Below, piece after piece: positions 1 to 64,000 of a DNA stretch of 64,000 nt; positions within the stretch are counted from its first letter, which is position 1, and every line of letters begins with the position of its first letter. The notes beneath the pieces are model-generated. The model made no database searches. It saw only the letters and a program-made list of their open reading frames with translations, and was not told the origin of the DNA. The DNA comes from a virus, in the IMG/VR virus record IMGVR_UViG_3300012277_000051, positions 4,041 through 68,040 of that record. One strand, given 5' to 3'. The translations under genes and the position numbers were made by a program.

Positions 1-565
1 AAGTCATAAGTATTATTGGGATAAAGACACATCAAGCAATATTCATTATTATAATGGTTGGAAGACAAACAAAAGTTGGTTCATTAATGAAAAGGTCATA
101 ATACCCCTTTCAAGTTGGGATTCAATATGGAATCAGTTTAGAATAAACGATTATAAGATCGTAAGAAAATTACAGGATATCGAAAAGTGCTTCAATTATC
201 TTGACGGTGGATTAACTGATGCTATTGACTTAAAAGAAACATTGGAATTCTCACAGGAGTACGGTGAGACAAGGAATATCACTCTAAAGTATTTCAACAT
301 AACATTTTATAAAAAGGGAACCTGCCATATTACATTTACTAATCCAGAACTATTAAAGAAGTTCAATATTTTCGGTTCACAGAAAAAAGGCTGGCTTCCT
401 CCTTCTTATGGTAAGAAGCAGTACAAGGACATGACATCAGAAGAAAAGGCTGTAGTAAACGAATTTGAGGGCGAGAAAGAGTATAGCAAGGTAATGAGTG
501 ACACTAAGTATTATCTATTCGACGGAAACAGCAGTATAAACTTATTAGAAGACAAGACAGCATAA
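1..565 (+). CDS. C-terminal part of a larger ORF that enters from upstream of the window; function unknown
   Basis: Open frame continuous from position 2 with no start in window; ends at the TAA at 563-565. Confidence 0.4.
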   Translation, partial: SHKYYWDKDTSSNIHYYNGWKTNKSWFINEKVIIPLSSWDSIWNQFRINDYKIVRKLQDIEKCFNYLDGGLTDAIDLKETLEFSQEYGETRNITLKYFNITFYKKGTCHITFTNPELLKKFNIFGSQKKGWLPPSYGKKQYKDMTSEEKAVVNEFEGEKEYSKVMSDTKYYLFDGNSSINLLEDKTA

Positions 566-611
566 AAGCGGATAAAAAGTAAGTTTCATTTGATGAATGG
601 AGGAAAATAAA

Positions 612-908
612 ATGATTTCAAATTTATCTCAATTAAAGAAAGCAATTAACAATGGGGCAATGTTCAAAATAATTAAACACTACATTAAGCCAGAATATGC
701 TGGACAGATAAGAAAGCCAAACAAAATTCAGACCAATGGATTATACTCTATTGTTCCAGGCGAACCAGATAACCTAGTAACCAAAGCAAATGGTGGAAGA
801 GGTTCATGGATAGAATATGGTAAAGCAAGTGATTGGACTTTTGAAAATGGAATCTGTACACAATACTGTCATGGTAGGGCTGTATGGGAAATTACAATTG
901 TAGAATAG
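612..908 (+). CDS. hypothetical protein
   Basis: ORF track 597..908; GGAGG 8 nt upstream of the ATG at 612. Confidence 0.45.
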   Translation: MISNLSQLKKAINNGAMFKIIKHYIKPEYAGQIRKPNKIQTNGLYSIVPGEPDNLVTKANGGRGSWIEYGKASDWTFENGICTQYCHGRAVWEITIVE

Positions 909-969
909 AATAAAATGCACGTTTCCTTTGGATGAGTATGTAGAATTCTGTAATATTTGTTTAATAGTA

Positions 970-998
970 TTGTAAGTAGCAACATTTTATTATAATAT
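970..998 (+). promoter_or_regulatory. sigma70-like promoter candidate (TTGTAA-N17-TAATAT) upstream of the GGDEF gene
   Basis: -35/-10 spacing read from the sequence. Confidence 0.3.
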
Positions 999-1041
999 AA
1001 CGTTAAGACTTTATTATAATATGTTTTAGGAGATTCAATAT

Positions 1042-1920
1042 ATGATTGAAAAGATAACTTTAAATAAATTACAGAAGAATTTAGATTTTTTTCATAAAAT
1101 GTATGACGTGGTACGACTTATAGATCCCATTAATAAAAGAGTAATAGAATACCGTAGCAATGGTACAGAGCAGACAAACGAAATTTGCTACTCTTATTGG
1201 GTAAGTGGACAGATTTGTGAAAACTGCGTTTCAATGAGAGCACATCGTGAACAGAAGAGTTTTATAAAATTAGAGCATAGCCCAAAGGCAGTTATACTGG
1301 TTACAGCCATACCGATAGATTCAGTCCAAGAACCCGTAGTTTTGGAGCTATTTAAAAATGCAACAGATACTATGATGATTGGCTCAGGCGAGTATAGCAA
1401 AGGAGAGGTATTATTTAATGCTGTCCAGGATATGAGCAACATGATAATCCGAGACGAACTGACATCTCTATACAATCGTAGATTTATTGAAGAACGTTTG
1501 CCGGCCGACATCGTAACTGCCGTAACTAAACAAAAACCATTGTCATTAATTTTCATAGATATCGATAATATGAAAATAACAAATGATACTTGGGGTCATC
1601 CTGCTGGAGACAAACTCTTAAAATGTGCATCGAAAATAATTCAAGGAAGTATTCGAAGTGAAACAGATTGGGTTGCTCGATACGGAGGGGATGAATTTCT
1701 AGTATGTCTAAATAATGCTAATAATGAGGCTGCACTTCGTGTTTCTAAACAGATTGAGAATAATTTTAGAAAAGCTATGCTTTCTGTAGAAGATATTGAA
1801 ATAACGATTATGGCATCACTTGGCGTAATTACAATGCCAAAGTCAGGATTAACAGCGGAAGAGCTAATAACTTTGGCCGATAAAAATATGTATGTTTCAA
1901 AAGAACTTAATAGAAGTTAA
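1042..1920 (+). CDS. GGDEF-domain diguanylate cyclase with an N-terminal Cys-rich sensor-like domain
   Basis: C-terminal domain contains RYGGDEFLV (intact GGDEF), the DIDNMKxxND and GHPAGD motifs typical of the GGDEF fold. Confidence 0.85.
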   Translation: MIEKITLNKLQKNLDFFHKMYDVVRLIDPINKRVIEYRSNGTEQTNEICYSYWVSGQICENCVSMRAHREQKSFIKLEHSPKAVILVTAIPIDSVQEPVVLELFKNATDTMMIGSGEYSKGEVLFNAVQDMSNMIIRDELTSLYNRRFIEERLPADIVTAVTKQKPLSLIFIDIDNMKITNDTWGHPAGDKLLKCASKIIQGSIRSETDWVARYGGDEFLVCLNNANNEAALRVSKQIENNFRKAMLSVEDIEITIMASLGVITMPKSGLTAEELITLADKNMYVSKELNRS

Positions 1921-1954
1921 AGAGTAAATGTGAAAATTCCATAATCTAAACTAA

Positions 1955-1988
1955 GCAATCGGAGAATATATAACCGGTTGCTTTTATT
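1955..1988 (+). terminator. rho-independent terminator (8-bp stem with one G-U pair, then a T-run)
   Basis: gcaatcgg...ccggttgc followed by ttttatt. Confidence 0.5.
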
Positions 1989-2090
1989 ATGCTTAAAATC
2001 AGATAAATAAAATACATGTTTCTTTAACTAACAATAAGAAAGGAATTGTAATATGAAAAAATTGTAAATATCAATATATGTAAGGTTAAG

Positions 2091-2119
2091 TTGACAATGG
2101 AATGGTATTATGATAATAT
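2091..2119 (+). promoter_or_regulatory. sigma70-like promoter TTGACA-N17-TAATAT for the XRE/def operon, flanked by TAAGGTTAA direct repeats
   Basis: Consensus -35; repeat copies at about 2081 and 2127. Confidence 0.45.
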
Positions 2120-2165
2120 TTTCCTGTAAGGTTAACGTTACATATAGGAAGGTAGAACAAACATA

Positions 2166-2420
2166 ATGAAAAATAAAGTTCGTCAATTGCGAGAAGTATT
2201 GGGTATGACTCAAGAACAATTGGGTGAAAAAGTAGGAACATCAAGACAGGCCATAAATGCAATTGAAACAGAAAAAAATGAGCCATCCATATGGCTTGCG
2301 CATGACATAGCACAAGTGTTCAATGTACCGATTGAAAGTGTTTTCTTATTTGAAGAAAGTGAACGAAAATCACGTGCGGATATCAGTAGGAGGTTTGCAT
2401 ATGGCACTAAGAGAAATTAG
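2166..2420 (+). CDS. XRE-family helix-turn-helix transcriptional regulator (Cro/CI-like)
   Basis: LREVLGMTQEQLGEKVGTSRQAINAIETEKNEPS HTH signature; RBS aggaagg. Confidence 0.85.
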   Translation: MKNKVRQLREVLGMTQEQLGEKVGTSRQAINAIETEKNEPSIWLAHDIAQVFNVPIESVFLFEESERKSRADISRRFAYGTKRN

Positions 2421-2859
2421 AATGGTTGATGATCAAATTTTACGCAAAGTAAGCAAACATGTTGATAAGGTTGATGATCATACTAGAGAAACTCTTAACG
2501 ATATGGTAGAGACAATGTATAATACAGAAAATGGAGGTGGATTAGCCGCGTGTCAAGTCGGTATATTGCGCCGTTTAGTTGTAATTGATATGGGCCAAGG
2601 CTTATTAAAGTTGGTTAACCCTCAAATTGTTGAATCTGAAGGAGAGCAACTGGTTATTGAGGGGTGCTTAAGCTGTCCAGGTATATGGGGCAGAGTACGG
2701 AGACCAAAAAGAGTATTAGTTAAGGCACTTGATGAAAATGGAGAAGCTATAACAATTGAGGCTTTTGATGAATTTGCAAAGTGCCTTTGCCATGAAACTG
2801 ACCATTTAGATGGAGTTTTATTTACAGATAAAATAATTGAGTATTTAGACATCAAATAG
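2401..2859 (+). CDS. def: peptide deformylase
   Basis: GGGLAACQVG (motif I), EGCLS (motif II), CHETDHLDG (HExxH motif III); start moved to the internal ATG at 2401 with an AGGAGG RBS. Confidence 0.85.
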   Translation: MALREIRMVDDQILRKVSKHVDKVDDHTRETLNDMVETMYNTENGGGLAACQVGILRRLVVIDMGQGLLKLVNPQIVESEGEQLVIEGCLSCPGIWGRVRRPKRVLVKALDENGEAITIEAFDEFAKCLCHETDHLDGVLFTDKIIEYLDIK

Positions 2860-2926
2860 TTTTCGAATTGCATTGTAGCATATAACTGCCAACTAACATA
2901 GCAGTTTTTGAATGCGGCTTTAAAAA

Positions 2927-2960
2927 CCTTCCAATGGTAGTGAGATTGGAAGGTTTTTTG
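2927..2960 (+). terminator. rho-independent terminator
   Basis: ccttccaat/attggaagg 9-bp stem then tttttt. Confidence 0.6.
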
Positions 2961-3009
2961 TGAATGCAAATTGAGACAATGAAAAATAGATTTTAAAGAG
3001 GAAAACAAA

Positions 3010-3264
3010 ATGTTAGTACAAAAACATAGAGAATATGAAAAAAGTAGTAAGGAAGGTTGTTTTTCCGTTGGTCAAAGTTTGAAAGAAATATATTCTGATT
3101 TAAATAGGTATTGTGAATTACATTCAAATAAAAGTGTTTGGTACTATATACACAAAGTCAGGCCAAGTAAGATTAATCTTCGACCAGAGTATATGATGGA
3201 AATTGAATTAATCACAAAAGAAAATAGCGGTTATATAATGATAGGATACGAAAAAGCACAATAA
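3010..3264 (+). CDS. hypothetical protein
   Basis: ORF track; RBS gaggaaa. Confidence 0.45.
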   Translation: MLVQKHREYEKSSKEGCFSVGQSLKEIYSDLNRYCELHSNKSVWYYIHKVRPSKINLRPEYMMEIELITKENSGYIMIGYEKAQ

Positions 3265-3297
3265 AAGACAGGATTTATTTAAGAAAGGAGAATAATC

Positions 3298-3492
3298 ATG
3301 GTTAAAAAAGAAAAAGTAAAAATTGTGACAGAAGATATTAGAATGGGAGGAGAAAATGGGAGTTATAAAGCTTCATCTTCTTTTGGCGGTGGATATGATG
3401 ATTTTCAATTTCCATTAACAGTATCATTTTATGAACATGGAAATTACACTGTTAGAATTGAAGGGAAGAAAGCCATTGTTGAAAAAATATAG
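3298..3492 (+). CDS. hypothetical protein
   Basis: ORF track; RBS aaggagaa. Confidence 0.45.
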   Translation: MVKKEKVKIVTEDIRMGGENGSYKASSSFGGGYDDFQFPLTVSFYEHGNYTVRIEGKKAIVEKI

Positions 3493-3540
3493 TAACATCC
3501 ATAGTTATCGGTAAACTAAAACCGTTAGAAAGGCAAGGAT

Positions 3541-3732
3541 ATGTTTGAATTACGAAACTATATCATTAATGAATTTCCAGCAGCTTTTACAACACCATAC
3601 AGTAGAGAAATGCTAGATAATATTTTAGAAGAATCTGAAAAGATTGAAAGTATAAGCGCAAGGTGTGAATGGATAAGTATGATGATTCCAGAAATCAGAT
3701 TAAATGAAATAAGGGATATTTTATTACAATAA
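3541..3732 (+). CDS. hypothetical protein
   Basis: ORF track; RBS aaggcaagg. Confidence 0.4.
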   Translation: MFELRNYIINEFPAAFTTPYSREMLDNILEESEKIESISARCEWISMMIPEIRLNEIRDILLQ

Positions 3733-3766
3733 AAAGCACATTTTATTAATAAATAAGGAGGTAATC

Positions 3767-4003
3767 ATGGCGAACACGGTTAGAAACTATGAAAATACAT
3801 ACAGTTATGGAACTGCAACACATAAGACTAAAACAACTCAATTAAATAAGTACCGTAAAATCATAGGAAGCATTTTATTATTGCTTTCTATTTTTGTACT
3901 CTTTATGCTGCCAGACCAGGACGGAAACTGGACGCTGGCAGCATTGCTGATAATTGTAAGCGCAGTTTTATTTGCACAGACCGGAGGATTAAAACATGAA
4001 TAG
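3767..4003 (+). CDS. small membrane protein (two predicted TM helices)
   Basis: Hydrophobic stretches IIGSILLLLSIFVLFML and LAALLIIVSAVLF; RBS aaggagg. Confidence 0.5.
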   Translation: MANTVRNYENTYSYGTATHKTKTTQLNKYRKIIGSILLLLSIFVLFMLPDQDGNWTLAALLIIVSAVLFAQTGGLKHE

Positions 4004-4297
4004 CGATATAAAATTTCATTACATGAAAAACAAGGAAGGGAAAATTGAAATGTATGCAAATGGTATATACATATCTACATTTGATAACTTCACGGAAATT
4101 CTCGCCTTACATAGCCTTATATCTTAATACATAGCCTTGTCGGTAATCCGAAAGGATAGGCCGTGCTGCGAAAGTAAACAAGGCATTCCCGGCAGTCTAA
4201 AAGTGATTGCTGCTTACCACGGAGAATTAGTGGTCGATCTGGCTTAGGTCACTAACCGCACATAATTAGCGGTAGATTATTATAGGAGGTGTTTCGT
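4004..4297 (+). ncRNA. about 290-nt non-coding leader with direct repeats TACATAGCCTT x2 (about 4108 and 4128) and hairpins; candidate cis-regulatory RNA or operator region
   Basis: No credible ORF on either strand; repeats 20 bp apart; hairpins ttagtg...cactaa and accgc...gcggt immediately before the RBS of the 4298 gene. Confidence 0.3.
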
Positions 4298-4486
4298 ATG
4301 GGATATGGAGAATTAGAGCAATGTAAGGACTTTGACAAGCTGAAGGCAGTGTTTGATAATGATATGCTTGGATACTGTGAAAGGCAGCTAGAGGTGTATT
4401 TAAGCGGATCTGAGGAAAGGTCAGCGGTTGTTTGTTGGTGGGAAGGTATGATGAGCACTGATGATTTTATTGAGATGTGTAGTTAA
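4298..4486 (+). CDS. hypothetical protein
   Basis: ATG 7 nt after taggaggtg; the track's 4289 GTG start overlaps the RBS. Confidence 0.45.
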   Translation: MGYGELEQCKDFDKLKAVFDNDMLGYCERQLEVYLSGSEERSAVVCWWEGMMSTDDFIEMCS

Positions 4487-4509
4487 TAGATGAGGTATGG
4501 GAGGTTATT

Positions 4510-4746
4510 ATGTTAGAAATTACAAAGAAAAATTGGAAATATATTAAAGTAAAAGGAAAGTGTCCACGTTGTGGGAATAAGGTTGCAATTGGTAGTTGCG
4601 GGTTTTATGGAGAACCTGGATCATATGAATTTCTTCCAGTTTGCACCAACGAAGATTGTGAAGAAGCATATGGATATGGTGGGACAATTAAAATAAGATT
4701 CATAAATCATAGAACGGTAAAAATAGATGGATTGTGGGAAGCATAG
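4510..4746 (+). CDS. zinc-ribbon protein (CPRCG...C...C)
   Basis: ORF track; CxxC pair; RBS gggagg. Confidence 0.45.
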   Translation: MLEITKKNWKYIKVKGKCPRCGNKVAIGSCGFYGEPGSYEFLPVCTNEDCEEAYGYGGTIKIRFINHRTVKIDGLWEA

Positions 4747-5015
4747 AGGCAGAAAAACTTTTGCTCACGAGTGCTTTTATTGGAGTAAGGTATGGTAATG
4801 AGGAAATAGGGAAATATGTTGCTATGAAGTTTAATTGGATACTTACTTTATTGAAAGGAGAATATATGAACCCAATTGATATACCGTTAAAAGAGATACG
4901 CGAATGGTTTGTTTATGCTAAAGAGTATAAATGGATTGAAAATAAATATGATATCACTAGAGAACAGATTGAAGAATGTATTCAAAGGTACGTTGAAGAA
5001 GTAATGAGCAAATAG
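4734..5015 (+). CDS. hypothetical protein (start uncertain; an internal ATG at 4866 has a better RBS)
   Basis: ORF track. Confidence 0.3.
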   Translation: MGSIEAEKLLLTSAFIGVRYGNEEIGKYVAMKFNWILTLLKGEYMNPIDIPLKEIREWFVYAKEYKWIENKYDITREQIEECIQRYVEEVMSK

Positions 5016-5043
5016 AATGCTGATTTGAAAGGAGAGTTTAAAA

Positions 5044-5202
5044 ATGACGTTCAAAAAATGGTTTAAAAAAAAATATAACCCACAAAAAGATGATGATTAT
5101 TTATTGTATAAGTATGAGTTTGATTTACTTTATCTTTCATATGTTTCATATTGTAAAGAAAAAGGTATGATATATCAAAAAGAAAGTGAAGCCTTGATGT
5201 AA
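5044..5202 (+). CDS. small hypothetical protein (52 aa), not in the ORF track
   Basis: ATG 7 nt after aaaggagag; open to the TAA. Confidence 0.3.
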   Translation: MTFKKWFKKKYNPQKDDDYLLYKYEFDLLYLSYVSYCKEKGMIYQKESEALM

Positions 5203-5246
5203 AGAGCCAACAAAAGAGATATTTTAAGGAGGAGTGATTTTGATTA

Positions 5247-5435
5247 ATGTGTACATGGTGTGATGAGTTAAACGAAGAAAAAGAGAAGATAACAACGGAT
5301 ACAATCAAGCTTTCACGTTCTGGTTATTATAATTATCGAATTCCAATATATTGCTGTCCTGTCTGTGGTGATAAGCTAAAGAAATATGAGGGATATTCGT
5401 TAGAACAGTTATTGAATGGTTGCGCGCCACAATAG
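5247..5435 (+). CDS. zinc-ribbon protein (CxxC...CPVCG)
   Basis: ORF track; RBS aaggagg. Confidence 0.45.
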   Translation: MCTWCDELNEEKEKITTDTIKLSRSGYYNYRIPIYCCPVCGDKLKKYEGYSLEQLLNGCAPQ

Positions 5436-5509
5436 GTACATATATCCACAATTTCAAATTAGAAAGGAAGTGAATTTCCAAAAGAAGAATTTTTAAGAAT
5501 AATTGATAA

Positions 5510-5545
5510 AACCCAACTACCTTGATTTTGTAGTTGGGTTTTTAT
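5510..5545 (+). terminator. rho-independent terminator upstream of the integrase; a possible attP lies in the 5450-5620 non-coding stretch
   Basis: aacccaactac...gtagttgggtt stem then ttttta. Confidence 0.55.
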
Positions 5546-5623
5546 AGTATCAAATTAATTTAACGAAATTTATTAATAAAACAATCATTTATTGCAAGTA
5601 GGATTCTGAATGGAGGTAATATC

Positions 5624-6652
5624 ATGACATACCATGAACAAAACGATATCCAGAATATAAAGAAACTCAGATGTATTATATCCTCATTGCCAGATTATTG
5701 CGAAGACTTCTTTCGAGGGATTGAGCCGAGAACTTCTTCCAAGACAAGGATTGCTTATGCAACGGATCTGAAGTTGTTTTTCGATTATCTATTCAGAAGC
5801 GGTCAAGCTTCAGACATTGATTCAATCACTCTTGATATGCTATCAAGTTTGAAAATCATAGACTTTGAAAAATATATGGAGTGGCTAAAATGTTGGACTG
5901 ATAAATCTGGTAATGAAAACGTCAACGGAGAGAAAGCTATTGCAAGAAAGTTGTCTACTTTAAAAGCCTTCTACAAATATTTTCAGCAGAACGAAAGGAT
6001 AATTACTAATTCAGCATCACTTGTGCAGCCACCAAAATTGCACGACAAAGAGATTATACGACTTGATAGCGACGAAATGAAGGCATTTATTCAGGCGGTA
6101 GAAACCGGTGGGAGTTTAAATGGTAGAGAGCGAGCCTTCTTTGAAATAACACGGAAGCGTGACCTTGCAATAATTATATTACTACTTACTACTGGAATCA
6201 GGGTATCTGAATGTGTGGGGCTAGATATTGACAATGTGGACATAAAAAATAGCGGGATCAAAGTATTTCGTAAAGGTGGAAAGGAATCTACTGTTTATTT
6301 CAGTGATGATACCAAAGAAGTATTAGAGTCTTATATAGAAGAACGGAAACAGGTGGAATCAATCAAAGGGCATGAAAATGCTCTATTTTTATCTTCACAG
6401 AACAAACGGATTTCTACCAGAAGTGTAGAGGGCATAGTTCCAAAGTATGCAAAGTTGGCAGGAATCAAGAAGAACGTTACTCCTCATACGCTGCGTAGAA
6501 GCTATGGAACAGCTCTATATAACGCTACAGGAGACATTTATCTTGTGGCTGGTACTTTGGGTCATGCAGATATCAACACCGCAAAACGGCACTATGTAGT
6601 ACTGGAAGATGAGAGAAAAAGAGATAATAGGAATGCTGTTAAATTAAGATAA
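5624..6652 (+). CDS. int: tyrosine recombinase / phage integrase (XerC/D-like)
   Basis: C-terminal HTLRRSYGTALY...LGHADINTAKRHY (R-H-R-Y catalytic motif); N-terminal SAM-like core-binding domain. Confidence 0.9.
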   Translation: MTYHEQNDIQNIKKLRCIISSLPDYCEDFFRGIEPRTSSKTRIAYATDLKLFFDYLFRSGQASDIDSITLDMLSSLKIIDFEKYMEWLKCWTDKSGNENVNGEKAIARKLSTLKAFYKYFQQNERIITNSASLVQPPKLHDKEIIRLDSDEMKAFIQAVETGGSLNGRERAFFEITRKRDLAIIILLLTTGIRVSECVGLDIDNVDIKNSGIKVFRKGGKESTVYFSDDTKEVLESYIEERKQVESIKGHENALFLSSQNKRISTRSVEGIVPKYAKLAGIKKNVTPHTLRRSYGTALYNATGDIYLVAGTLGHADINTAKRHYVVLEDERKRDNRNAVKLR

Positions 6653-6687
6653 AAGACATGTTTAATTAGAAGGGAGAAATAATAGTA

Positions 6688-6825
6688 TGAACAAGAATAA
6701 TCAGCCGGTGTTAAATCCCGGAGACAAGATAATTTATAATGAAAACGATCCGCATGTATGGTATGATAATATAAAAGAAGCACTTGAAAACGCAGGACTT
6801 ACATTGTCAAAGGAGGTAGCATAGT
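6688..6825 (+). CDS. small hypothetical protein (45 aa), not in the ORF track
   Basis: ATG after aagggagaaataatagt; plus-strand, non-overlapping. Confidence 0.3.
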
Positions 6826-7069
6826 GGCAGGACTTATTGTTATTATTTTAATCTTTGCATATTACAAATATGCAACCCGAAGGCCGAAATATGGAACACA
6901 AGAATATCTTGATTGGAAATATAAAGATATGCCAGGAGATAAGGAATATTGGAAAGCAATAGAAAAAAAGAATATGGGCTGCACATACGGTGATATTCCA
7001 ATGACTCCATCTGAAAAGGCAGCTTATAATAAAGTGGAAAAAGAAAATGGAAGATCTGGAATTGAATAA
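6824..7069 (+). CDS. small membrane-anchored protein
   Basis: GTG start after aaggaggtagcata; N-terminal TM helix. Confidence 0.4.
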   Translation: MAGLIVIILIFAYYKYATRRPKYGTQEYLDWKYKDMPGDKEYWKAIEKKNMGCTYGDIPMTPSEKAAYNKVEKENGRSGIE

Positions 7070-7080
7070 CTTTTGAACAG

Positions 7081-7106
7081 AGGACTAAGAAATTAGTCCT
7101 TTTTTC
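7081..7106 (+). terminator. rho-independent terminator
   Basis: aggactaa-gaaa-ttagtcct then ttttt. Confidence 0.65.
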
Positions 7107-7138
7107 GTGCAACAAAATATGGAAAAGGAGATGTGACT

Positions 7139-8266
7139 ATGGAAAATAGAAGCTGGAGTTATACGGTGGAAGACGTTATCAAAAGAATGAATAAGAAAAC
7201 ATTATCTTTTGACTTCCCGATCCAGAGGGAGTCGGGGCAGTGGGACAAAGAGCAGAAGAGTTTATTTATAGACACTATATTTAACGGGTACTTGGTGCCA
7301 GAAGTTTACATTATTAAGGAAGGAACCGATGATTTTTGCCCCATGTCGGTTCTTGATGGTAAGCAGAGGCTTACAACCATCTACGATTATTACAATGATG
7401 GATTTAAGTTATCAAAAGATTTAGATTCAATTACTATAAATGACTTTAGATTCGATGATGAAAAAAATAGGATTGATAATATCAAGACTTATGAAATAGC
7501 GAATAAATCGTACTCACAGCTTGACGATTCACTGAAAGAGATTTTTAAGAGTTTTAAGATTAATGCTAAATTGCTGGCAGGTTATACAGATGAGCAAGTA
7601 GAGGAACAGTTCTACAGGCTGAATAATGGTAGTGTATTTACAAAGGCACAGAAAGCCACCGTAAAACTTGGTACAGAACTTGCAGGGAAGATTAAAGAGA
7701 TTGAAGAAAATGACTTCTTTACAAATCGTGCCTGCTTTACCAATTCTCAGAAGAAACGTGGAGAGGTTACGAGCTGTATTTTACAGACGCTTATGTTGCT
7801 GACTGGATATAATTACAAGAATTTTGGGGCGAATGAAGTATTAAAATTTGCTGAATATTTTAACGAAAATCCAGACTATAAGCAACTGGAATACTGTAGT
7901 GAACTCTTTGATAAATTATTTTCGGTTCTTCCATACAGCGAAGATATTGATAAGCAATTAAAGAAAATACATATCCCTATGCTGATTATGAACCTTGACG
8001 CTATCGACGGTTTAGACGTGGACTATGAGCTTACAGATGACGAATACAAGGCGTTCTTAAACAAATGGTTTGAGGTATGGAATGAAACATCTGGATACAC
8101 TGATTTCTGTGGCACAGGCTCCACAGGCAAGTCCAAGGTGGAAGGCAGAGTTTCAATCATGACCAGGGAATTAAGGGATTATGTAATCAAATTATCTATA
8201 AAAAATGGAAACGAGGAAAATGATTATGGAGAAGAGGAAGATTTCAGAACTGAAACCGCATCCTAA
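7139..8266 (+). CDS. DUF262-family ParB/Srx-fold protein (GmrSD N-terminal-like)
   Basis: DGKQRLTT motif (the DUF262 DGQQR signature) about 75 aa from the N-terminus; ATG at 7139, 8 nt after aaaggag. Confidence 0.65.
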   Translation: MENRSWSYTVEDVIKRMNKKTLSFDFPIQRESGQWDKEQKSLFIDTIFNGYLVPEVYIIKEGTDDFCPMSVLDGKQRLTTIYDYYNDGFKLSKDLDSITINDFRFDDEKNRIDNIKTYEIANKSYSQLDDSLKEIFKSFKINAKLLAGYTDEQVEEQFYRLNNGSVFTKAQKATVKLGTELAGKIKEIEENDFFTNRACFTNSQKKRGEVTSCILQTLMLLTGYNYKNFGANEVLKFAEYFNENPDYKQLEYCSELFDKLFSVLPYSEDIDKQLKKIHIPMLIMNLDAIDGLDVDYELTDDEYKAFLNKWFEVWNETSGYTDFCGTGSTGKSKVEGRVSIMTRELRDYVIKLSIKNGNEENDYGEEEDFRTETAS

Positions 8267-9386
8267 AAATGTAGAAATCTATGGCTACAACGAAGACATA
8301 TCTGACTTGGTGGAAAAAATAAGCAGAAGCCACCGTGTTCATACGATGGTGATTAATTCAGACGGGTATATTTTGGCTGGTCATCGCCGTCATCGTGTCT
8401 GCCTGCAATTGGGAATTAAAGAAGTTGATGTTGAGATAAGAGATTTTAATTCACCAGAAGAAGAGATTGAGTTTATTATCGATGACAATGCTACTAGGGA
8501 TAAGACGGTGGAACAGAAGTCCAGAGAAGCGAAGGAACTAAAGAGAATCGAGAAGCCTTTAGCTATAAAGAGAATGGCAATTGGGGGAAAAGGCGGATTT
8601 AAAGGTACGGCGAATTCGCCGTACCTTATAGAACAAATAGAACAAGTAGATCAAGGAGAAACACGCGATATTGTTGCCCGTAAAGTAGGGCTTCGGTCAG
8701 GTAGAGAAGCTGAGAGGGCCATAACAACAGTGGAAATCATTGATAAACTCAATGAAGATGGCAGAACTGAAGATGCTGACTTGGTAAAAAGTGTCTTAAA
8801 TAATGGTTCTGTATCAGCCGCCGAAGAATTAGCCAGGAATATTGACAAGGTGGAAATTCCTGAAGACGCTATCGATTTGGTTAAGGCAGGAAAGCGCAGT
8901 CCTCACTCTTATATAGAGAAAGCTAAAGCAAAAACAAAGCAGAAGGCCCTTTCAGAGGGTGATCCCATTCAGCCTGAAACCAAGAAATGCAATTGCTGTG
9001 GTAAAGAACTTCCCCTATATGAATTTACAGGAGAGAGTAACACCTGTAGAGAATGCCGTGCTGCTAAGGACAGGGAACGTAGGTCTGGTATTTTTAAAGA
9101 TTCCATGGGTAATCTCATTGAGTATGATAAATCTATTGTCGGCAGTGATGTAATGTTAGAGGTTATTGCTGATTTGAAAAACGAGAAAGATACCAAACAA
9201 GGAATCAATTATGGGATAGAGTTTGAACTATTTTTGTCTAATCTTAATGACTACCTTTTTGCCAATCAGAAATTTATTGATGGTGCTATATTTTTGAATA
9301 TGCCATCTGATATAAAAAATAAATTCAAGGAGGAGATGACTAGATTATCGGATTTTACGCAAGTGTTAAAGAAAAATTTAAAATAA
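8220..9386 (+). CDS. ParB-like nuclease-domain protein with an internal CxxC...CxxC region
   Basis: N-terminal KPHPKN...ILAGHRRHRV (ParB N-terminal domain arginine box); overlaps the upstream gene end. Confidence 0.65.
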   Translation: MIMEKRKISELKPHPKNVEIYGYNEDISDLVEKISRSHRVHTMVINSDGYILAGHRRHRVCLQLGIKEVDVEIRDFNSPEEEIEFIIDDNATRDKTVEQKSREAKELKRIEKPLAIKRMAIGGKGGFKGTANSPYLIEQIEQVDQGETRDIVARKVGLRSGREAERAITTVEIIDKLNEDGRTEDADLVKSVLNNGSVSAAEELARNIDKVEIPEDAIDLVKAGKRSPHSYIEKAKAKTKQKALSEGDPIQPETKKCNCCGKELPLYEFTGESNTCRECRAAKDRERRSGIFKDSMGNLIEYDKSIVGSDVMLEVIADLKNEKDTKQGINYGIEFELFLSNLNDYLFANQKFIDGAIFLNMPSDIKNKFKEEMTRLSDFTQVLKKNLK

Positions 9387-9421
9387 TAATATCAAGAGGA
9401 AAAGAAAAGGAGAACGAAATT

Positions 9422-10309
9422 ATGAGAACAATGAACAAGGAAAGAGAATTAACAGTAAGGGAATTATTAAATGAGAAGCGCGGTATTCGTGCAGTTGCAA
9501 GCAAGACCATCATATCTTCTTCTGAAGAAAATATGAAAATTGAAAATGTCAAAATTATGACACTTAATACCCTTGACTTAGTCTCATCTCAGCCATATCA
9601 GAGAGATTTGGATCAGAAGAAAATCGCCCAGATTGTATCAAATTTTGATAAGCATAAACTTGGAATTCCAAAAGTAAGTTATCGAGGTGGTAAATATTAT
9701 GTTTATGATGGTCAGCACAGGATTGCGGCTCTGAGAATTATCAATGGAAATACTGATTGCCTTGTACAGTGTGAGGTACATTTTGGCTTGACCTATGAAG
9801 ATGAAGCGGCTTATTTTGCCCAGCAGTATGATGGCGCTACCAGTGTGGATTTGGTTTATAAGTGGAGAGCATGGTATGAGGCAAGAAAAGAGCCGATTTA
9901 CACCATTGTAAATAATGTAGAGAATATTGGTATTGAAGTACCATTTTCTAAGTCAAAGTCAAAGAACCGTATTATTGCATTAAAACAGCTTAATGATATG
10001 TGGAAGAAATTAGGTGCGAGGGATTCTCTGAAATTGCTTGGACTTATGAAGCAGTTTTGGGACGGCGATCAGAATACATATAACAAGAACATCATGGATG
10101 GCATGAAGGAATTTTATTTCACCTACAAGGACGAAATCAAGGAAGATGTATTCCTTAAGCAGATGAAGAAAACGAATCCTTTAAAGATTGAAGTGCGTGG
10201 TAAGTCGGATACAGTCTCTAAGGGCGGCGTGAAATTCGCAAAAGTAATTTGGGATGAATACAATTTTGGGTTACAGAAAAACCGCCTGGACTATAAATTT
10301 AAGGGCTAA
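9422..10309 (+). CDS. DGQHR-domain protein (DndB-like, ParB/Srx superfamily)
   Basis: SQPYQRDLD...YVYDGQHRIAAL motif; RBS aaggagaa. Confidence 0.6.
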   Translation: MRTMNKERELTVRELLNEKRGIRAVASKTIISSSEENMKIENVKIMTLNTLDLVSSQPYQRDLDQKKIAQIVSNFDKHKLGIPKVSYRGGKYYVYDGQHRIAALRIINGNTDCLVQCEVHFGLTYEDEAAYFAQQYDGATSVDLVYKWRAWYEARKEPIYTIVNNVENIGIEVPFSKSKSKNRIIALKQLNDMWKKLGARDSLKLLGLMKQFWDGDQNTYNKNIMDGMKEFYFTYKDEIKEDVFLKQMKKTNPLKIEVRGKSDTVSKGGVKFAKVIWDEYNFGLQKNRLDYKFKG

Positions 10310-10459
10310 TTGATTAGGGTGCATGGTCGTTAAGGCTGTGCACCTATTTATATAGAAGGAGTTTTATGAACAACTGGTTATATGTGTATTATGCATGGTG
10401 TTTGAAGTGTATTAGCGAATCTCAAACTACCCCTATTAAAATAAAAGGAGATCGTCAAA

Positions 10460-11092
10460 ATGAAAATGTCAAATCGTTTCAAAAATAACAGAGAGATTTC
10501 TTCGTACAATAACAGGAGAATTATAAATTTCAGGGATATCAACAAATGTAATGCAATTGAAATTCCGGTGGATAAGATTAAGCTATTGTATCAAATACAT
10601 ATTGATGGATTAAAGCGGTACGATGTTCAAAGAGAGGTTGCATATTATTTTATAAATGAAGAAAGGGTTGAAGGTACGATAATTGTTCATCCAGACCTTG
10701 ATGAGCCAGGGACTTACAATTTAATTACTGGTTGGAAGAATTATGTTGACGCCGATTCAATTGGACAAGACACTATTAAGGCCATTGTCGTTGACTGTAC
10801 ACGAAAAGAATTTAGGAAGATGATTGGTTGCGTTGTTCCTTATGAGTATGTAAGTACAGATGAATTAAAAGTACCGGAAGGATACGCTAAAAGCACTGTA
10901 TGCGAGGGAAAGCTAAATACTATCAGAGAGTACGCAGAACGTCACCATCAGCCTATTAAGCCTATTGTAGTGGATACTGATAATAACATTGTTGATGGGT
11001 ATGCTCAATATGTATATAATAAGGAAGCGAATGTGAAAATGTGTCAGGTTTTGAGATCTCGTAGGAATTTGGGAACTTTTGTTGGTAAGTAA
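10460..11092 (+). CDS. degenerate ParB-N-like domain protein (two ParB-like segments, arginine box lost)
   Basis: IPVDKIKL...YNLITGWKNYVDADSIGQDTIKAIVV and HQPIKPIVVDTDNNIVDGYAQY resemble the ParB N-terminal fold; RBS aaaaggag. Confidence 0.4.
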   Translation: MKMSNRFKNNREISSYNNRRIINFRDINKCNAIEIPVDKIKLLYQIHIDGLKRYDVQREVAYYFINEERVEGTIIVHPDLDEPGTYNLITGWKNYVDADSIGQDTIKAIVVDCTRKEFRKMIGCVVPYEYVSTDELKVPEGYAKSTVCEGKLNTIREYAERHHQPIKPIVVDTDNNIVDGYAQYVYNKEANVKMCQVLRSRRNLGTFVGK

Positions 11093-11161
11093 AATACATA
11101 CATGATATAATAGGGGCGGTGGGTGAGACTACTGCTTCTATTATATAGAAGGGAATGGAAT

Positions 11162-11761
11162 ATGGGATATATTATTTGGGATAAAGAAAAGGGGAAATAT
11201 ATTTCTGTTGTAGATGGTGGTTGGTTTTCTGTCGTCGACAATATAGAAAAGGCTTTTGTATGGAAAAATATCAACAAGGCCAATAACACAATATCTACAA
11301 TCAATAAGAACAAAAATTTTAAAAGACATCATCTGAATTTGGAATTAAAAGAGGTTGTGAGAGATTCTTCTACTTATGATATTGAAGATTGTGAAAATGT
11401 AAATATTGATCTTGAAGATGTGACCGATATGGTAAAAAATATATTTGATTTCACTTCAACGATTGAGAAAAGACGAGTTTATTTGAATCAAGAAATTCAG
11501 ACTTGCAGTTTGGAAATAGCAGATATTGAACATGCAGCTGAATTTTACACGTTAAGTGCCTCACAAGGATATAAACTCTATAAAATGCTTCATGATGTAA
11601 GATGTAAACGAAGAACTTGTAAGGATGAGTTGTTAATTATTGAAGCGGTACTTGAATCAAAACTTAATAGTAAGGAATTAAAGAATGTAGAAAATCGGAT
11701 AAAAGGACTTGATAAAAGGAAATATTTACCAAGGGTAGTCAATGAATTATTCGGAGTGTAA
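11162..11761 (+). CDS. hypothetical protein
   Basis: ORF track 11123..11761 with start moved to the ATG after gaagggaatggaat. Confidence 0.4.
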   Translation: MGYIIWDKEKGKYISVVDGGWFSVVDNIEKAFVWKNINKANNTISTINKNKNFKRHHLNLELKEVVRDSSTYDIEDCENVNIDLEDVTDMVKNIFDFTSTIEKRRVYLNQEIQTCSLEIADIEHAAEFYTLSASQGYKLYKMLHDVRCKRRTCKDELLIIEAVLESKLNSKELKNVENRIKGLDKRKYLPRVVNELFGV

Positions 11762-11807
11762 TTTGCAAGCAAACCTAGATTTACTTAGGAAAGAGAGGGA
11801 TGAATGA

Positions 11808-12089
11808 TTGAATTCTGTAAAGTTAAAAATAGGAAGAAATGTTTTTGATATAGATGAGAATGATGTTGTTATGGATAATGGGGCAATTATTCAAGTAATA
11901 ACCAAGAAGAGTGGGACTGGATGGAATTGGAACATACCTGTAATGAGTAAAAAATTATACGGCGATTTAAAAAAGTTGAACATTTTATATACAAATAAAG
12001 AGCTAGAAGAATATGCATCACAAAGCTATTCTTCTAAAGTAACATTATATAAATTTGATATAGAGAAGATGAAAAATGAAGGATATTAA
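11808..12089 (+). CDS. hypothetical protein (TTG start)
   Basis: ORF track; RBS aagagaggga. Confidence 0.35.
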   Translation: MNSVKLKIGRNVFDIDENDVVMDNGAIIQVITKKSGTGWNWNIPVMSKKLYGDLKKLNILYTNKELEEYASQSYSSKVTLYKFDIEKMKNEGY

Positions 12090-12291
12090 ATTTCAAGCAA
12101 TTCGACATTTAATAAGAATTATAGGAGAAAATATGGAAAAGTACATGAATGAACCGGTGGATTGCAAGTTTACCGATGAGGATATTATAAAAGAATACGG
12201 GCGATTTAATGACATTAAGAGAGTGGCGGCGGCGTTTTGTATAAAGAATAAAGTGGTGAGGCAGATTTTAAAAAGAAATGGGGTATTGTAA
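12076..12291 (+). CDS. small putative DNA-binding protein (C-terminal HTH-like segment)
   Basis: IKRVAAAFCIKNKVVRQILKRNG resembles a resolvase/sigma-type HTH. Confidence 0.35.
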   Translation: MKDIKFQAIRHLIRIIGENMEKYMNEPVDCKFTDEDIIKEYGRFNDIKRVAAAFCIKNKVVRQILKRNGVL

Positions 12292-12515
12292 TGAATCGAG
12301 TGAGGCTTGGAAATAGACTTAAAACTTTAAGAAAACAGCGTGGTTATTCCCAAGAACAACTTGCTAATCTAATTGGTGTAAGTAGATCTACTTTATCAAG
12401 ATACGAGAAAGACAAGACGAGTCCTATGATGGACGTTTTAGAGAAAATGGCAATTCATTTGGATACTACAATAACATGGCTTTGTAGTGAATTTAATTCA
12501 GAATTATTTTTGTAA
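12291..12515 (+). CDS. XRE-family HTH transcriptional regulator
   Basis: LRKQRGYSQEQLANLIGVSRSTLSRYEKDKTSP. Confidence 0.8.
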   Translation: MNRVRLGNRLKTLRKQRGYSQEQLANLIGVSRSTLSRYEKDKTSPMMDVLEKMAIHLDTTITWLCSEFNSELFL

Positions 12516-12559
12516 ATTATTGAGGAAAGTATTGTTTTAAAGGAAAAGGAGTAAACATT

Positions 12560-13252
12560 ATGAGTGGATATAAAAAAGAGCAAACAAAATTTGGTGAAAA
12601 GACAACTCATCCTGCGTACGGTATGTTATCATTTAGTAGAAGAACTGGTGGTAAAACGCCATTGTTTGGTAGCAGTATAGAACATAGAGATACAATTGCT
12701 ATGACGCTTACACATGGAGATATTACCAGAGGTCTAAACTCGGATTGGTATCATGGTAACGAAATTATTGCCGAAGTTGAAATGAGTTACTCTCAATTTG
12801 CAGAAGCAATTACCTCTATGAATATGGGAAGTGGGGTTCCTGTTACCGTGAGAAGAACTGAAAAAGACGGTAGAATTCCAGAATGCGACTTCATAAATAA
12901 AAAGGAACAATTTCAAGATGAACTAAAAGAAAGATTATCTAACGCAACTGAAATGTCTCGTTCTATAATTAAGGAAGTTCAAACGCTTTTTGATGAAAAG
13001 AAAACATTGACTAAGGCAGACAAAGTGGACATTATTAATAAACTTACGAAAGTATCTTCCGAAATAAATGGCAATATCAATTTCACTTACGAAATGTTTA
13101 ATGAACAAATGGATAAGACTGTTATGGAAGCAAAGGGAGAAATCGAAGCATTTTATCAAAATAAAGTGAATTCTATTGCGCAAGCTGCTTTAGTGGAATA
13201 TAAAGACGATTTAATTAGACTGGATAATCCAGTCGAAATTGATTTGAAATGA
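12560..13252 (+). CDS. hypothetical protein
   Basis: ORF track; RBS aaaggagtaaaca. Confidence 0.45.
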   Translation: MSGYKKEQTKFGEKTTHPAYGMLSFSRRTGGKTPLFGSSIEHRDTIAMTLTHGDITRGLNSDWYHGNEIIAEVEMSYSQFAEAITSMNMGSGVPVTVRRTEKDGRIPECDFINKKEQFQDELKERLSNATEMSRSIIKEVQTLFDEKKTLTKADKVDIINKLTKVSSEINGNINFTYEMFNEQMDKTVMEAKGEIEAFYQNKVNSIAQAALVEYKDDLIRLDNPVEIDLK

Positions 13253-13261
13253 TTATTTTAT

Positions 13262-13510
13262 ATGTGGCGGATTTATATGTGGAGATTTTTTATTGAGTTA
13301 TTCATTGAAGGTAGCTATGGTGATTTTGTAGAAGCTGCTGAAGTCCCTGGCGATGGAATACCTGTTTGTAATGATCCAGTAGTGGCAATAGATTTTGAAT
13401 CAGTTGAGGAATTAGAAGACTGGGTTGTTTACAACACATCAATAGTGAAGGGTGAATACGGTATAAAAGGGATATATTATGATGATTACTTTGAAAAAGG
13501 TAAGCATTGA
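13262..13510 (+). CDS. hypothetical protein (start uncertain)
   Basis: ORF track. Confidence 0.3.
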   Translation: MWRIYMWRFFIELFIEGSYGDFVEAAEVPGDGIPVCNDPVVAIDFESVEELEDWVVYNTSIVKGEYGIKGIYYDDYFEKGKH

Positions 13511-13526
13511 TGACAGGAGGATTAGT

Positions 13527-13706
13527 ATGAGGGATCAATTTGGAAGGGTCAATAATAAAGCACAGGCCATTAGAGACTTGGATAAGTTAAGATTGGCTAT
13601 TCTGCTTGATGATATAAAAAAGAATCCAGACAAATATCCGGACAGTAGAAATGATTGGGTAGAGTGGTTGAATGAGGATAGTGGAGACAGAGTGGATCAA
13701 TTATAA
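13527..13706 (+). CDS. hypothetical protein
   Basis: ATG after gacaggaggattagt. Confidence 0.4.
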   Translation: MRDQFGRVNNKAQAIRDLDKLRLAILLDDIKKNPDKYPDSRNDWVEWLNEDSGDRVDQL

Positions 13707-13722
13707 GGAGGAAGGAATTTAT

Positions 13723-13896
13723 ATGAAGTTTTTAGTTATTCTAACTTTTCAAGATGAAAGCAATACGTGGAATTGGTTTGATACAGAAGTAGAGGCTGTT
13801 GATTGGATTAATGGTTATGAAAAAGATTTTTCCGGACAGTATGAGGTATCTGAATTTGTAGAGGTTGATATAAAAAGAAAAATCACATTGAAATAG
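13723..13896 (+). CDS. hypothetical protein
   Basis: ATG after taaggaggaaggaatttat. Confidence 0.4.
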   Translation: MKFLVILTFQDESNTWNWFDTEVEAVDWINGYEKDFSGQYEVSEFVEVDIKRKITLK

Positions 13897-13908
13897 GAGA
13901 TTTCTTAT

Positions 13909-14214
13909 ATGAATAATTTCGAGAAACTTAGAAATGAAACGTCATCTATAGAGGGAATGGCAAAATTATTTTGTTCTCCCGGTTGGGAGGGAACTGGACG
14001 AGTATTTAGTACACATGCTGCTAAGTATTTAGAGAATATGGACGATGCGATTCAGGCAGAAGTTGATTGGTTAAAATCAGAAACTAAGGAAATGGAATTA
14101 GACGCAAACGGAGTAGAATCAATTGAGAAACATCATTGCAGCTTGTGTGGAAAATATATAGAAGAAGATAATATTTCTGTGTGTAATAGGTGTGCGTCAG
14201 AATATAAATTTTAG
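13909..14214 (+). CDS. hypothetical protein with a C-terminal CxxC...CxxC zinc ribbon
   Basis: ORF track; RBS taggagatt. Confidence 0.45.
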   Translation: MNNFEKLRNETSSIEGMAKLFCSPGWEGTGRVFSTHAAKYLENMDDAIQAEVDWLKSETKEMELDANGVESIEKHHCSLCGKYIEEDNISVCNRCASEYKF

Positions 14215-14245
14215 GATGAAATTTGAGATTAATGGAGGGAATAAG

Positions 14246-14413
14246 ATGGGAAATTTTGCATTAGAATTAAAAGATGGTAAGACTGTAGATGTGGTAAAGG
14301 TGAATGATAAAACATTTCGTACTGATATTTATGATGCTAATGGAGAGGGAGAAATTAGTGTTGAAGTTGACAGCAATACTTTTATTGAATGGGTATTATC
14401 TGGAATATGCTAA
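14246..14413 (+). CDS. hypothetical protein
   Basis: ATG after aatggagggaataag. Confidence 0.4.
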   Translation: MGNFALELKDGKTVDVVKVNDKTFRTDIYDANGEGEISVEVDSNTFIEWVLSGIC

Positions 14414-14466
14414 TAAATTCTAAGATTCAAGGACTGCTTGAAATTTACTAATGAGGGGGCTTACAT

Positions 14467-14814
14467 ATGTATATAATAAAAGATGCAAACGACAGGTATT
14501 TTGTACAGTGGATTGGTAGCACACCGGTTTTTAATGGGGATATATCTTCTGCAAAGGTACTTAATGAGAATGATGCAAATAAGGCAATAAGATCGTTGAA
14601 AATGATAATTAAAGGTAATTACGAAAAAATATTGTGCGACGAGGAATTTATAAAAAGGATGAATAGGGATAATCCTGAGTGGTATCGTCAACAGACAGAA
14701 AAAATATTAAAGCAATATAAAGAGAAGTCAAAAGAAACCCATGATTCCAATGAAGGAGCGTATTTGATATACAAACAGATTATTGACGATTTGGAGGCGG
14801 TATTATATAAGTAA
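14467..14814 (+). CDS. hypothetical protein
   Basis: ORF track; RBS gagggggc. Confidence 0.45.
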   Translation: MYIIKDANDRYFVQWIGSTPVFNGDISSAKVLNENDANKAIRSLKMIIKGNYEKILCDEEFIKRMNRDNPEWYRQQTEKILKQYKEKSKETHDSNEGAYLIYKQIIDDLEAVLYK

Positions 14815-14870
14815 TTAGGGCATTGGAGGTGAATGGTATCTCGTAGTAGGGGCCATGGCAAAACTTTTAC

Positions 14871-14943
14871 AAATAAATAAAGAAAACTGTTGACACGGTG
14901 AGAAATAAGTGATATAGTTACGTCAGAAGGAAATAAAGAAAAC
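14871..14943 (+). promoter_or_regulatory. motif-flanked promoter: AAATAAATAAAGAAAAC, then TTGACA-N17-TATAGT, then a second AAATAAAGAAAAC at the predicted transcript 5' end
   Basis: -35 at about 14890-14895, -10 at about 14913-14918; motif copies at 14871-14887 and 14931-14943. Confidence 0.6.
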
Positions 14944-14981
14944 CAAAAAACAGAATGGTATGAAAAGGAGGATATGTATAA

Positions 14982-15533
14982 GTGTCAATAGTAAAAGTGA
15001 TTGGAAATAATGTGTGTTTATTAAATAATGATAGGGTGGTTCACAGCAGGAGTATTGCGGAAACTATATATTGTGGAGAGGTGAGATATGCATATCTTCC
15101 AAAGATGCCTACTGTTGAGGGATTAAAGTTTCATATTCAAGAGAAGGCAAGACCTGTTTTGATCGTATCAAACAATGCTAATAATAGGGCTGCTAACGGA
15201 AACGTCCAGATTATTCCGTTTACATCAAAAGATAAGACCAGTTTACCAACTCATTTATCATTCAATGCAGGAGAATTTGGGCTTGCAGAGGATTCAATTT
15301 TGATGGCTGAGTGTGAGACGCAGATTCCAGCAACGTTTGTTTTTGAAAAAATTGGTGAAGTAAATGATAATAAAATCATTGAAGATATCGTCCAAACGAT
15401 AATTATTCAGCATGGGTTGTTTGCAAAACTTATGAAAAAGAGATATAATAAGTCGAATGTGAACCGATCAGTGTCTGATTATAAGGTTATCGAAGGGAGA
15501 AAACATAATGACTTCGAAAGAAATATTGGATAA
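14982..15533 (+). CDS. MazF/PemK-like endoribonuclease-fold protein with an extra C-terminal region
   Basis: RPVLIVSNNANNRAANGNVQIIPFTSK...LPTHLSF matches the PemK/MazF core; GTG start after aaggagg. Confidence 0.5.
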   Translation: MSIVKVIGNNVCLLNNDRVVHSRSIAETIYCGEVRYAYLPKMPTVEGLKFHIQEKARPVLIVSNNANNRAANGNVQIIPFTSKDKTSLPTHLSFNAGEFGLAEDSILMAECETQIPATFVFEKIGEVNDNKIIEDIVQTIIIQHGLFAKLMKKRYNKSNVNRSVSDYKVIEGRKHNDFERNIG

Positions 15534-16467
15534 TTTTTCGAAAATAGACTCAAAATCAACAACGGCAGCTAAATATATCAATGGACAGAATCCTTTTCAA
15601 TATGAGGAAGAATTTGGAGCAGACTTCATCAACTTTACTGACAAGATGATATCAGATATGTTGCTTGAGAAGAAGAGGTATTATAGATTATTCTACTTAT
15701 CGAAAGCAATAACATATTACCGTCAGTTTTATGACTACTGTATGAGTTGTGGATATATTAATTATAATCCTGTAAGTGATAATTCCATATATTTTACTTA
15801 TTCCTATATGTTGCAAAAAATTGTTAAACTCGGAAATGTAGAATTATATTCAAGAAATTATATTACGAGTAAGTGTAATGGGTTTGATGAAAATACTCCA
15901 TATTACAAGTCAATCGCCCTGTCCATCTATGAAGGGGTTAAAGACTATAACGCATTATCTAAGATAAAGTACAGTGATGTTGATTTTCAAAAAGGTACTA
16001 TTAAAGTTGCCGATGATCATATAAAAATATCAGAAGAATTGCTTCAGACATATAAAGACATGTATGATATGAATTCCTTTAAGAATATGTCAAGACAAGA
16101 ATACTTTTTATTTGATGATTCTATTGATTCTTTAATAAGACAGTTTCAGAAAAGAGGAGATGGAAAATCAAGCAATGACTTGGTTAGATTTGCAAGATTT
16201 ATGAGTTTGAAAATTGTTGAAACAGGATTAGACTGTAATTTTATTTATGACTCTGGATTGATATTTAGGTTATCAGAAATTCTTGGAAAAGAAAGATTGG
16301 TAGAAATTCTTGAATATGATAGTGGCTTAAGTAAAAAAGAAAAAATAGAGAATAATAAGGCTATGCAAGCTGCCCTTATAAAAGCAGGAAGCAATCTTCT
16401 GTGTAAAAACTTCTTGTTTGACTATAGAGTGTATGGCGTTTGTTTGAAAAATAATTTAATAAAATAA
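15508..16467 (+). CDS. hypothetical protein
   Basis: ORF track. Confidence 0.45.
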   Translation: MTSKEILDNFSKIDSKSTTAAKYINGQNPFQYEEEFGADFINFTDKMISDMLLEKKRYYRLFYLSKAITYYRQFYDYCMSCGYINYNPVSDNSIYFTYSYMLQKIVKLGNVELYSRNYITSKCNGFDENTPYYKSIALSIYEGVKDYNALSKIKYSDVDFQKGTIKVADDHIKISEELLQTYKDMYDMNSFKNMSRQEYFLFDDSIDSLIRQFQKRGDGKSSNDLVRFARFMSLKIVETGLDCNFIYDSGLIFRLSEILGKERLVEILEYDSGLSKKEKIENNKAMQAALIKAGSNLLCKNFLFDYRVYGVCLKNNLIK

Positions 16468-16514
16468 TCCTTGAGTTTAAACGTCTATTAATGGCGTTTA
16501 AATTTAAGGAACTG

Positions 16515-16531
16515 AAATAAATAAAGAAAAC
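16515..16531 (+). promoter_or_regulatory. 5'UTR copy of the AAATAAATAAAGAAAAC motif just upstream of the RBS of the 16549 gene
   Basis: Exact 17-mer, preceded by a hairpin at about 16476-16502. Confidence 0.5.
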
Positions 16532-16548
16532 CAAAATGGAGGAATATA

Positions 16549-16875
16549 ATGGCTGAAATCGTTGAAGAGATTTTAAGCAATCAATCAAGAGGTTGCATAA
16601 TTAGTATATTTACACCAACTGATAGTGATAAATACTTTATGAGAAAATATTGTGCAGCGATTAACAACAATGGTATGCATTTAATATTAAGAGATGATAA
16701 AAATAATGATTTAAGTATCAGCATTTCTATCGGTAATATTAAACTTCTGAATAAAGAGGAACTTTTTGATAATTCAATATTACTTGATTTTTTGACGGAA
16801 GACAATATTAGATATGAAATGTACATAGCCGATTCATTTTACTCAGCGGACATGCCTTTGGATCAAATGCCATAA
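16549..16875 (+). CDS. hypothetical protein
   Basis: ORF track; RBS ggagg. Confidence 0.45.
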   Translation: MAEIVEEILSNQSRGCIISIFTPTDSDKYFMRKYCAAINNNGMHLILRDDKNNDLSISISIGNIKLLNKEELFDNSILLDFLTEDNIRYEMYIADSFYSADMPLDQMP

Positions 16876-16906
16876 TTGATGGTGCATTTTTTAAAAACAT
16901 ACACAA

Positions 16907-16919
16907 AAATAAAGAAAAC
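16907..16919 (+). promoter_or_regulatory. 5'UTR copy of AAATAAAGAAAAC upstream of the 16936 gene
   Basis: Exact 13-mer followed by CAAAAG and the RBS. Confidence 0.5.
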
Positions 16920-16935
16920 CAAAAGCGAGGGTTAA

Positions 16936-17259
16936 ATGATTTCTTTCAAAGAACTAATAATGTCAAATCAATTAAAGGACATAGTTATTCATGTGGATTA
17001 TATGTCAGGTGAATGTGTGGAAGTTGATATAAAAAAATATAAGCTTTTTAAATGCGAAGAACCAGGACAAGCACTGGTGGTGGGCGATACCCCGATTCCA
17101 TCAATTAGAATATTTACAGATAATGTGGAGCTGTTGAGTAATGAAGAAATGCTGGGAAAAGTAATTGCAATAGAAGCCAGGCACAAAGATACATATTATA
17201 ACTTTTACATACATAGTGGGCTTGACTTTACGAAAACATCAATTGAAGATGTTGCTTGA
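16936..17259 (+). CDS. hypothetical protein
   Basis: ORF track; RBS gcgaggg. Confidence 0.45.
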   Translation: MISFKELIMSNQLKDIVIHVDYMSGECVEVDIKKYKLFKCEEPGQALVVGDTPIPSIRIFTDNVELLSNEEMLGKVIAIEARHKDTYYNFYIHSGLDFTKTSIEDVA

Positions 17260-17297
17260 AAATGCGTATTTTATTAGAAAAAACAGGAGGAAAGAAA

Positions 17298-17594
17298 ATG
17301 GGATATTACGGTAATAATGTCGAGCCAGAAAAGAAAATAGTAAAAATAAAGATTGAATTTGAAGCCATACCAATTAGACATATGGCTGTGCAATGCCCAG
17401 ATTGCAAAAACTGGTTTCATGGAGCCGACATTTATAAAGATGGCTGTAGCTATAAGCACGATATTTTTTGGAACGAATGTGAATGTCCAAAATGCGGAAG
17501 CCGGTTTATAGTATCGGAGAACAGCGATTTAGGTAGTGCTAATTTCCCAGAGTTTTATAAAGAATGTCTTCAGAAGAAAGAGGTGTGGGAATGA
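17298..17594 (+). CDS. zinc-ribbon protein (CPDCKNW...CECPKCG)
   Basis: Internal ATG after acaggaggaaagaaa. Confidence 0.4.
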   Translation: MGYYGNNVEPEKKIVKIKIEFEAIPIRHMAVQCPDCKNWFHGADIYKDGCSYKHDIFWNECECPKCGSRFIVSENSDLGSANFPEFYKECLQKKEVWE

Positions 17595-17833
17595 CTTTAG
17601 AAAAAGTTAACGAACTGATGGTGCTTTGTGAATTAGAGCAGTCAATCTTATGTTTGGGAAAAATTGAAGAGGCGAAAGAAGGCTACTTTGCTGATGAAAT
17701 TGAAAATCCTCGACTAGAAAAGTTCTATCGGCTACAAAACAAATACCATTATGGTTGGTATATAGCTCGTGATGATATAGATGAACAGATAGTACAGATC
17801 AATAAGTTTAAGGAGCATATTCTTAAACAATAA
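17591..17833 (+). CDS. hypothetical protein
   Basis: ATG after agaggtgtggga; overlaps the upstream stop. Confidence 0.35.
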   Translation: MTLEKVNELMVLCELEQSILCLGKIEEAKEGYFADEIENPRLEKFYRLQNKYHYGWYIARDDIDEQIVQINKFKEHILKQ

Positions 17834-17875
17834 TTGCGAACAAACTCGTGTTTGATTTAGAAAGTAGGTAATTAG

Positions 17876-19018
17876 ATGCCAATTGATGGGCGGTTAGGCT
17901 GGGATTTTAGGAGAGCTTTGGATGATAGGTTTTATGCAAGCTCTGGTATGTGTGGGAGAGATAATTATATTAAGTCATATAATTATAATCCAAAAGAATT
18001 CATTTTACATAAAATTGGAAGTGAAGATGATTTATATTTAGGCGTGGAACTTGAAATTGACGGTGGGGGAGAAGACGAAGAAAAGGCAAAACATGTTAAT
18101 AGTTGCATGAACCGGGAGCATGAGAATGTTTATTGTAAGCATGATGGTAGCCTAAACAATGGATTTGAAATAGTTACCCACCCCTGTACATTAGAATATC
18201 ATAAAGAATTGGAATATGATGAGTTGTTCTCATGGTTGATAAAAAATAAGTATCGTTCACACGATACATCTACTTGTGGGTTACATGTACATATTAACAG
18301 AACATATTTCGGCAATGATAAATTGTCTCAGGATTTGTGCATAAGCAAATTACTTTATCTGTTTGAGAAGTATTGGGACAAAGTTGAATTAGTGGCAAGA
18401 AGATCAAGTAATAAATACGCTAGAAGATTTTTACTTGAAGAAGATGAAACTCCCATCGATTTGTATGCAAAATCACAAGCTTCTGATAAATATGGTGCAA
18501 TAAATTTGAAACACAAAGATACCGTTGAGATACGAATTTTCAAAGGAACATTGAATTATAATACGTTTATTTCAACCTTGGAATTTGTGAATATTATGGC
18601 CTCAATATCTAAGCGCACTGATATTTACGAGATCCAGCTTGTTACGTGGGATAAGATTAAAGAGTGGTTTTCGGATAATCTTAATAGTTATATAGGTGAA
18701 AGAGAATCTGCTACTACGAATGAATTAAAGAATACCATTAAGTCAAATTCTAACGATCCATTCAGAAATTTTTATTACGATGGTTTTAATATGGGTATTG
18801 ACACCAGTGCTCTTGAATCTATGGTGACTACTTTATCTTCTCTCGGCTCAGAAAGTTCTACTGTGCATGAACTAACGGACGTAGAGCGAATCCAAAGAAA
18901 TATTACAGACTTAAGGAGACGTGTCAGAAGAAGCCGTAATGGTTTAGAGGAAAGAAGCATAAATAGAGAGATTGCAAGCTTGGAAGATGAACTACGGAGA
19001 ATAAGAAGGGCTATTTAA
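17876..19018 (+). CDS. putative amidoligase-like protein (glutamine-synthetase-like fold) with a C-terminal coiled coil; tentative
   Basis: GVELEIDGG...HDGSLNNGFEIVTHPCTLEY...CGLHVHIN pattern resembles the Amidoligase_2 family. Confidence 0.35.
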   Translation: MPIDGRLGWDFRRALDDRFYASSGMCGRDNYIKSYNYNPKEFILHKIGSEDDLYLGVELEIDGGGEDEEKAKHVNSCMNREHENVYCKHDGSLNNGFEIVTHPCTLEYHKELEYDELFSWLIKNKYRSHDTSTCGLHVHINRTYFGNDKLSQDLCISKLLYLFEKYWDKVELVARRSSNKYARRFLLEEDETPIDLYAKSQASDKYGAINLKHKDTVEIRIFKGTLNYNTFISTLEFVNIMASISKRTDIYEIQLVTWDKIKEWFSDNLNSYIGERESATTNELKNTIKSNSNDPFRNFYYDGFNMGIDTSALESMVTTLSSLGSESSTVHELTDVERIQRNITDLRRRVRRSRNGLEERSINREIASLEDELRRIRRAI

Positions 19019-19058
19019 AATAAAATCTTTGTTTACTAGTATGTGAAAGGAATAAAGT

Positions 19059-19274
19059 ATGGGAATAGAATGTAATAATAAAAAGTTTCCGCAAGATTGT
19101 ATTGGTTGTAGGAACTTCAGACATTTTGATATGTCAATTGACGATTACATAAATCAATGTACAAAACATAAGTGGCAGGTTGATGATAGTGATGCCTATG
19201 GGGTATTTGCAGAATTGTATTGTAGATATCAAGAAAAATGTTATGAGCCAAAAGGAGGAACATATGGGAGCTGA
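19059..19274 (+). CDS. Cys-rich hypothetical protein
   Basis: ORF track. Confidence 0.35.
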   Translation: MGIECNNKKFPQDCIGCRNFRHFDMSIDDYINQCTKHKWQVDDSDAYGVFAELYCRYQEKCYEPKGGTYGS

Positions 19275-19446
19275 TATTATTTCGGTGTTTAATCCACCGA
19301 AGGAAGAAATTCAATGTGCAGCTTGTGGGCATGTAGATGAAGTTGATAAGTTCAAAAATAGTTCAGTACATGGAAAATTTAAGATATGTCCCATATGCGG
19401 GACAGTAAGATTTTTATGTGAAGAGAATAAGGAATTTAGGAAGTGA
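19264..19446 (+). CDS. zinc-ribbon protein
   Basis: ATG after aaaggaggaacat; CAACGH...CPICG. Confidence 0.35.
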   Translation: MGADIISVFNPPKEEIQCAACGHVDEVDKFKNSSVHGKFKICPICGTVRFLCEENKEFRK

Positions 19447-19486
19447 ATTTTTAATCAAATCATTATTTGCTAAGGAGATAAAGATA

Positions 19487-19666
19487 TGTTTGATGAAAAG
19501 GAATGGAATGATAATCAGTGGATTGAAAGTGAACTTGTTCAAGATCATTTTAATATGACATTTTCCGAATGTTTTAAGGTGTTTGGATTTCATCGGCATG
19601 CAGAATGGAATAAGGCACCGTTGAACGGTCAAAGGATTACCACATATTTTAGGAGATATAAATAGT
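19487..19666 (+). CDS. small hypothetical protein (59 aa), not in the ORF track
   Basis: ATG after ctaaggagataaagat. Confidence 0.3.
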
Positions 19667-19711
19667 CAAAATTAGGATTTGCCTTAGTATCAGAAGATAG
19701 GAGATAAGTAC

Positions 19712-19987
19712 ATGAAGAGTATGCCGTATGAGATAAAACAAGAATTACGAAGTTATGCAAAATTGCAAACCAAGGCTGCCGCAAAGTATCTTAAGATACA
19801 GGAAATGATAGAGGAGTATGGGGTTCCAATCGAAAATCTCCTTGCTTGCGGGGATACTTCCTACGATGCACCACCTCAAACTGAGGGATTAGCATTTTTA
19901 AATAACTGTGAATGCAGTGACATAGAAGGAACCATTAAGGATATAGAAGATGTGTTTTTGTGGTTTATCGATAATCCACAAAACTGA
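19712..19987 (+). CDS. hypothetical protein
   Basis: ORF track; RBS aggagataag. Confidence 0.4.
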   Translation: MKSMPYEIKQELRSYAKLQTKAAAKYLKIQEMIEEYGVPIENLLACGDTSYDAPPQTEGLAFLNNCECSDIEGTIKDIEDVFLWFIDNPQN

Positions 19988-20034
19988 GATTTACATTCCA
20001 ATAGAAGGATAATTTTATATGGAAAGGGGATAAA

Positions 20035-20202
20035 ATATGCCAGACAGTACAACTAAAATAGATGATTGTGAATGCATCTACTGTTATCATGTATTTGACG
20101 GGAGAGAAGCCTGTAATGGCAATATGGATACCAGCGTTGTAGAGTGTCCGAAATGCGGCAAAGAAATGGACGTTAGCTTGTCTGTTGAGTATTTATGTTA
20201 GG
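20035..20202 (+). CDS. small zinc-ribbon protein (55 aa), not in the ORF track
   Basis: ATG after ggaaaggggataaaat; CxxC...CPKCG. Confidence 0.3.
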
Positions 20203-20220
20203 ATTTGATGGAGGACTGAA

Positions 20221-20457
20221 GTGTATAAAAATAATATCCGTTGTAAGGACTGTGAGCATCATCAAGTTATACGCTATGGGTTAAAAACAGCAACAACCCA
20301 ATACGAGGGTCATTTGTGCGGGATTGAACCAGAGGTCGGTGTGTTTGATCCAATTTATGGAGAAAAGAAAGGATATACATCATTAAGAAAGAACCATCTT
20401 AACACAAATTCTCCTAAGTGGTGTCCTAAAAAGTTACAAAGTAACAAGGGTAATTGA
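20221..20457 (+). CDS. zinc-ribbon protein (GTG start)
   Basis: ORF track; RBS gatggaggactgaa. Confidence 0.4.
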   Translation: MYKNNIRCKDCEHHQVIRYGLKTATTQYEGHLCGIEPEVGVFDPIYGEKKGYTSLRKNHLNTNSPKWCPKKLQSNKGN

Positions 20458-20483
20458 AATCATGAATTTAAAGGAGAAATAAT

Positions 20484-20837
20484 ATGGTTGGAAAATATGA
20501 AGTCGTAACTCTTTGCGGCAGTACAAGATTTAAAGATGAGTTTAATAAAATCCAGAAGCAACTTACTTTAAAAGGTTACATTGTAATTTCAGTTGGTTTA
20601 TTTGGACATAGCGGAGATGATGAGGTCTGGACGGAAGGAACAAAAGAAATGCTTGATGACATGCATAAACGGAAAATTGATATGGCAGATACTATTTTTG
20701 TCATCAATAAAGATGGATATATCGGCAAAAGTACAGAATCAGAAATAGAATATGCCGAAAGCCATGGTAAAAATATCGCATATCTAGAAAGCTGTGGGAG
20801 CTATGAGGGCGATGAAAATGCAATCAAAGGTGATTAA
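20484..20837 (+). CDS. nucleoside 2-deoxyribosyltransferase-like (flavodoxin-like fold) protein; tentative
   Basis: VVTLCGSTRF N-terminal motif and GKSTESEIEYAESHGKNIAY C-terminal motif. Confidence 0.35.
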   Translation: MVGKYEVVTLCGSTRFKDEFNKIQKQLTLKGYIVISVGLFGHSGDDEVWTEGTKEMLDDMHKRKIDMADTIFVINKDGYIGKSTESEIEYAESHGKNIAYLESCGSYEGDENAIKGD

Positions 20838-20871
20838 GTTGAATAATAAACCAGATTAAAGGTGCATTTTA

Positions 20872-21066
20872 TTGGAAAGATGGGAGGAATATATGGCTAA
20901 GACATGTGAAGAAATAATGATCAATATTGACACTGTAAAGTGCTCACGGCATAGGTATGCTGCCTGTAAGCCATGGGATGCATATGACTTAATAATGAAA
21001 CACTATGATTGTACTGATGAAACGGCAAAACAAGTTGTTAAAATGATCAAAGGAATTACCATTTGA
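20872..21066 (+). CDS. hypothetical protein
   Basis: ORF track; RBS gggagg. Confidence 0.4.
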   Translation: MERWEEYMAKTCEEIMINIDTVKCSRHRYAACKPWDAYDLIMKHYDCTDETAKQVVKMIKGITI

Positions 21067-21131
21067 ATACCAAGCGAACCAGAATATTGATATTAAATCA
21101 ATAAGGATTTGTGAATCAAGAGGATGAACAA

Positions 21132-21383
21132 TTATTCGGGTTTAATTTTATTTAGTTCATTTTTTAAATCATCAATATTTAAGCAAAGTGAACATATTTT
21201 TCTTGGTAAACCTTTTTCTGTGTTTGTCATAACATCTACAAAAACGAAACCAAGATGTTCATCAAAAGTATCTGAAAACTGTAACCAACGTTCACTTATT
21301 TCACAAGGAACATATCCAGTTCCATTTTTATTATATTCTTTCTGCTTATATGAAATAGGGAATTTTGTTATTTTATTATCCAT
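21132..21383 (-). CDS. hypothetical protein; one of only two minus-strand genes in the window
   Basis: Minus-strand ATG preceded by aggagaatactt; the overlapping plus-strand ORF 21124..21435 is low-complexity and has no RBS. Confidence 0.5.
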   Translation of the reverse strand: MDNKITKFPISYKQKEYNKNGTGYVPCEISERWLQFSDTFDEHLGFVFVDVMTNTEKGLPRKICSLCLNIDDLKNELNKIKPE

Positions 21384-21728
21384 AAGTATTCTCCTTCTAC
21401 GATTGTTTATTAGGATAATTATAAACGAAAAATGAATCAAATACAATGCCGAAAGTGCGAGGTAATTGAATACTGAAAATAAAAAGACAGATAGAGGAAG
21501 TTTGGTCGCCGACTCTACCTGTCAGTAAGCAACACCTAGCGGATAGCATGAGTGTTATTTCTAATATAACATTTCTAATGGCTTATTTCAAGCTAGTTAT
21601 TCATCAACTAAAACAATAATGAAACTCAGCTTTTATCTTACGAAAGTGAGAACAATCAAAAATATGGAAGGGACTGATTATTAATAGTACAAATACTAGA
21701 GCTGTTTGGCGGCATAGGATCACCACTA

Positions 21729-22640
21729 GTGGCATTAAGAAATCTTGGGATACCGACAAAGTCTATTGATTACGTAGAAATAGACGAAAAGGCTGTCCAG
21801 AGCTATAATGCAATGTTTGAAAATGAACTGGCATATAAAACTCAGTCTGTCGTTGGTTGGAATTTAAGGCCAGATATTTTGATTCATGGCAGCCCGTGTC
21901 AAGATTTTAGCATAGCTGGTCAGCAAAAAGGAGCCGATGAAGGCACAGAAACACGTTCAAGCTTAATGTGGGAAACAATACATATTATTCAACAAATGGG
22001 AATCTGGAAGCCTAAATATGTTATTTGGGAAAATGTAAAAAACGTGTTGAGCAAACGAATGATTCACAATTTTAATCGCTATCTGTCGGAAATGGAGAAA
22101 ATGGGGTATATTAACTCATTTGAATTGATTGATGCGAGAGATTTTGGTATCCCCCAATCAAGAGAAAGAGTATTTACCGTCAGTTCATTAAGTGAAAAGT
22201 TCGATTTTTGCAAATTGATAAGAAAACCTATGGGAAATATTTGGGGATACATTCAACCAGATAATGAGATAGATGATAGATACACAATTGTCTCACCAAG
22301 TATGCTATCAAAGATAGATCCCTATAATTACGACAATTCTCCTTTGGATAAACTTTCTGTAATTCGAGATTTTGCTATGACAATTACATGTAAGCAAGAT
22401 AGGTGTCCTAATAGTGGAATTATTCAAAAAAATAATGGCAGTTGGCGACTTCTTACAGAGTTAGAGTGCTGGAGATTGCAAGGATATTCAGATGAAGACT
22501 ACTATAACGCTCTAAAAGCCAACCCAGGAATAAGAGGAAAGAAGAATACGGCAATGTATAAACAGGCCGGTAACAGTATACCCGTACCGATTTTTGAAGC
22601 TATGTTCAGTGTTTTATTAAATGAATATATTTGTACATAA
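21729..22640 (+). CDS. DNA (cytosine-5)-methyltransferase whose motif I lies upstream of the annotated GTG; no canonical start codon
   Basis: GSPCQDFSIAGQQKG (PCQ motif IV), ENVKN (motif VI), QSRERVF (motif VIII). The in-frame upstream sequence reads LELFGGIGS (motif I, FxGxG) back to a TGA at 21675-21677 with only an ATA (21684) as a possible start; the only nearby ATG (21664) is in the +1 frame. Confidence 0.8.
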   Translation: MALRNLGIPTKSIDYVEIDEKAVQSYNAMFENELAYKTQSVVGWNLRPDILIHGSPCQDFSIAGQQKGADEGTETRSSLMWETIHIIQQMGIWKPKYVIWENVKNVLSKRMIHNFNRYLSEMEKMGYINSFELIDARDFGIPQSRERVFTVSSLSEKFDFCKLIRKPMGNIWGYIQPDNEIDDRYTIVSPSMLSKIDPYNYDNSPLDKLSVIRDFAMTITCKQDRCPNSGIIQKNNGSWRLLTELECWRLQGYSDEDYYNALKANPGIRGKKNTAMYKQAGNSIPVPIFEAMFSVLLNEYICT

Positions 22641-22659
22641 AATTAAATTTTGCTGAGAA

Positions 22660-22899
22660 ATGGAGGTAATAAAAATAAAGAAAAATATCATCAGTTTCAT
22701 CAAAAGAATTCTCGGATATTGTGATGGCTGCGGAGATTGTAAGTTTAGGTTTTTTAAATATCCGAAGAGATTCCATATGAGAACCATGTATGAAGATGAA
22801 GAATCAAATTACATAGCGTGTTGCAAAGGATATTATGAAAATGTTGTTGAACCATATTGGGACGAAAGATGGGAAGAGTATTATTCTTCCAGATTGTAG
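22660..22899 (+). CDS. Cys-rich hypothetical protein
   Basis: ORF track. Confidence 0.35.
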   Translation: MEVIKIKKNIISFIKRILGYCDGCGDCKFRFFKYPKRFHMRTMYEDEESNYIACCKGYYENVVEPYWDERWEEYYSSRL

Positions 22900-22916
22900 A
22901 GAGAAGGAGAAATATA

Positions 22917-23477
22917 ATGTTTGAAGATAAAATTACAATATTTGAAAGTGGAGATATTGTTCTTTATTCAACTGGAGGAGGTCTTAAAAGTAATATTGGT
23001 CTGATATTAAAACATAAAGATAACGGTGAGTATGCAATTTTATCGGTATACAGTTCCGCATATAAGAATATCAAAGCTGAATGGATTTCACCAATTGATA
23101 AAGTTGAAGATGTGAGAGATGAGATCACCGGTCATTATGAAAGTAAGATTCAGGAAAAACAGTTACTAATACGTAAACCAACTAGAGAAGAAAAAGACAG
23201 GGAAAAGGTTGAAAAGTACGAAGAACTTAAACGGGAAATAATGGTTGTTGCAAAAAGGCTGTCTGAATCAACCGACGACACTGATTTCGAGAATCGGTTA
23301 AAAGCAATAGCTGACATGAAGAAGAATATCTTCTCAATAGAATTGGATTGCGTTTCAGAAATTCGAAAAAATAATGGTAGAGTAAAATATGATATTCACC
23401 AGTTGATTCAGCAGAAAGAGAGTGAACTTAATAAGATCAGTGATGAGTCCATAGAAAAGGCATTTGTATTCAAATAA
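22917..23477 (+). CDS. hypothetical protein
   Basis: ATG after gagagaaggagaaatata. Confidence 0.45.
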   Translation: MFEDKITIFESGDIVLYSTGGGLKSNIGLILKHKDNGEYAILSVYSSAYKNIKAEWISPIDKVEDVRDEITGHYESKIQEKQLLIRKPTREEKDREKVEKYEELKREIMVVAKRLSESTDDTDFENRLKAIADMKKNIFSIELDCVSEIRKNNGRVKYDIHQLIQQKESELNKISDESIEKAFVFK

Positions 23478-23520
23478 TAATCACAAGTAAAACAGAGTTT
23501 AATTTAAATATGGAGGATAA

Positions 23521-23928
23521 ATGCGAAAACCAAAGGTAGATAATAAATATAACCTAAAACCAAAGGACATCCAGAACGCAACAGTTATAAACAATGACAG
23601 AATTAAGCAGTCTCCGTTTTGGAGAAACGATGTTGTAGGAGCATGGTGTTTGTCAGAAACTACTATTAAGTCGTCAGCAGACGATATGTATTGCTCATAT
23701 GATGAATACTGGATTGGATTTTATGACGAAAAATGCAAGTCTTATGCCGGAAAAATTAGATTAACCTGTTCTTCCTATGGTGGAATGTGTGGATATAATT
23801 TTAAAGAGTTCTTTAATCCAAAAGAAATTGAGAATGAATTTGATTTAGAAATTCAAGAAAAATTATTAGCTAGACTTAATTGGCTAATTGATGAAAACAT
23901 AGTTGAAATTAAGAAGGAGAACAAATAA
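23521..23928 (+). CDS. hypothetical protein
   Basis: ORF track; RBS atggaggataa. Confidence 0.45.
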   Translation: MRKPKVDNKYNLKPKDIQNATVINNDRIKQSPFWRNDVVGAWCLSETTIKSSADDMYCSYDEYWIGFYDEKCKSYAGKIRLTCSSYGGMCGYNFKEFFNPKEIENEFDLEIQEKLLARLNWLIDENIVEIKKENK

Positions 23929-24210
23929 ATGAGATATATTTCAGATGATAACAAGGTATTCAATACAGAGCAGGATTGTTTAAATCATGAGAAGGCATTG
24001 AACACAGAGAAGATTGAGCGTGAAAAGTTACTTGCTAAAAAGAATAAGCGTAGCGATGAGGTAAAGAAACTAGGCAATGATTTTATTAACCTGCATAAGA
24101 AATTCGTAGAGGATTATGGTGAAGAAATTAATTTTGATGGAGATTTAGAGTCTTTAGCTTCTTTCTATAGTAATTTTCCATTCTGGTTTAGAACAAGTAG
24201 ATTAATTTGA
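23929..24210 (+). CDS. hypothetical protein
   Basis: ORF track; RBS aaggagaacaaataa. Confidence 0.4.
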   Translation: MRYISDDNKVFNTEQDCLNHEKALNTEKIEREKLLAKKNKRSDEVKKLGNDFINLHKKFVEDYGEEINFDGDLESLASFYSNFPFWFRTSRLI

Positions 24211-24231
24211 TAAATTACGGAGGATATATAA

Positions 24232-24855
24232 ATGAACGACTACTTAAAACAGAATTTAATCAGTAGGGTTACAAAATGTTTGAAAGACGAGAATGAAAGA
24301 AACTCATCTGATTCTGAATGGAAAGCGTTGAATGTACCATTCATGATTGCACCACTGGCACAGCTATTAGAAAATCATCCGTTAAAGGATTTGGAAGATC
24401 ATCTAAAAGAGTGGAGTATTTTTGATTTGTATTATGACACAGACAAAACGGGAGGATACGGTGAAGGATCTATCAGGTTAATTACGTATAAGAGTAGCCA
24501 ATTGACATTTTCAGAAATATCAAATATTACATATGTCTTTGAGTTCATGCGAGATGAACGACCATACGGATACTGCGAATGTAATCCTAATGACGAAGAT
24601 TATAGAGAAGACAAACATTGTTGTGGACATGGATGCGATTGGGATGCTCCTGGTGTTATAGTCAAAAAAGTGCTTGATATTGCTAATCACCCATGGGAGG
24701 GTGATGAACATGATTTCTGGGAATTTGAAGATTCATTCTATAAAGTAAATGATGATTTAGAAGCGATAAAATTAGAAAAAGAACGTGCAGCTAGGAAGAA
24801 GTTTTTAGAAGAAAGTATTTTAGAAATGCAAAATGAACTTGAAAAGATAGGATAA
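24232..24855 (+). CDS. hypothetical protein
   Basis: ORF track; RBS acggaggat. Confidence 0.45.
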   Translation: MNDYLKQNLISRVTKCLKDENERNSSDSEWKALNVPFMIAPLAQLLENHPLKDLEDHLKEWSIFDLYYDTDKTGGYGEGSIRLITYKSSQLTFSEISNITYVFEFMRDERPYGYCECNPNDEDYREDKHCCGHGCDWDAPGVIVKKVLDIANHPWEGDEHDFWEFEDSFYKVNDDLEAIKLEKERAARKKFLEESILEMQNELEKIG

Positions 24856-24893
24856 AAGAACAGTTTGATTGAAAAAAGAATAGGAGAATGTAA

Positions 24894-25436
24894 ATGAAGA
24901 ATATAAAGTTACCATTAATTATTTTAGCAGGAGTTGTAGCAACAATATTACTTTGTGTATTTGGAGTACAGGGTTCTCAAAATAGAGCAATCGCTTTAGA
25001 AGAACAAGTAAACACAGCATCTTCAGATATTAAAGTCCAGGAAAAACGTAGGGTAGACCTTGTATATAACCTTGCTGATTGTGTTAAGCAGTATGACAAG
25101 CATGAGGCAGAGACGCTTACAGCTATTGTCAATGGCCGTGGTTCAACCGGTGATATTGAAAACGTAACTACAGCAATTACGGCAGTCAGCGAAGCGTATC
25201 CAGAGTTGAAGTCAAACGAAAACTATAAACAGCTTATGAATGAATTGTCTATGACTGAAAACTTGATTGCGGAATATCGTAGCAATTACAATAAGCAGAT
25301 CAAAGAATATAACAGATATGTTCGTAAATTTCTAACTAGAACGTTCTTAGATATGCTTGGTTATGAAGTGCAGTATTATACATATTTGGACTATAACGCA
25401 CCTGTTGATGCTCCACAGAATCTCTTCAAGGATTAA
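24894..25436 (+). CDS. LemA-family membrane protein
   Basis: N-terminal TM helix, then EEQVNTASSDIKVQEKRRVDLVYNLADCVKQYDKHEAETL, the LemA signature. Confidence 0.7.
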   Translation: MKNIKLPLIILAGVVATILLCVFGVQGSQNRAIALEEQVNTASSDIKVQEKRRVDLVYNLADCVKQYDKHEAETLTAIVNGRGSTGDIENVTTAITAVSEAYPELKSNENYKQLMNELSMTENLIAEYRSNYNKQIKEYNRYVRKFLTRTFLDMLGYEVQYYTYLDYNAPVDAPQNLFKD

Positions 25437-25441
25437 TTTGT

Positions 25442-26215
25442 ATGGGCAGTTATTATAGAAGAAAAAGAAACGGATTTGACTTTGGCGATTTTACTGTTAC
25501 AAAGCGAGAAATTCTTGCAAGCGTTTCAATTATAGCTATTATGATGCTCGTTGGTGTATTGATTTCTTCTAAGATTTCTATACACCAGATGGATAGGAAT
25601 GAGATTTATAACAAGGCAGTTAAAATCGAAAGCCAAGATTTATTTCAGTATGGCATGAATACCAATGTAGGTAATGCATTTGTGTATGGTGACTTGAAAG
25701 CCGTTGATACAGTTACGTATCCTGAAATTGGTGGAGAGTATATGTCTGTGGAGAAGGTTAAAGAAAGATATACCATGCATACGAGAACAGTCACTAAGAC
25801 ACGTACAAAATCTGATGGTTCCACGGAAACATACACTGAGATAGAGGAGTATTGGACTTGGGATGCAATTGATCGATGGTCAGAACATTGTAACAAAGTA
25901 ATCTTCCTGGGAATTGAATTTGATTATGGACTTATTTATAAGCCAAGTGAACGATATATAGATACACAAAAAGAATCCTACTATATAAGATATGTTTACT
26001 ATGGCAGTAGTACAGAATATACAGGAACGATTTTTACAAGTCTAAAAAATAATACAATCAATGATACATCATTTTACAATGGAAAAAAAATTGAAGAAAC
26101 TGTTGAATATCTTGAATCAGGTATAGGTGTGGTTATCTTTTGGGTGTTTTGGATTGCCTTGACTGGTGGTAGTATATTTGGTTTCTATTACTTAGATAAT
26201 AAATGGCTGGAGTAG
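25442..26215 (+). CDS. membrane protein with TM helices at both ends; likely LemA partner
   Basis: ORF track; hydrophobic N-terminal and C-terminal segments. Confidence 0.45.
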   Translation: MGSYYRRKRNGFDFGDFTVTKREILASVSIIAIMMLVGVLISSKISIHQMDRNEIYNKAVKIESQDLFQYGMNTNVGNAFVYGDLKAVDTVTYPEIGGEYMSVEKVKERYTMHTRTVTKTRTKSDGSTETYTEIEEYWTWDAIDRWSEHCNKVIFLGIEFDYGLIYKPSERYIDTQKESYYIRYVYYGSSTEYTGTIFTSLKNNTINDTSFYNGKKIEETVEYLESGIGVVIFWVFWIALTGGSIFGFYYLDNKWLE

Positions 26216-26256
26216 GAGATTTTAAGAAAAGATATATTTGCTGAGAGAAGAAAGGA

Positions 26257-27372
26257 GTGTTATTAACGAGAGTATACAAAGAGAAACAGTTTCTTATTTT
26301 TGATTATGAAGATGGAAGAACAGTGAAATATGATTTTGCAACAAAGCAATCCATTGGGATTAAGGGGAAAACAGTAAAGGATTTAAAAGGGCAACTCACT
26401 GGATTTTCATTAGAGGATCTAATTGAATGCTGTGATGATAAGAATTATGCGAGCTTTTTATATTTTGTAGTTAGAAAAGAGGATAATTACATTTCAAACA
26501 TCGGGACGATTTTAAGCCGAGTTCCAAAATATTCAATGTATGAACAATATTTTTCGGCGGGTGTTACCAATATTGCATCAAGATTAACTTATAAAATTAA
26601 TGAAGTTCCGAGGTCTTTATTGAAAATATGCAGACAACATGGAATAAAAGTGTCAGATGAATTAATTAGATATTTCAAACATAACACTGATGCAAATTTA
26701 ATTGCTTTCAACCTAGATTATATGAGCATAGGATATCAAGATGTTACAACCATGCTTACTAGAGAGTTCTGTCCCGATGGTGATTATACATCTTACTACA
26801 ACTATCTTATTGATGAATATGGGTACAGTCCGAAGGCATTATGTACTTATGTTGATGACCTAGTTACATATGAAGCGATTGGAGACGTGGGTTTTATTCT
26901 TAGAGAATTATATGATTACGCTTCTATGATGAATAAAATAAGTCCTAAATTCGATAAATACCCAAGGCATTTTTTAACCACGCATAAAATCGCCTGTAGA
27001 AACTACAATCGGCTTAGAATGGTATTTGAAGAACAGGATTTCAAAAAGATGATTAACAAATCGTATGAATGTAACATTGGAGATTATTGCTTTATATATC
27101 CAAATAGTACCAAAGAAATTAAGGAAGAAGCAGTAAAACAAAATAATTGCGTTGCATCATACATACAAAGAGTCATTGATGGTAATTGTCATATTATATT
27201 TATGAGAAAAAAGAATGAGCCAGAAGAAAGCCTTGTGACAATTGAAGTTAGGAATAACCGTATTGTTCAGGCGAAGAGACGATTTAACGACCCGGTAACA
27301 GCAGAAGATCAGGCAGTTATTAACAAATGGAACGAAAAGTTTTCAAACACAGAGAAGGAGAAAGTAGCATGA
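26257..27372 (+). CDS. PcfJ-like protein
   Basis: C-terminal NNCVASYIQRVIDGNCHIIFMRKK...LVTIEVRNNRIVQAKRRFNDPVT resembles the PcfJ family signature. Confidence 0.55.
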   Translation: MLLTRVYKEKQFLIFDYEDGRTVKYDFATKQSIGIKGKTVKDLKGQLTGFSLEDLIECCDDKNYASFLYFVVRKEDNYISNIGTILSRVPKYSMYEQYFSAGVTNIASRLTYKINEVPRSLLKICRQHGIKVSDELIRYFKHNTDANLIAFNLDYMSIGYQDVTTMLTREFCPDGDYTSYYNYLIDEYGYSPKALCTYVDDLVTYEAIGDVGFILRELYDYASMMNKISPKFDKYPRHFLTTHKIACRNYNRLRMVFEEQDFKKMINKSYECNIGDYCFIYPNSTKEIKEEAVKQNNCVASYIQRVIDGNCHIIFMRKKNEPEESLVTIEVRNNRIVQAKRRFNDPVTAEDQAVINKWNEKFSNTEKEKVA

Positions 27373-27821
27373 TTATTGAAGGAAGTAAGATTGAATTAGT
27401 TAAAGAAATGGGGCCTTTCACGAACGTAGGCGAAGTATGTGAAGTTGTAAAAGTAACGGAAGATGGAGTTATTTCATTTAAGTTTGGAAATGGAATGCAC
27501 CTTGGTTGTATGTCATATTCGGAGTATGAAACATATTTTAAACTATATGAAGAACCGAAAAAGGTTGTTAGAGAATGGACAAATTGGATAGATGCTAAGA
27601 TTAAACATCTTGGTAAGAATGGTGTTTTTGATGTAAATATCCAAACTCGGCACAATAAGAAAAAGGTGCAAATAAGAACTGTTAATAGCGGATTAAAAGG
27701 CGAAGCAACATGCTCACCGGAAGATGAGTTTGACTTTAGCGATGGATATGATTTAGCTTTGGCAAGGCTAAGAGTAAAAATGGCACAATTTGAGGCACAG
27801 GAGCTGGCCGAACTAATGTAA
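27369..27821 (+). CDS. hypothetical protein
   Basis: ATG after gagaaggagaaagtagc. Confidence 0.45.
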   Translation: MIIEGSKIELVKEMGPFTNVGEVCEVVKVTEDGVISFKFGNGMHLGCMSYSEYETYFKLYEEPKKVVREWTNWIDAKIKHLGKNGVFDVNIQTRHNKKKVQIRTVNSGLKGEATCSPEDEFDFSDGYDLALARLRVKMAQFEAQELAELM

Positions 27822-27866
27822 ATTACCATAGAACAGTACTTTGCTAACAATTTGAAGGAGGTCTAA

Positions 27867-28070
27867 ATGAATAGAGAAGATGAGCTGAAACTTGAAGCAA
27901 CTATCAAGGAAAATATGGAGAAGGTTAGATTTGAAGGATTGGCTGCTGGAGCTAAGGGGATTTCCGGTGCTATCTTAGAAATTTGTAATGATAAGAATAT
28001 CAAGAATGATACAGTCAGGATCAATAAGATCAGAGATTTCTGTGTGACAGGACTTGGATTGAAGAGATGA
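27867..28070 (+). CDS. hypothetical protein
   Basis: ORF track; RBS gaaggaggt. Confidence 0.4.
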   Translation: MNREDELKLEATIKENMEKVRFEGLAAGAKGISGAILEICNDKNIKNDTVRINKIRDFCVTGLGLKR

Positions 28071-28348
28071 GGGGCGGAATATTGAATAAATATGTAGTTA
28101 AAATCAACGGGAATAAATTTACGTCAAAAGAAAAAGCTATAAATTATGTGAATGTTTTGTTTCGAAGTGAAGAAGATGAAAAGATGAGAATACAAGAATT
28201 TGATTCTCTTACAAGAAAGGTTGTAGAACATCTGAATAAATATTATGGCGAATCACACAAATCATTAATCATGCGTATTTGTGAGAATAGAGTGCAAGTG
28301 TTTGATGAAAACGGAATTTTTATTGACAAGTGGGCTGACATATCTTAA
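28067..28348 (+). CDS. hypothetical protein
   Basis: ORF track. Confidence 0.35.
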   Translation: MRGGILNKYVVKINGNKFTSKEKAINYVNVLFRSEEDEKMRIQEFDSLTRKVVEHLNKYYGESHKSLIMRICENRVQVFDENGIFIDKWADIS

Positions 28349-28383
28349 GAAAAACATTCTTTTATAAGGAAAGGAGAAGCGCA

Positions 28384-28566
28384 ATGTTTAAAGTATATGA
28401 GAACAGGACTGAAATATATGAAAACGTTTATGCTGTGTTGGACGATGCAAATGGATATCCAAAATTTTTAATCAGGCGAGACGGTAAATGGATATGGAGA
28501 AGCGCAAAACATTATATTCCAGTAGATGAAAGTATTGAACCTGATGGTTATGAAGAAGATTGGTAA
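28384..28566 (+). CDS. hypothetical protein
   Basis: ORF track; RBS aaaggagaagcgca. Confidence 0.4.
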   Translation: MFKVYENRTEIYENVYAVLDDANGYPKFLIRRDGKWIWRSAKHYIPVDESIEPDGYEEDW

Positions 28567-28786
28567 AGTTATTATGTCCAGACGAAATGATTTCAAGAAC
28601 AATTATCAGAATGAGATGACGGCAACAGATTTGGATTGCCCTCGGTTTTATCACCCAAAATGGAGAGGTAAGGCAAAGAAGAAATTTCGTAAAATGGCAA
28701 GAGTAAGATTAAAGAATAAATTAATAAAATTGAAAGAAGGAGATAGAAAATATGACAGACCAGACAAGAGATTATATCACGCTTAA
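28526..28786 (+). CDS. hypothetical basic protein (start uncertain)
   Basis: ORF track. Confidence 0.3.
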   Translation: MKVLNLMVMKKIGKVIMSRRNDFKNNYQNEMTATDLDCPRFYHPKWRGKAKKKFRKMARVRLKNKLIKLKEGDRKYDRPDKRLYHA

Positions 28787-29000
28787 ACCGATAGCAGAAC
28801 GGTTTAAAGAGGTGGCAGCCACCATCTCCGACGATGAAATTCGTTCTCTAATTAAAGAGGAACTGAGAGAGCAGATCCGTAGCCAAGTTGAATTTGGTTC
28901 TACGATTGCAGAATGGGTTGATACGTATATGGAAGAAGACGAAATGTGTGAACTTGTAAAGGAATGCTTGGTGGGTAGCATTAAGAGAAAGTTTACGTAA
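28752..29000 (+). CDS. hypothetical protein
   Basis: ORF track; RBS aaggagatagaaaat. Confidence 0.4.
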   Translation: MTDQTRDYITLKPIAERFKEVAATISDDEIRSLIKEELREQIRSQVEFGSTIAEWVDTYMEEDEMCELVKECLVGSIKRKFT

Positions 29001-29039
29001 TTACCAGTAAATATCAATTTGCTTTTGAAAGGAGCCTAT

Positions 29040-29258
29040 ATGCCAATAAGTTATCTACATAGCGATCCGGATATTAGGGGAGAAGTCTGCCCGACTTGTG
29101 GTAGGCGGTCGTGGAGCATATATAGATGTGATGATTGTGGTAAGGTGTTTTGTAAGTATTGTAGACCTGATCTTGTAAATTCACTTGATGATGAAAGATT
29201 TGGAGATATGGAAATTAAGTGCGATTGTGGCAGTGTATCATTGTTTTTAGATGAATAG
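29040..29258 (+). CDS. zinc-ribbon protein
   Basis: ATG after aaaggagcctat; CPTCG...CDDCG...CDCG. Confidence 0.4.
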   Translation: MPISYLHSDPDIRGEVCPTCGRRSWSIYRCDDCGKVFCKYCRPDLVNSLDDERFGDMEIKCDCGSVSLFLDE

Positions 29259-29270
29259 GAGAAAATTAAA

Positions 29271-29549
29271 ATGAAGCCATTAGTATATTTTGATTTTGAA
29301 GAATTTGATGTAGACCCAAACCTTGTGTTGATTGATAAGAAGAGGTTACAGGAGATTTTAGAGGAAGTATATAATGCTGGTTTTGATGACGGTAAGAAGT
29401 CAAATATAATAACCGTCCCGGCGAGTCCGAATTGGAGATCCTCGTTGCGTGGAGATGAAGTTACATGTGGAGAGATTTACACTAACTCACCAGTCGCCAA
29501 ACGGGGTGTTACTATTACATGTGGCACTGAAACTACTAGCAATTCTTAA
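29271..29549 (+). CDS. hypothetical protein
   Basis: ORF track; RBS taggagaaaattaaa. Confidence 0.4.
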   Translation: MKPLVYFDFEEFDVDPNLVLIDKKRLQEILEEVYNAGFDDGKKSNIITVPASPNWRSSLRGDEVTCGEIYTNSPVAKRGVTITCGTETTSNS

Positions 29550-29574
29550 TTTCATTGAATATGAAAGGAGAGTG

Positions 29575-29727
29575 TTATTTTTCAATACTCTCCACATAAT
29601 CAATAAGTATTTTAACCATCAGATTATTAAGACTTCTGTTATCCTGCTCTGCCAACTCTTCCAGTTTCATTTTTAATTCTGTCGGTAAGGTAATAATTGT
29701 TCTTGTTTTGTCGCTTCCAACTGCCAT
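29575..29727 (-). CDS. ribbon-helix-helix (CopG/Arc/MetJ-like) DNA-binding protein, divergent from the TnpB-like gene
   Basis: RTIITLPTELKMKLEELAEQDNRSLNNLMVKILIDYV is a beta-strand followed by two helices, typical of RHH. Start trimmed to the internal ATG preceded by AAAAGGAG; a hairpin at about 29567-29592 overlaps the stop. Confidence 0.6.
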   Translation of the reverse strand: MAVGSDKTRTIITLPTELKMKLEELAEQDNRSLNNLMVKILIDYVESIEK

Positions 29728-29855
29728 AATATCACGCTCCTTTTTATAAGATGATATCATGATGTAAAAAATATGTCAAGGTGATATCACTTTGATGTTG
29801 ACAATGTGATGTAATAGTGATATTATAGTGATATCACTAGAGAGGAGGTGAGAAG
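29726..29855. promoter_or_regulatory. divergent control region: TTGACA-N17-TATTAT promoter for the TnpB-like gene with two perfect GTGATATCAC palindromes (about 29781-29790 and 29828-29837) plus half-site-like copies (about 29752, 29817, 29726)
   Basis: -35 at about 29798-29803, -10 at about 29821-29826; RBS agaggagg; the palindromes flank and overlap the core promoter. Confidence 0.55.
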
Positions 29856-31115
29856 ATGTTAATACAAAGAGTAGAGCAGCAAGTTATAAGGAAATCTCAT
29901 CCAAAATACAAAATAATTGATGAGATGTGTTTCAGATCAAAAGATTTATATAACTATGCAAATTACATTATTCGTCAAGAGTTTATTTGCAAAGGTAATT
30001 ACATTGGCTATTACGATATGAACAAGGAACTCAAAACACATCAGCAATACAAGGACTGCATGAGCCAACCGGCAAATTGTATCCTGAGAAATTTAGACAA
30101 AGCATGGAAATCGTATTTTGCAGCCATTAAAGATTGGAAGAAAAATCCTGGAAAATATCTCGGCATGCCAAAGTTACCCAAATATCTCCATAAAGATGGC
30201 AGATATCCTTGGATGATTCCTAATAACAGTTGCTTCTACAATGATAATGGAACGATACGCTTTAAGATATCTCGTCTTCAGGGTTATATATGGAAATCAC
30301 AATGTTTTGGCAGATTAATTCAAATACGATTCATTCCAAAAGGTTCCTGTTACGTAATGGAAATAGTATATGAAATTGAAGTGTCAGACGAAAAAGAAAC
30401 AGAATCTAAACGAATTGCTTCTATAGATATTGGTGTAGACAATCTTGTAACTATGACAAATAATATCGGCGAACAGCCAATTATTATTAACGGCAAGGGA
30501 ATCAAAAGTATTAACCAATTCTATAATAAGCAGATTGGAAAAGAGAAAAGTTTATTAAAAATCAGACATAATAAAGATTGGAGTAAGAAACTTGATAATA
30601 TTTCATTCAAGAGAAACCAAAAGATTAAAAATTACATGCACAATGCAAGCACATATATTATAAGATGGTGTTTGGAAAATAATATTGATACTTTGGTTGT
30701 AGGTCATAATAAAGAATGGAAACAAGGATCTTCTATGAATAAGAAAAGTAACCAGAAGTTTATAATGATTCCGTTTAATATGTTGTTATGGCATCTTGAA
30801 TACAAGTGCCAGAATGTGGGAATCAAATTCATTCTTACAGAAGAAAGTTATACTTCTGGAACCAGTTTTCTTGATGGAGAAGATCCGGTCAAAAAGAATT
30901 ATGATAAATCAAGAAGAGTTCAGAGAGGATTATTTAAAAGTAATTCTGGAAGATTAATCAATTCAGATGTAAATGGTTCATTGCAGATTATGAAGAAAGT
31001 ATTTCCAAATGCATTTAATGAGTGCTATGGAATAGAGGGTGTTCTAGCCCCTATGGTTATAAGTGTTGCGAAAGTAGCACGATTTACTATAAATGCAATT
31101 GAAAAATTGCAATAG
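29856..31115 (+). CDS. TnpB-like (IS200/IS605 OrfB family) protein, apparently lacking the RuvC-II glutamate and all zinc-finger cysteines; candidate nuclease-dead TldR-like regulator
   Basis: ASIDIGVDNLVT (RuvC-I Asp present); LVVGHNKEW where VEDLN is expected; TSGTSFLDG...GLFKSNSG where CxxC...CxxC is expected; SDVNGSLQI (RuvC-III-like). No adjacent TnpA. Confidence 0.75.
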   Translation: MLIQRVEQQVIRKSHPKYKIIDEMCFRSKDLYNYANYIIRQEFICKGNYIGYYDMNKELKTHQQYKDCMSQPANCILRNLDKAWKSYFAAIKDWKKNPGKYLGMPKLPKYLHKDGRYPWMIPNNSCFYNDNGTIRFKISRLQGYIWKSQCFGRLIQIRFIPKGSCYVMEIVYEIEVSDEKETESKRIASIDIGVDNLVTMTNNIGEQPIIINGKGIKSINQFYNKQIGKEKSLLKIRHNKDWSKKLDNISFKRNQKIKNYMHNASTYIIRWCLENNIDTLVVGHNKEWKQGSSMNKKSNQKFIMIPFNMLLWHLEYKCQNVGIKFILTEESYTSGTSFLDGEDPVKKNYDKSRRVQRGLFKSNSGRLINSDVNGSLQIMKKVFPNAFNECYGIEGVLAPMVISVAKVARFTINAIEKLQ

Positions 31116-31137
31116 AAGTGTAGTTTTATAGAGTTAC
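31094..31137 (+). ncRNA. candidate 3' scaffold end of a TnpB-associated guide RNA: hairpin gcaatt-gaaa-aattgc overlapping the stop, then a short tail ending at TTAC immediately before the repeated phage motif
   Basis: Position and hairpin match where TnpB omega-RNA scaffolds end; not confirmed. Confidence 0.25.
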
Positions 31138-31213
31138 AAATAAATAAAGAAAACTATTGACAAGCACCAGAATAGGTGTTATCATTATGAATGTAATGAT
31201 AAATAAAGAAAAC
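31138..31213 (+). promoter_or_regulatory. motif-flanked promoter: AAATAAATAAAGAAAAC, then TTGACA-N17-TATCAT, then AAATAAAGAAAAC at the transcript 5' end
   Basis: -35 at about 31157-31162, -10 at about 31180-31185; motif copies at 31138-31154 and 31201-31213. Confidence 0.55.
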
Positions 31214-31232
31214 CAAAAAGGAGAAATAAGCA

Positions 31233-31346
31233 ATGAAGGGAAAGAAAACAGAATTTGCATGGTTCAAAAGTATTATGAGTAAGGTGAAGAAGAACAAGCC
31301 AGAGATCGCAGCCAATGGAAAGGTTAAATGGGGAGCTGGTAAGTAG
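31233..31346 (+). CDS. small basic hypothetical protein (37 aa)
   Basis: ATG after aaaaggagaaataagca; first ORF downstream of the motif promoter. Confidence 0.25.
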   Translation: MKGKKTEFAWFKSIMSKVKKNKPEIAANGKVKWGAGK

Positions 31347-31367
31347 AGAGGAGGTAATCGATTTAAA

Positions 31368-31550
31368 ATGGGAAGATTCTTAATCTTCATAGGTGTTACA
31401 TTACTATTAATATTGTTCGGGCTAATTATTTGCTGGATTGGCAACAAAATATACATAGTTATGAAACGCGAGAACAGAAAATTTGATATTGAAAATCAAG
31501 CCTACGATAAGGCAGTTAAAGAAATCAAAAACTATAAAGGAGAAAATTAA
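31368..31550 (+). CDS. small single-TM membrane protein
   Basis: FLIFIGVTLLLILFGLIICWIG. Confidence 0.4.
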   Translation: MGRFLIFIGVTLLLILFGLIICWIGNKIYIVMKRENRKFDIENQAYDKAVKEIKNYKGEN

Positions 31551-31553
31551 TTT

Positions 31554-32453
31554 ATGAAAACAAAGATTTTTGGAGGAATGGTAATTGCGGCAGCGTTGAT
31601 CGGAGGGATTTATACGGTCATGTCATTGACTAAAATTAATCAGGGAGAAGTTGGAGTTGTTTACTCTATGGGAAGTGGTGTTCAGAAGGAAACGTTGTCA
31701 CCCGGATTTCATTTTGTTGGGCCATTCGATAAGGTGAAGGAGTTCCCAATCTCGCAGCAACAGTTGGTACTAAGCAACAACCCGTCTGACTATAACAAAA
31801 AAGAACACGCCGATTGGCACGTTGACGCTCCAGCAAATGGAGGCATGGTAAAAATGAATCTAACTATTAACTATAATTTTATGGCTGACAAAGTGGTGGA
31901 CCTCTATTCAAAATTTAACGGAATGGACGGAGAGACAATAGTCGATAATATGGTTCAGAATTCCATTATTGCATATGTTAAGGAAGTTACCCCTCAGTTT
32001 TCAGTTATGGATATTTACAGCACCAAGCGTTCCGAGGTGGGAAAGTCAATTACTGATTATCTTAATAACAAGCTTAATGACGAGTATGGAATCAATGTTT
32101 CCAGCGCATTAATTATTGATGTACAGTTAGATGAAGCATTGCAAGCAAAGATTCAGGCAAAAGAACAGGCTAAACAAGATGCAGAAAAAGCGGATTTGGA
32201 TAGACAGACAGCTCAGGCACAAGCGGAAGTATCCAAGGTAAACGCCGACACAGATGCAGAAGTTCAGAGAATTAAAGCAGAAGCTGACGCTGAAAAAACA
32301 AGAATTGCAGCTAAGGCGGAAGCCGATGCAAACGCAATGTTGAGCAATTCAATCACTCCGGAGTTAATCCAGATGAAAGAGGCCGAAGCAAGATTGAAAC
32401 ATGGTTGGGTTACTACACAGGGAGCCAGCACCGTAGTTTCTAACCCACAGTAA
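31554..32453 (+). CDS. SPFH/band-7 (stomatin/prohibitin-like) domain protein
   Basis: N-terminal TM helix, then the SPFH core and an Ala/Glu/Lys-rich coiled-coil tail. Confidence 0.8.
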   Translation: MKTKIFGGMVIAAALIGGIYTVMSLTKINQGEVGVVYSMGSGVQKETLSPGFHFVGPFDKVKEFPISQQQLVLSNNPSDYNKKEHADWHVDAPANGGMVKMNLTINYNFMADKVVDLYSKFNGMDGETIVDNMVQNSIIAYVKEVTPQFSVMDIYSTKRSEVGKSITDYLNNKLNDEYGINVSSALIIDVQLDEALQAKIQAKEQAKQDAEKADLDRQTAQAQAEVSKVNADTDAEVQRIKAEADAEKTRIAAKAEADANAMLSNSITPELIQMKEAEARLKHGWVTTQGASTVVSNPQ

Positions 32454-32610
32454 GGATATTGTATAATGAAAATTAGTTTATTTGATGGGTTCTTTGCTTT
32501 TAACATTGATTGGAAGGCAGTAGTGGCAATGTCGGCAGCGTCAGTATTAATCAATGTGTTGAGTTAATCAAATTGTGATTTTCTTGTAAAAATGGAGGTG
32601 GTTTAAAAGC

Positions 32611-32784
32611 TTGAAAGATGCTTTTATTGTTCTATTTATAGTGGTTTACGGATTTGCAGTTTTATGTCTTACTTGTTATATGACAATTACATATGGTTGG
32701 TACTGGATTTTCCTACTGCTCTTCATGAGTATTAGGTACAAAAGTAGTGGTGGTGATAATGAACCAAAGGAAGGAGAAAGTTAG
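32611..32784 (+). CDS. small two-TM membrane protein (TTG start), not in the ORF track
   Basis: GGAGGTG 10 nt upstream; hydrophobic. Confidence 0.3.
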   Translation: MKDAFIVLFIVVYGFAVLCLTCYMTITYGWYWIFLLLFMSIRYKSSGGDNEPKEGES

Positions 32785-32969
32785 TTGGCATTTCTAAAAG
32801 CATTTATAGTTAGTATGGCGATATCTGCATTCTGATATGGGCTTGAATGGAAACAGTTTAAAGAGCTTCAATGGGATAGAGAATGCGATAACGTAGTGTT
32901 TATACTATATTTTATAGTTTTATGGTATCTGTTTGCACATCAAGTTTAATATGGAAGGAGGTTGTTATT

Positions 32970-33256
32970 TGAAAAACAGCACATTTGAGAATATAGGGAT
33001 TGTAACAACAGTAATTGGAGCTGTGGCAGGAATTTTTGGTTTGCTTGTATTTGTGCCTGTTCTAACATTTGGTTTTGCATACCTTGGAGGAATGATTCTG
33101 AATTACTTTGTTGGCAATTCAGTTGTGAATGGTTTAAATCTATTATTTAATACAACCAGATTTACAAGAGATTTAATTCCTTTAACATGTGCCATCTTAG
33201 CAACTGTGGGTAGATATTTCAGAAGTTCACAGACTGTTAGCAATAAGAAGAATTAA
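32970..33256 (+). CDS. membrane protein
   Basis: TTG start after ggaaggaggt; ORF track 32933..33256. Confidence 0.4.
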
Positions 33257-33482
33257 GCAACTCATCAACAAATCAACTTACATAATGGAGGGTTTTAATA
33301 AGTTTTGCAAAAGTAGAATAATACCGTTTTCGTAGGGTAATTCGGATACCTTATTATTTTTGCACCTTTTTACAGGTTTATATAGATTTTTCATAGAGTG
33401 AGGTCATGTTATCGCTGGTGAGAGCTGGTGTTTACATAGAAAACTAATAACGATTTTAATTTATAGGAGGTACGCATAGTAC

Positions 33483-34550
33483 ATGGCAAAAGCAAGAATT
33501 TTTGATTTACCGGAGACAAAAGGAGCATTTCAGTTAAAGGGAATTGTTACAGGAACTGAGAAAGATAATTTCTTTAAGGAGAAGCAGACACGAACTAACA
33601 AGGATATGAGAACCGTAAATTTTGGTCTTACATACGATGATAAACAGACACTTTATATCAACTTACAAGGCATTGAACAGGAAAAAGTTTACTTCTCAAA
33701 AAAGGCTGAAAAGAAAGGTGAAAAGTCTGACACAGTGCCAGTTCCGTGGGAAGAAAGATTTTCATATAACAGAGAGGGATATCGCTTAATTGGTAAGAGT
33801 CTTGGAGTAAAAAAGAAGGTCGATAAAGATGGTAAGACGGTTAATGATAAGAAAACCCTTACAGACTTCGATGCTTGTAGAGAAATTAATGAAAATCTTA
33901 AAGACGGAGCAAGTGTTTTTGCTAGAGGTAATTTGGAATATAGCAGCTACAAAGATGATAAAGGAAATAAGAGAATTTCAACAAAACTTGTTCCTGGACA
34001 GATTTCACTTTGCTCTGATGTAAATTTTGATGATGATAAATACGAGAAGCAGAATGACTTCAATCAGGTAATTATCTTTATGGGAATTGATAAAGAAAAA
34101 GATGATGATGGGAAAGAAACCGGAAGATTTATTGTTGTTGCAAAAATCATTACATATTCAACAATTGAAGATGTTGAGTTCATTATTACTGACTCTAAAT
34201 TGGCACAGATGTTCAGAAAGAATTTAAAAGCCTATTATGCAATTAAAGTAAATGGGCATATGGTTTCTTCGACACAGACTGAAACAGTAAAAGATGATGA
34301 CGTTTGGGGCGAAGAAGATGATATGGAAAAGGCCCTCTCACCAAGTAAGAGAGAATTCATTATTACTGGTGCAAAAGGTACAACAATTGATAAAGAGTTA
34401 TATTCTCAGGAGAAGATTGAAGAAGCCTTGCTTAAGATTGCAAAAGCCAATAAAGCAGATGATGATTTTGGTGGAGATACGCCTAGCGGCGAATGGGGAA
34501 ATGCTTCCGATCTTGATTCAGCAGATGAAGATGGTGATGAACCCTGGTAA
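33483..34550 (+). CDS. putative phage ssDNA-binding protein with an acidic C-terminal tail ending in an aromatic residue
   Basis: C-terminus SADEDGDEPW resembles SSB and T7 gp2.5 acidic tails; sits at the head of the replication module. Confidence 0.45.
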   Translation: MAKARIFDLPETKGAFQLKGIVTGTEKDNFFKEKQTRTNKDMRTVNFGLTYDDKQTLYINLQGIEQEKVYFSKKAEKKGEKSDTVPVPWEERFSYNREGYRLIGKSLGVKKKVDKDGKTVNDKKTLTDFDACREINENLKDGASVFARGNLEYSSYKDDKGNKRISTKLVPGQISLCSDVNFDDDKYEKQNDFNQVIIFMGIDKEKDDDGKETGRFIVVAKIITYSTIEDVEFIITDSKLAQMFRKNLKAYYAIKVNGHMVSSTQTETVKDDDVWGEEDDMEKALSPSKREFIITGAKGTTIDKELYSQEKIEEALLKIAKANKADDDFGGDTPSGEWGNASDLDSADEDGDEPW

Positions 34551-34619
34551 TCAGTAAACAATAGCCGTAGAAATACGGCTTCTACAACAATAAAACGTAA
34601 ACATAAATGGAGGAAACAA

Positions 34620-35780
34620 ATGGCAAAAGCAAGAAAAGCAAGTGTAACTCAGAGCAAGTTAGGAATGATCTTATACGGACAGCAGTTTACTGGTAAATCA
34701 ACAATGGCTATGCAGTTAGCATATTTTAGACGACCTGACGGTAAGCCATTTCGGGTGTTGTATTTAGATCCTGAAACAGGTTCGATTGACGACTATTTGG
34801 GTGAACTGGAAGAAAACGGTGTAAACCTTGATAACATTTATATCGTATACACACAGTCACTTGGAGAAATCAGACAGTACATTGCTAAAGTGAAGAATAA
34901 TGAAGATTTATACGAACTTGATGATGACGGCGAAGAATCAGATGATGTCGTGGTTGATGCAGACGGTGAACCTTTCAGAGCCGACGCCATTGTAGTAGAT
35001 GGAACCACTATTCTCAATCTTACAACCAAACAGGGACTCGTTGAATTTTCAAAGAAGCGTAATAAGGTTAAGGCAGATAAAGATGGTTTAGTTGGCGATG
35101 CAAGGTTGGTAAAAATTGAAGGCGCTGGTATGGAGCTTAAGGATTACCAAACAGTAAACTTTAAAGGGCAGGACTTAATTCTTGATTTAATGGCATCTGG
35201 TGTCCATTACATAGTTACTGCAAGGGAAACGGATGAAAAAGAAACAATTAAACTTGCAGATGGAACAACTCAAAGTGTAGTAACTGGAAAAAAAATTCCC
35301 GATGGGTTCAAGGGCATGGGCCATAATGTCAAAACTGAGATTAGAATGTTCCGAGACGAAGATGGAGTTGTTTGTGCATGGGTTAAAAAGGATAGAACCC
35401 ACGTTCACGAAGACAATATCACATTGGAAGATCCTACACTTACAGATTGGCAGTCAGTAATTGATAAAACCGCAGGACGTGAAAGATTTGTTGTTAAAAA
35501 TGATCTCACAAAAGCAGTGGATATTGAACAGGATATTTACAGTAAGGAAATTCTTGGGAAGGTTGGAGAGCCGGTATCAAAAGATGCGTCGACAAGTGAA
35601 ACATCTGATAGTGATAATCTTGATTCTCTGAAAAAGGAAATTAGAGGTAAGATCAGCGGATTGTCACCCATTGCAAAAAAGGAAATGAAAGAAAAACTTA
35701 AGAACGATAACTTACCAATTGATTTTAAAAATGTAGTTGACATTGACGTTCTTAAGAAAGTTTTAGATATTTTGAATTAA
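34620..35780 (+). CDS. RecA-superfamily ATPase (Sak4/RecA-like recombination or replication ATPase) with an acidic/Ser-rich C-terminal region
   Basis: Walker A-like LYGQQFTGKST, and hhhhD Walker B candidates. Confidence 0.5.
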   Translation: MAKARKASVTQSKLGMILYGQQFTGKSTMAMQLAYFRRPDGKPFRVLYLDPETGSIDDYLGELEENGVNLDNIYIVYTQSLGEIRQYIAKVKNNEDLYELDDDGEESDDVVVDADGEPFRADAIVVDGTTILNLTTKQGLVEFSKKRNKVKADKDGLVGDARLVKIEGAGMELKDYQTVNFKGQDLILDLMASGVHYIVTARETDEKETIKLADGTTQSVVTGKKIPDGFKGMGHNVKTEIRMFRDEDGVVCAWVKKDRTHVHEDNITLEDPTLTDWQSVIDKTAGRERFVVKNDLTKAVDIEQDIYSKEILGKVGEPVSKDASTSETSDSDNLDSLKKEIRGKISGLSPIAKKEMKEKLKNDNLPIDFKNVVDIDVLKKVLDILN

Positions 35781-35783
35781 GCT

Positions 35784-36467
35784 ATGGTTTATGAAAATAT
35801 CGTTGTGAAAAGGAAGTGCGCCTGTTGTAAGACTGATGTTTTGGTATCTACAGGTAGTTTAAATGAAGCAATTTACTATGATAAAAAGACCTATCATAGT
35901 AAATGCTTTATGGAAATGTGCGAAAAAAGAAGCAAAATGAAAAGACCTGATGTTTCTGAAAAATGGAAATATGTTTTAACTACATTAGATGCAATTCGGA
36001 GTGAGTCATATGCGCATTTTGATATTGCAATTATAAAGGAAGCCATATTTTTATTTATAAAAGAAACATATGATATTTCCATTATTCCAACTTCGGTGTG
36101 GCAAAAACTAGGCAACATATATTCAGGTACATACAGAGGGATGGGGATTGGTATACCACCGGAGCATTTAATTGATATGTGGAAACAAAAGGTTGACATG
36201 TTAAATACTTTGGCAAGCAACAATATTAAAAAAGGTCGTGCAATGACTTCAGAACAGCGAATTAATTACGATCTGTCTGTATTAATAAATAAGTATGATA
36301 GGTATTTGAAATGGCTCGAAAAACAGAAAGTATTGGAGTCAGAGGAAGCAACTAATAAACAAAATGCCAGCAATATAACTCGTGTGATTATAGAAAATAA
36401 AGTACAAGAAGTAAATAAGAATAATGATGATATGGCTGATTTAGTAGATGACATATTTGATAGCTAG
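35784..36467 (+). CDS. hypothetical replication-module protein (N-terminal CxxC...C...C, acidic C-terminus)
   Basis: ORF track; its position between the ATPase and the helicase suggests a loader role, unproven. Confidence 0.4.
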   Translation: MVYENIVVKRKCACCKTDVLVSTGSLNEAIYYDKKTYHSKCFMEMCEKRSKMKRPDVSEKWKYVLTTLDAIRSESYAHFDIAIIKEAIFLFIKETYDISIIPTSVWQKLGNIYSGTYRGMGIGIPPEHLIDMWKQKVDMLNTLASNNIKKGRAMTSEQRINYDLSVLINKYDRYLKWLEKQKVLESEEATNKQNASNITRVIIENKVQEVNKNNDDMADLVDDIFDS

Positions 36468-36484
36468 GCGGTGATATGTAAAGA

Positions 36485-38044
36485 TTGGAAGATGTGAATA
36501 TTGAAAGTCCTATAGCTGTAAATAATATACAGGCTGAGATGTGCTTTGTTGGTAGTTTGTATAGCAATCCAGATTTATATGTTAGCTATGGAAATTTTAT
36601 GAGAAGCAAATATGATTTCGCAGATCCGGTAACAAGATTCTTATATGATAATTTGGAGACATATTACTTAACCTTTTCTCAGACAGTTGATGAAAAGAAG
36701 ATTAATGTGTTTATGAGTCAGAACGATGAGAGGTTAAAGGAATTTAAACATTACAAGGGCTGGAAAACCGTTCAGAGATTTATTGAGCTGGCTGACACCA
36801 ATGATGTTGATAACTATTTTAACCTTGTAAAAAAATATTCTCTTTTAAGAGAGTATGAAAAAAATGGATTCCCTGTCAATAAAATTCTAAATAGCAAAAA
36901 ATTTGATTCACTTACGGCCAATGACATTTATAGAATAATTCGTATTAAGGCAGATAAAATCAATACAGTAATTAATGCTGGAGATGAGGCTGTTGAACTA
37001 ACAAAAGACAACTCTAGTGCTGTTAATTCATACATAGATGTTCCCATGATGGGGCTATTAACCCCATGGTATTTATACAATGAAATGTTTCTTGGGCTTA
37101 CACAAGAAGATGTTATTTTGGAAGGGTTTTTATCAAATGAAGGTAAGACCAGAAAGTTAATGAAACTTGCTGCTTATGTAACATTGGTACAAAATAAAAG
37201 CTTCTTGCTTATGAGTAACGAGATGAGTGAAAAGAAACTTAGGAGCTGCTTGATTACTACTGTACTTAATAATGCTGAATTCAAGGAATTGCATGGAATC
37301 AAACTTATGAAACCAGAAAGGGAAATCGTACTTGGTGCTTATAAGGATACAGACGGTAATTTTATACGAAGAAAAATCGACGATGATGGAAAATATGCCG
37401 AGACAAAAGACGAATTTCTTAAAAGAATACAAGACAACTCAAAAGAATACTGGGATGTAATTAAGGTAAGCAATTGGATTGATGAACATGATAATGGGAA
37501 ACTGTTATTTAAAGATGTTGGAGATGATTACAGTGATAATCGTCTTGAATTTGAATTAAGGAAATATCGTGCAACATCAAATGTGATTTACTTCGGGTAT
37601 GACACCCTTAAAGGATATCGTTCTGAAGATTGGAGTGTTATAAAACAGTCGGCTACAAGACTGAAAGAAACAACGAAGGAGCTTGGAATGTCAGGATTCA
37701 TTGTTTTTCAGTTGACAGATGATACCGTATTTACAGACGTTTTTAGTCTGAGCAGTAACAACATTGCAGGAGCAAAAGGAATGAAACATGTTACTGATGC
37801 CCTGACACTTGGTAAAAAGATATCTAAAGATGAATATCATAAATATCAGATTGTAGTTGAAAATGGGACTTGGGGAGAACCCAGTACAGAAGATTTAAGT
37901 TATGAAAAGCAGTATTTCGCAATAAAGGCAGATAAGAACCGGTCTGGTGATAAGGACAAAATAATGGCGTTTGAAATAGATTTGAACTATAACATATGGA
38001 ATAATATCGGATACATAATTAGAAAACCAAAAGTTACTGAATAG
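36485..38044 (+). CDS. DnaB-like replicative DNA helicase (divergent)
   Basis: N-terminal AEMCFVGSLY (DnaB N-terminal-like) and Walker A-like GFLSNEGKTRKLMKLA. Confidence 0.65.
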   Translation: MEDVNIESPIAVNNIQAEMCFVGSLYSNPDLYVSYGNFMRSKYDFADPVTRFLYDNLETYYLTFSQTVDEKKINVFMSQNDERLKEFKHYKGWKTVQRFIELADTNDVDNYFNLVKKYSLLREYEKNGFPVNKILNSKKFDSLTANDIYRIIRIKADKINTVINAGDEAVELTKDNSSAVNSYIDVPMMGLLTPWYLYNEMFLGLTQEDVILEGFLSNEGKTRKLMKLAAYVTLVQNKSFLLMSNEMSEKKLRSCLITTVLNNAEFKELHGIKLMKPEREIVLGAYKDTDGNFIRRKIDDDGKYAETKDEFLKRIQDNSKEYWDVIKVSNWIDEHDNGKLLFKDVGDDYSDNRLEFELRKYRATSNVIYFGYDTLKGYRSEDWSVIKQSATRLKETTKELGMSGFIVFQLTDDTVFTDVFSLSSNNIAGAKGMKHVTDALTLGKKISKDEYHKYQIVVENGTWGEPSTEDLSYEKQYFAIKADKNRSGDKDKIMAFEIDLNYNIWNNIGYIIRKPKVTE

Positions 38045-38058
38045 TTGGAGGGCAGCAA

Positions 38059-39078
38059 GTGGATATTAGAGAGTTGAAAAATTATATATACGATAATCAT
38101 TATATCGAGCAAATCTTGAAGTCCATTGGTTGCCATCACATCAAGTATCATTCAAACTATTGGACTTGTGGAAACAAAGATGGTGATAATGCAAAATCAA
38201 TAGTAGTTCGTAATAATGAATTTTTAGGTTGTGATAATTATACCAGGCAAATGATAGCTACTTCAAGGGCTACTGATTTAATTGATCTAGTATGTTTTTC
38301 ACAAGATTGTTCATTTCCAGATGCCATAAATTTTATATGTAACGAGATAGGATTGTCATATTATCATGATTTTAATGAAGACATTCCTGAATGTTTCAAA
38401 ATATTAAAGTTGCTTGATGATTTGGATTCTGGGTCAATACAGCAAAATGAGGCGCCTTTAAAGAAGATTAGTGAAAACATTCTGAGTTATTACAAGCCGT
38501 ATGTCAACGATTTATTTCTTGAAGATAATATTAGTTACGAAGCGCAAAGAGAGTTTGAAATAGGATTTGATGAGGAAAGCAATAGATATACAATACCTAT
38601 TAGATCAGAATTGGGTGATTTGGTGGGGGTGAAAGGAAGGTACTTTTACAGAAATGTACCGGAAGATGAAAACAAATACATATATCTTGAACCATGTCCG
38701 AAATCAAAGATTATATATGGTTTATATAAAACCATAAAATTTATAAAAGAAACAGGAATTATATATGTAGGAGAGGCAGAGAAATTTACGCAGCAGTTAT
38801 GGTGCTATGGATACAGAAATGGCGGTAGCACCGGCGGAAAAGAGCTGTCCAATTATCAAATTGACATGCTTATTAGACTTGGAGTAAAGATATGTTTTTG
38901 TTTTGACAAAGATGTGACCAAGGAAGAATATGAAGAGTTGGCAAATAGATTTCCAGATGGAATTCCATTATTTTACATGTTTGATGAAGGTGATATTTTA
39001 AATAAGAAGGACTCTCCTTCAGATGATCCAATTAAATGGAAATATTTGCAGGAAAATAATATATACAAACTTAGATAG
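38059..39078 (+). CDS. DNA primase (zinc-binding N-terminus plus TOPRIM-like core)
   Basis: CHH...C zinc site, acidic YVGEAEKF and FDKDV TOPRIM motifs; GTG start after agttggagggcagcaa. Confidence 0.6.
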   Translation: MDIRELKNYIYDNHYIEQILKSIGCHHIKYHSNYWTCGNKDGDNAKSIVVRNNEFLGCDNYTRQMIATSRATDLIDLVCFSQDCSFPDAINFICNEIGLSYYHDFNEDIPECFKILKLLDDLDSGSIQQNEAPLKKISENILSYYKPYVNDLFLEDNISYEAQREFEIGFDEESNRYTIPIRSELGDLVGVKGRYFYRNVPEDENKYIYLEPCPKSKIIYGLYKTIKFIKETGIIYVGEAEKFTQQLWCYGYRNGGSTGGKELSNYQIDMLIRLGVKICFCFDKDVTKEEYEELANRFPDGIPLFYMFDEGDILNKKDSPSDDPIKWKYLQENNIYKLR

Positions 39079-39090
39079 AGAGGTGATTTA

Positions 39091-40857
39091 TTGCAATATA
39101 AATTATATAGCGGTGCGAAAGATAATACTCAAAACGTAGTAGACACTGTCCTTAAAAACAGGGGTATTGATGATCCTCATAAATATTTAAACCTAGATGG
39201 CAGCGTTGTAATTCCATATCAGAATCTCGATAATATCAAGGTAGCCGTGAAATTATTTATGCAAAATTTTAATGCTAAAAATAAGATTGGCATTTTGGTT
39301 GATGAAGATCCCGATGGATACTGTTCTTCTTCGACGATGTATTTGTACATTAAGGAAATGGATAAGGATTATCCAGTTGAATACATTCTACATACAAGAG
39401 CGAAAGCACATGGTTTATCTGAGGATGTTATTATACCTGATGATATTAAACTACTTATTATACCAGATGCAGGAACTAATGACGTAAATGAATGTAAGGA
39501 ACTTCATGAACGTGGAGTTGATATTTTGATATTAGATCACCACGAAAGAGAAGATGATAATCATTATGCTACGATTGTAAATAATCAAATAAGTGACAAC
39601 TATCCAAACAAAGATTTGTGTGGTGCAGGTGTTGTATATAGGTTTTTACAGGCATTGGACGATGAAAATTGGAATGAATATGCAGATAATTATTTAGACC
39701 TAGTTGCATTGGCTAACATTAGCGACGTAATGGACATGAGATCTTTTGAGACGAGATACTTTACTGATATTGGGTTACTCAACATAAAAAACAAGTGTCT
39801 GGAAGCGTTAATTAATGCGCAGGACTATAGCATGGGTGGAAAAATTAATATACATAACATTCAATGGTATATAACTCCTATATTAAATGGCATGATCCGT
39901 ATTGGTTCTTTTGAAGAAAAAGAATTACTATTCAGAGCATTTATTGAACAAGAAGAATGGTTTGAATACAAAAAACGTGCAACAAAGAATAAAGAAGCCG
40001 AAGTTATACAGGAGTCCATATATGATAGGGCTGCCAGACTATGCAAGAATGCTAAAGCCAGACAGGATAAATTAAGAGAAAAAGGAGTTAATGAGATTGT
40101 CAGTATAGTTAATAATAATTCCAATGATGACAAAATAGTCATGGAAGATGTGACAGAATTATTAGATAGTGGATTGACAGGGGTTGTTGCAATTAAAATT
40201 TCCGAATTATGTAACAAACCATGTATTTTACTAAAAAAGCATTATAATGATAAGTTGAAAAAAATGGTATATGGAGGAAGTGCCAGAAACCTTGACAATA
40301 GCCCTATTGATAGCTTCAAGGATGTAGTTAATTCTTCGAATATCATTAAAGGCAAGGGGCATCCTAATGCTTTCGGCATAGTAGATCTGGATATTAACGA
40401 CAAAGATAAGGCTTTGGATACTATAAACAACATGTTATGTGATGTTGAATATGACTCAACCTACAGGGTTGATTACATTTTAGATATTGAGAAAGTCAAC
40501 ATCCCACTAATAATGGAATTATCAAAATTTGACGATATTGTAGGTCAGGGAGTAGATGATCCTATAATTACTATAGAAAATATTATCCTGCAACGCAGTA
40601 GTATAGAAATTTTTGGTAAAAATGAAGATACTATCAGTTTCGAAATTGACGGAATAAAATACGTACTCTTTAAGTGTAAAAGCGGCAATCCTTTATATGA
40701 TTGGCTACAGAACGCATGGAATGATGAAGATAAAGTAACGATTAACTTAGTAGGTAAGCCGAGCATTAATGAATATAACGGTGTCAGGACTCCTCAAATT
40801 GTTATTGAAGATGTGCTATTAATAAACTCTGATTGTAACGATGATGAAGATTGGTAG
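39091..40857 (+). CDS. DHH-family phosphoesterase / RecJ-like ssDNA exonuclease
   Basis: DPDGYCSSS (motif I), ILDHHERED (DHH motif), GKGHPNAFG (GGGH-like motif). Confidence 0.75.
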   Translation: MQYKLYSGAKDNTQNVVDTVLKNRGIDDPHKYLNLDGSVVIPYQNLDNIKVAVKLFMQNFNAKNKIGILVDEDPDGYCSSSTMYLYIKEMDKDYPVEYILHTRAKAHGLSEDVIIPDDIKLLIIPDAGTNDVNECKELHERGVDILILDHHEREDDNHYATIVNNQISDNYPNKDLCGAGVVYRFLQALDDENWNEYADNYLDLVALANISDVMDMRSFETRYFTDIGLLNIKNKCLEALINAQDYSMGGKINIHNIQWYITPILNGMIRIGSFEEKELLFRAFIEQEEWFEYKKRATKNKEAEVIQESIYDRAARLCKNAKARQDKLREKGVNEIVSIVNNNSNDDKIVMEDVTELLDSGLTGVVAIKISELCNKPCILLKKHYNDKLKKMVYGGSARNLDNSPIDSFKDVVNSSNIIKGKGHPNAFGIVDLDINDKDKALDTINNMLCDVEYDSTYRVDYILDIEKVNIPLIMELSKFDDIVGQGVDDPIITIENIILQRSSIEIFGKNEDTISFEIDGIKYVLFKCKSGNPLYDWLQNAWNDEDKVTINLVGKPSINEYNGVRTPQIVIEDVLLINSDCNDDEDW

Positions 40858-40865
40858 GTGATTAA

Positions 40866-43800
40866 TTGTATAGTGCTTTACATAGTCATACCCATTATAG
40901 CTTGCTTGATGGGTATGCAACACCAGAAGAATACCTTAATAGAGCAAGAGAAATTGGTCTAAAAGCTTTTGCAATAACAGAGCACGGAAACGAATATAGC
41001 TGGTGTTATTTTGATAAACTGAAAGAAAAATATCCTGAAATCAAAATAATATATGGTGTTGAATTTTATGAATGTTTCGATATTAATGTTAAGGATAAGG
41101 AAAGTAAATATTTCCACCTAATTGTTCTGGCTAAGAATGAAAATGGAAGAAAGGCAATTAACAAACTTGTAACCAAATCTAATTTTGAGGGATTATATTA
41201 CAAGCCAAGAGTAGACTTGAATTGCTTTAGAGAATTGGAATGTGGCGACGATATTATAGTTACATCGGCATGTCTTGCGTCAAAGATATCACATGAATCA
41301 GACTTTAATAAGTGCCTTGAATACATAAGAGAATATAAAAATGTATTTCCCAATTTTTACCTTGAAATGCAGTCACATTCACATGTTGACCAGGAAATGT
41401 ACAATAAAAAAATATTGCAGCTTTCTCTTGATAGTAACACTCCATATGTAATAACAACTGACTCTCATGCTGCTACCAAAGAGGATTTATATTATCAGGC
41501 CAGGCATGTTCAAATAGCTCACGACACTGAAACTATGAGTGAAATATATGAGGGATGTTATTTACAGTCAGAAGAAGAAATTCATGAAATAATGGACATT
41601 CAGGTCGGGGCTGACGTTGTAGAAACCGGGTTGAGAAACACAAACGTAATAGCAGATATGATTGATGATGTGAAAATGCCGTTCCAATCTCCTAAACTAC
41701 CTACATTTCCGTTACCAAAGGAATTTGAATCAAATTATGATTATTTGAAACATCTTGTTGACGATGGTTGGTATAGGCGGGGGTTTGATAAGTTTGATGA
41801 TGTCAAGCAGAGAGAGTATAAAGAAAGAATAGATTATGAATTGAATATTATTCATACCATGGGATTTGATGGTTACTTCTTGATAGTATGGGATTTTATT
41901 AATTATGCTAGAAGTAAAGATGTAATGGTTGCCCCTGGAAGAGGTAGTTGTGCAGGTAGCTTAGTATGTTATTCCTTACATATAACAGATTTAGACCCAA
42001 TAAAATATGGCCTCATTTTTGAAAGATTCCTAAATCCAGAACGTATATCTATGCCAGATACAGATACAGATGTTTCAAATCGTGAAATCGTAATCAATTA
42101 TCTTATTGAAAAATATGGTGAAAATCGTGTTTGTCAGATTATTAATTTTTCATATATTACACCTGTTGTTGCAATTAAAGATGTTGGTAAGGTGCTTGGA
42201 TTTGGGTATACAGAAATGGATAAATTAAGCAAGAAGTTTTCATATGATACCTTCGATGAATGTTTGAAAAACAACGCTAAATTGGTGTCAGAGAATTCTA
42301 AGTACAGTGAATTATTTGATATTGCGGGGAAACTTAGCGGTAGAATAAAAACCGTTTCATGTCATGCCGGTGGCGTTGGGATAGTTGATACTGACATTTC
42401 CGACTACATGGCAATGAAACTTGGTGGTGACGGAGAGCATGTAATACAAGTTGATAAGCGGCTTATAGAGGAAATAGGAATAATTAAGTTTGATATCCTT
42501 GGAGTACAGACGTTAAATATGATTAAAGAAGCTCAGAAGGACATTGGACTGAGAGAATACGACATTAATATAAATAACCCAATTTTTGAATGTGATAGCA
42601 AATCGTATAAATTACTTTGCGATGCAATGACAAATGGGATTTTTCAGGTAGAAAGTAGTGGGATGAAAGATCTACTGTTTCGTCTTGAACCAAGCTCATT
42701 AGAAGATTTATCGGCAGTACTTGCATTATACAGACCGGATTCTATGGGGGAACTTGAAGATTATATTGAAAGAAAACATGGAAGAAAGCCAATTACATAT
42801 ATCCACCCAGATATGAAGCCTATACTTGAAACGACTTATGGCTGCTTGATTTACCAGGAACAGCTTTTAGATATTGTAAGAAAGTTCGCAGGTAGAAGTT
42901 ATGGTGGTGCTGACCTCTTCAGAAAAGCAATAGGAAAAAAGGATAAAGAATTAGTCGTTAGAGAGTCGGATAAGTTGTATCAAGAAATAATTGACAATGG
43001 TTATGATGAAAAAATTGCCAAACAGATAAGTGATGAAATGAGAGAGAAAGGAGGATATCTGTTTAATAGATCACACTCATTTAGTTATGCGGTGATATGT
43101 TTTCAAACTGCATTTTTAAAAACATATTATCCAATTTATTTCTTTAAGGCACTTTTCAACTTGAATAAAGATAAAGCAGGAATGATTAATAAATATATCA
43201 TAGATGCCAAGAATTTTAAAATTGACATTAAACCTCCCAGTATAAATAAATCTGTTGTAAACTTTTCCATATTTGAAAATGATATATTATTTGGGCTATC
43301 TGCTATTAAAGGTATTGGGGCGTCATTTGCAGAAGATATTATTACAAAAAGAGGAACAGGATTTGAATCTATGGCTGCATTTATTGATATTGTAAATCCC
43401 AAAAAGAGCCAAGTAATATCATTAATAAAATCTGGAGCGATTCCATCAAATGACAAAAAGAAAAGCTTAATTAAATATTTGAAATCGTTATATGAGCCAT
43501 TAACATTTTCGGAAGTTGTAACCTTGCCAAAATATCAGTCTCTTGTAGATGATTGGGGTATCGATATTGAAAAGTACAGAACTGGTAGCAAAAAATATGA
43601 TTATGATAAGATTACATTGCTTAGTGAATATAATAAGAAAAAACGCGAAATGTTTGATATCCAACAGGAGGAACGATACAAGAAGCATATAGATGATAAT
43701 AGTAAGTATTTAGATAACGAAGCATTCTGGGAATTTGAATCGTTACAAATTTTCATTAATAACAATCCGTTTGACAATGCCTATAATTTTATAACACCAT

Positions 43801-44096
43801 TTGAAGATATTGAAGTAGGTGACAAATGTACCATTGTAGGAATAATTGCAAAGGTTGAAAAGAAGAAAGATAGACATAAAAAACAGTTTGCATTCATTAA
43901 CATTTACTCATCGTTTGGTCTTGTAGAGGGGATTGTATGGCATACACAATTGAAAGAATATGAAGACTTGGTAAAGAAAGGACAGCAACTTGCTCTGCTT
44001 GTAAAAAAAGATGGAGAAGACAAGGTAATAGTAGAAAAGATGAAGGGGTATAACATTTGGTTGGATCAGATGCGTCAGAAAGGAGTGGCTGTTTAA
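40866..44096 (+). CDS. dnaE: DNA polymerase III alpha subunit (PHP domain, polymerase core, OB fold)
   Basis: N-terminal LHSHTHYSLLDGYATPEEY PHP motif; 1076 aa. Confidence 0.9.
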   Translation: MYSALHSHTHYSLLDGYATPEEYLNRAREIGLKAFAITEHGNEYSWCYFDKLKEKYPEIKIIYGVEFYECFDINVKDKESKYFHLIVLAKNENGRKAINKLVTKSNFEGLYYKPRVDLNCFRELECGDDIIVTSACLASKISHESDFNKCLEYIREYKNVFPNFYLEMQSHSHVDQEMYNKKILQLSLDSNTPYVITTDSHAATKEDLYYQARHVQIAHDTETMSEIYEGCYLQSEEEIHEIMDIQVGADVVETGLRNTNVIADMIDDVKMPFQSPKLPTFPLPKEFESNYDYLKHLVDDGWYRRGFDKFDDVKQREYKERIDYELNIIHTMGFDGYFLIVWDFINYARSKDVMVAPGRGSCAGSLVCYSLHITDLDPIKYGLIFERFLNPERISMPDTDTDVSNREIVINYLIEKYGENRVCQIINFSYITPVVAIKDVGKVLGFGYTEMDKLSKKFSYDTFDECLKNNAKLVSENSKYSELFDIAGKLSGRIKTVSCHAGGVGIVDTDISDYMAMKLGGDGEHVIQVDKRLIEEIGIIKFDILGVQTLNMIKEAQKDIGLREYDININNPIFECDSKSYKLLCDAMTNGIFQVESSGMKDLLFRLEPSSLEDLSAVLALYRPDSMGELEDYIERKHGRKPITYIHPDMKPILETTYGCLIYQEQLLDIVRKFAGRSYGGADLFRKAIGKKDKELVVRESDKLYQEIIDNGYDEKIAKQISDEMREKGGYLFNRSHSFSYAVICFQTAFLKTYYPIYFFKALFNLNKDKAGMINKYIIDAKNFKIDIKPPSINKSVVNFSIFENDILFGLSAIKGIGASFAEDIITKRGTGFESMAAFIDIVNPKKSQVISLIKSGAIPSNDKKKSLIKYLKSLYEPLTFSEVVTLPKYQSLVDDWGIDIEKYRTGSKKYDYDKITLLSEYNKKKREMFDIQQEERYKKHIDDNSKYLDNEAFWEFESLQIFINNNPFDNAYNFITPFEDIEVGDKCTIVGIIAKVEKKKDRHKKQFAFINIYSSFGLVEGIVWHTQLKEYEDLVKKGQQLALLVKKDGEDKVIVEKMKGYNIWLDQMRQKGVAV

Positions 44097-46358
44097 TTGT
44101 CATATGAAGAAGATGAAGTTTTTGAATTTAAGGCATTGATTACTTATGAAAGATATTATTCGGAAGATACGTCGTGGGGAGTATTTGGATTCTCCACGAA
44201 AGACGAAATTCCTCACTATGTAATACCAAGTAAATCGGAAGATGCTTTTGGAATAGAAACCAGTGGATCAAAGATGAGTACATTGTCGGGACGAATGCAA
44301 CATTTACTTGAAGGAGCGGAATATCAAGTAAAAGCTAAATACAAATTGGATAAGACTTATGGACATCAATATGTTCCTATATCCGCATATGCTTTAATTC
44401 CACAAAGCAAGGAAATGCAATTAGTGTTCTTGAAATCTTTAATAAATCCATGGATTGCAGAGAACTTATTAAATGCATACCCCAACGTTGTCAATGATGT
44501 GGCGAACGGAACTTTGAAAGATATTGATTATAGTCACGTGAAAGGTGTTAGGGAAATTACATGGAGTAGAATTAAGGAAAAGATAATTAATAACTATCTT
44601 ATTTCAGACATTGTCATGATGTTGAAACCACTGGGTGTCACATATACAATGATTAAAAAATTATTGTCAGATGAGCCTAATCCAGTACTTTTAAAAGAAG
44701 AATTGGAGAAAAACCCATATATACTTACAAGGATTAATGGACTTGGATTTAAACGGATAGATGAACTTGCTCTAAGAATGAAGCCTGATCTGGTTGACTC
44801 CACAGAACGGCTAGTTGCTTTTGTAAAATACTATTTAACAGACCTAGGTGATAGTAAGGGTCATACATGGGTTTCTAAAAAGATACTGTCAGGGGCAGTA
44901 TCAAATATTGTACCCGAGTGTAGCAATAAATTTGAATGGATGATAAATAACAGTGATTTTTTACATATAAATGAAGAGAAGATTGGGTTGAAATATTATT
45001 ATGACATAGAGATGAAAATATTCAGTATTCTTATGTCGAAAGCAATAAAGGAAACTCCAGTTGTATTAAGTAATGAAATCATAGAAAAATCTATAAATGA
45101 AGCAGAAAACGAACAAGGGTTTAAGTACGTAATTGAGCAATTAGACACTATAAATTCTACGCTTGCTAGGACTGTAAGTTTAATTACAGGTAAGGCGGGA
45201 ACCGGAAAGACTTCTATAATGAGAGCCGTAGTCAGAGCATACATGAATGGAAATTATACAATCACAGCTTCGGCGTTATCAGCTATGGCAGCACAAAGAA
45301 TTACTGAAGCAACTGGTTTTCCTGCAATGACTATTCATAGGACTCTTGGCTGTAAAGGGGTAAATGATTTTTCATTTAATATTGATAACCATATGATCAC
45401 TGATGTAGCTTTTCTTGATGAAGGTAGTATGGTGAATGCTAGTTTATTTCTTGATTGGCTTGAAGCAATAGATGACTGTACTCGTATTATAATCTCTGGT
45501 GACCATAAGCAACTTCCACCAATAGGATTTGGAAATGTATTTTCTGATTTAATTGAAATGTTTGATGACACTGTAGTAAGTAAACTTATAAAGCCCATGA
45601 GACAGGCAGAACAATCAGGTATTTTAGTTGACGCAAATCTAATACGTGATAACAAAAATCCAATTTCAGAGAAGCTACAACCGAGGATAGTCCATGGTGA
45701 ATTACAGGATATGTATTATATGTTCAGGAATAATAGACAGTCGCTTTTTGACATTGCAGTCAAAACATTCGTCAAAACAGTAGAATCAGATGGGATTGAT
45801 AATGTAGTCATTGCTGTACCAAGAAGAAAAGATTGCTTGAATAGCACTTTTGAATTAAATAAAAAGATTCAAGAAGAGTTATTACATTATGAGACGAGAG
45901 AGATATCAGGAAATGATATTGATTTCAAAATGGGCGCAAGAGTAATGCAGACCGTTAATGATTATGAGAAAAATGTATTCAATGGCGAAATCGGATACAT
46001 TACGCAAATTGATGAAAGATATGAAGGAAAAAAGAAAGAAGAGTATTGTGTGGTAACATACATTGATAATCTTGGTCATGAAAAAAATATAGAGTATATC
46101 AAGAAAGAGTTATCTGCACTGGATTTGGCATATGCGATGACAGTACATAAGTTACAGGGAGCCGGTAGGAAAATTGTAATAGGAATAATTGATAATACAC
46201 ACAGCCAGTTGTTAGATAACTGCATGTTATACACGTTGCTTACAAGAGCGAAGAAGAGATGTCTTTTACTTGCCGAACCAGATGCATTTCTTCAATGCAT
46301 TAGAAAAAGTCATAACAAGCGTAATACATGGATACAGCTTCAAAATAATATTGCTTAA
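44097..46358 (+). CDS. RecD-like SF1 DNA helicase
   Basis: Walker A GKAGTGKTS; motif VI AMTVHKLQGAGRK. Confidence 0.8.
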   Translation: MSYEEDEVFEFKALITYERYYSEDTSWGVFGFSTKDEIPHYVIPSKSEDAFGIETSGSKMSTLSGRMQHLLEGAEYQVKAKYKLDKTYGHQYVPISAYALIPQSKEMQLVFLKSLINPWIAENLLNAYPNVVNDVANGTLKDIDYSHVKGVREITWSRIKEKIINNYLISDIVMMLKPLGVTYTMIKKLLSDEPNPVLLKEELEKNPYILTRINGLGFKRIDELALRMKPDLVDSTERLVAFVKYYLTDLGDSKGHTWVSKKILSGAVSNIVPECSNKFEWMINNSDFLHINEEKIGLKYYYDIEMKIFSILMSKAIKETPVVLSNEIIEKSINEAENEQGFKYVIEQLDTINSTLARTVSLITGKAGTGKTSIMRAVVRAYMNGNYTITASALSAMAAQRITEATGFPAMTIHRTLGCKGVNDFSFNIDNHMITDVAFLDEGSMVNASLFLDWLEAIDDCTRIIISGDHKQLPPIGFGNVFSDLIEMFDDTVVSKLIKPMRQAEQSGILVDANLIRDNKNPISEKLQPRIVHGELQDMYYMFRNNRQSLFDIAVKTFVKTVESDGIDNVVIAVPRRKDCLNSTFELNKKIQEELLHYETREISGNDIDFKMGARVMQTVNDYEKNVFNGEIGYITQIDERYEGKKKEEYCVVTYIDNLGHEKNIEYIKKELSALDLAYAMTVHKLQGAGRKIVIGIIDNTHSQLLDNCMLYTLLTRAKKRCLLLAEPDAFLQCIRKSHNKRNTWIQLQNNIA

Positions 46359-46372
46359 TACGGAGGGAATGA

Positions 46373-48322
46373 ATGACAGATATCTCAAGAATCAAGGAGC
46401 TGACAAGGCTCCTGAATCACTACAGAAACGAATACTACAATAAAAATAATTCTGAAATCAGCGACCAGGAGTACGACAAACTGTTTGATGAGCTGAAACA
46501 AAAAGAAGATAAAACAGGTTTTTGCTTGGCAAATTCACCGACTCAATCAGTAGGATATTTGGTGCAGAGCAAACTACAGAAGAGTGTTCATGAATATCCG
46601 ATGTTATCCCTGGACAAAACAAAATCACCAGATGAGTTGTTGAAATTTGCTGGTGGCCGAAAATCAATTTTAATGCTGAAGTTGGACGGGCTGACCGTTT
46701 GTATTACATATGAAAATGGTGTGTTGGTTAAAGGCGAGACTCGTGGCGATGGTTTCATTGGCGAAGATATCACCGAAAATGTGAAAACATTCTGCAATGT
46801 TCCACTTACAATTCCATATAAAAAGAAACTCGTCGTGTTTGGCGAAGCAATTATTGATTACAATACATTCTATGAAATCAATGGTGAATTGTCTGATGAT
46901 AAGAAATACAAGAATCCAAGAAATCTGTGTAGTGGAACAGTAAGACAGTTGGATAGTAAAATATGTGCAGATAGAAATGTAAAATTTGTTGCTTGGAGAT
47001 TGGTTGATGGAAGCCAAAGCAATTATTTTTCTGAAAGATTGTGCGAATTAGAGTCGTATGGATTCGAAGTTGTTTCATGGAGTTTGCTTGCTGGGAATAT
47101 CGAAGAACAATTAATGAGTATGAAGAAAGACGCGGATGAAATCGGATTACCTATTGACGGCTGCGTTGTATCTTATACAGATATTTCCTACATGGAATCG
47201 CTTGGAGCCACATCGCATCATTTAAGAGGACAGCTTGCTTTTAAGTATGCAGAAGATCAGGAGTCTTCAATATTAAGAGAAATCGAGTGGTCTATGGGTA
47301 AGACTGGTAATTTAACACCTGTTGCAATATTCGATCCGGTAGAACTTGCTGGAACTACAGTCAGTCGTGCGTCCCTACATAATATCAGTATAATGAAGGA
47401 TTTAGATATCAAAGTTGGTGCTAATGTAACGGTAGTTAAGAAAAACGAGATTATACCACAGATCATCGAATGCGATGCCGATAAGTCAGACTTTGAAATT
47501 CCTGACACATGTCCAGTGTGTGGAGGTATGACTGCTATAGTCAAAGATAATAACACAGAAGTGCTTACCTGCACCAACCCTGGCTGTAAAGGAAAGTTGC
47601 TTGGTAGGCTTACACATTATTCTAGTAAAAATGCATTGAATATTGACGGGTTATCTGAAGCCACGCTAGAAAAGTTCATGGAATTAGGTTGGCTAAATCA
47701 ACTATCAGATATTTACACATTAGATTCCCATAAAGAAAAAATGGTCAAATTAGATGGTTTCGGCAAGAAATCAGCAGAGAAGTTGTTAGCAGCAATTGAA
47801 AAATCAAAGAATACTACACTTGAACGATATCTCTATGGATTATCTATCGCCCTGATTGGCAAGACGGCCAGCAAAACTATCAGTAAGCAATTCAATGGAG
47901 ATTATTCAAAATTCATCGAGGCGTTAGAAGATGGCTTTAACTTTATGCATCTCAACGATTTTGGAGCAACTATGAATAATAGTATCCATGCATGGTACGA
48001 AAAATATAGCGATTCAGGGGACGCTTATATTCCAACGCTGCTTGATTTTGAGAAGCCGAAAGCAGTTATAGTTGCTGATAATAAAAAAGATTTATCAGGA
48101 ATGGTATTTGTAATCACCGGGAACTTGACGCATTATTCCAATAGGAACGAATTGGTTGAAGCGATTGAACGACTAGGTGGTAAAGTATCAGGATCAGTAT
48201 CAGTGAAAACTACTTACCTCATCAATAATAGCCTGGAAAGTAATTCTGGGAAAAATAAAAAGGCAAAAGAACTTGGAGTGTCTATTATATCAGAAGAAGA
48301 ATTTATGTCCATGATAAAATAA
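46373..48322 (+). CDS. ligA: NAD-dependent DNA ligase
   Basis: KLDG adenylation motif (LMLKLDGLTV), Cx2C zinc finger, C-terminal BRCT domain. Confidence 0.9.
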   Translation: MTDISRIKELTRLLNHYRNEYYNKNNSEISDQEYDKLFDELKQKEDKTGFCLANSPTQSVGYLVQSKLQKSVHEYPMLSLDKTKSPDELLKFAGGRKSILMLKLDGLTVCITYENGVLVKGETRGDGFIGEDITENVKTFCNVPLTIPYKKKLVVFGEAIIDYNTFYEINGELSDDKKYKNPRNLCSGTVRQLDSKICADRNVKFVAWRLVDGSQSNYFSERLCELESYGFEVVSWSLLAGNIEEQLMSMKKDADEIGLPIDGCVVSYTDISYMESLGATSHHLRGQLAFKYAEDQESSILREIEWSMGKTGNLTPVAIFDPVELAGTTVSRASLHNISIMKDLDIKVGANVTVVKKNEIIPQIIECDADKSDFEIPDTCPVCGGMTAIVKDNNTEVLTCTNPGCKGKLLGRLTHYSSKNALNIDGLSEATLEKFMELGWLNQLSDIYTLDSHKEKMVKLDGFGKKSAEKLLAAIEKSKNTTLERYLYGLSIALIGKTASKTISKQFNGDYSKFIEALEDGFNFMHLNDFGATMNNSIHAWYEKYSDSGDAYIPTLLDFEKPKAVIVADNKKDLSGMVFVITGNLTHYSNRNELVEAIERLGGKVSGSVSVKTTYLINNSLESNSGKNKKAKELGVSIISEEEFMSMIK

Positions 48323-48335
48323 ACTTGATAGATAT

Positions 48336-48406
48336 AAATAAAGAAAACCATTGACAGGAGATTGTTATGGTGATATTATTAATTCATAGTAATAAATAAA
48401 GAAAAC
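48336..48406 (+). promoter_or_regulatory. motif-flanked promoter for the tRNA: AAATAAAGAAAAC, then TTGACA-N17-TATTAT, then AATAAATAAAGAAAAC
   Basis: -35 at about 48351-48356, -10 at about 48374-48379; motif copies at 48336-48348 and 48391-48406. Confidence 0.55.
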
Positions 48407-48432
48407 TGAAAGTGCATTAAGTTGTACTTTCT

Positions 48433-48504
48433 AGCGGTATAGTGAACAGGTTATCACGCTGAGCTTTGACCTCAGAGAAGATGGTTCGATACCATCTACC
48501 GCTG
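48433..48504 (+). tRNA. tRNA-Gln (anticodon UUG)
   Basis: Manual cloverleaf: acceptor stem agcggta/taccgct (7 bp), D-stem gtga/tcac, anticodon stem ctgag/ctcag with loop cTTTGac, T-arm gatgg-TTCGAta-ccatc, discriminator G; no encoded CCA. Confidence 0.8.
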
Positions 48505-48533
48505 TTACTAAATATAGAAGAAAGGGGATTTCG

Positions 48534-48857
48534 ATGAAATATAAAAAATCAGAATTAACAAAGTTTGCAAAGTTAGCAGCCTATGTAAATACTTCGCTGT
48601 TAAATGCCATATGTGATGCTGAATGGATCGACGGTGGCGTTGGAAATTATATTCTTCATGGAATTGCAGATGACGAAGAACCAGAAGTCCAAGAGATAGT
48701 TTGCGAAGTGGCAAAACGATTTGCGAAATACACGAAAGACTATATGTTAGCCGAACCTCAATTGAACGCCAGAACGCTAATCGATGCAGAAGATATCTTA
48801 AGAAAAATAGTTGATTGTTGCGTAGAAAATAATTGGTTCAGGAAGGAGGATTATTAA
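48534..48857 (+). CDS. hypothetical protein
   Basis: ORF track; RBS aaaggggatttcg. Confidence 0.45.
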   Translation: MKYKKSELTKFAKLAAYVNTSLLNAICDAEWIDGGVGNYILHGIADDEEPEVQEIVCEVAKRFAKYTKDYMLAEPQLNARTLIDAEDILRKIVDCCVENNWFRKEDY

Positions 48858-49030
48858 TGATTTGTGCTTTATATGGCAGCACCCATATTGAAATGGTGAA
48901 TCACTTTGAACAAGGTAAGGTTACAAGATACGGACAGTGTAAAGATTGTTATGGGAAGACTGGTGAAAAGAAAATTACATATGGTGAAGTTTTAAAGAGG
49001 GTTGAACAAGAAAGATTTGAATGCAAGTAA
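48857..49030 (+). CDS. small hypothetical protein
   Basis: ATG after ggaaggaggattatta. Confidence 0.35.
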   Translation: MICALYGSTHIEMVNHFEQGKVTRYGQCKDCYGKTGEKKITYGEVLKRVEQERFECK

Positions 49031-49067
49031 TCTGTGGTTTTATTAGAAAATTGAAAAGGAGAGATTT

Positions 49068-50153
49068 ATGGGAAGAAAATTAGCAAGTATCAAGGTTGTT
49101 TCAGAGATGATGCCTATTGATGGAAGAGATAAAATCATGCTTGGTATGGTTGATGGTTGGCAGGTAATTATAAATAAAGATCAGATTAAACAGGGAGATA
49201 AAGTTGTTTACTGTGAGATTGATTCAGTGCTCCCAGAAACAGAACAGTTTGAGTTTTTGAGAAGTAAGAAATTCAGAATCAAGACAATGAAAATGGCCGG
49301 TGTTATCAGTCAGGGTATTTGCTTCCCATTAAGTATTTTACCTCCTGGTAATTATGAGGTTGGAGATGATGTAACGGAAATCCTCGGTGTTAAACAGTAT
49401 GAAGAGACTATGGATAATGACAGGGAAGTAGAAAATGAATTTGCAAATACAGTAAAGAAATATCCGCGGTTTCTAATGAAGCAGAAGTGGTTCAGAAATT
49501 TGGTATTACCAAAGAAGCAAAATAAAGGATTTCCTTCTTTTATTAGTAAGACTGACGAAACTAGAATTCAAAATGCTCCGTTCTATTTGAAGAATAAAAC
49601 ACCATTCGTTGCTACTGAAAAGGTTGATGGGCAGAGTGGAAGCTTCTGTCTGGTAAGGCATAAGAGCAGGATTCCTTTTAAGAAAGATAGATTTGAATAC
49701 ATAGTATGCAGTCGGAATTTGAGACTTTGGAAAAAGGATAGCTCTTCTTATTGGTCTGTATCGGATAGATATGATATTGAAAATGTGTTGAGAAATCTTA
49801 TTGGCAATAAATCTTGGGTAGCCATTCAGGGCGAATGTGTCGCAAGCAATGTCCAAGGAAATAAATATAAGGTTGATAAGCCAGATTTCTACGGATTCAA
49901 TCTGATCTATCCAGAGGGGCGCGTTGACTCAGAAACAGCAGAAATTATCCTTAATAAAGAAGGATTAAAGTTTGTACCTGTAATTGATGCCAACTATATT
50001 ATGCCTGACTCGGTGAAAGAATTATTGGAGTATGCTCATGGAGAAAGCAAATTGTACCCTACCCTGAGAGAGGGTATTGTATTCAGAAGCAAAGATGGTA
50101 AGCAGAGTTTCAAGGCAGTTGATCCGTTGTTTTTGCTGAAACACGATGAGTAA
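49068..50153 (+). CDS. ATP-dependent RNA ligase (DraRnl/Rnl5-like, N-terminal OB domain plus nucleotidyltransferase)
   Basis: KVDGQSGSF (KxDG lysine-adenylation motif I) downstream of an N-terminal OB-like domain. Confidence 0.6.
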   Translation: MGRKLASIKVVSEMMPIDGRDKIMLGMVDGWQVIINKDQIKQGDKVVYCEIDSVLPETEQFEFLRSKKFRIKTMKMAGVISQGICFPLSILPPGNYEVGDDVTEILGVKQYEETMDNDREVENEFANTVKKYPRFLMKQKWFRNLVLPKKQNKGFPSFISKTDETRIQNAPFYLKNKTPFVATEKVDGQSGSFCLVRHKSRIPFKKDRFEYIVCSRNLRLWKKDSSSYWSVSDRYDIENVLRNLIGNKSWVAIQGECVASNVQGNKYKVDKPDFYGFNLIYPEGRVDSETAEIILNKEGLKFVPVIDANYIMPDSVKELLEYAHGESKLYPTLREGIVFRSKDGKQSFKAVDPLFLLKHDE

Positions 50154-50170
50154 TTTGAAAGGATATAATA

Positions 50171-50353
50171 TTGGAAATTACATACCGTAAAAGTGATGGT
50201 ATATATGACTGTTACTTAACAGATCAGGAATCCGAATTTCATTCCAAAGCCGACATTTTTACAACCAAAGCGGTATTTATGCAAAGAATGGAAGAATACT
50301 TTGATTCGGCAATGATGACATGTGTGGAGAAACAATTAAGCGAAAGGAGATAA
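50171..50353 (+). CDS. hypothetical protein
   Basis: ORF track. Confidence 0.35.
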   Translation: MEITYRKSDGIYDCYLTDQESEFHSKADIFTTKAVFMQRMEEYFDSAMMTCVEKQLSERR

Positions 50354-50357
50354 ATGC

Positions 50358-50828
50358 TTGCAATTAAGAGAGTATTTAACAAGTAATAAAATAACTATTG
50401 ATCATGATTTTAGTTCAACTACATATGGAAATCTGGAAAATGTATTGGGTAAAGAGGTGTGGATTTGTGATTACCGATGTGGTGAAGATATATTCAAGAA
50501 ACCAATTAGAAGTATTCCGCCGATAAAAGTAAAAGTATTTAATGCGGAAACGGCTCGAAAGAATATTTATTATTCACCAATTTACTTTAAAGAAATTAAA
50601 GGCGATAAAATTTTGAGTTCTGAAATTGCTCCATGTGACAATACGGGTTATCGTGGACGATCTGGAATAAGTGTTAATATATTTGAATCCGAGTCGGAGT
50701 GTCAGAGGTGTTATGGGAATCAGCTAATGAAAGCAAAAGAGCAATATGATAAGGAATTTTTAAATATCAAGTGTTTGTACGATGAAAAGATTTCTTGGAT
50801 TTTGGGACAGATTAAAGGAGGGAAATAA
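50358..50828 (+). CDS. Cys-rich hypothetical protein
   Basis: ORF track. Confidence 0.4.
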   Translation: MQLREYLTSNKITIDHDFSSTTYGNLENVLGKEVWICDYRCGEDIFKKPIRSIPPIKVKVFNAETARKNIYYSPIYFKEIKGDKILSSEIAPCDNTGYRGRSGISVNIFESESECQRCYGNQLMKAKEQYDKEFLNIKCLYDEKISWILGQIKGGK

Positions 50829-51055
50829 TGCAATGGGATAGCGACACAACCGATGAGGATATCTTGAAAGAATTTATGTCTCATTTCCCTTACGATTATA
50901 AGAATGTTGAACAGCGTAAATTTGTTTTTGATAGCTTGATGTTTAAAAGGCATTTATTAGCTGTGAGATGGCAAATTTTGAAAGACTCTATTATAGAAGA
51001 TATTGAAAAGAAAAGACGCATGATATATGAGGTCTTTAGGAGGATTATTGGATAA
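50828..51055 (+). CDS. hypothetical protein
   Basis: ORF track; RBS aaaggaggg. Confidence 0.35.
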   Translation: MQWDSDTTDEDILKEFMSHFPYDYKNVEQRKFVFDSLMFKRHLLAVRWQILKDSIIEDIEKKRRMIYEVFRRIIG

Positions 51056-51695
51056 ATATTTAAGTATTATAACAAACTTCGGCTGCCACGGTAGATGTCC
51101 GTATTGTGTAGTCAGAGAGAATGGAATCAATGTTCCTGAAACAACATTGTTTGGGCTTAGTAATTTGAAAAATGCTGTAGAAGAAACGAGAGCCAATATC
51201 ATATCTGTTTCAGGTGGTGGAGATCCACTACATAATTACAAAGAGCATAAATACTGGTATACAGAATTATTTGCAATGGTAAATAATATGGGGCTGCCGC
51301 TTGAAATGCACACCAGTTATTTAAACTCAAAATTTCCATACGAGAAATGCAAGAGAGTAGTTTACCATTTACTGACGCTTGACCAGTTAGATGAAATTAC
51401 AAAACTTGAAAAAGAAATCGTCAGAGTGGTTTATGTCGTTGAAAAGTGGATGACAAAAGACCATATTGAATACATCTATGATTATGTGCAGAGAAGCCGT
51501 GATATTGACGAATTGAGTTTCCGCCAGTTGGTAAATGGTAACTTTGAAGAAGAATATCATTTGCACGATTATCTGAAGCGGTATCACGGAAAGAAATGGC
51601 ATTACATAGAACAATGTGATTATAACGATTATTATGTTGAAGAGAAACTGTATAAGAAATTTTCGGATATAGGGAAGGAGGGTGTTAGTGTATAG
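51027..51695 (+). CDS. radical SAM domain protein
   Basis: CHGRCPYC (CxxxCxxC cluster motif) near the N-terminus and ISVSGGGDPL glycine-rich SAM motif. Confidence 0.55.
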   Translation: MRSLGGLLDKYLSIITNFGCHGRCPYCVVRENGINVPETTLFGLSNLKNAVEETRANIISVSGGGDPLHNYKEHKYWYTELFAMVNNMGLPLEMHTSYLNSKFPYEKCKRVVYHLLTLDQLDEITKLEKEIVRVVYVVEKWMTKDHIEYIYDYVQRSRDIDELSFRQLVNGNFEEEYHLHDYLKRYHGKKWHYIEQCDYNDYYVEEKLYKKFSDIGKEGVSV

Positions 51696-52089
51696 TTCAA
51701 ATTCCGAGAGCATATTTGATAAAGAATTGTTTATCGACTTTGACGAGAGTAAACGTGAATTCTTAATATATCTCATAGATCATAAGAAAAAAGTATTTGT
51801 TCCTTATATCCATCAGTATGCAATTGGATTATACGATTTTATCATGAAAAAACGTAAACAGTTTGATATTACTGCTATTGGATTATATGGCATTAGAGGT
51901 GGGATGCACTGGCTGTATGATGAACTTATTTTGTCAGGATATGTTATCTATGATAGGTCAGATATTTATGAATGGAGAATGAATTTGGATCAAAGAGTTA
52001 GGATTGTAACAAGACCTATGTATTATTACGAAGCAAAAGGATACCAACCAATGTCAGAAAAGGAGTATTTAACAGGTATAAAATGCTAG
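51682..52089 (+). CDS. hypothetical protein (GTG start)
   Basis: ORF track; RBS ggaaggagg. Confidence 0.4.
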   Translation: MLVYSSNSESIFDKELFIDFDESKREFLIYLIDHKKKVFVPYIHQYAIGLYDFIMKKRKQFDITAIGLYGIRGGMHWLYDELILSGYVIYDRSDIYEWRMNLDQRVRIVTRPMYYYEAKGYQPMSEKEYLTGIKC

Positions 52090-52121
52090 CGAATTATTGT
52101 TTTATAGTGAGGGAATTATAA

Positions 52122-52322
52122 ATGGATAATGATTTCAAAATCAATATTTACAAATGGAGAGGTGAAGATAGGGTCGATCTTGAATTATCTTTTGGCGATT
52201 ATAGACCGCCAGTTGAGTTAGGATTTGAGTCGGTTGCAATAGCAAGGGATTTTGTAAAGAAATTACAGTCAGCTGAAGTAAGAAAATTAAATGTTAAAGA
52301 GAATGGCGAGGTAGAAGAATGA
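52122..52322 (+). CDS. hypothetical protein
   Basis: ORF track; RBS gagggaatt. Confidence 0.4.
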   Translation: MDNDFKINIYKWRGEDRVDLELSFGDYRPPVELGFESVAIARDFVKKLQSAEVRKLNVKENGEVEE

Positions 52323-52558
52323 TCAGCGAGTTTAGAAATAATATTAAAGCTGAAGGCATTAATTACGAAGATTTGGAAGACTCTGGATATGATGACGGCA
52401 AAGAAATGCTGATTCCAGAAAGTGCAGTTAAGGGAATGCTGGATACTATTGAAGACGAGGTAAATAAGATTTATGCCTTGCTTGAAGATGTAGTGGGGTT
52501 ATCCGAAATTGATGAAATTAAAGAGAAACTAAAAGATTTATCTTACAAACTTTATTGA
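52319..52558 (+). CDS. acidic hypothetical protein
   Basis: ORF track. Confidence 0.4.
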   Translation: MISEFRNNIKAEGINYEDLEDSGYDDGKEMLIPESAVKGMLDTIEDEVNKIYALLEDVVGLSEIDEIKEKLKDLSYKLY

Positions 52559-52570
52559 GTAAATGTCCAA

Positions 52571-52975
52571 TTGATCAAAAAGCAAAGGAGAGTGATTATT
52601 ATTTTATTTATAGTATTTCTAATTATTTCTATACTGATTTGGCCTGTATCGGAATATTTGACCCATGTATCTATGAATAAGAATCAAAAGCTACCCTACG
52701 ACTGGTGTAACTTTAAAACATTTTTAACGGAATTCTACAAGCGATTTGAAAAGAAAGATTTTGAGTTTGACACAAAATATAAATCAATGTTTCTTAAAAC
52801 CTGGGATAACGAATCTAGGAACTATATACATAAATTATACCTTCATGCAAGCATCGTAAAGTTTGATGATAACAAATGTATGATCCTTTATCCATGGAGC
52901 TATTTCAAATATTGCAGATGGCTAAAAAATTATGGAAAAGCAAAGCGAGTCAAAAAGTTATTTACTAGAAAATGA
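52571..52975 (+). CDS. membrane-anchored hypothetical protein (start uncertain)
   Basis: ORF track; N-terminal TM helix. Confidence 0.35.
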   Translation: MIKKQRRVIIILFIVFLIISILIWPVSEYLTHVSMNKNQKLPYDWCNFKTFLTEFYKRFEKKDFEFDTKYKSMFLKTWDNESRNYIHKLYLHASIVKFDDNKCMILYPWSYFKYCRWLKNYGKAKRVKKLFTRK

Positions 52976-53000
52976 GTTATAAGGTGGTGAAAGGAGAAGA

Positions 53001-54125
53001 ATGAATAATACAGCCGAATGTTATGAATTAACGCTCACATCTAATTATGTGTCTGATTGGACTTTTAACGATGCGGTGAGAGAATTAATTCAGAATGGAA
53101 CGGATCAGGAGGTGCTTGATCCAAGTAATAAATTTGATATTACATATGATAGCAGTAATAAATCATTAAAATTGACCAATAGCAAGTCCAAGTTAAGTGT
53201 AAATACCCTTTTGTTAGGCAGAAGTAGCAAAAGCAATAACGAGGAAACTGTAGGACAATTTGGTGAAGGCTATAAAATTGCGGCGTTAGTGCTCAATCGC
53301 CTGGGTAAGACCTTTACCATTTATAATAACGAAAAGAATGAAATTTGGGAATCTAAATTTAAGAATAGCGAGAAATGGAAAGAAAAAATTCTTGCGTTCT
53401 ATGTTTCAAAGAATGAAACAAGTGATAGTGGTCTGGTAATAGAAATCAAGAATGTAAGTTACAAGGAATATTCTGATCTTGAAGAAATTTGGCTAGGGTT
53501 CTATGAATATGAAAAAATCAATACTACATATGGTGAGATATTAATTGATGAATACCAGGAGAATCTTATTTACGTAAACGGACTGAGAATAGGATTCAAT
53601 GGAGACCTAAAATACGGATACAATTTTAAACCTAAGTATATCAAATTAGAACGTGACAGAAAGACTTGCGATGGTTGGGAAGCGAAGATCACTACTTCAA
53701 AAATGCTTACTGAAGCAATGATTAACGGAGATATTAGACCGGAGAAGATACAGAAAATGATCGAAGAAGATTCTGATGATATTTATCAGATGGATATGAT
53801 AGGGGACAAAGATAAGATAAAAGAAATGCTAATTGATGCATTCGATAAGCAGAATGAAAAACCATTCTCGGTGCCAGTACATACGCAAGACGAGGTTGCA
53901 AAAGTAAAAGCTTTAGGTGGAAATCCAATTATTGTTCCATACAGAGTCTCTACATTAATAAAGTCTGAAACTGACAAGAGGATTCAGGAGCTCATTAACT
54001 TTCCAAAATCTACCGCCATGACGATAAGAGAAAGATTTGACCTATGGTTTATTTCTTACCAGGATAAATTACCAAGTAATGCAAGATTAGAGATTCGTGA
54101 ACTGATAGATAAATTAGAAATTTAA
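53001..54125 (+). CDS. GHKL-superfamily (histidine kinase/Hsp90/MutL-like) ATPase domain protein
   Basis: N-box-like AVRELIQNGTDQ and G1-box-like GQFGEGYK. Confidence 0.45.
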   Translation: MNNTAECYELTLTSNYVSDWTFNDAVRELIQNGTDQEVLDPSNKFDITYDSSNKSLKLTNSKSKLSVNTLLLGRSSKSNNEETVGQFGEGYKIAALVLNRLGKTFTIYNNEKNEIWESKFKNSEKWKEKILAFYVSKNETSDSGLVIEIKNVSYKEYSDLEEIWLGFYEYEKINTTYGEILIDEYQENLIYVNGLRIGFNGDLKYGYNFKPKYIKLERDRKTCDGWEAKITTSKMLTEAMINGDIRPEKIQKMIEEDSDDIYQMDMIGDKDKIKEMLIDAFDKQNEKPFSVPVHTQDEVAKVKALGGNPIIVPYRVSTLIKSETDKRIQELINFPKSTAMTIRERFDLWFISYQDKLPSNARLEIRELIDKLEI

Positions 54126-54163
54126 GATCAAATGATTCTTTTATGAGAAGAAAGGAAGGTTGA

Positions 54164-54529
54164 ATGAAACAGTTTAAATGTAAAAAATGTGGAAGCATAG
54201 AAGTCTTTATAAGCAAGTCTGGAAATAACACGGGACTTTATTGTTCAGATTGTGGTAAGTGGATACAGTGGCTTAATAAAGACGAAATTAGATTAGCAGA
54301 AAGACAAATAAATGAAATAAAAATCCCAAACGTACCTGTCAATAATAAGAGCCATAATAAGTATTGCGGTGTGAAAATTACATCATCAATTATCTTTAAT
54401 GAAAACGATACAAGGGATTATAAAGATATTGTTGATGAAATTGAAAATGCTATGTACAAAGTATTAGATAAGCGTGGGCATACTTTATTGTGCGGTACAG
54501 GAAAGGGGATAGCAGTTGAAGATCTTTGA
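54164..54529 (+). CDS. zinc-ribbon protein
   Basis: CKKCGS...CSDCGKW. Confidence 0.4.
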   Translation: MKQFKCKKCGSIEVFISKSGNNTGLYCSDCGKWIQWLNKDEIRLAERQINEIKIPNVPVNNKSHNKYCGVKITSSIIFNENDTRDYKDIVDEIENAMYKVLDKRGHTLLCGTGKGIAVEDL

Positions 54530-54956
54530 TTATGCAGATTTAGGTGGAAAATTCTCTTGGGATTATTCAAGGCTTGGAGTTACACCAGAATCAGACGGGA
54601 TAGCACCTATCGCCGTAACGAATAAATCTATAGAAATGGGAGACGTACTTGTTATTGATGATATAGCTTACACTGTTTCTTCCATGTCTGGTAAAGGTGA
54701 TACATATTATGCGGCCTATGTTAAAAAACTGAAGAATCAAGATATATTCATCTGTAATAAAGAGCCGGCAGATCAGAACTACAAATCAGAAATTACCTGT
54801 CCATATTGTGGCTGCGAGATCGAAAGTCGGGAGATGGACGATGAAGAAGATGATTATGAATGTGGTAACTGTGGTAGTACATTTTCTTACCAGAGACATG
54901 TGACAGTTGAATATTGTAGTCAACCAAAGTATAAGGCTGTGGCTAAGAGATTGTGA
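54516..54956 (+). CDS. zinc-ribbon protein
   Basis: CPYCGC...CGNCG. Confidence 0.4.
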   Translation: MKIFDYADLGGKFSWDYSRLGVTPESDGIAPIAVTNKSIEMGDVLVIDDIAYTVSSMSGKGDTYYAAYVKKLKNQDIFICNKEPADQNYKSEITCPYCGCEIESREMDDEEDDYECGNCGSTFSYQRHVTVEYCSQPKYKAVAKRL

Positions 54957-54964
54957 GGTGGGTG

Positions 54965-55186
54965 ATGATTTGTCCAAGGTGTGGCAATCATATAAGCGGA
55001 AATTTTGTAACAAAGAATGGGAGTATGTATGTAAATTGGTTATGCAAATGTGGGTACAACCCAGCAGAACAGACATTTGAATCTGCTATGCTAGAATCGG
55101 AGCGTAGGCTCAATGAATCATTGAAAGAATTAGAGTTAATGAGGTTACGTAATGCTCCAAGCAATAATCCGATTTACCTATGCTAA
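54965..55186 (+). CDS. zinc-ribbon protein
   Basis: ATG after gaggtgggtg; CPRCGN...CKCG. Confidence 0.4.
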   Translation: MICPRCGNHISGNFVTKNGSMYVNWLCKCGYNPAEQTFESAMLESERRLNESLKELELMRLRNAPSNNPIYLC

Positions 55187-55231
55187 ATTACCACCAAACA
55201 GATATTTTATAAGAAGAAAAGGAGAACTTGA

Positions 55232-55867
55232 ATGAGTAATAGTAGCTTATATGGAATTAGAAAAGATTGTACAGGAGAATTGATGAACGAATATGGGAAT
55301 TCGTGGTTATTTTCTCCTATCGTAATGGGGATATTACCTGATAAATATATTCCAGAGGCACTTATAACTCCATACGGATATAAGAAAAGCATTATTGGAA
55401 GTTTTGACAATGGAGAACTTTGGGGACAGACCAATAACAAAATAAATAAATGCGATAATACTCCCGATAGGATATGTTGGGAATTGAGTAATCAGCAAAT
55501 ATTCTTTACAAAAGATAAAAAGTGTATCTCTGATAGTATCAGGCAATTTGTATTAAACAATGATGAATATGATAAATCAAAAGATGACGGAATTTCGCCT
55601 CTTAAAAGAGAACATATAATCGAAAGATTTAATGATATTGCCAATGACATTGAATCGCTTGACGAAAAAGAATATCCATATTTCGTATTTAAAAATACCT
55701 CTTGTGATGACGGAGTCGAGCGTTGGTTCAGAAAATACAATGAGGAAATAGGCGAATATGAAGATAGCTCACTTAAAGACTGGAACGAATTTTTAGCTGA
55801 ATTTGTAATTATTAACAACGATAGGATTACTGAATTCATTAGTAATTTAGACTATAGTTTCACATAA
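55232..55867 (+). CDS. hypothetical protein
   Basis: ORF track; RBS aaaggagaacttga. Confidence 0.45.
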   Translation: MSNSSLYGIRKDCTGELMNEYGNSWLFSPIVMGILPDKYIPEALITPYGYKKSIIGSFDNGELWGQTNNKINKCDNTPDRICWELSNQQIFFTKDKKCISDSIRQFVLNNDEYDKSKDDGISPLKREHIIERFNDIANDIESLDEKEYPYFVFKNTSCDDGVERWFRKYNEEIGEYEDSSLKDWNEFLAEFVIINNDRITEFISNLDYSFT

Positions 55868-55893
55868 GAGCTAAAGGAGAGGTGACAGGCAAT

Positions 55894-56340
55894 ATGAGTG
55901 TAGAAGAAAAATCCAACCTGTATAACGAAACAACAAATAAGATCTTAGATCTCCTACAAGTAGTTGATGATGAACTTGGAGAGAAAGAATCTCTTTCAAT
56001 ATTATCGAGTATTCTAAGTCACTATGATTTACAAACAGCAGCCATGTTGGTCAAGGCAGGTTGCGACCCGTGTATTTTGAAAAGATGTTACGAAGATAAA
56101 CATTTTGATGAAGGCAACGAAGAAGCAGGTTTTGTTAGTCTATCAAAAATATTAAGCGATATGGAAGAAATTTTAAATTGCGACGATTCGCTTCCAGATA
56201 TTCGTTTTACAAAATTTTTGAGATTGGAAACTGATGAAGAAAAAGAAGATGAAGGTCACAGTCAGGACGTTGAATGGTTTACAGAAGATGAGAGCCATAA
56301 TATCAAAGATACATATATCGGATTTGAAGATATTTACTAG
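55894..56340 (+). CDS. acidic hypothetical protein
   Basis: ATG 12 nt after aaggagag. Confidence 0.4.
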   Translation: MSVEEKSNLYNETTNKILDLLQVVDDELGEKESLSILSSILSHYDLQTAAMLVKAGCDPCILKRCYEDKHFDEGNEEAGFVSLSKILSDMEEILNCDDSLPDIRFTKFLRLETDEEKEDEGHSQDVEWFTEDESHNIKDTYIGFEDIY

Positions 56341-56476
56341 ATGGTGTTATTTTTGTACTCAAAATTAAAGATAACATACAATATATAGTGTTGCTAAAAA
56401 TGATAGACCACAACATATAGTAACGAAATCATGATAAAATGGCTCTTTTATGGGCTATTTAAAAGGAGGATATTTA

Positions 56477-57160
56477 TTGAAAATTGAATTAACAGAAGTA
56501 TGGGGATTTAAACATGCCATAAGGGGAATGCGCAATCCCATGAATAGCTGGGATAAAAGTGATTCAGGCGAATGCAATGGTCTATGTGTTGAATGTCAAT
56601 ATCTTGATAAAAACTGTGATGTTAATGATTATATCGGAACCAATGATCTAAAACTTGCACAGCAGCTTATTAGAGCAGGTTCAGAACATCGAAAGTTTTT
56701 GCGTCAGATATTTGTATCGGTAGACATTACAGCCCCTCTCTACTGGTGGAAAGAATTTGATACATATAAGGTAGGAACAACTGCCAACTCAACGAGCACG
56801 ATGCATAAGTTGTCTACTATTCCTATTACATTGGAATGTTTTGAAACAGACGATTACTGCCCAGAAGTTTTTGTAAACGTAGAAGAGATAGATTATCTTA
56901 TTCAGTTCTTAGAATCTTTAAGGACGAAATATCTTGCCACAAAAGACAAAAGATATTGGAAAGAGTTAATTCGCTGGCTTCCAGAATCGTGGCTTCAAAC
57001 TAGAACCATCACTATGAACTATGAAAATCTATATTCAATCATTCGACATAGAAGAAATCACAAACTCACAGAATGGAGTGATTCGTTTATTGATTGGTGT
57101 AAGACACTGCCATATGCTGACGAACTGTTATTTTTGGATTTAGATAAGAAGGGAGAATAA
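56477..57160 (+). CDS. ThyX-like (flavin-dependent thymidylate synthase fold) protein lacking the canonical RHRx7S motif
   Basis: N-terminal KIELTEVWGF...IRGMRNP and IFVSVDITAPLYWWKEF align with ThyX strands, but DTYK replaces RHR; TTG start after aaaaggagg. Confidence 0.4.
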   Translation: MKIELTEVWGFKHAIRGMRNPMNSWDKSDSGECNGLCVECQYLDKNCDVNDYIGTNDLKLAQQLIRAGSEHRKFLRQIFVSVDITAPLYWWKEFDTYKVGTTANSTSTMHKLSTIPITLECFETDDYCPEVFVNVEEIDYLIQFLESLRTKYLATKDKRYWKELIRWLPESWLQTRTITMNYENLYSIIRHRRNHKLTEWSDSFIDWCKTLPYADELLFLDLDKKGE

Positions 57161-57163
57161 ATA

Positions 57164-57694
57164 TTGTTAGTGATTTTAGGAGAGTCTGCGTCAGGTAAAA
57201 GTACAGTGCAGGATATACTATGTGAAAGATATGGAATCAAAAGACTAATTACATACACTACTAGGCAACCACGCAAAGGTGAAGTTGATGGAGTAGATTA
57301 TCATTTTGTATCAGAAGAGAAATTCGACAAATTATTAAATCAGAACTTTTTCTGCGAATCTGCAACATATAACGGCTGGCATTATGGTACGGCAACTGAG
57401 GATTGCTTAAACAATAGAATTGCAGTGTTAACACCACACGGATTTAGACAAATTAAAAAAATGGTGCCAACAACTTCTTTCTATATTAACGTACCAAGAC
57501 GTGACAGGTTAATTAAAATCCTTAATCGAGGAGATAACATTGAAGAAGCGTACAGGCGGTCATTATCAGATGTAGGTATGTTTGATGGAATAGAAGAAGA
57601 GGTTGATTTTGTTGTTGATAATGATGGTTATGCCAAGTTACCAAGTCAGGTAGCTGAGGAAATAATTAATAACTATGGTTTAAAGGAGGAATAA
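57164..57694 (+). CDS. guanylate-kinase-like P-loop nucleoside monophosphate kinase
   Basis: GESASGKST P-loop and TTRQPRKGEVDGVDYHFVS (the Gmk substrate-binding signature). Confidence 0.65.
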   Translation: MLVILGESASGKSTVQDILCERYGIKRLITYTTRQPRKGEVDGVDYHFVSEEKFDKLLNQNFFCESATYNGWHYGTATEDCLNNRIAVLTPHGFRQIKKMVPTTSFYINVPRRDRLIKILNRGDNIEEAYRRSLSDVGMFDGIEEEVDFVVDNDGYAKLPSQVAEEIINNYGLKEE

Positions 57695-57695
57695 G

Positions 57696-58148
57696 ATTAT
57701 AGAAAACTTTTACACCTATCTTGCCGGGAGCATGACCACTTTCGGTGTGGATAGATATCATGAGGGAAATCAATGGAGAGAAGAAGTTAATAAAAAACTG
57801 TTCCGTATGGCGGATCTGTATGGGGCAATTAAAAAACCTGTGACGATTAATCCGAACAATCATTTCTCATTCTTGGATAACACTACATATACAAGCCAGA
57901 GAGAGATAAAAGAATTCGACTTACATAAAGCAACGAATAGCAATTTGATAATTGTCAACTTCCTCGTTCCCGTCAGCATTGTCACATCAAAGGAGATTGC
58001 CATTTGCCACGATAAGGGGATTCCGGTTATAGGATTGAACGAACAGAAGTTAGAGCTGCACCCATGGGACATTGATGATTGTAACCGGATTTTTGACGAT
58101 ATGGACGAAATGCTTGAATATGTGGTTAAGCATTACTTGATGGATTAG
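57696..58148 (+). CDS. nucleoside 2-deoxyribosyltransferase-like protein, probably initiating at ATT
   Basis: In-frame upstream extension encodes IIENFYTYLAGSM (YLAG motif); AAAGGAGG lies 6 nt before the ATT at 57696; the track's ATG at 57732 has no usable RBS. Confidence 0.4.
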   Translation: MIENFYTYLAGSMTTFGVDRYHEGNQWREEVNKKLFRMADLYGAIKKPVTINPNNHFSFLDNTTYTSQREIKEFDLHKATNSNLIIVNFLVPVSIVTSKEIAICHDKGIPVIGLNEQKLELHPWDIDDCNRIFDDMDEMLEYVVKHYLMD

Positions 58149-58176
58149 GGGAGGTAATAGTATTTCAACCTGTATT

Positions 58177-58545
58177 ATGGGATACGAAAATGGGCCAAGA
58201 AATCTAAAGATTGGTTTCATGGGGTATAACACCAAATTAACATATGATCTGTTTAAATGGTTTTGTGACAACAATCATGAGAATATAGTAGACGGTGAAT
58301 TCAGAAAGAACAATTCATGGGTTAAATTTAAAGACGGAACTGTAGTAATTCCGATTATATCATCGTCGCATCTAAGAGGAGAAAAAATTGATCAGCTTAT
58401 TTTATGTGACGATGAACGATGGGAAATATATAGAAAGCGATATGACGATATTAGCCTTACGAGATTAACAAGTATGTCCATTACAAATGTGCCTGATGAA
58501 TTTCAGATAATTGAATGTTTATACGACATAGACATTGATGAGTAA
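58177..58545 (+). CDS. hypothetical protein
   Basis: ORF track. Confidence 0.4.
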   Translation: MGYENGPRNLKIGFMGYNTKLTYDLFKWFCDNNHENIVDGEFRKNNSWVKFKDGTVVIPIISSSHLRGEKIDQLILCDDERWEIYRKRYDDISLTRLTSMSITNVPDEFQIIECLYDIDIDE

Positions 58546-58594
58546 AAGCTAAGTAAACGAAGATTTTATAGTAACTGTTGAAAAAATAAGAATA

Positions 58595-58639
58595 AGGAGT
58601 AAAGAGGTTTGGTCGGCCAATAAACGTGCGTTTACTCCT
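58595..58639 (+). promoter_or_regulatory. hairpin sequestering a Shine-Dalgarno sequence (aggagtaaa ... tttactcct, 9-bp stem) upstream of the Dam-like methyltransferase
   Basis: Perfect inverted repeat enclosing the only SD in this leader. Confidence 0.45.
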
Positions 58640-58649
58640 GTGATAACAC

Positions 58650-59360
58650 ATAAAATACGTTGGAAGTAAAAGTAGGATAGGTAAAGATATTGCACCAATA
58701 ATCCAGAAATTTATTGATGACAATAAAATTAATACATATTACGAACCGTTTGTTGGCGGTGCAAACATGATCGATAAGATCAGGTGCAAATATCGAATAG
58801 GAAACGATAGTAATGAATATCTTATTCAGTTTTGGAAGCAAATTCAGGAAGGGTGGAATCCTTTGGATATAAATATGACAAAGGATTTTTACACAAAAGT
58901 AAAAGATAATAAGGATAGTTACCCAAAACATATTGTGGCCCTTGCAGGACTGTGTGCCACATACAACGCTAAATGGTTTGGAGGGTACGCTGGAATTGTG
59001 CATACAAAAATTGGAACAGAACGAAATTATTACGACGAGGCTGTTAGAAACGTAATAAACCAAAAAGAATTTGTTCAAGATGTAGAGTTCACTTGTATGA
59101 ACTATCTTAACACTATATATATGAACGCCGTTATTTACTGTGATCCTCCATACAAGGGGACAACAAAATATAAAGACGACTTTAATCATGATGAATATTG
59201 GGATTGGGTCAGAACAATGAGTAAGGACAACATAGTGATTTGCAGTGAATATGAAGCACCTGAAGACTTTGATTGTATTTGGAGCAAAGAATTAACAACA
59301 ACCCTAGATAAGAATAGTCGTAGTAAATCGGTAGAAAAATTATTCATGTTGAAAAATTGA
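58650..59360 (+). CDS. DNA N6-adenine methyltransferase (Dam-like) with no canonical start codon
   Basis: DPPY (motif IV) and YYEPFVGGA (motif I). The in-frame upstream extension KYVGSKSRIGKDIAPIIQ (Dam N-terminal motif X) runs right up to TGA-TAA at 58641-58646, with only an ATA at 58650 available as a start. Confidence 0.7.
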   Translation: MKYVGSKSRIGKDIAPIIQKFIDDNKINTYYEPFVGGANMIDKIRCKYRIGNDSNEYLIQFWKQIQEGWNPLDINMTKDFYTKVKDNKDSYPKHIVALAGLCATYNAKWFGGYAGIVHTKIGTERNYYDEAVRNVINQKEFVQDVEFTCMNYLNTIYMNAVIYCDPPYKGTTKYKDDFNHDEYWDWVRTMSKDNIVICSEYEAPEDFDCIWSKELTTTLDKNSRSKSVEKLFMLKN

Positions 59361-59397
59361 GAAAAGGGTTATTTTATCAAGAAAAGGAGAAACAAAA

Positions 59398-59934
59398 ATG
59401 ATTGAGAAATTAATACAAATTGCAAATGAAGAATACGATGGTCATTTTACTTTATTAAAATTTACTAGAGATTATGGCTGTTGTTTTGGAACTTTGGATG
59501 AGACTCTCTTATCTAGCAGTTTAATGTCACACAGTACAACAATTGAAGAAACAATTAGAAAGTGTATTGATAATCGAACAAATTCTGGTGATATTGCAAG
59601 AATGAAAAGCAATAAGATGATAACTATAACAGACATTAATGGAAATTCATCAATATTATTTCCAGAAGATGAAGTGAAGATAGTGATGAAGAATGGGAAG
59701 GAAAGATTCGGAGAGTATTTAGGGGAGTGTACTAAATATAGAGAACATGGGCATTGGTATTTCACGTTGGATTCTCACGACCCGGAAAGTTATTGTGATT
59801 ATGCCGATAAAAGAGGGTCTAATAAATATCTTACGATTTATGAAAACAAAAAAGCTAAAACATCGAGCATTGATGAATCAAACATTAATAACATTATTGT
59901 GGTTAAGCATTGTGGAAAGAAATTAAGTAAATGA
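59398..59934 (+). CDS. hypothetical protein
   Basis: ORF track; RBS aaaaggagaaacaaaa. Confidence 0.45.
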   Translation: MIEKLIQIANEEYDGHFTLLKFTRDYGCCFGTLDETLLSSSLMSHSTTIEETIRKCIDNRTNSGDIARMKSNKMITITDINGNSSILFPEDEVKIVMKNGKERFGEYLGECTKYREHGHWYFTLDSHDPESYCDYADKRGSNKYLTIYENKKAKTSSIDESNINNIIVVKHCGKKLSK

Positions 59935-59964
59935 GATTTCTATTAGTTTAATGAAAGGAAAAAT

Positions 59965-60102
59965 ATGATTATTAGATATATCAGGACTTTATTTTGCAAG
60001 CATGATTTTGAACATGTTAGACATGTGGCTTTTTCAACTGGTGATGTTGACGTTTTTATGTGTAAGAAATGTGGTTGGATAAGAAAAATAAAAGTGTTTT
60101 GA
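59965..60102 (+). CDS. small zinc-ribbon-like protein (46 aa), not in the ORF track
   Basis: ATG after aaaggaaaaat. Confidence 0.25.
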   Translation: MIIRYIRTLFCKHDFEHVRHVAFSTGDVDVFMCKKCGWIRKIKVF

Positions 60103-60149
60103 TGTCAAATAGACAACAACGAAAGGATTAAAGAGTGAATAATTTTTAG

Positions 60150-60386
60150 ATGGTAACAACGGTAAACGAGTTAATCTCTGAACTTCAGAGAATCAAGGAC
60201 AACGGCCATGGACATACGTGGATTCTGTATGAGAGTGGTAATGCAACTGACAACAATGACAGAGTAATTGACGGTATTATTAGGAAGCCAATCGGATTTG
60301 ATGAAGGAAATAGCTTTTATTATGTACTGTGTGGCAGTGAAGCCGGTAAAGGCTGTATGAAATATACTCGTGAAAAATCACGTTAA
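60150..60386 (+). CDS. hypothetical protein
   Basis: ORF track. Confidence 0.4.
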   Translation: MVTTVNELISELQRIKDNGHGHTWILYESGNATDNNDRVIDGIIRKPIGFDEGNSFYYVLCGSEAGKGCMKYTREKSR

Positions 60387-60417
60387 TATAGATATTATAT
60401 GAGAGAAGGAGTAATTA

Positions 60418-60612
60418 ATGGTAAAGATTTATACCACACATTGTCCACAATGTAGAGTGTTAGAAAAATTGCTAATGGACAAAAAGATTGAATTTGAAAC
60501 TGTTGAAGACATAGAACTCATGAAAAATAAAGGAATAATGTCGGTTCCCCAATTAGAAATTGGTGGAGAGTTGATGAATATGCGTAAAGCAATGAAATGG
60601 ATTAATGAATAA
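60418..60612 (+). CDS. nrdH: glutaredoxin-like NrdH redoxin
   Basis: CPQC active site 8 aa from the N-terminus; 64 aa; directly upstream of nrdD. Confidence 0.65.
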   Translation: MVKIYTTHCPQCRVLEKLLMDKKIEFETVEDIELMKNKGIMSVPQLEIGGELMNMRKAMKWINE

Positions 60613-60630
60613 GACAATTGGAGGATATTA

Positions 60631-62454
60631 ATGCTAGATAATTACAGAAAGTATATAAACTTTATCACTAAATATAAGAAAGCTGTTAATGCTGCAAGTG
60701 GAAGCGAAGTAGATTCGAACGCGAATGTAGAGAATAAAAATATTACAACTATGTATGGAGAGTTGTTTAAAAAGGATTCGATTAATGTAAATAGACTTTT
60801 AATGCATGATAAACTCACTGAACTATATGGAGAAGATTTTGCTAATGAATATATTAGACAGATCCTTTCTCATGAGATTTATCGGAATGATGAAACAAGT
60901 TTGTTCCCATATTGCGTAAGTATTACCATGTATCCATTCCTATTTAACGGATTGGAAAGTATTGGAGGCATTTCGGCTGCTCCAAAGAATCTTGATTCAT
61001 TTTGCGGATCATTTGTAAATCTAGTATTTGCTATTGCCTCACAATTTGCCGGTGCGGTATCAACTCCAGAATGGCTTACATATATGGATTACTTCATTCG
61101 AAAAGAATACGGCGATGACTACTATTTAAAATCAGATAGTATTGTGACAAATAACGTTCCTCTCAGTCAGAAAACTATTAAAAGCACGATTGAAGACAAA
61201 TTCCAACAGGTGGTATATTCATTAAATCAGCCAGCGGCTGCGAGGAATTTTCAGTCAGTCTTTTGGAATATTGCAGATTTTGATGAACCGTATTTCAATG
61301 GCATATTTGATAGCTTCGTTTTCCCAGACGGTACAGAACCAAAGTGGGAGAGCGTCTCATGGCTGCAAAAGCACTTTATGAAATGGTTTAATGAAGAAAG
61401 ATTGAAGAAAGTTTTGACATTCCCGGTTGAAACTATGAATCTGCTTAACAACGGGAAAGAGTATGAAGATAAAGAGTGGTTCGAATTTTCAACTGAAATG
61501 TATGCTAAAGGCCATTCGTTCTTTACGTATACAAGTGATAGCGTTGATTCATTGGCATCATGCTGTAGACTAAGAAATGAATTACAAGACAACTCATTCT
61601 CATATACCCTGGGCGCAGGTGGAGTATCAACCGGATCTAAGGGTGTTATAACAATTAACATTAACAGATTAGTCCAAGATGCAGTAAAGAACGGAGAAGA
61701 CATTGGAGACAAGGTTTCTTTGCAGGTAGAAAAAATTCATAAATATTTATACGCATGGAATGAGATATTAAAAGAAGATTATAAGTCAAAGATTCTTCCA
61801 ATTTATGACGCAGGGTTTATATCATTAGGCAAACAGTTTTTGACGGTGGGCATCAATGGCTTTGTTGAGGGAGCTGAGTTTTTGGGAATTGAACCAACAG
61901 TAAACGATGAATACATAAAATATGGGGAAACGATTTTAAAGCCAATTTATGACATCAATAAGAGGGACAAGACTGACGACATCATGTATAACTGCGAATT
62001 TATTCCAGCTGAAAACCTCGGAGTTAAGAATGCCAAATGGGATAAGGAAGACGGATATTTTGTGCCAAGAGACTGTTATAACAGTTACTTTTATAGGGTA
62101 GAAGATGAATCGATAAATATTGTTGATAAATTTAAATTGCATGGAAGGCAGTTTACAAAGTACTTAGACGGAGGTAGCGCCTTACATGGGAATTTAAACG
62201 AACATTTGTCTCAGGCTCAATACAAAATTTTGCTTTTAGATGCCGTAAAAACTGGATGTAATTATTTCACTTTCAACATTCCAAATACCGTTTGTAACAA
62301 GTGCGGTCATATTAGCAAACACAGGCTTGAAAAATGTGAGAATTGTGGCAGTGACGATCTTGATTATATTACTAGAATTATAGGCTACCTAAAGAGAGTG
62401 TCAAAATTCTCAGAACAAAGGCAGAGTGAAGCGAGAGAAAGATATTATGAGTAG
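60631..62454 (+). CDS. nrdD: anaerobic ribonucleoside-triphosphate reductase (class III)
   Basis: C-terminal CNKCGH...CENCG zinc site and the glycyl-radical motif TRIIGYL. Confidence 0.85.
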   Translation: MLDNYRKYINFITKYKKAVNAASGSEVDSNANVENKNITTMYGELFKKDSINVNRLLMHDKLTELYGEDFANEYIRQILSHEIYRNDETSLFPYCVSITMYPFLFNGLESIGGISAAPKNLDSFCGSFVNLVFAIASQFAGAVSTPEWLTYMDYFIRKEYGDDYYLKSDSIVTNNVPLSQKTIKSTIEDKFQQVVYSLNQPAAARNFQSVFWNIADFDEPYFNGIFDSFVFPDGTEPKWESVSWLQKHFMKWFNEERLKKVLTFPVETMNLLNNGKEYEDKEWFEFSTEMYAKGHSFFTYTSDSVDSLASCCRLRNELQDNSFSYTLGAGGVSTGSKGVITININRLVQDAVKNGEDIGDKVSLQVEKIHKYLYAWNEILKEDYKSKILPIYDAGFISLGKQFLTVGINGFVEGAEFLGIEPTVNDEYIKYGETILKPIYDINKRDKTDDIMYNCEFIPAENLGVKNAKWDKEDGYFVPRDCYNSYFYRVEDESINIVDKFKLHGRQFTKYLDGGSALHGNLNEHLSQAQYKILLLDAVKTGCNYFTFNIPNTVCNKCGHISKHRLEKCENCGSDDLDYITRIIGYLKRVSKFSEQRQSEARERYYE

Positions 62455-62914
62455 ACCACTAAAGTTTATTGGCTTTTCAGTTGTTTGCCAAGAGGTTCCT
62501 GATGAAATTTCTATTGCTATTAATATAAGTGATTGTCCCTACAAATGTAGGGGCTGTCACAGCAAATTTCTATGGGAGTACAATGGGGAACTGTTGTTAG
62601 AAAAACTACAGGATATTATATCGAAATACAAAGAACTTGTGACATGTGTTTGTTTTATGGGTGGAGATCAAAACGAATATGAACTAATTGAAGCTTTTAA
62701 AATCACAAAATCTAATAATTTAAAAACCTGTCTTTACACTGGTAACGATGATATTGAGAACACAAACAAGTATCTTCCATTATTAGATTATGTAAAAATA
62801 GGACGATATGATGAGTCTTTAGGTGGACTTAACTTCGAGAATACCAATCAAAGGTTTTTTGTGGTTAACAATGGTGAATTAACGGATTTAACAAAGACAT
62901 TCATAAAGAATTAA
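62447..62914 (+). CDS. nrdG: anaerobic RNR activating enzyme (radical SAM)
   Basis: CPYKCRGCHS cluster motif; overlaps the nrdD stop. Confidence 0.8.
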   Translation: MSRPLKFIGFSVVCQEVPDEISIAINISDCPYKCRGCHSKFLWEYNGELLLEKLQDIISKYKELVTCVCFMGGDQNEYELIEAFKITKSNNLKTCLYTGNDDIENTNKYLPLLDYVKIGRYDESLGGLNFENTNQRFFVVNNGELTDLTKTFIKN

Positions 62915-62929
62915 TAGAAAGGCAGTTAA

Positions 62930-63076
62930 ATGAAAACCACAAGTGAATGCAGTAAATGTAAGCATTGTGAAATTGACGATTCGGATAAGAAAAAATGGAT
63001 TATCACATGTAAACTTACAAATAAAAAATATGTGTATGGACAGAATATTCCATGCGATGAAAAGATTGAACGATAA
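62930..63076 (+). CDS. small Cys-rich hypothetical protein (48 aa), not in the ORF track
   Basis: Plus-strand ORF with a weak RBS. Confidence 0.2.
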   Translation: MKTTSECSKCKHCEIDDSDKKKWIITCKLTNKKYVYGQNIPCDEKIER

Positions 63077-63087
63077 GGAGGAAGTTA

Positions 63088-63681
63088 ATGACAGTAAACG
63101 ATAACGAGTTATTATGGGCAAAAGTTAAACCGGCTGCAATTATTCCAACAAAGAGAACTGAAGATGCTGGATATGATATTTATCCTTGCTTTGAAGAGGA
63201 CTATATTATAGTCCCCACTCATGAAACGAGATTAATTCCAACAGGAATTGCAAGTGCGTTTTCAAATGATTATGTTGCCGTATTAAAAGAGAGGGGATCT
63301 ACAGGGACAAAAGGAATCGCCCAGAGATCAGGAATTTTAGATTCAGGGTTCCGCAATGAGTGGTTTGTGCCTATTACAAATGCCTCCAATAGAGAGTTGA
63401 TTATTTCAAAACTTTCAATTGCTGAGTTAATTAATAAATATTCTATGTCAGATGATGAAGGAGATAAATATATTCTTGATGGAAAGGTGAGGGTTTATTT
63501 GGATTTTGGAGAGTTTACCAAAGAACAGGATCTTCCAACTATCTATTCATATTCTAAAGCAATTTGTCAGGCGCTAATTTTACCAGTTCCAAAGATGAAC
63601 TCAAAAGAAATCTCATATGAGGAATTAAAATCAGTTACCAGCGAACGAGGTATGGGAATGCTTGGTAGCAGCAACAAATAA
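63088..63681 (+). CDS. dut: dUTPase
   Basis: DAGYDIY (motif I), ERGSTGTKG (motif II), GILDSGFRNE (motif III). Confidence 0.85.
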   Translation: MTVNDNELLWAKVKPAAIIPTKRTEDAGYDIYPCFEEDYIIVPTHETRLIPTGIASAFSNDYVAVLKERGSTGTKGIAQRSGILDSGFRNEWFVPITNASNRELIISKLSIAELINKYSMSDDEGDKYILDGKVRVYLDFGEFTKEQDLPTIYSYSKAICQALILPVPKMNSKEISYEELKSVTSERGMGMLGSSNK

Positions 63682-63778
63682 TGAGCAAACGTCTATGGTT
63701 GCAAACATAGGCTTTACATAAATTATTAAAAAACTATAGGATACCGGTATCCTTCAAATCATAAATTTGGAGGATTAT

Positions 63779-64000
63779 AATGAGAAAATTAATAACAGTA
63801 GGTATGACATCATTCTGTCTCGCCTTCACGATGCCCATGGCAACATGGGCGAATAATATAGAAGAAACCGTTACCACGGCACAGGAAAATGTAGCTACGA
63901 CAACTAAATATTGCAATGCAAACAATGTAAATATCAGAAAAGACCCAAATATAGAATCAGAAATTATAGGCCAAGCCTTTTTAAATACAAGTTTTGAAGT
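63779..64000 (+). CDS. secreted protein with a signal peptide and SH3b-like domain (N-terminal part; continues past the window)
   Basis: MRKLITVGMTSFCLAFTMPMATWA signal peptide; NVNIRKDPNIESEIIGQAF is SH3b-like; RBS ggaggatta. Confidence 0.5.

What the first reader, a model, noticed from the sequence alone, without database searches (positions are those of the whole stretch)
48336..50153. Dedicated promoter, tRNA-Gln(UUG) and DraRnl-type RNA ligase; possible tRNA-repair or anticodon-nuclease counter-defence
A clean cloverleaf tRNA-Gln with a UUG anticodon is transcribed from its own motif-flanked consensus promoter. Two small genes later there is an ATP-dependent RNA ligase with the KxDG motif and an N-terminal OB domain. 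Phage tRNAs plus RNA ligases classically counter host anticodon nucleases (PrrC, RloC, colicin-like). The window also encodes a MazF/PemK-like endoribonuclease at 14982. No polynucleotide kinase-phosphatase was seen in the window.
Basis: partly seen in the sequence, partly recalled or inferred. Interest (0 to 1): 0.55.

Follow-up and report, generated by a model that had tools for sequence, protein, structure and literature searches.

The report
Phage tRNA-Gln plus Rnl5 RNA ligase
A gut-Clostridia phage carries a real glutamine tRNA and a DraRnl/NgrRnl-type RNA ligase in one probable operon; the ligase family looks like the sealing step of phage RNA repair, but here its partner enzymes are missing and the tRNA is inherited separately.

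Summary
The tRNA-Gln(UUG) is real. It lies downstream of a near-consensus sigma-70 promoter bracketed by two copies of a 13-nt motif. Two small ORFs follow, then a full-length Rnl5-family (DraRnl/NgrRnl) ATP-dependent RNA ligase with all catalytic residues. A PemK-like gene sits at 14982. No kinase or phosphatase was found in the 64 kb.

For it: in dereplicated IMG/VR samples, 46% of Rnl5 loci have Pnk(-HD), metallophosphoesterase or RlaP within 5 kb, against about 3% in two control sets. tRNA genes lie within 5 kb in 22%, against 3-4%. So Rnl5 is probably the sealing enzyme of a phage RNA-repair pathway, likely acting on tRNA.

Against it:
- No healing enzyme is detectable in this window.
- Characterised Rnl5 enzymes seal nicked duplexes and are feeble on single strands.
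- The tRNA and the ligase are separable. The closest relative keeps promoter and tRNA without the ligase. None of 42 close ligase relatives (39-73% identity) has a tRNA-Gln nearby.
- The promoter is not dedicated to the tRNA. It is one of three identical units, and no terminator precedes the ligase.

This is a new member of known kinds, of moderate interest.

The parts
48336..48348 (+). Upstream copy of the 13-nt motif AAATAAAGAAAAC, ending 2 nt before the -35 hexamer
   Evidence: Exact match. There are 8 exact + strand copies in the window against 0.76 expected. It is conserved in L054.
48351..48379 (+). Sigma-70-type promoter TTGACA-17 nt-TATTAT with a TG extension; inferred transcription start near 48386
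   Evidence: 11 of 12 consensus positions. The architecture is identical at 14874 and 31141. It is conserved in L054. Function is inferred, not shown.
48394..48406 (+). Downstream copy of the motif, at about +7 to +20 of the inferred transcript
48408..48431 (+). 9-bp leader hairpin abutting the 5' end of the tRNA
   Evidence: Present in the minimum-free-energy fold of 48386-48535 (z -3.5). In L054 a G.U pair becomes A-U, which preserves the stem.
48433..48504 (+). tRNA-Gln, anticodon UUG, no encoded CCA
   Evidence: ARAGORN. Rfam 59.4 bits. The tRNA body is 72/72 identical in L054, where the flanks are about 85% identical.
48534..48857 (+). g107, a 107-aa ORF of unknown function with an RBS
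   Evidence: No Pfam, PHROG or NCBIfam hit. No homologue in L054, where a different ORF lies downstream of the tRNA.
48857..49030 (+). g57, a 57-aa Cys-containing ORF; its start overlaps the g107 stop (TAATG)
   Evidence: It has an 83% identical homologue next to the tRNA in L054.
49068..50153 (+). Rnl5-family ATP-dependent RNA ligase: N-terminal OB domain (residues 5-88), a clade-specific linker (about 117-154), and an NTase domain with R166, K185, E256, E335 and K349

Best explanation
The region is the head of a polycistronic unit in a large phage of gut Clostridia. The nearest host clue is Oscillospirales. Relatives are 100-116 kb.

Transcription and tRNA maturation (inferred). A near-consensus host-type promoter is one of at least three identical motif-bracketed units in the window. 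It starts a transcript that contains a leader hairpin, the tRNA-Gln(UUG), two small ORFs, the Rnl5 ligase and further genes. Host RNases presumably cut the tRNA out of this transcript. The host CCA-adding enzyme must complete it, because CCA is not encoded.

Ligase chemistry (inferred from homology). The ligase would adenylylate K185, transfer AMP to a 5'-PO4 end and join that end to an RNA 3'-OH.

Ligase role (inferred from gene neighbourhoods). Its most likely role is the sealing step of RNA break repair, probably of tRNA. Across phage contigs, Rnl5 genes sit next to a 5'-kinase (with or without an HD phosphoesterase), a metallophosphoesterase and the RlaP nucleotidyltransferase far more often than control genes do. 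They also sit near tRNA genes more often than controls.

This phage. Those healing genes are absent from the 64 kb. The ligase therefore either reseals breaks that already carry 3'-OH/5'-PO4 ends, such as nicks in RNA stems made by metal-dependent nucleases, or it depends on host or unseen healing enzymes.

The tRNA. It is a separately inherited module under purifying selection. It supplies tRNA-Gln for CAA/CAG decoding when the host pool is limiting or under attack. It is not an obligate partner of the ligase.
For: Identity of the parts: tRNA; promoter and motif; Rnl5 architecture; invariant R166, K185, D187, G188, E256, R334, E335, K349.

Operon: no terminator between 48505 and 49068, and the g107/g57 stop and start overlap.

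RNA-repair context in close orthologues (about 70% identity): RlaP, Pnk-HD, MPE and Rnl5 are packed with 1-12 nt spacers in L004. The same layout occurs in L003, L008, L009, L037 and L039. A rearranged version occurs in L029-31.

Family-wide statistics after dereplication:
- Healing genes within 5 kb of Rnl5: 31 of 68 clusters. Controls: 2 of 48 (NrdD-anchored) and 1 of 68 (ThyX-anchored). Pooled Fisher p = 4e-13.
- tRNA genes within 5 kb: 15 of 68. Controls: 2 of 48 and 2 of 68. Pooled p = 2e-4.

Microbacterium phage Cece has a tRNA array ending 0.5 kb upstream of its Rnl5, plus an RtcB. phiM12 has an MPE and an RlaP-like gene nearby.

Independence of tRNA and ligase: L054 keeps motif, promoter, motif, hairpin and tRNA (72/72 identical) but lacks the ligase block. 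The 42 close ligase relatives lack a tRNA-Gln nearby.

Literature: Rnl5 biochemistry (PMC4408790, PMC1807946, PMC7261155); RlaP as an RNA-ligase-associated repair nucleotidyltransferase acting on broken tRNA (PMC12776372).
Against: - No Pnk, HD, MPE, RlaP, 2H or RtcA/B gene was found in the 64 kb by Pfam, tblastn or custom HMMs. The pathway as seen is incomplete.
- Characterised Rnl5 enzymes prefer nicked duplexes and are feeble on single-stranded RNA (PMC4408790). The only physiological data point to DNA 'ribo-patch' repair in Deinococcus (PMC5397189).
- In this window and about 10 relatives the ligase lies beside DnaE, RecD2 and LigA.
- The control loci come from different phage populations than the Rnl5 loci. 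The enrichment is therefore not a within-genome test.
- The protein scores below NCBIfam's equivalog cut-off for DRB0094 (121.7 against 151.15 bits).
- CAA is not over-used (235 CAA, 271 CAG), so simple codon compensation is not evident.
- Nothing here is experimental.
Confidence: 0.5

Rival explanations
1. The tRNA-Gln(UUG) and the ligase form one coordinated counter-defence against a host anticodon nuclease that targets tRNA-Gln. The phage replaces the cleaved tRNA and religates it.
For: - The two genes are probably co-transcribed.
- tRNA genes are enriched near Rnl5 genes in phages.
- L120/L121 carry tRNA-Gln(CUG), tRNA-Gln(UUG), RlaP, Rnl5 and Pnk-HD within 9 kb.
- tRNA-Gln(UUG) is a preferred substrate of Cas13a collateral cleavage (PMC11042736).
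- Phage tRNAs can evade tRNA-targeting defences (PMC10264068).
Against: - L054 keeps the tRNA without the ligase.
- No close ligase relative keeps a tRNA-Gln.
- The tRNA species found near Rnl5 elsewhere are varied: Met, Thr, Arg, Gly, Pro, Lys, Tyr, Leu and others.
- HEPN and PrrC-type cuts leave 2',3'-cyclic-PO4/5'-OH ends, which need healing enzymes that are absent here.
- Rnl5 is weak on single-strand substrates (PMC4408790).
Confidence: 0.15
2. The ligase is an accessory of the phage DNA replication and repair module. It seals nicks whose 3' end is ribonucleotide, as proposed for DraRnl. The tRNA is an unrelated translational helper.
For: - The gene order RecJ, DnaE, RecD2, LigA, (tRNA, two ORFs), Rnl5 is seen here.
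- DnaE-RecD2-Rnl5 are directly adjacent in L011, L012, L014-L016 and L038; L013 is cut off just upstream of its Rnl5 gene.
- The DraRnl knockout delays genome reassembly after irradiation (PMC5397189).
- No RNA-healing genes were found in the window.
Against: - Only 11 of 80 Rnl5 loci have replication homologues within 5 kb, whereas 38 of 80 have healing or RlaP genes.
- Orthologues of about 70% identity lie in RlaP/Pnk-HD/MPE operons.
- Replication adjacency may only reflect the general clustering of nucleic-acid genes.
Confidence: 0.2
3. The ligase services the phage's own RNA transactions. For example, it could reverse damage from the phage-encoded PemK/MazF-like RNase, or join processed phage RNAs.
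For: A PemK_toxin-domain protein (14982-15533) lies under the same class of motif-bracketed promoter.
Against: - MazF products carry 2',3'-cyclic-PO4/5'-OH ends, which Rnl5 cannot join without healing enzymes (established family knowledge).
- The two genes are 34 kb apart.
- No co-occurrence was tested or seen in relatives.
Confidence: 0.05

Closest known systems
Rnl5 family: Deinococcus radiodurans DraRnl and Naegleria gruberi NgrRnl
   Same: It has an N-terminal OB domain fused to an NTase domain and no C-terminal module. It aligns over its full length to NgrRnl (E 6.6e-39). The counterparts of NgrRnl R149, K170, E227, E312 and K326 are present as R166, K185, E256, E335 and K349.
   Different: It is phage-encoded. 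It has an extra linker of about 38 aa (residues 117-154) that is shared by the gut-Clostridia phage clade and absent from NgrRnl and from the GenBank phages Mic1, phiM12 and Cece. It scores below the NCBIfam equivalog cut-off. Its activity is untested.
Phage T4 tRNA repair (Pnkp plus Rnl1 countering the PrrC anticodon nuclease)
   Same: A phage-encoded ATP-dependent RNA ligase that may restore broken host RNA. Relatives pair it with a 5'-kinase and phosphoesterases.
   Different: The ligase is Rnl5, a nick sealer, not Rnl1, a stem-loop sealer. No Pnkp homologue was found in this window. No anticodon nuclease is known for the host.
RlaP-associated RNA-repair operons (Burroughs and Aravind 2016, as cited in PMC12776372)
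   Same: Orthologues of this ligase lie in RlaP, Pnk-HD, MPE, Rnl5 operons (L004, L008, L037, L039).
   Different: This window has the ligase alone. RlaP, kinase and phosphoesterase were not detected.
Phage-encoded tRNAs (codon compensation; evasion of tRNA-targeting defences, PMC10264068; tRNA-dependent lysogeny, PMC10865867)
   Same: A single, well-formed, strongly promoted phage tRNA under purifying selection (72/72 identical in L054 against about 85% in the flanks).
   Different: No host tRNA was available for comparison, so anticodon-loop escape changes could not be assessed. CAA is not over-represented.

Membership tests
tRNA (Rfam RF00005) | Cloverleaf scoring above the gathering threshold, with a defined anticodon | tested here: met
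   59.4 bits against 29. ARAGORN calls tRNA-Gln with anticodon UUG.
Rnl5 (DraRnl/NgrRnl) RNA ligases | Signature N-terminal OB domain | tested here: met
   PF21189 E 3.3e-26, residues 5-88. The segment aligns to NgrRnl residues 5-128.
Rnl5 (DraRnl/NgrRnl) RNA ligases | NTase domain with the motif I lysine (KxDG) and the motif III, IV and V residues | tested here: met
   PF09414 E 2.9e-18. K185-V-D-G, E256, E335, K349 and R166 are invariant in 11 homologues.
Rnl5 (DraRnl/NgrRnl) RNA ligases | No C-terminal specificity domain after motif V | tested here: met
   The protein ends 12 residues after K349.
Rnl5 (DraRnl/NgrRnl) RNA ligases | NCBIfam TIGR02306 (RNA_lig_DRB0094) equivalog cut-off | tested here: not met
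   121.7 bits against a cut-off of 151.15. It is a divergent member, not an equivalog by that rule.
Rnl5 (DraRnl/NgrRnl) RNA ligases | Mn-dependent sealing of 3'-OH/5'-PO4 nicks whose 3'-OH strand is RNA | not testable with these tools
   Needs a biochemical assay (PMC4408790 describes the reference assay).
T4-type tRNA healing-and-sealing system | Polynucleotide 5'-kinase / 3'-phosphatase encoded by the phage | tested here: not met
   No AAA_33/Pnk, HD, Metallophos or 2H hit in 64 kb. The rest of the genome was not available.
T4-type tRNA healing-and-sealing system | Rnl1-type ligase specialised for anticodon-loop breaks | tested here: not met
   The ligase is Rnl5 (PHROG 968, PF21189 plus PF09414), not Rnl1.
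RlaP/Pnk/MPE/ligase RNA-repair operon | The ligase is adjacent to RlaP, a kinase and a phosphoesterase | tested here: not met
   Not met in the window. Met in the orthologous loci L003, L004, L008, L009, L037 and L039, and rearranged in L029-31.
Sigma-70 promoter | -35 and -10 hexamers with 16-18 nt spacing | tested here: met
   TTGACA-17-TATTAT, 11 of 12, with a TG extension. Activity was not tested.
MazF/PemK toxin (the gene at 14982) | PemK_toxin domain above the Pfam gathering score | tested here: met
   37.6 bits against 23.1, E 2.8e-9, residues about 51-132 of 183. No NCBIfam hit.

The most novel reading that the evidence does not exclude
Rnl5 ligases have no charted physiological role. 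They may be the sealing enzymes of a widespread phage tRNA-repair pathway (RlaP, Pnk/HD, MPE, Rnl5) that co-localises with phage tRNA genes. This phage may run a stripped-down, two-pronged version from one strong promoter. It would supply a fresh tRNA-Gln(UUG) and reseal nicked tRNA stems, to survive tRNA-cleaving defences of gut Clostridia such as metal-dependent tRNases or Cas13-type collateral cleavage of U-rich anticodons.
Probability: 0.15. Interest if true: 0.65.

Novelty: new member of a known kind. Interest (0 to 1): 0.38.

Why it matters
Published work states that the physiological role of the widely distributed Rnl5 ligase family is uncharted (PMC5397189).

This locus adds little on its own. 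It contains a known ligase family and an ordinary phage tRNA.

Following it outwards gave a concrete, testable lead. In phage contigs, Rnl5 genes are strongly linked to end-healing enzymes, to RlaP and, less strongly, to tRNA genes. That points to RNA repair, probably of tRNA, rather than DNA repair as the family's role in phages.

The 'orphan' ligase in this phage, compared with the full cassettes in relatives of about 70% identity, offers a natural comparison for experiments.

Tried and rejected
- Megablast of 46-52 kb against GenBank phages found no match. blastn of the tRNA against GenBank phages also found no match.
- A dedicated tRNA promoter is rejected. The same motif-promoter-motif unit precedes a PemK-like gene at 14982, and a third unit lies just downstream of the TnpB gene (29856-31115), ahead of a small ORF at 31234. 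No terminator follows the tRNA.
- Hidden healing enzymes among the neighbouring small ORFs (g107, g57, g60, g156, g75, the 222-aa radical-SAM-like ORF, g135): no Pfam, PHROG or NCBIfam kinase or phosphoesterase hit. I saw no P-loop or 2H motif by eye. None of these ORFs recurs next to Rnl5 elsewhere.
- I tried to extend the genome beyond the window. Downstream there is only 1.85 kb more, carrying a lysin and a second integrase. Upstream, the only contig sharing the GGDEF gene has different neighbours. The rest of the genome could not be searched for a kinase or phosphatase.
- The tRNA as an attP remnant is rejected. It is full length, has a promoter, and lies 43 kb from the integrase.
- Stop-codon recoding is rejected. 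The anticodon is a normal UUG, and long ORFs are intact under table 11.
- Codon compensation could not be tested because no host is known. CAA is not over-used in the phage.
- Burroughs and Aravind 2016 (PMC5062991) is not held. I could not check whether they had already described the Rnl5/RlaP/Pnk/MPE association.
Full report
**1. What is in the sequence**

ARAGORN finds exactly one tRNA in the 64-kb window, tRNA-Gln with anticodon UUG at 48432-48505. Rfam's tRNA model scores it at 59.4 bits against a gathering score of 29 (E 2.5e-10) at 48433-48504. That register gives a 7-bp acceptor stem (A1-U72), U8 and discriminator G73. The next bases are TTACT, so CCA is not encoded.

Upstream lies TTGACA-17 nt-TATTAT with a TG extension (48351-48379). 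It matches 11 of 12 consensus positions, tied for the best score in 46-52 kb and the only 11/12 site on the coding strand. The total number of promoter-like sites there is no higher than in shuffles.

The promoter is bracketed by two direct copies of AAATAAAGAAAAC, at 48336 and 48394. This 13-mer occurs 8 times exactly, always on the + strand, against 0.76 expected. At 14875/14931 and 31142/31201 it brackets two further promoters with identical -35 and extended -10 elements. Two single copies sit just upstream of ribosome-binding sites, at 16519 and 16907.

A 9-bp hairpin (48408-48431) abuts the 5' end of the tRNA.

Downstream come three ORFs, each with a good ribosome-binding site: g107 (48534-48857), g57 (48857-49030, whose start overlaps the g107 stop) and a 361-aa ORF (49068-50153). 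No convincing terminator separates the tRNA from them. The promoter is therefore best read as an operon promoter of a recurrent class, not as a dedicated tRNA promoter.

**2. The ligase**

The 361-aa protein matches Pfam PF21189 (PHA02142 OB fold, E 3e-26, residues 5-88) and PF09414 (RNA_ligase, E 3e-18, residues 179-351). It also matches PHROG 968 'RNA ligase' (E 2e-65).

It aligns end to end with the crystallised Naegleria gruberi RNA ligase (5cot, E 6.6e-39). Allowing for the one-residue offset of the PDB chain, NgrRnl R149, K170, E227, E312 and K326 correspond to R166, K185 (K-V-D-G), E256, E335 and K349. In NgrRnl, alanine substitution of R149, K170, E227 or K326 is ligase-defective (PMC7261155).

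All five residues are invariant in an alignment of 11 phage homologues that are 33-70% identical to the window protein.

Two qualifications apply. The protein falls below NCBIfam's equivalog cut-off for DRB0094 (121.7 against 151.15 bits). The gut-phage clade also carries an extra linker of about 38 residues between the two domains.

**3. The rest of the window**

Pfam scans of all 106 + strand ORFs show an early, replication and nucleotide-metabolism region:
- GGDEF cyclase, peptide deformylase, tyrosine recombinase, GmrSD-like protein, ParB-like proteins and an XRE regulator.
- Amidoligase, a C5 methylase, LemA, PcfJ, a TnpB (29856-31115) and a Band-7 protein.
- RecJ-like, DnaE, RecD2-like and NAD-dependent LigA immediately upstream of the finding.
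- A guanylate-kinase-like protein, a D12 methylase, NrdD and its activase, and dUTPase.

No polynucleotide kinase, HD, metallophosphoesterase, 2H, RtcA/B or RlaP protein was found. tblastn with those proteins from relatives found nothing. HMMs built from them found nothing in any stop-to-stop ORF of the window.

The rest of the genome could not be reached.

**4. Close relatives**

Thirty IMG/VR loci and twelve loci from Clostridia genomes or MAGs encode ligases 39-73% identical to this one. One of them is an isolate contig of Ruthenibacterium lactatiformans 585-1 (L038). It carries a DnaE-RecD2-Rnl5-ThyX-NrdD block nearly identical to IMG/VR loci L011-16, which points to Oscillospirales hosts.

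None of the 42 loci has a tRNA-Gln within 6-8 kb. 36 have no tRNA at all, and six have other tRNAs.

The gene neighbourhoods fall into groups:
- In L011, L012, L014-L016 and L038 the ligase directly follows DnaE-RecD2, and L013 is truncated at that point. The LigA, tRNA, g107 and g57 segment is therefore a lineage-specific insertion in the window.
- In L003, L004, L008, L009, L037 and L039 (partial in L010 and L036) the ligase, about 70% identical to the window's, is the last gene of a tightly packed set.

The packed set consists of four genes:
- An RlaP nucleotidyltransferase (PF10127, above the gathering score).
- A kinase-HD fusion. Its AAA_33 domain best matches bacterial Pnkp and PHROG 'polynucleotide kinase', and it also has an HD domain.
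- A metallophosphoesterase.
- The Rnl5 ligase.

In L004 these lie at 3719-4501, 4505-5407, 5419-5997 and 5998-7077. In L029-31, where the ligase is 39% identical, a 163-aa kinase and the phosphoesterase lie 1-4 kb downstream.

Kinase, phosphoesterases, RlaP and ligase together make the healing-and-sealing layout of RNA-repair systems. RlaP was named for its association with RNA ligases. It adds nucleotides to broken tRNA 3' ends in vitro (PMC12776372).

**5. The family at large, with controls**

A profile-based scan returned the best 80 IMG/VR Rnl5 loci, each with 5 kb on either side. After dereplication these form 68 clusters:
- 31 (46%) contain a Pnk(-HD), MPE or RlaP homologue.
- 15 (22%) contain at least one tRNA gene.

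A common layout is Rnl5-Pnk-MPE, for example L096.

| Anchor gene | Clusters | With healing genes | With tRNA genes |
|---|---|---|---|
| Rnl5 | 68 | 31 | 15 |
| NrdD (control) | 48 | 2 | 2 |
| ThyX (control) | 68 | 1 | 2 |

Pooled Fisher tests give p = 4e-13 for healing genes and p = 2e-4 for tRNA genes.

One of the two tRNA-positive ThyX control clusters also contains an Rnl5 and an MPE. L120/L121 carry tRNA-Gln(CUG), tRNA-Gln(UUG), RlaP, Rnl5 and Pnk-HD within 9 kb. Replication homologues lie near Rnl5 in only 11 of the 80 loci.

Among eight GenBank phages inspected:
- Microbacterium phage Cece has a tRNA array ending 0.5 kb upstream of its Rnl5, and an RtcB downstream.
- phiM12 has an MPE and an nrdC.11/RlaP-like gene nearby.
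- A T4-like Aeromonas phage has Rnl1 and pseT within 5 kb.
- The other five show nothing obvious.

Caveat: the control loci come from different phage populations, so this is not a within-genome test.

**6. The tRNA is a separate module**

A 23-nt exact search with the anticodon arm found one IMG/VR contig (114 kb, L054). Its LigA is 85% identical to the window's, which makes it the closest relative found.

L054 has the same motif, promoter, motif, hairpin and tRNA arrangement. The tRNA body is 72/72 identical, while the flanks are about 85% identical. The discriminator is A instead of G. One hairpin G.U pair becomes A-U. The g57 homologue follows the tRNA.

The block from the ligase to g135 (window 49068-52089) is replaced by unrelated ORFs in L054. 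That contig did not appear in either ligase scan.

So the tRNA is under purifying selection and travels with the promoter and LigA. The ligase is variable cargo.

Codon counts give CAA 235 and CAG 271, although AAA and GAA dominate their synonymous pairs. Simple codon compensation is therefore not evident, but the host is unknown.

**7. Mechanism and rivals**

Shown:
- The identities of the tRNA and of the ligase family.
- Conservation of the catalytic residues.
- The promoter consensus and the recurrent motif.
- The absence of recognisable healing genes in 64 kb.
- The neighbourhood statistics.

Inferred:
- Co-transcription of the tRNA and the ligase.
- Ligase chemistry: lysine adenylylation, AMP transfer to a 5'-PO4, then attack by an RNA 3'-OH.
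- Its role in the phage.

I favour (0.5) the reading that the ligase is the sealing enzyme of an RNA-repair route, probably for tRNA. In this phage that route lacks its own healing enzymes. It is therefore limited to 3'-OH/5'-PO4 breaks, for instance nicks in RNA stems, which fit the duplex-nick preference of Rnl5 (PMC4408790), or it depends on host enzymes. On this reading the tRNA is an independent auxiliary gene.

Rivals:
It is weakened by L054, by the missing healing genes and by Rnl5 substrate preference. It is kept alive by the tRNA enrichment and by known tRNA-Gln(UUG) cleavage by Cas13a (PMC11042736).
- A replication and repair accessory that seals ribonucleotide-terminated nicks, as proposed for DraRnl (PMC5397189), beside LigA and DnaE (0.2).
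- Servicing of phage RNA, for example after PemK-like cleavage (0.05).

**8. Verdict**

The locus is a new member of known kinds: a phage tRNA and a phage Rnl5 ligase, which 337 GenBank phage records also encode.

Its main value is the lead it gave. Phage Rnl5 genes are statistically tied to end-healing enzymes, to RlaP and to tRNA genes. That makes the uncharted physiology of Rnl5 directly testable.

Noticed in passing
window 14875, 14931, 16519, 16907, 31142, 31201, 48336, 48394 (+ strand); 22673 with 1 mismatch: The 13-nt motif AAATAAAGAAAAC has 8 exact copies, all on the coding strand. Six of them bracket three near-identical consensus promoters, 56-59 nt apart. Two stand alone just upstream of ribosome-binding sites. 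The motif is specific to this phage and L054. It could be an operator for a phage regulator or an RNA-level element.
   Followed up: partly
window 48408-48431; L054 about 5058-5081: A 9-bp hairpin directly abuts the tRNA 5' end. It is conserved in L054 with a stem-preserving G.U to A-U change. It may be a processing or attenuation element.
   Followed up: partly
window 48432-48505 and L054 5082-5154: ARAGORN and Rfam place the tRNA ends 1 nt apart (U.G-extended stem against A1-U72/G73). The discriminator is G in the window and A in L054, while the 72-nt body is identical.
   Followed up: partly
L004 3719-7077; L008 2409-7080; L037 5149-9080; L039 140-3522; L096 5001-7306; L120 53-8720: RlaP, Pnk-HD, metallophosphoesterase and Rnl5 form RNA-repair cassettes in related gut and rumen phage contigs. 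L008 and L009 also have a Sir2-family gene between the MPE and the ligase. Healing genes occur near 46% of Rnl5 loci, against about 3% of control loci.
   Followed up: yes
window 29856-31115: A TnpB-like protein (OrfB_IS605 plus the Cas12f-like TNB domain) is encoded inside the phage early region, immediately upstream of one of the motif-bracketed promoters.
   Followed up: no
window 14982-15533: The PemK/MazF-like domain protein is 183 aa, with extensions of about 50 aa at both ends. It sits directly downstream of a motif-bracketed promoter. No obvious antitoxin was identified.
   Followed up: no
window 1-64000; L048 10693-12722; L049: The 64 kb contain no virion genes. They do contain two tyrosine recombinases (the second just beyond the window end), ParB-like proteins, PcfJ, GGDEF, peptide deformylase, GmrSD-like, LemA and Band-7 genes. 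A different contig shares the GGDEF gene next to ParM-like and TrwB-like genes. The element might be a phage-plasmid rather than a plain lytic phage.
   Followed up: partly
window 49068-50153, residues about 117-154: A clade-specific linker insertion of about 38 aa (conserved KYP...LMR..WFRKLV) lies between the OB and NTase domains. It is absent from NgrRnl and from the GenBank phages Mic1, phiM12 and Cece.
   Followed up: no
window 51027-51695: A 222-aa radical-SAM-like protein (CxxxCxxC, GGGDP) belongs to PHROG 17662 of unknown function. It lies in the same variable cargo block as the ligase and is absent from L054.
   Followed up: no
L114 1465-1538; L135 2300-2383: Related phage contigs carry tRNAs with a CUA anticodon (called tRNA-Pyl by ARAGORN). 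These are amber-suppressor-like and hint at TAG recoding in some relatives.
   Followed up: no
L038 (Ruthenibacterium lactatiformans 585-1, NZ_JXXK01000002.1, 236278-253360): A cultured isolate's 267-kb contig carries a DnaE-RecD2-Rnl5-ThyX-NrdD block about 100% identical to IMG/VR loci L011-16. This gives a tractable host and phage pair for testing Rnl5 function.
   Followed up: partly
window, all + strand ORFs: CAG (271) slightly exceeds CAA (235), even though the genome is 34% GC and AAA and GAA dominate their synonymous pairs.
   Followed up: no
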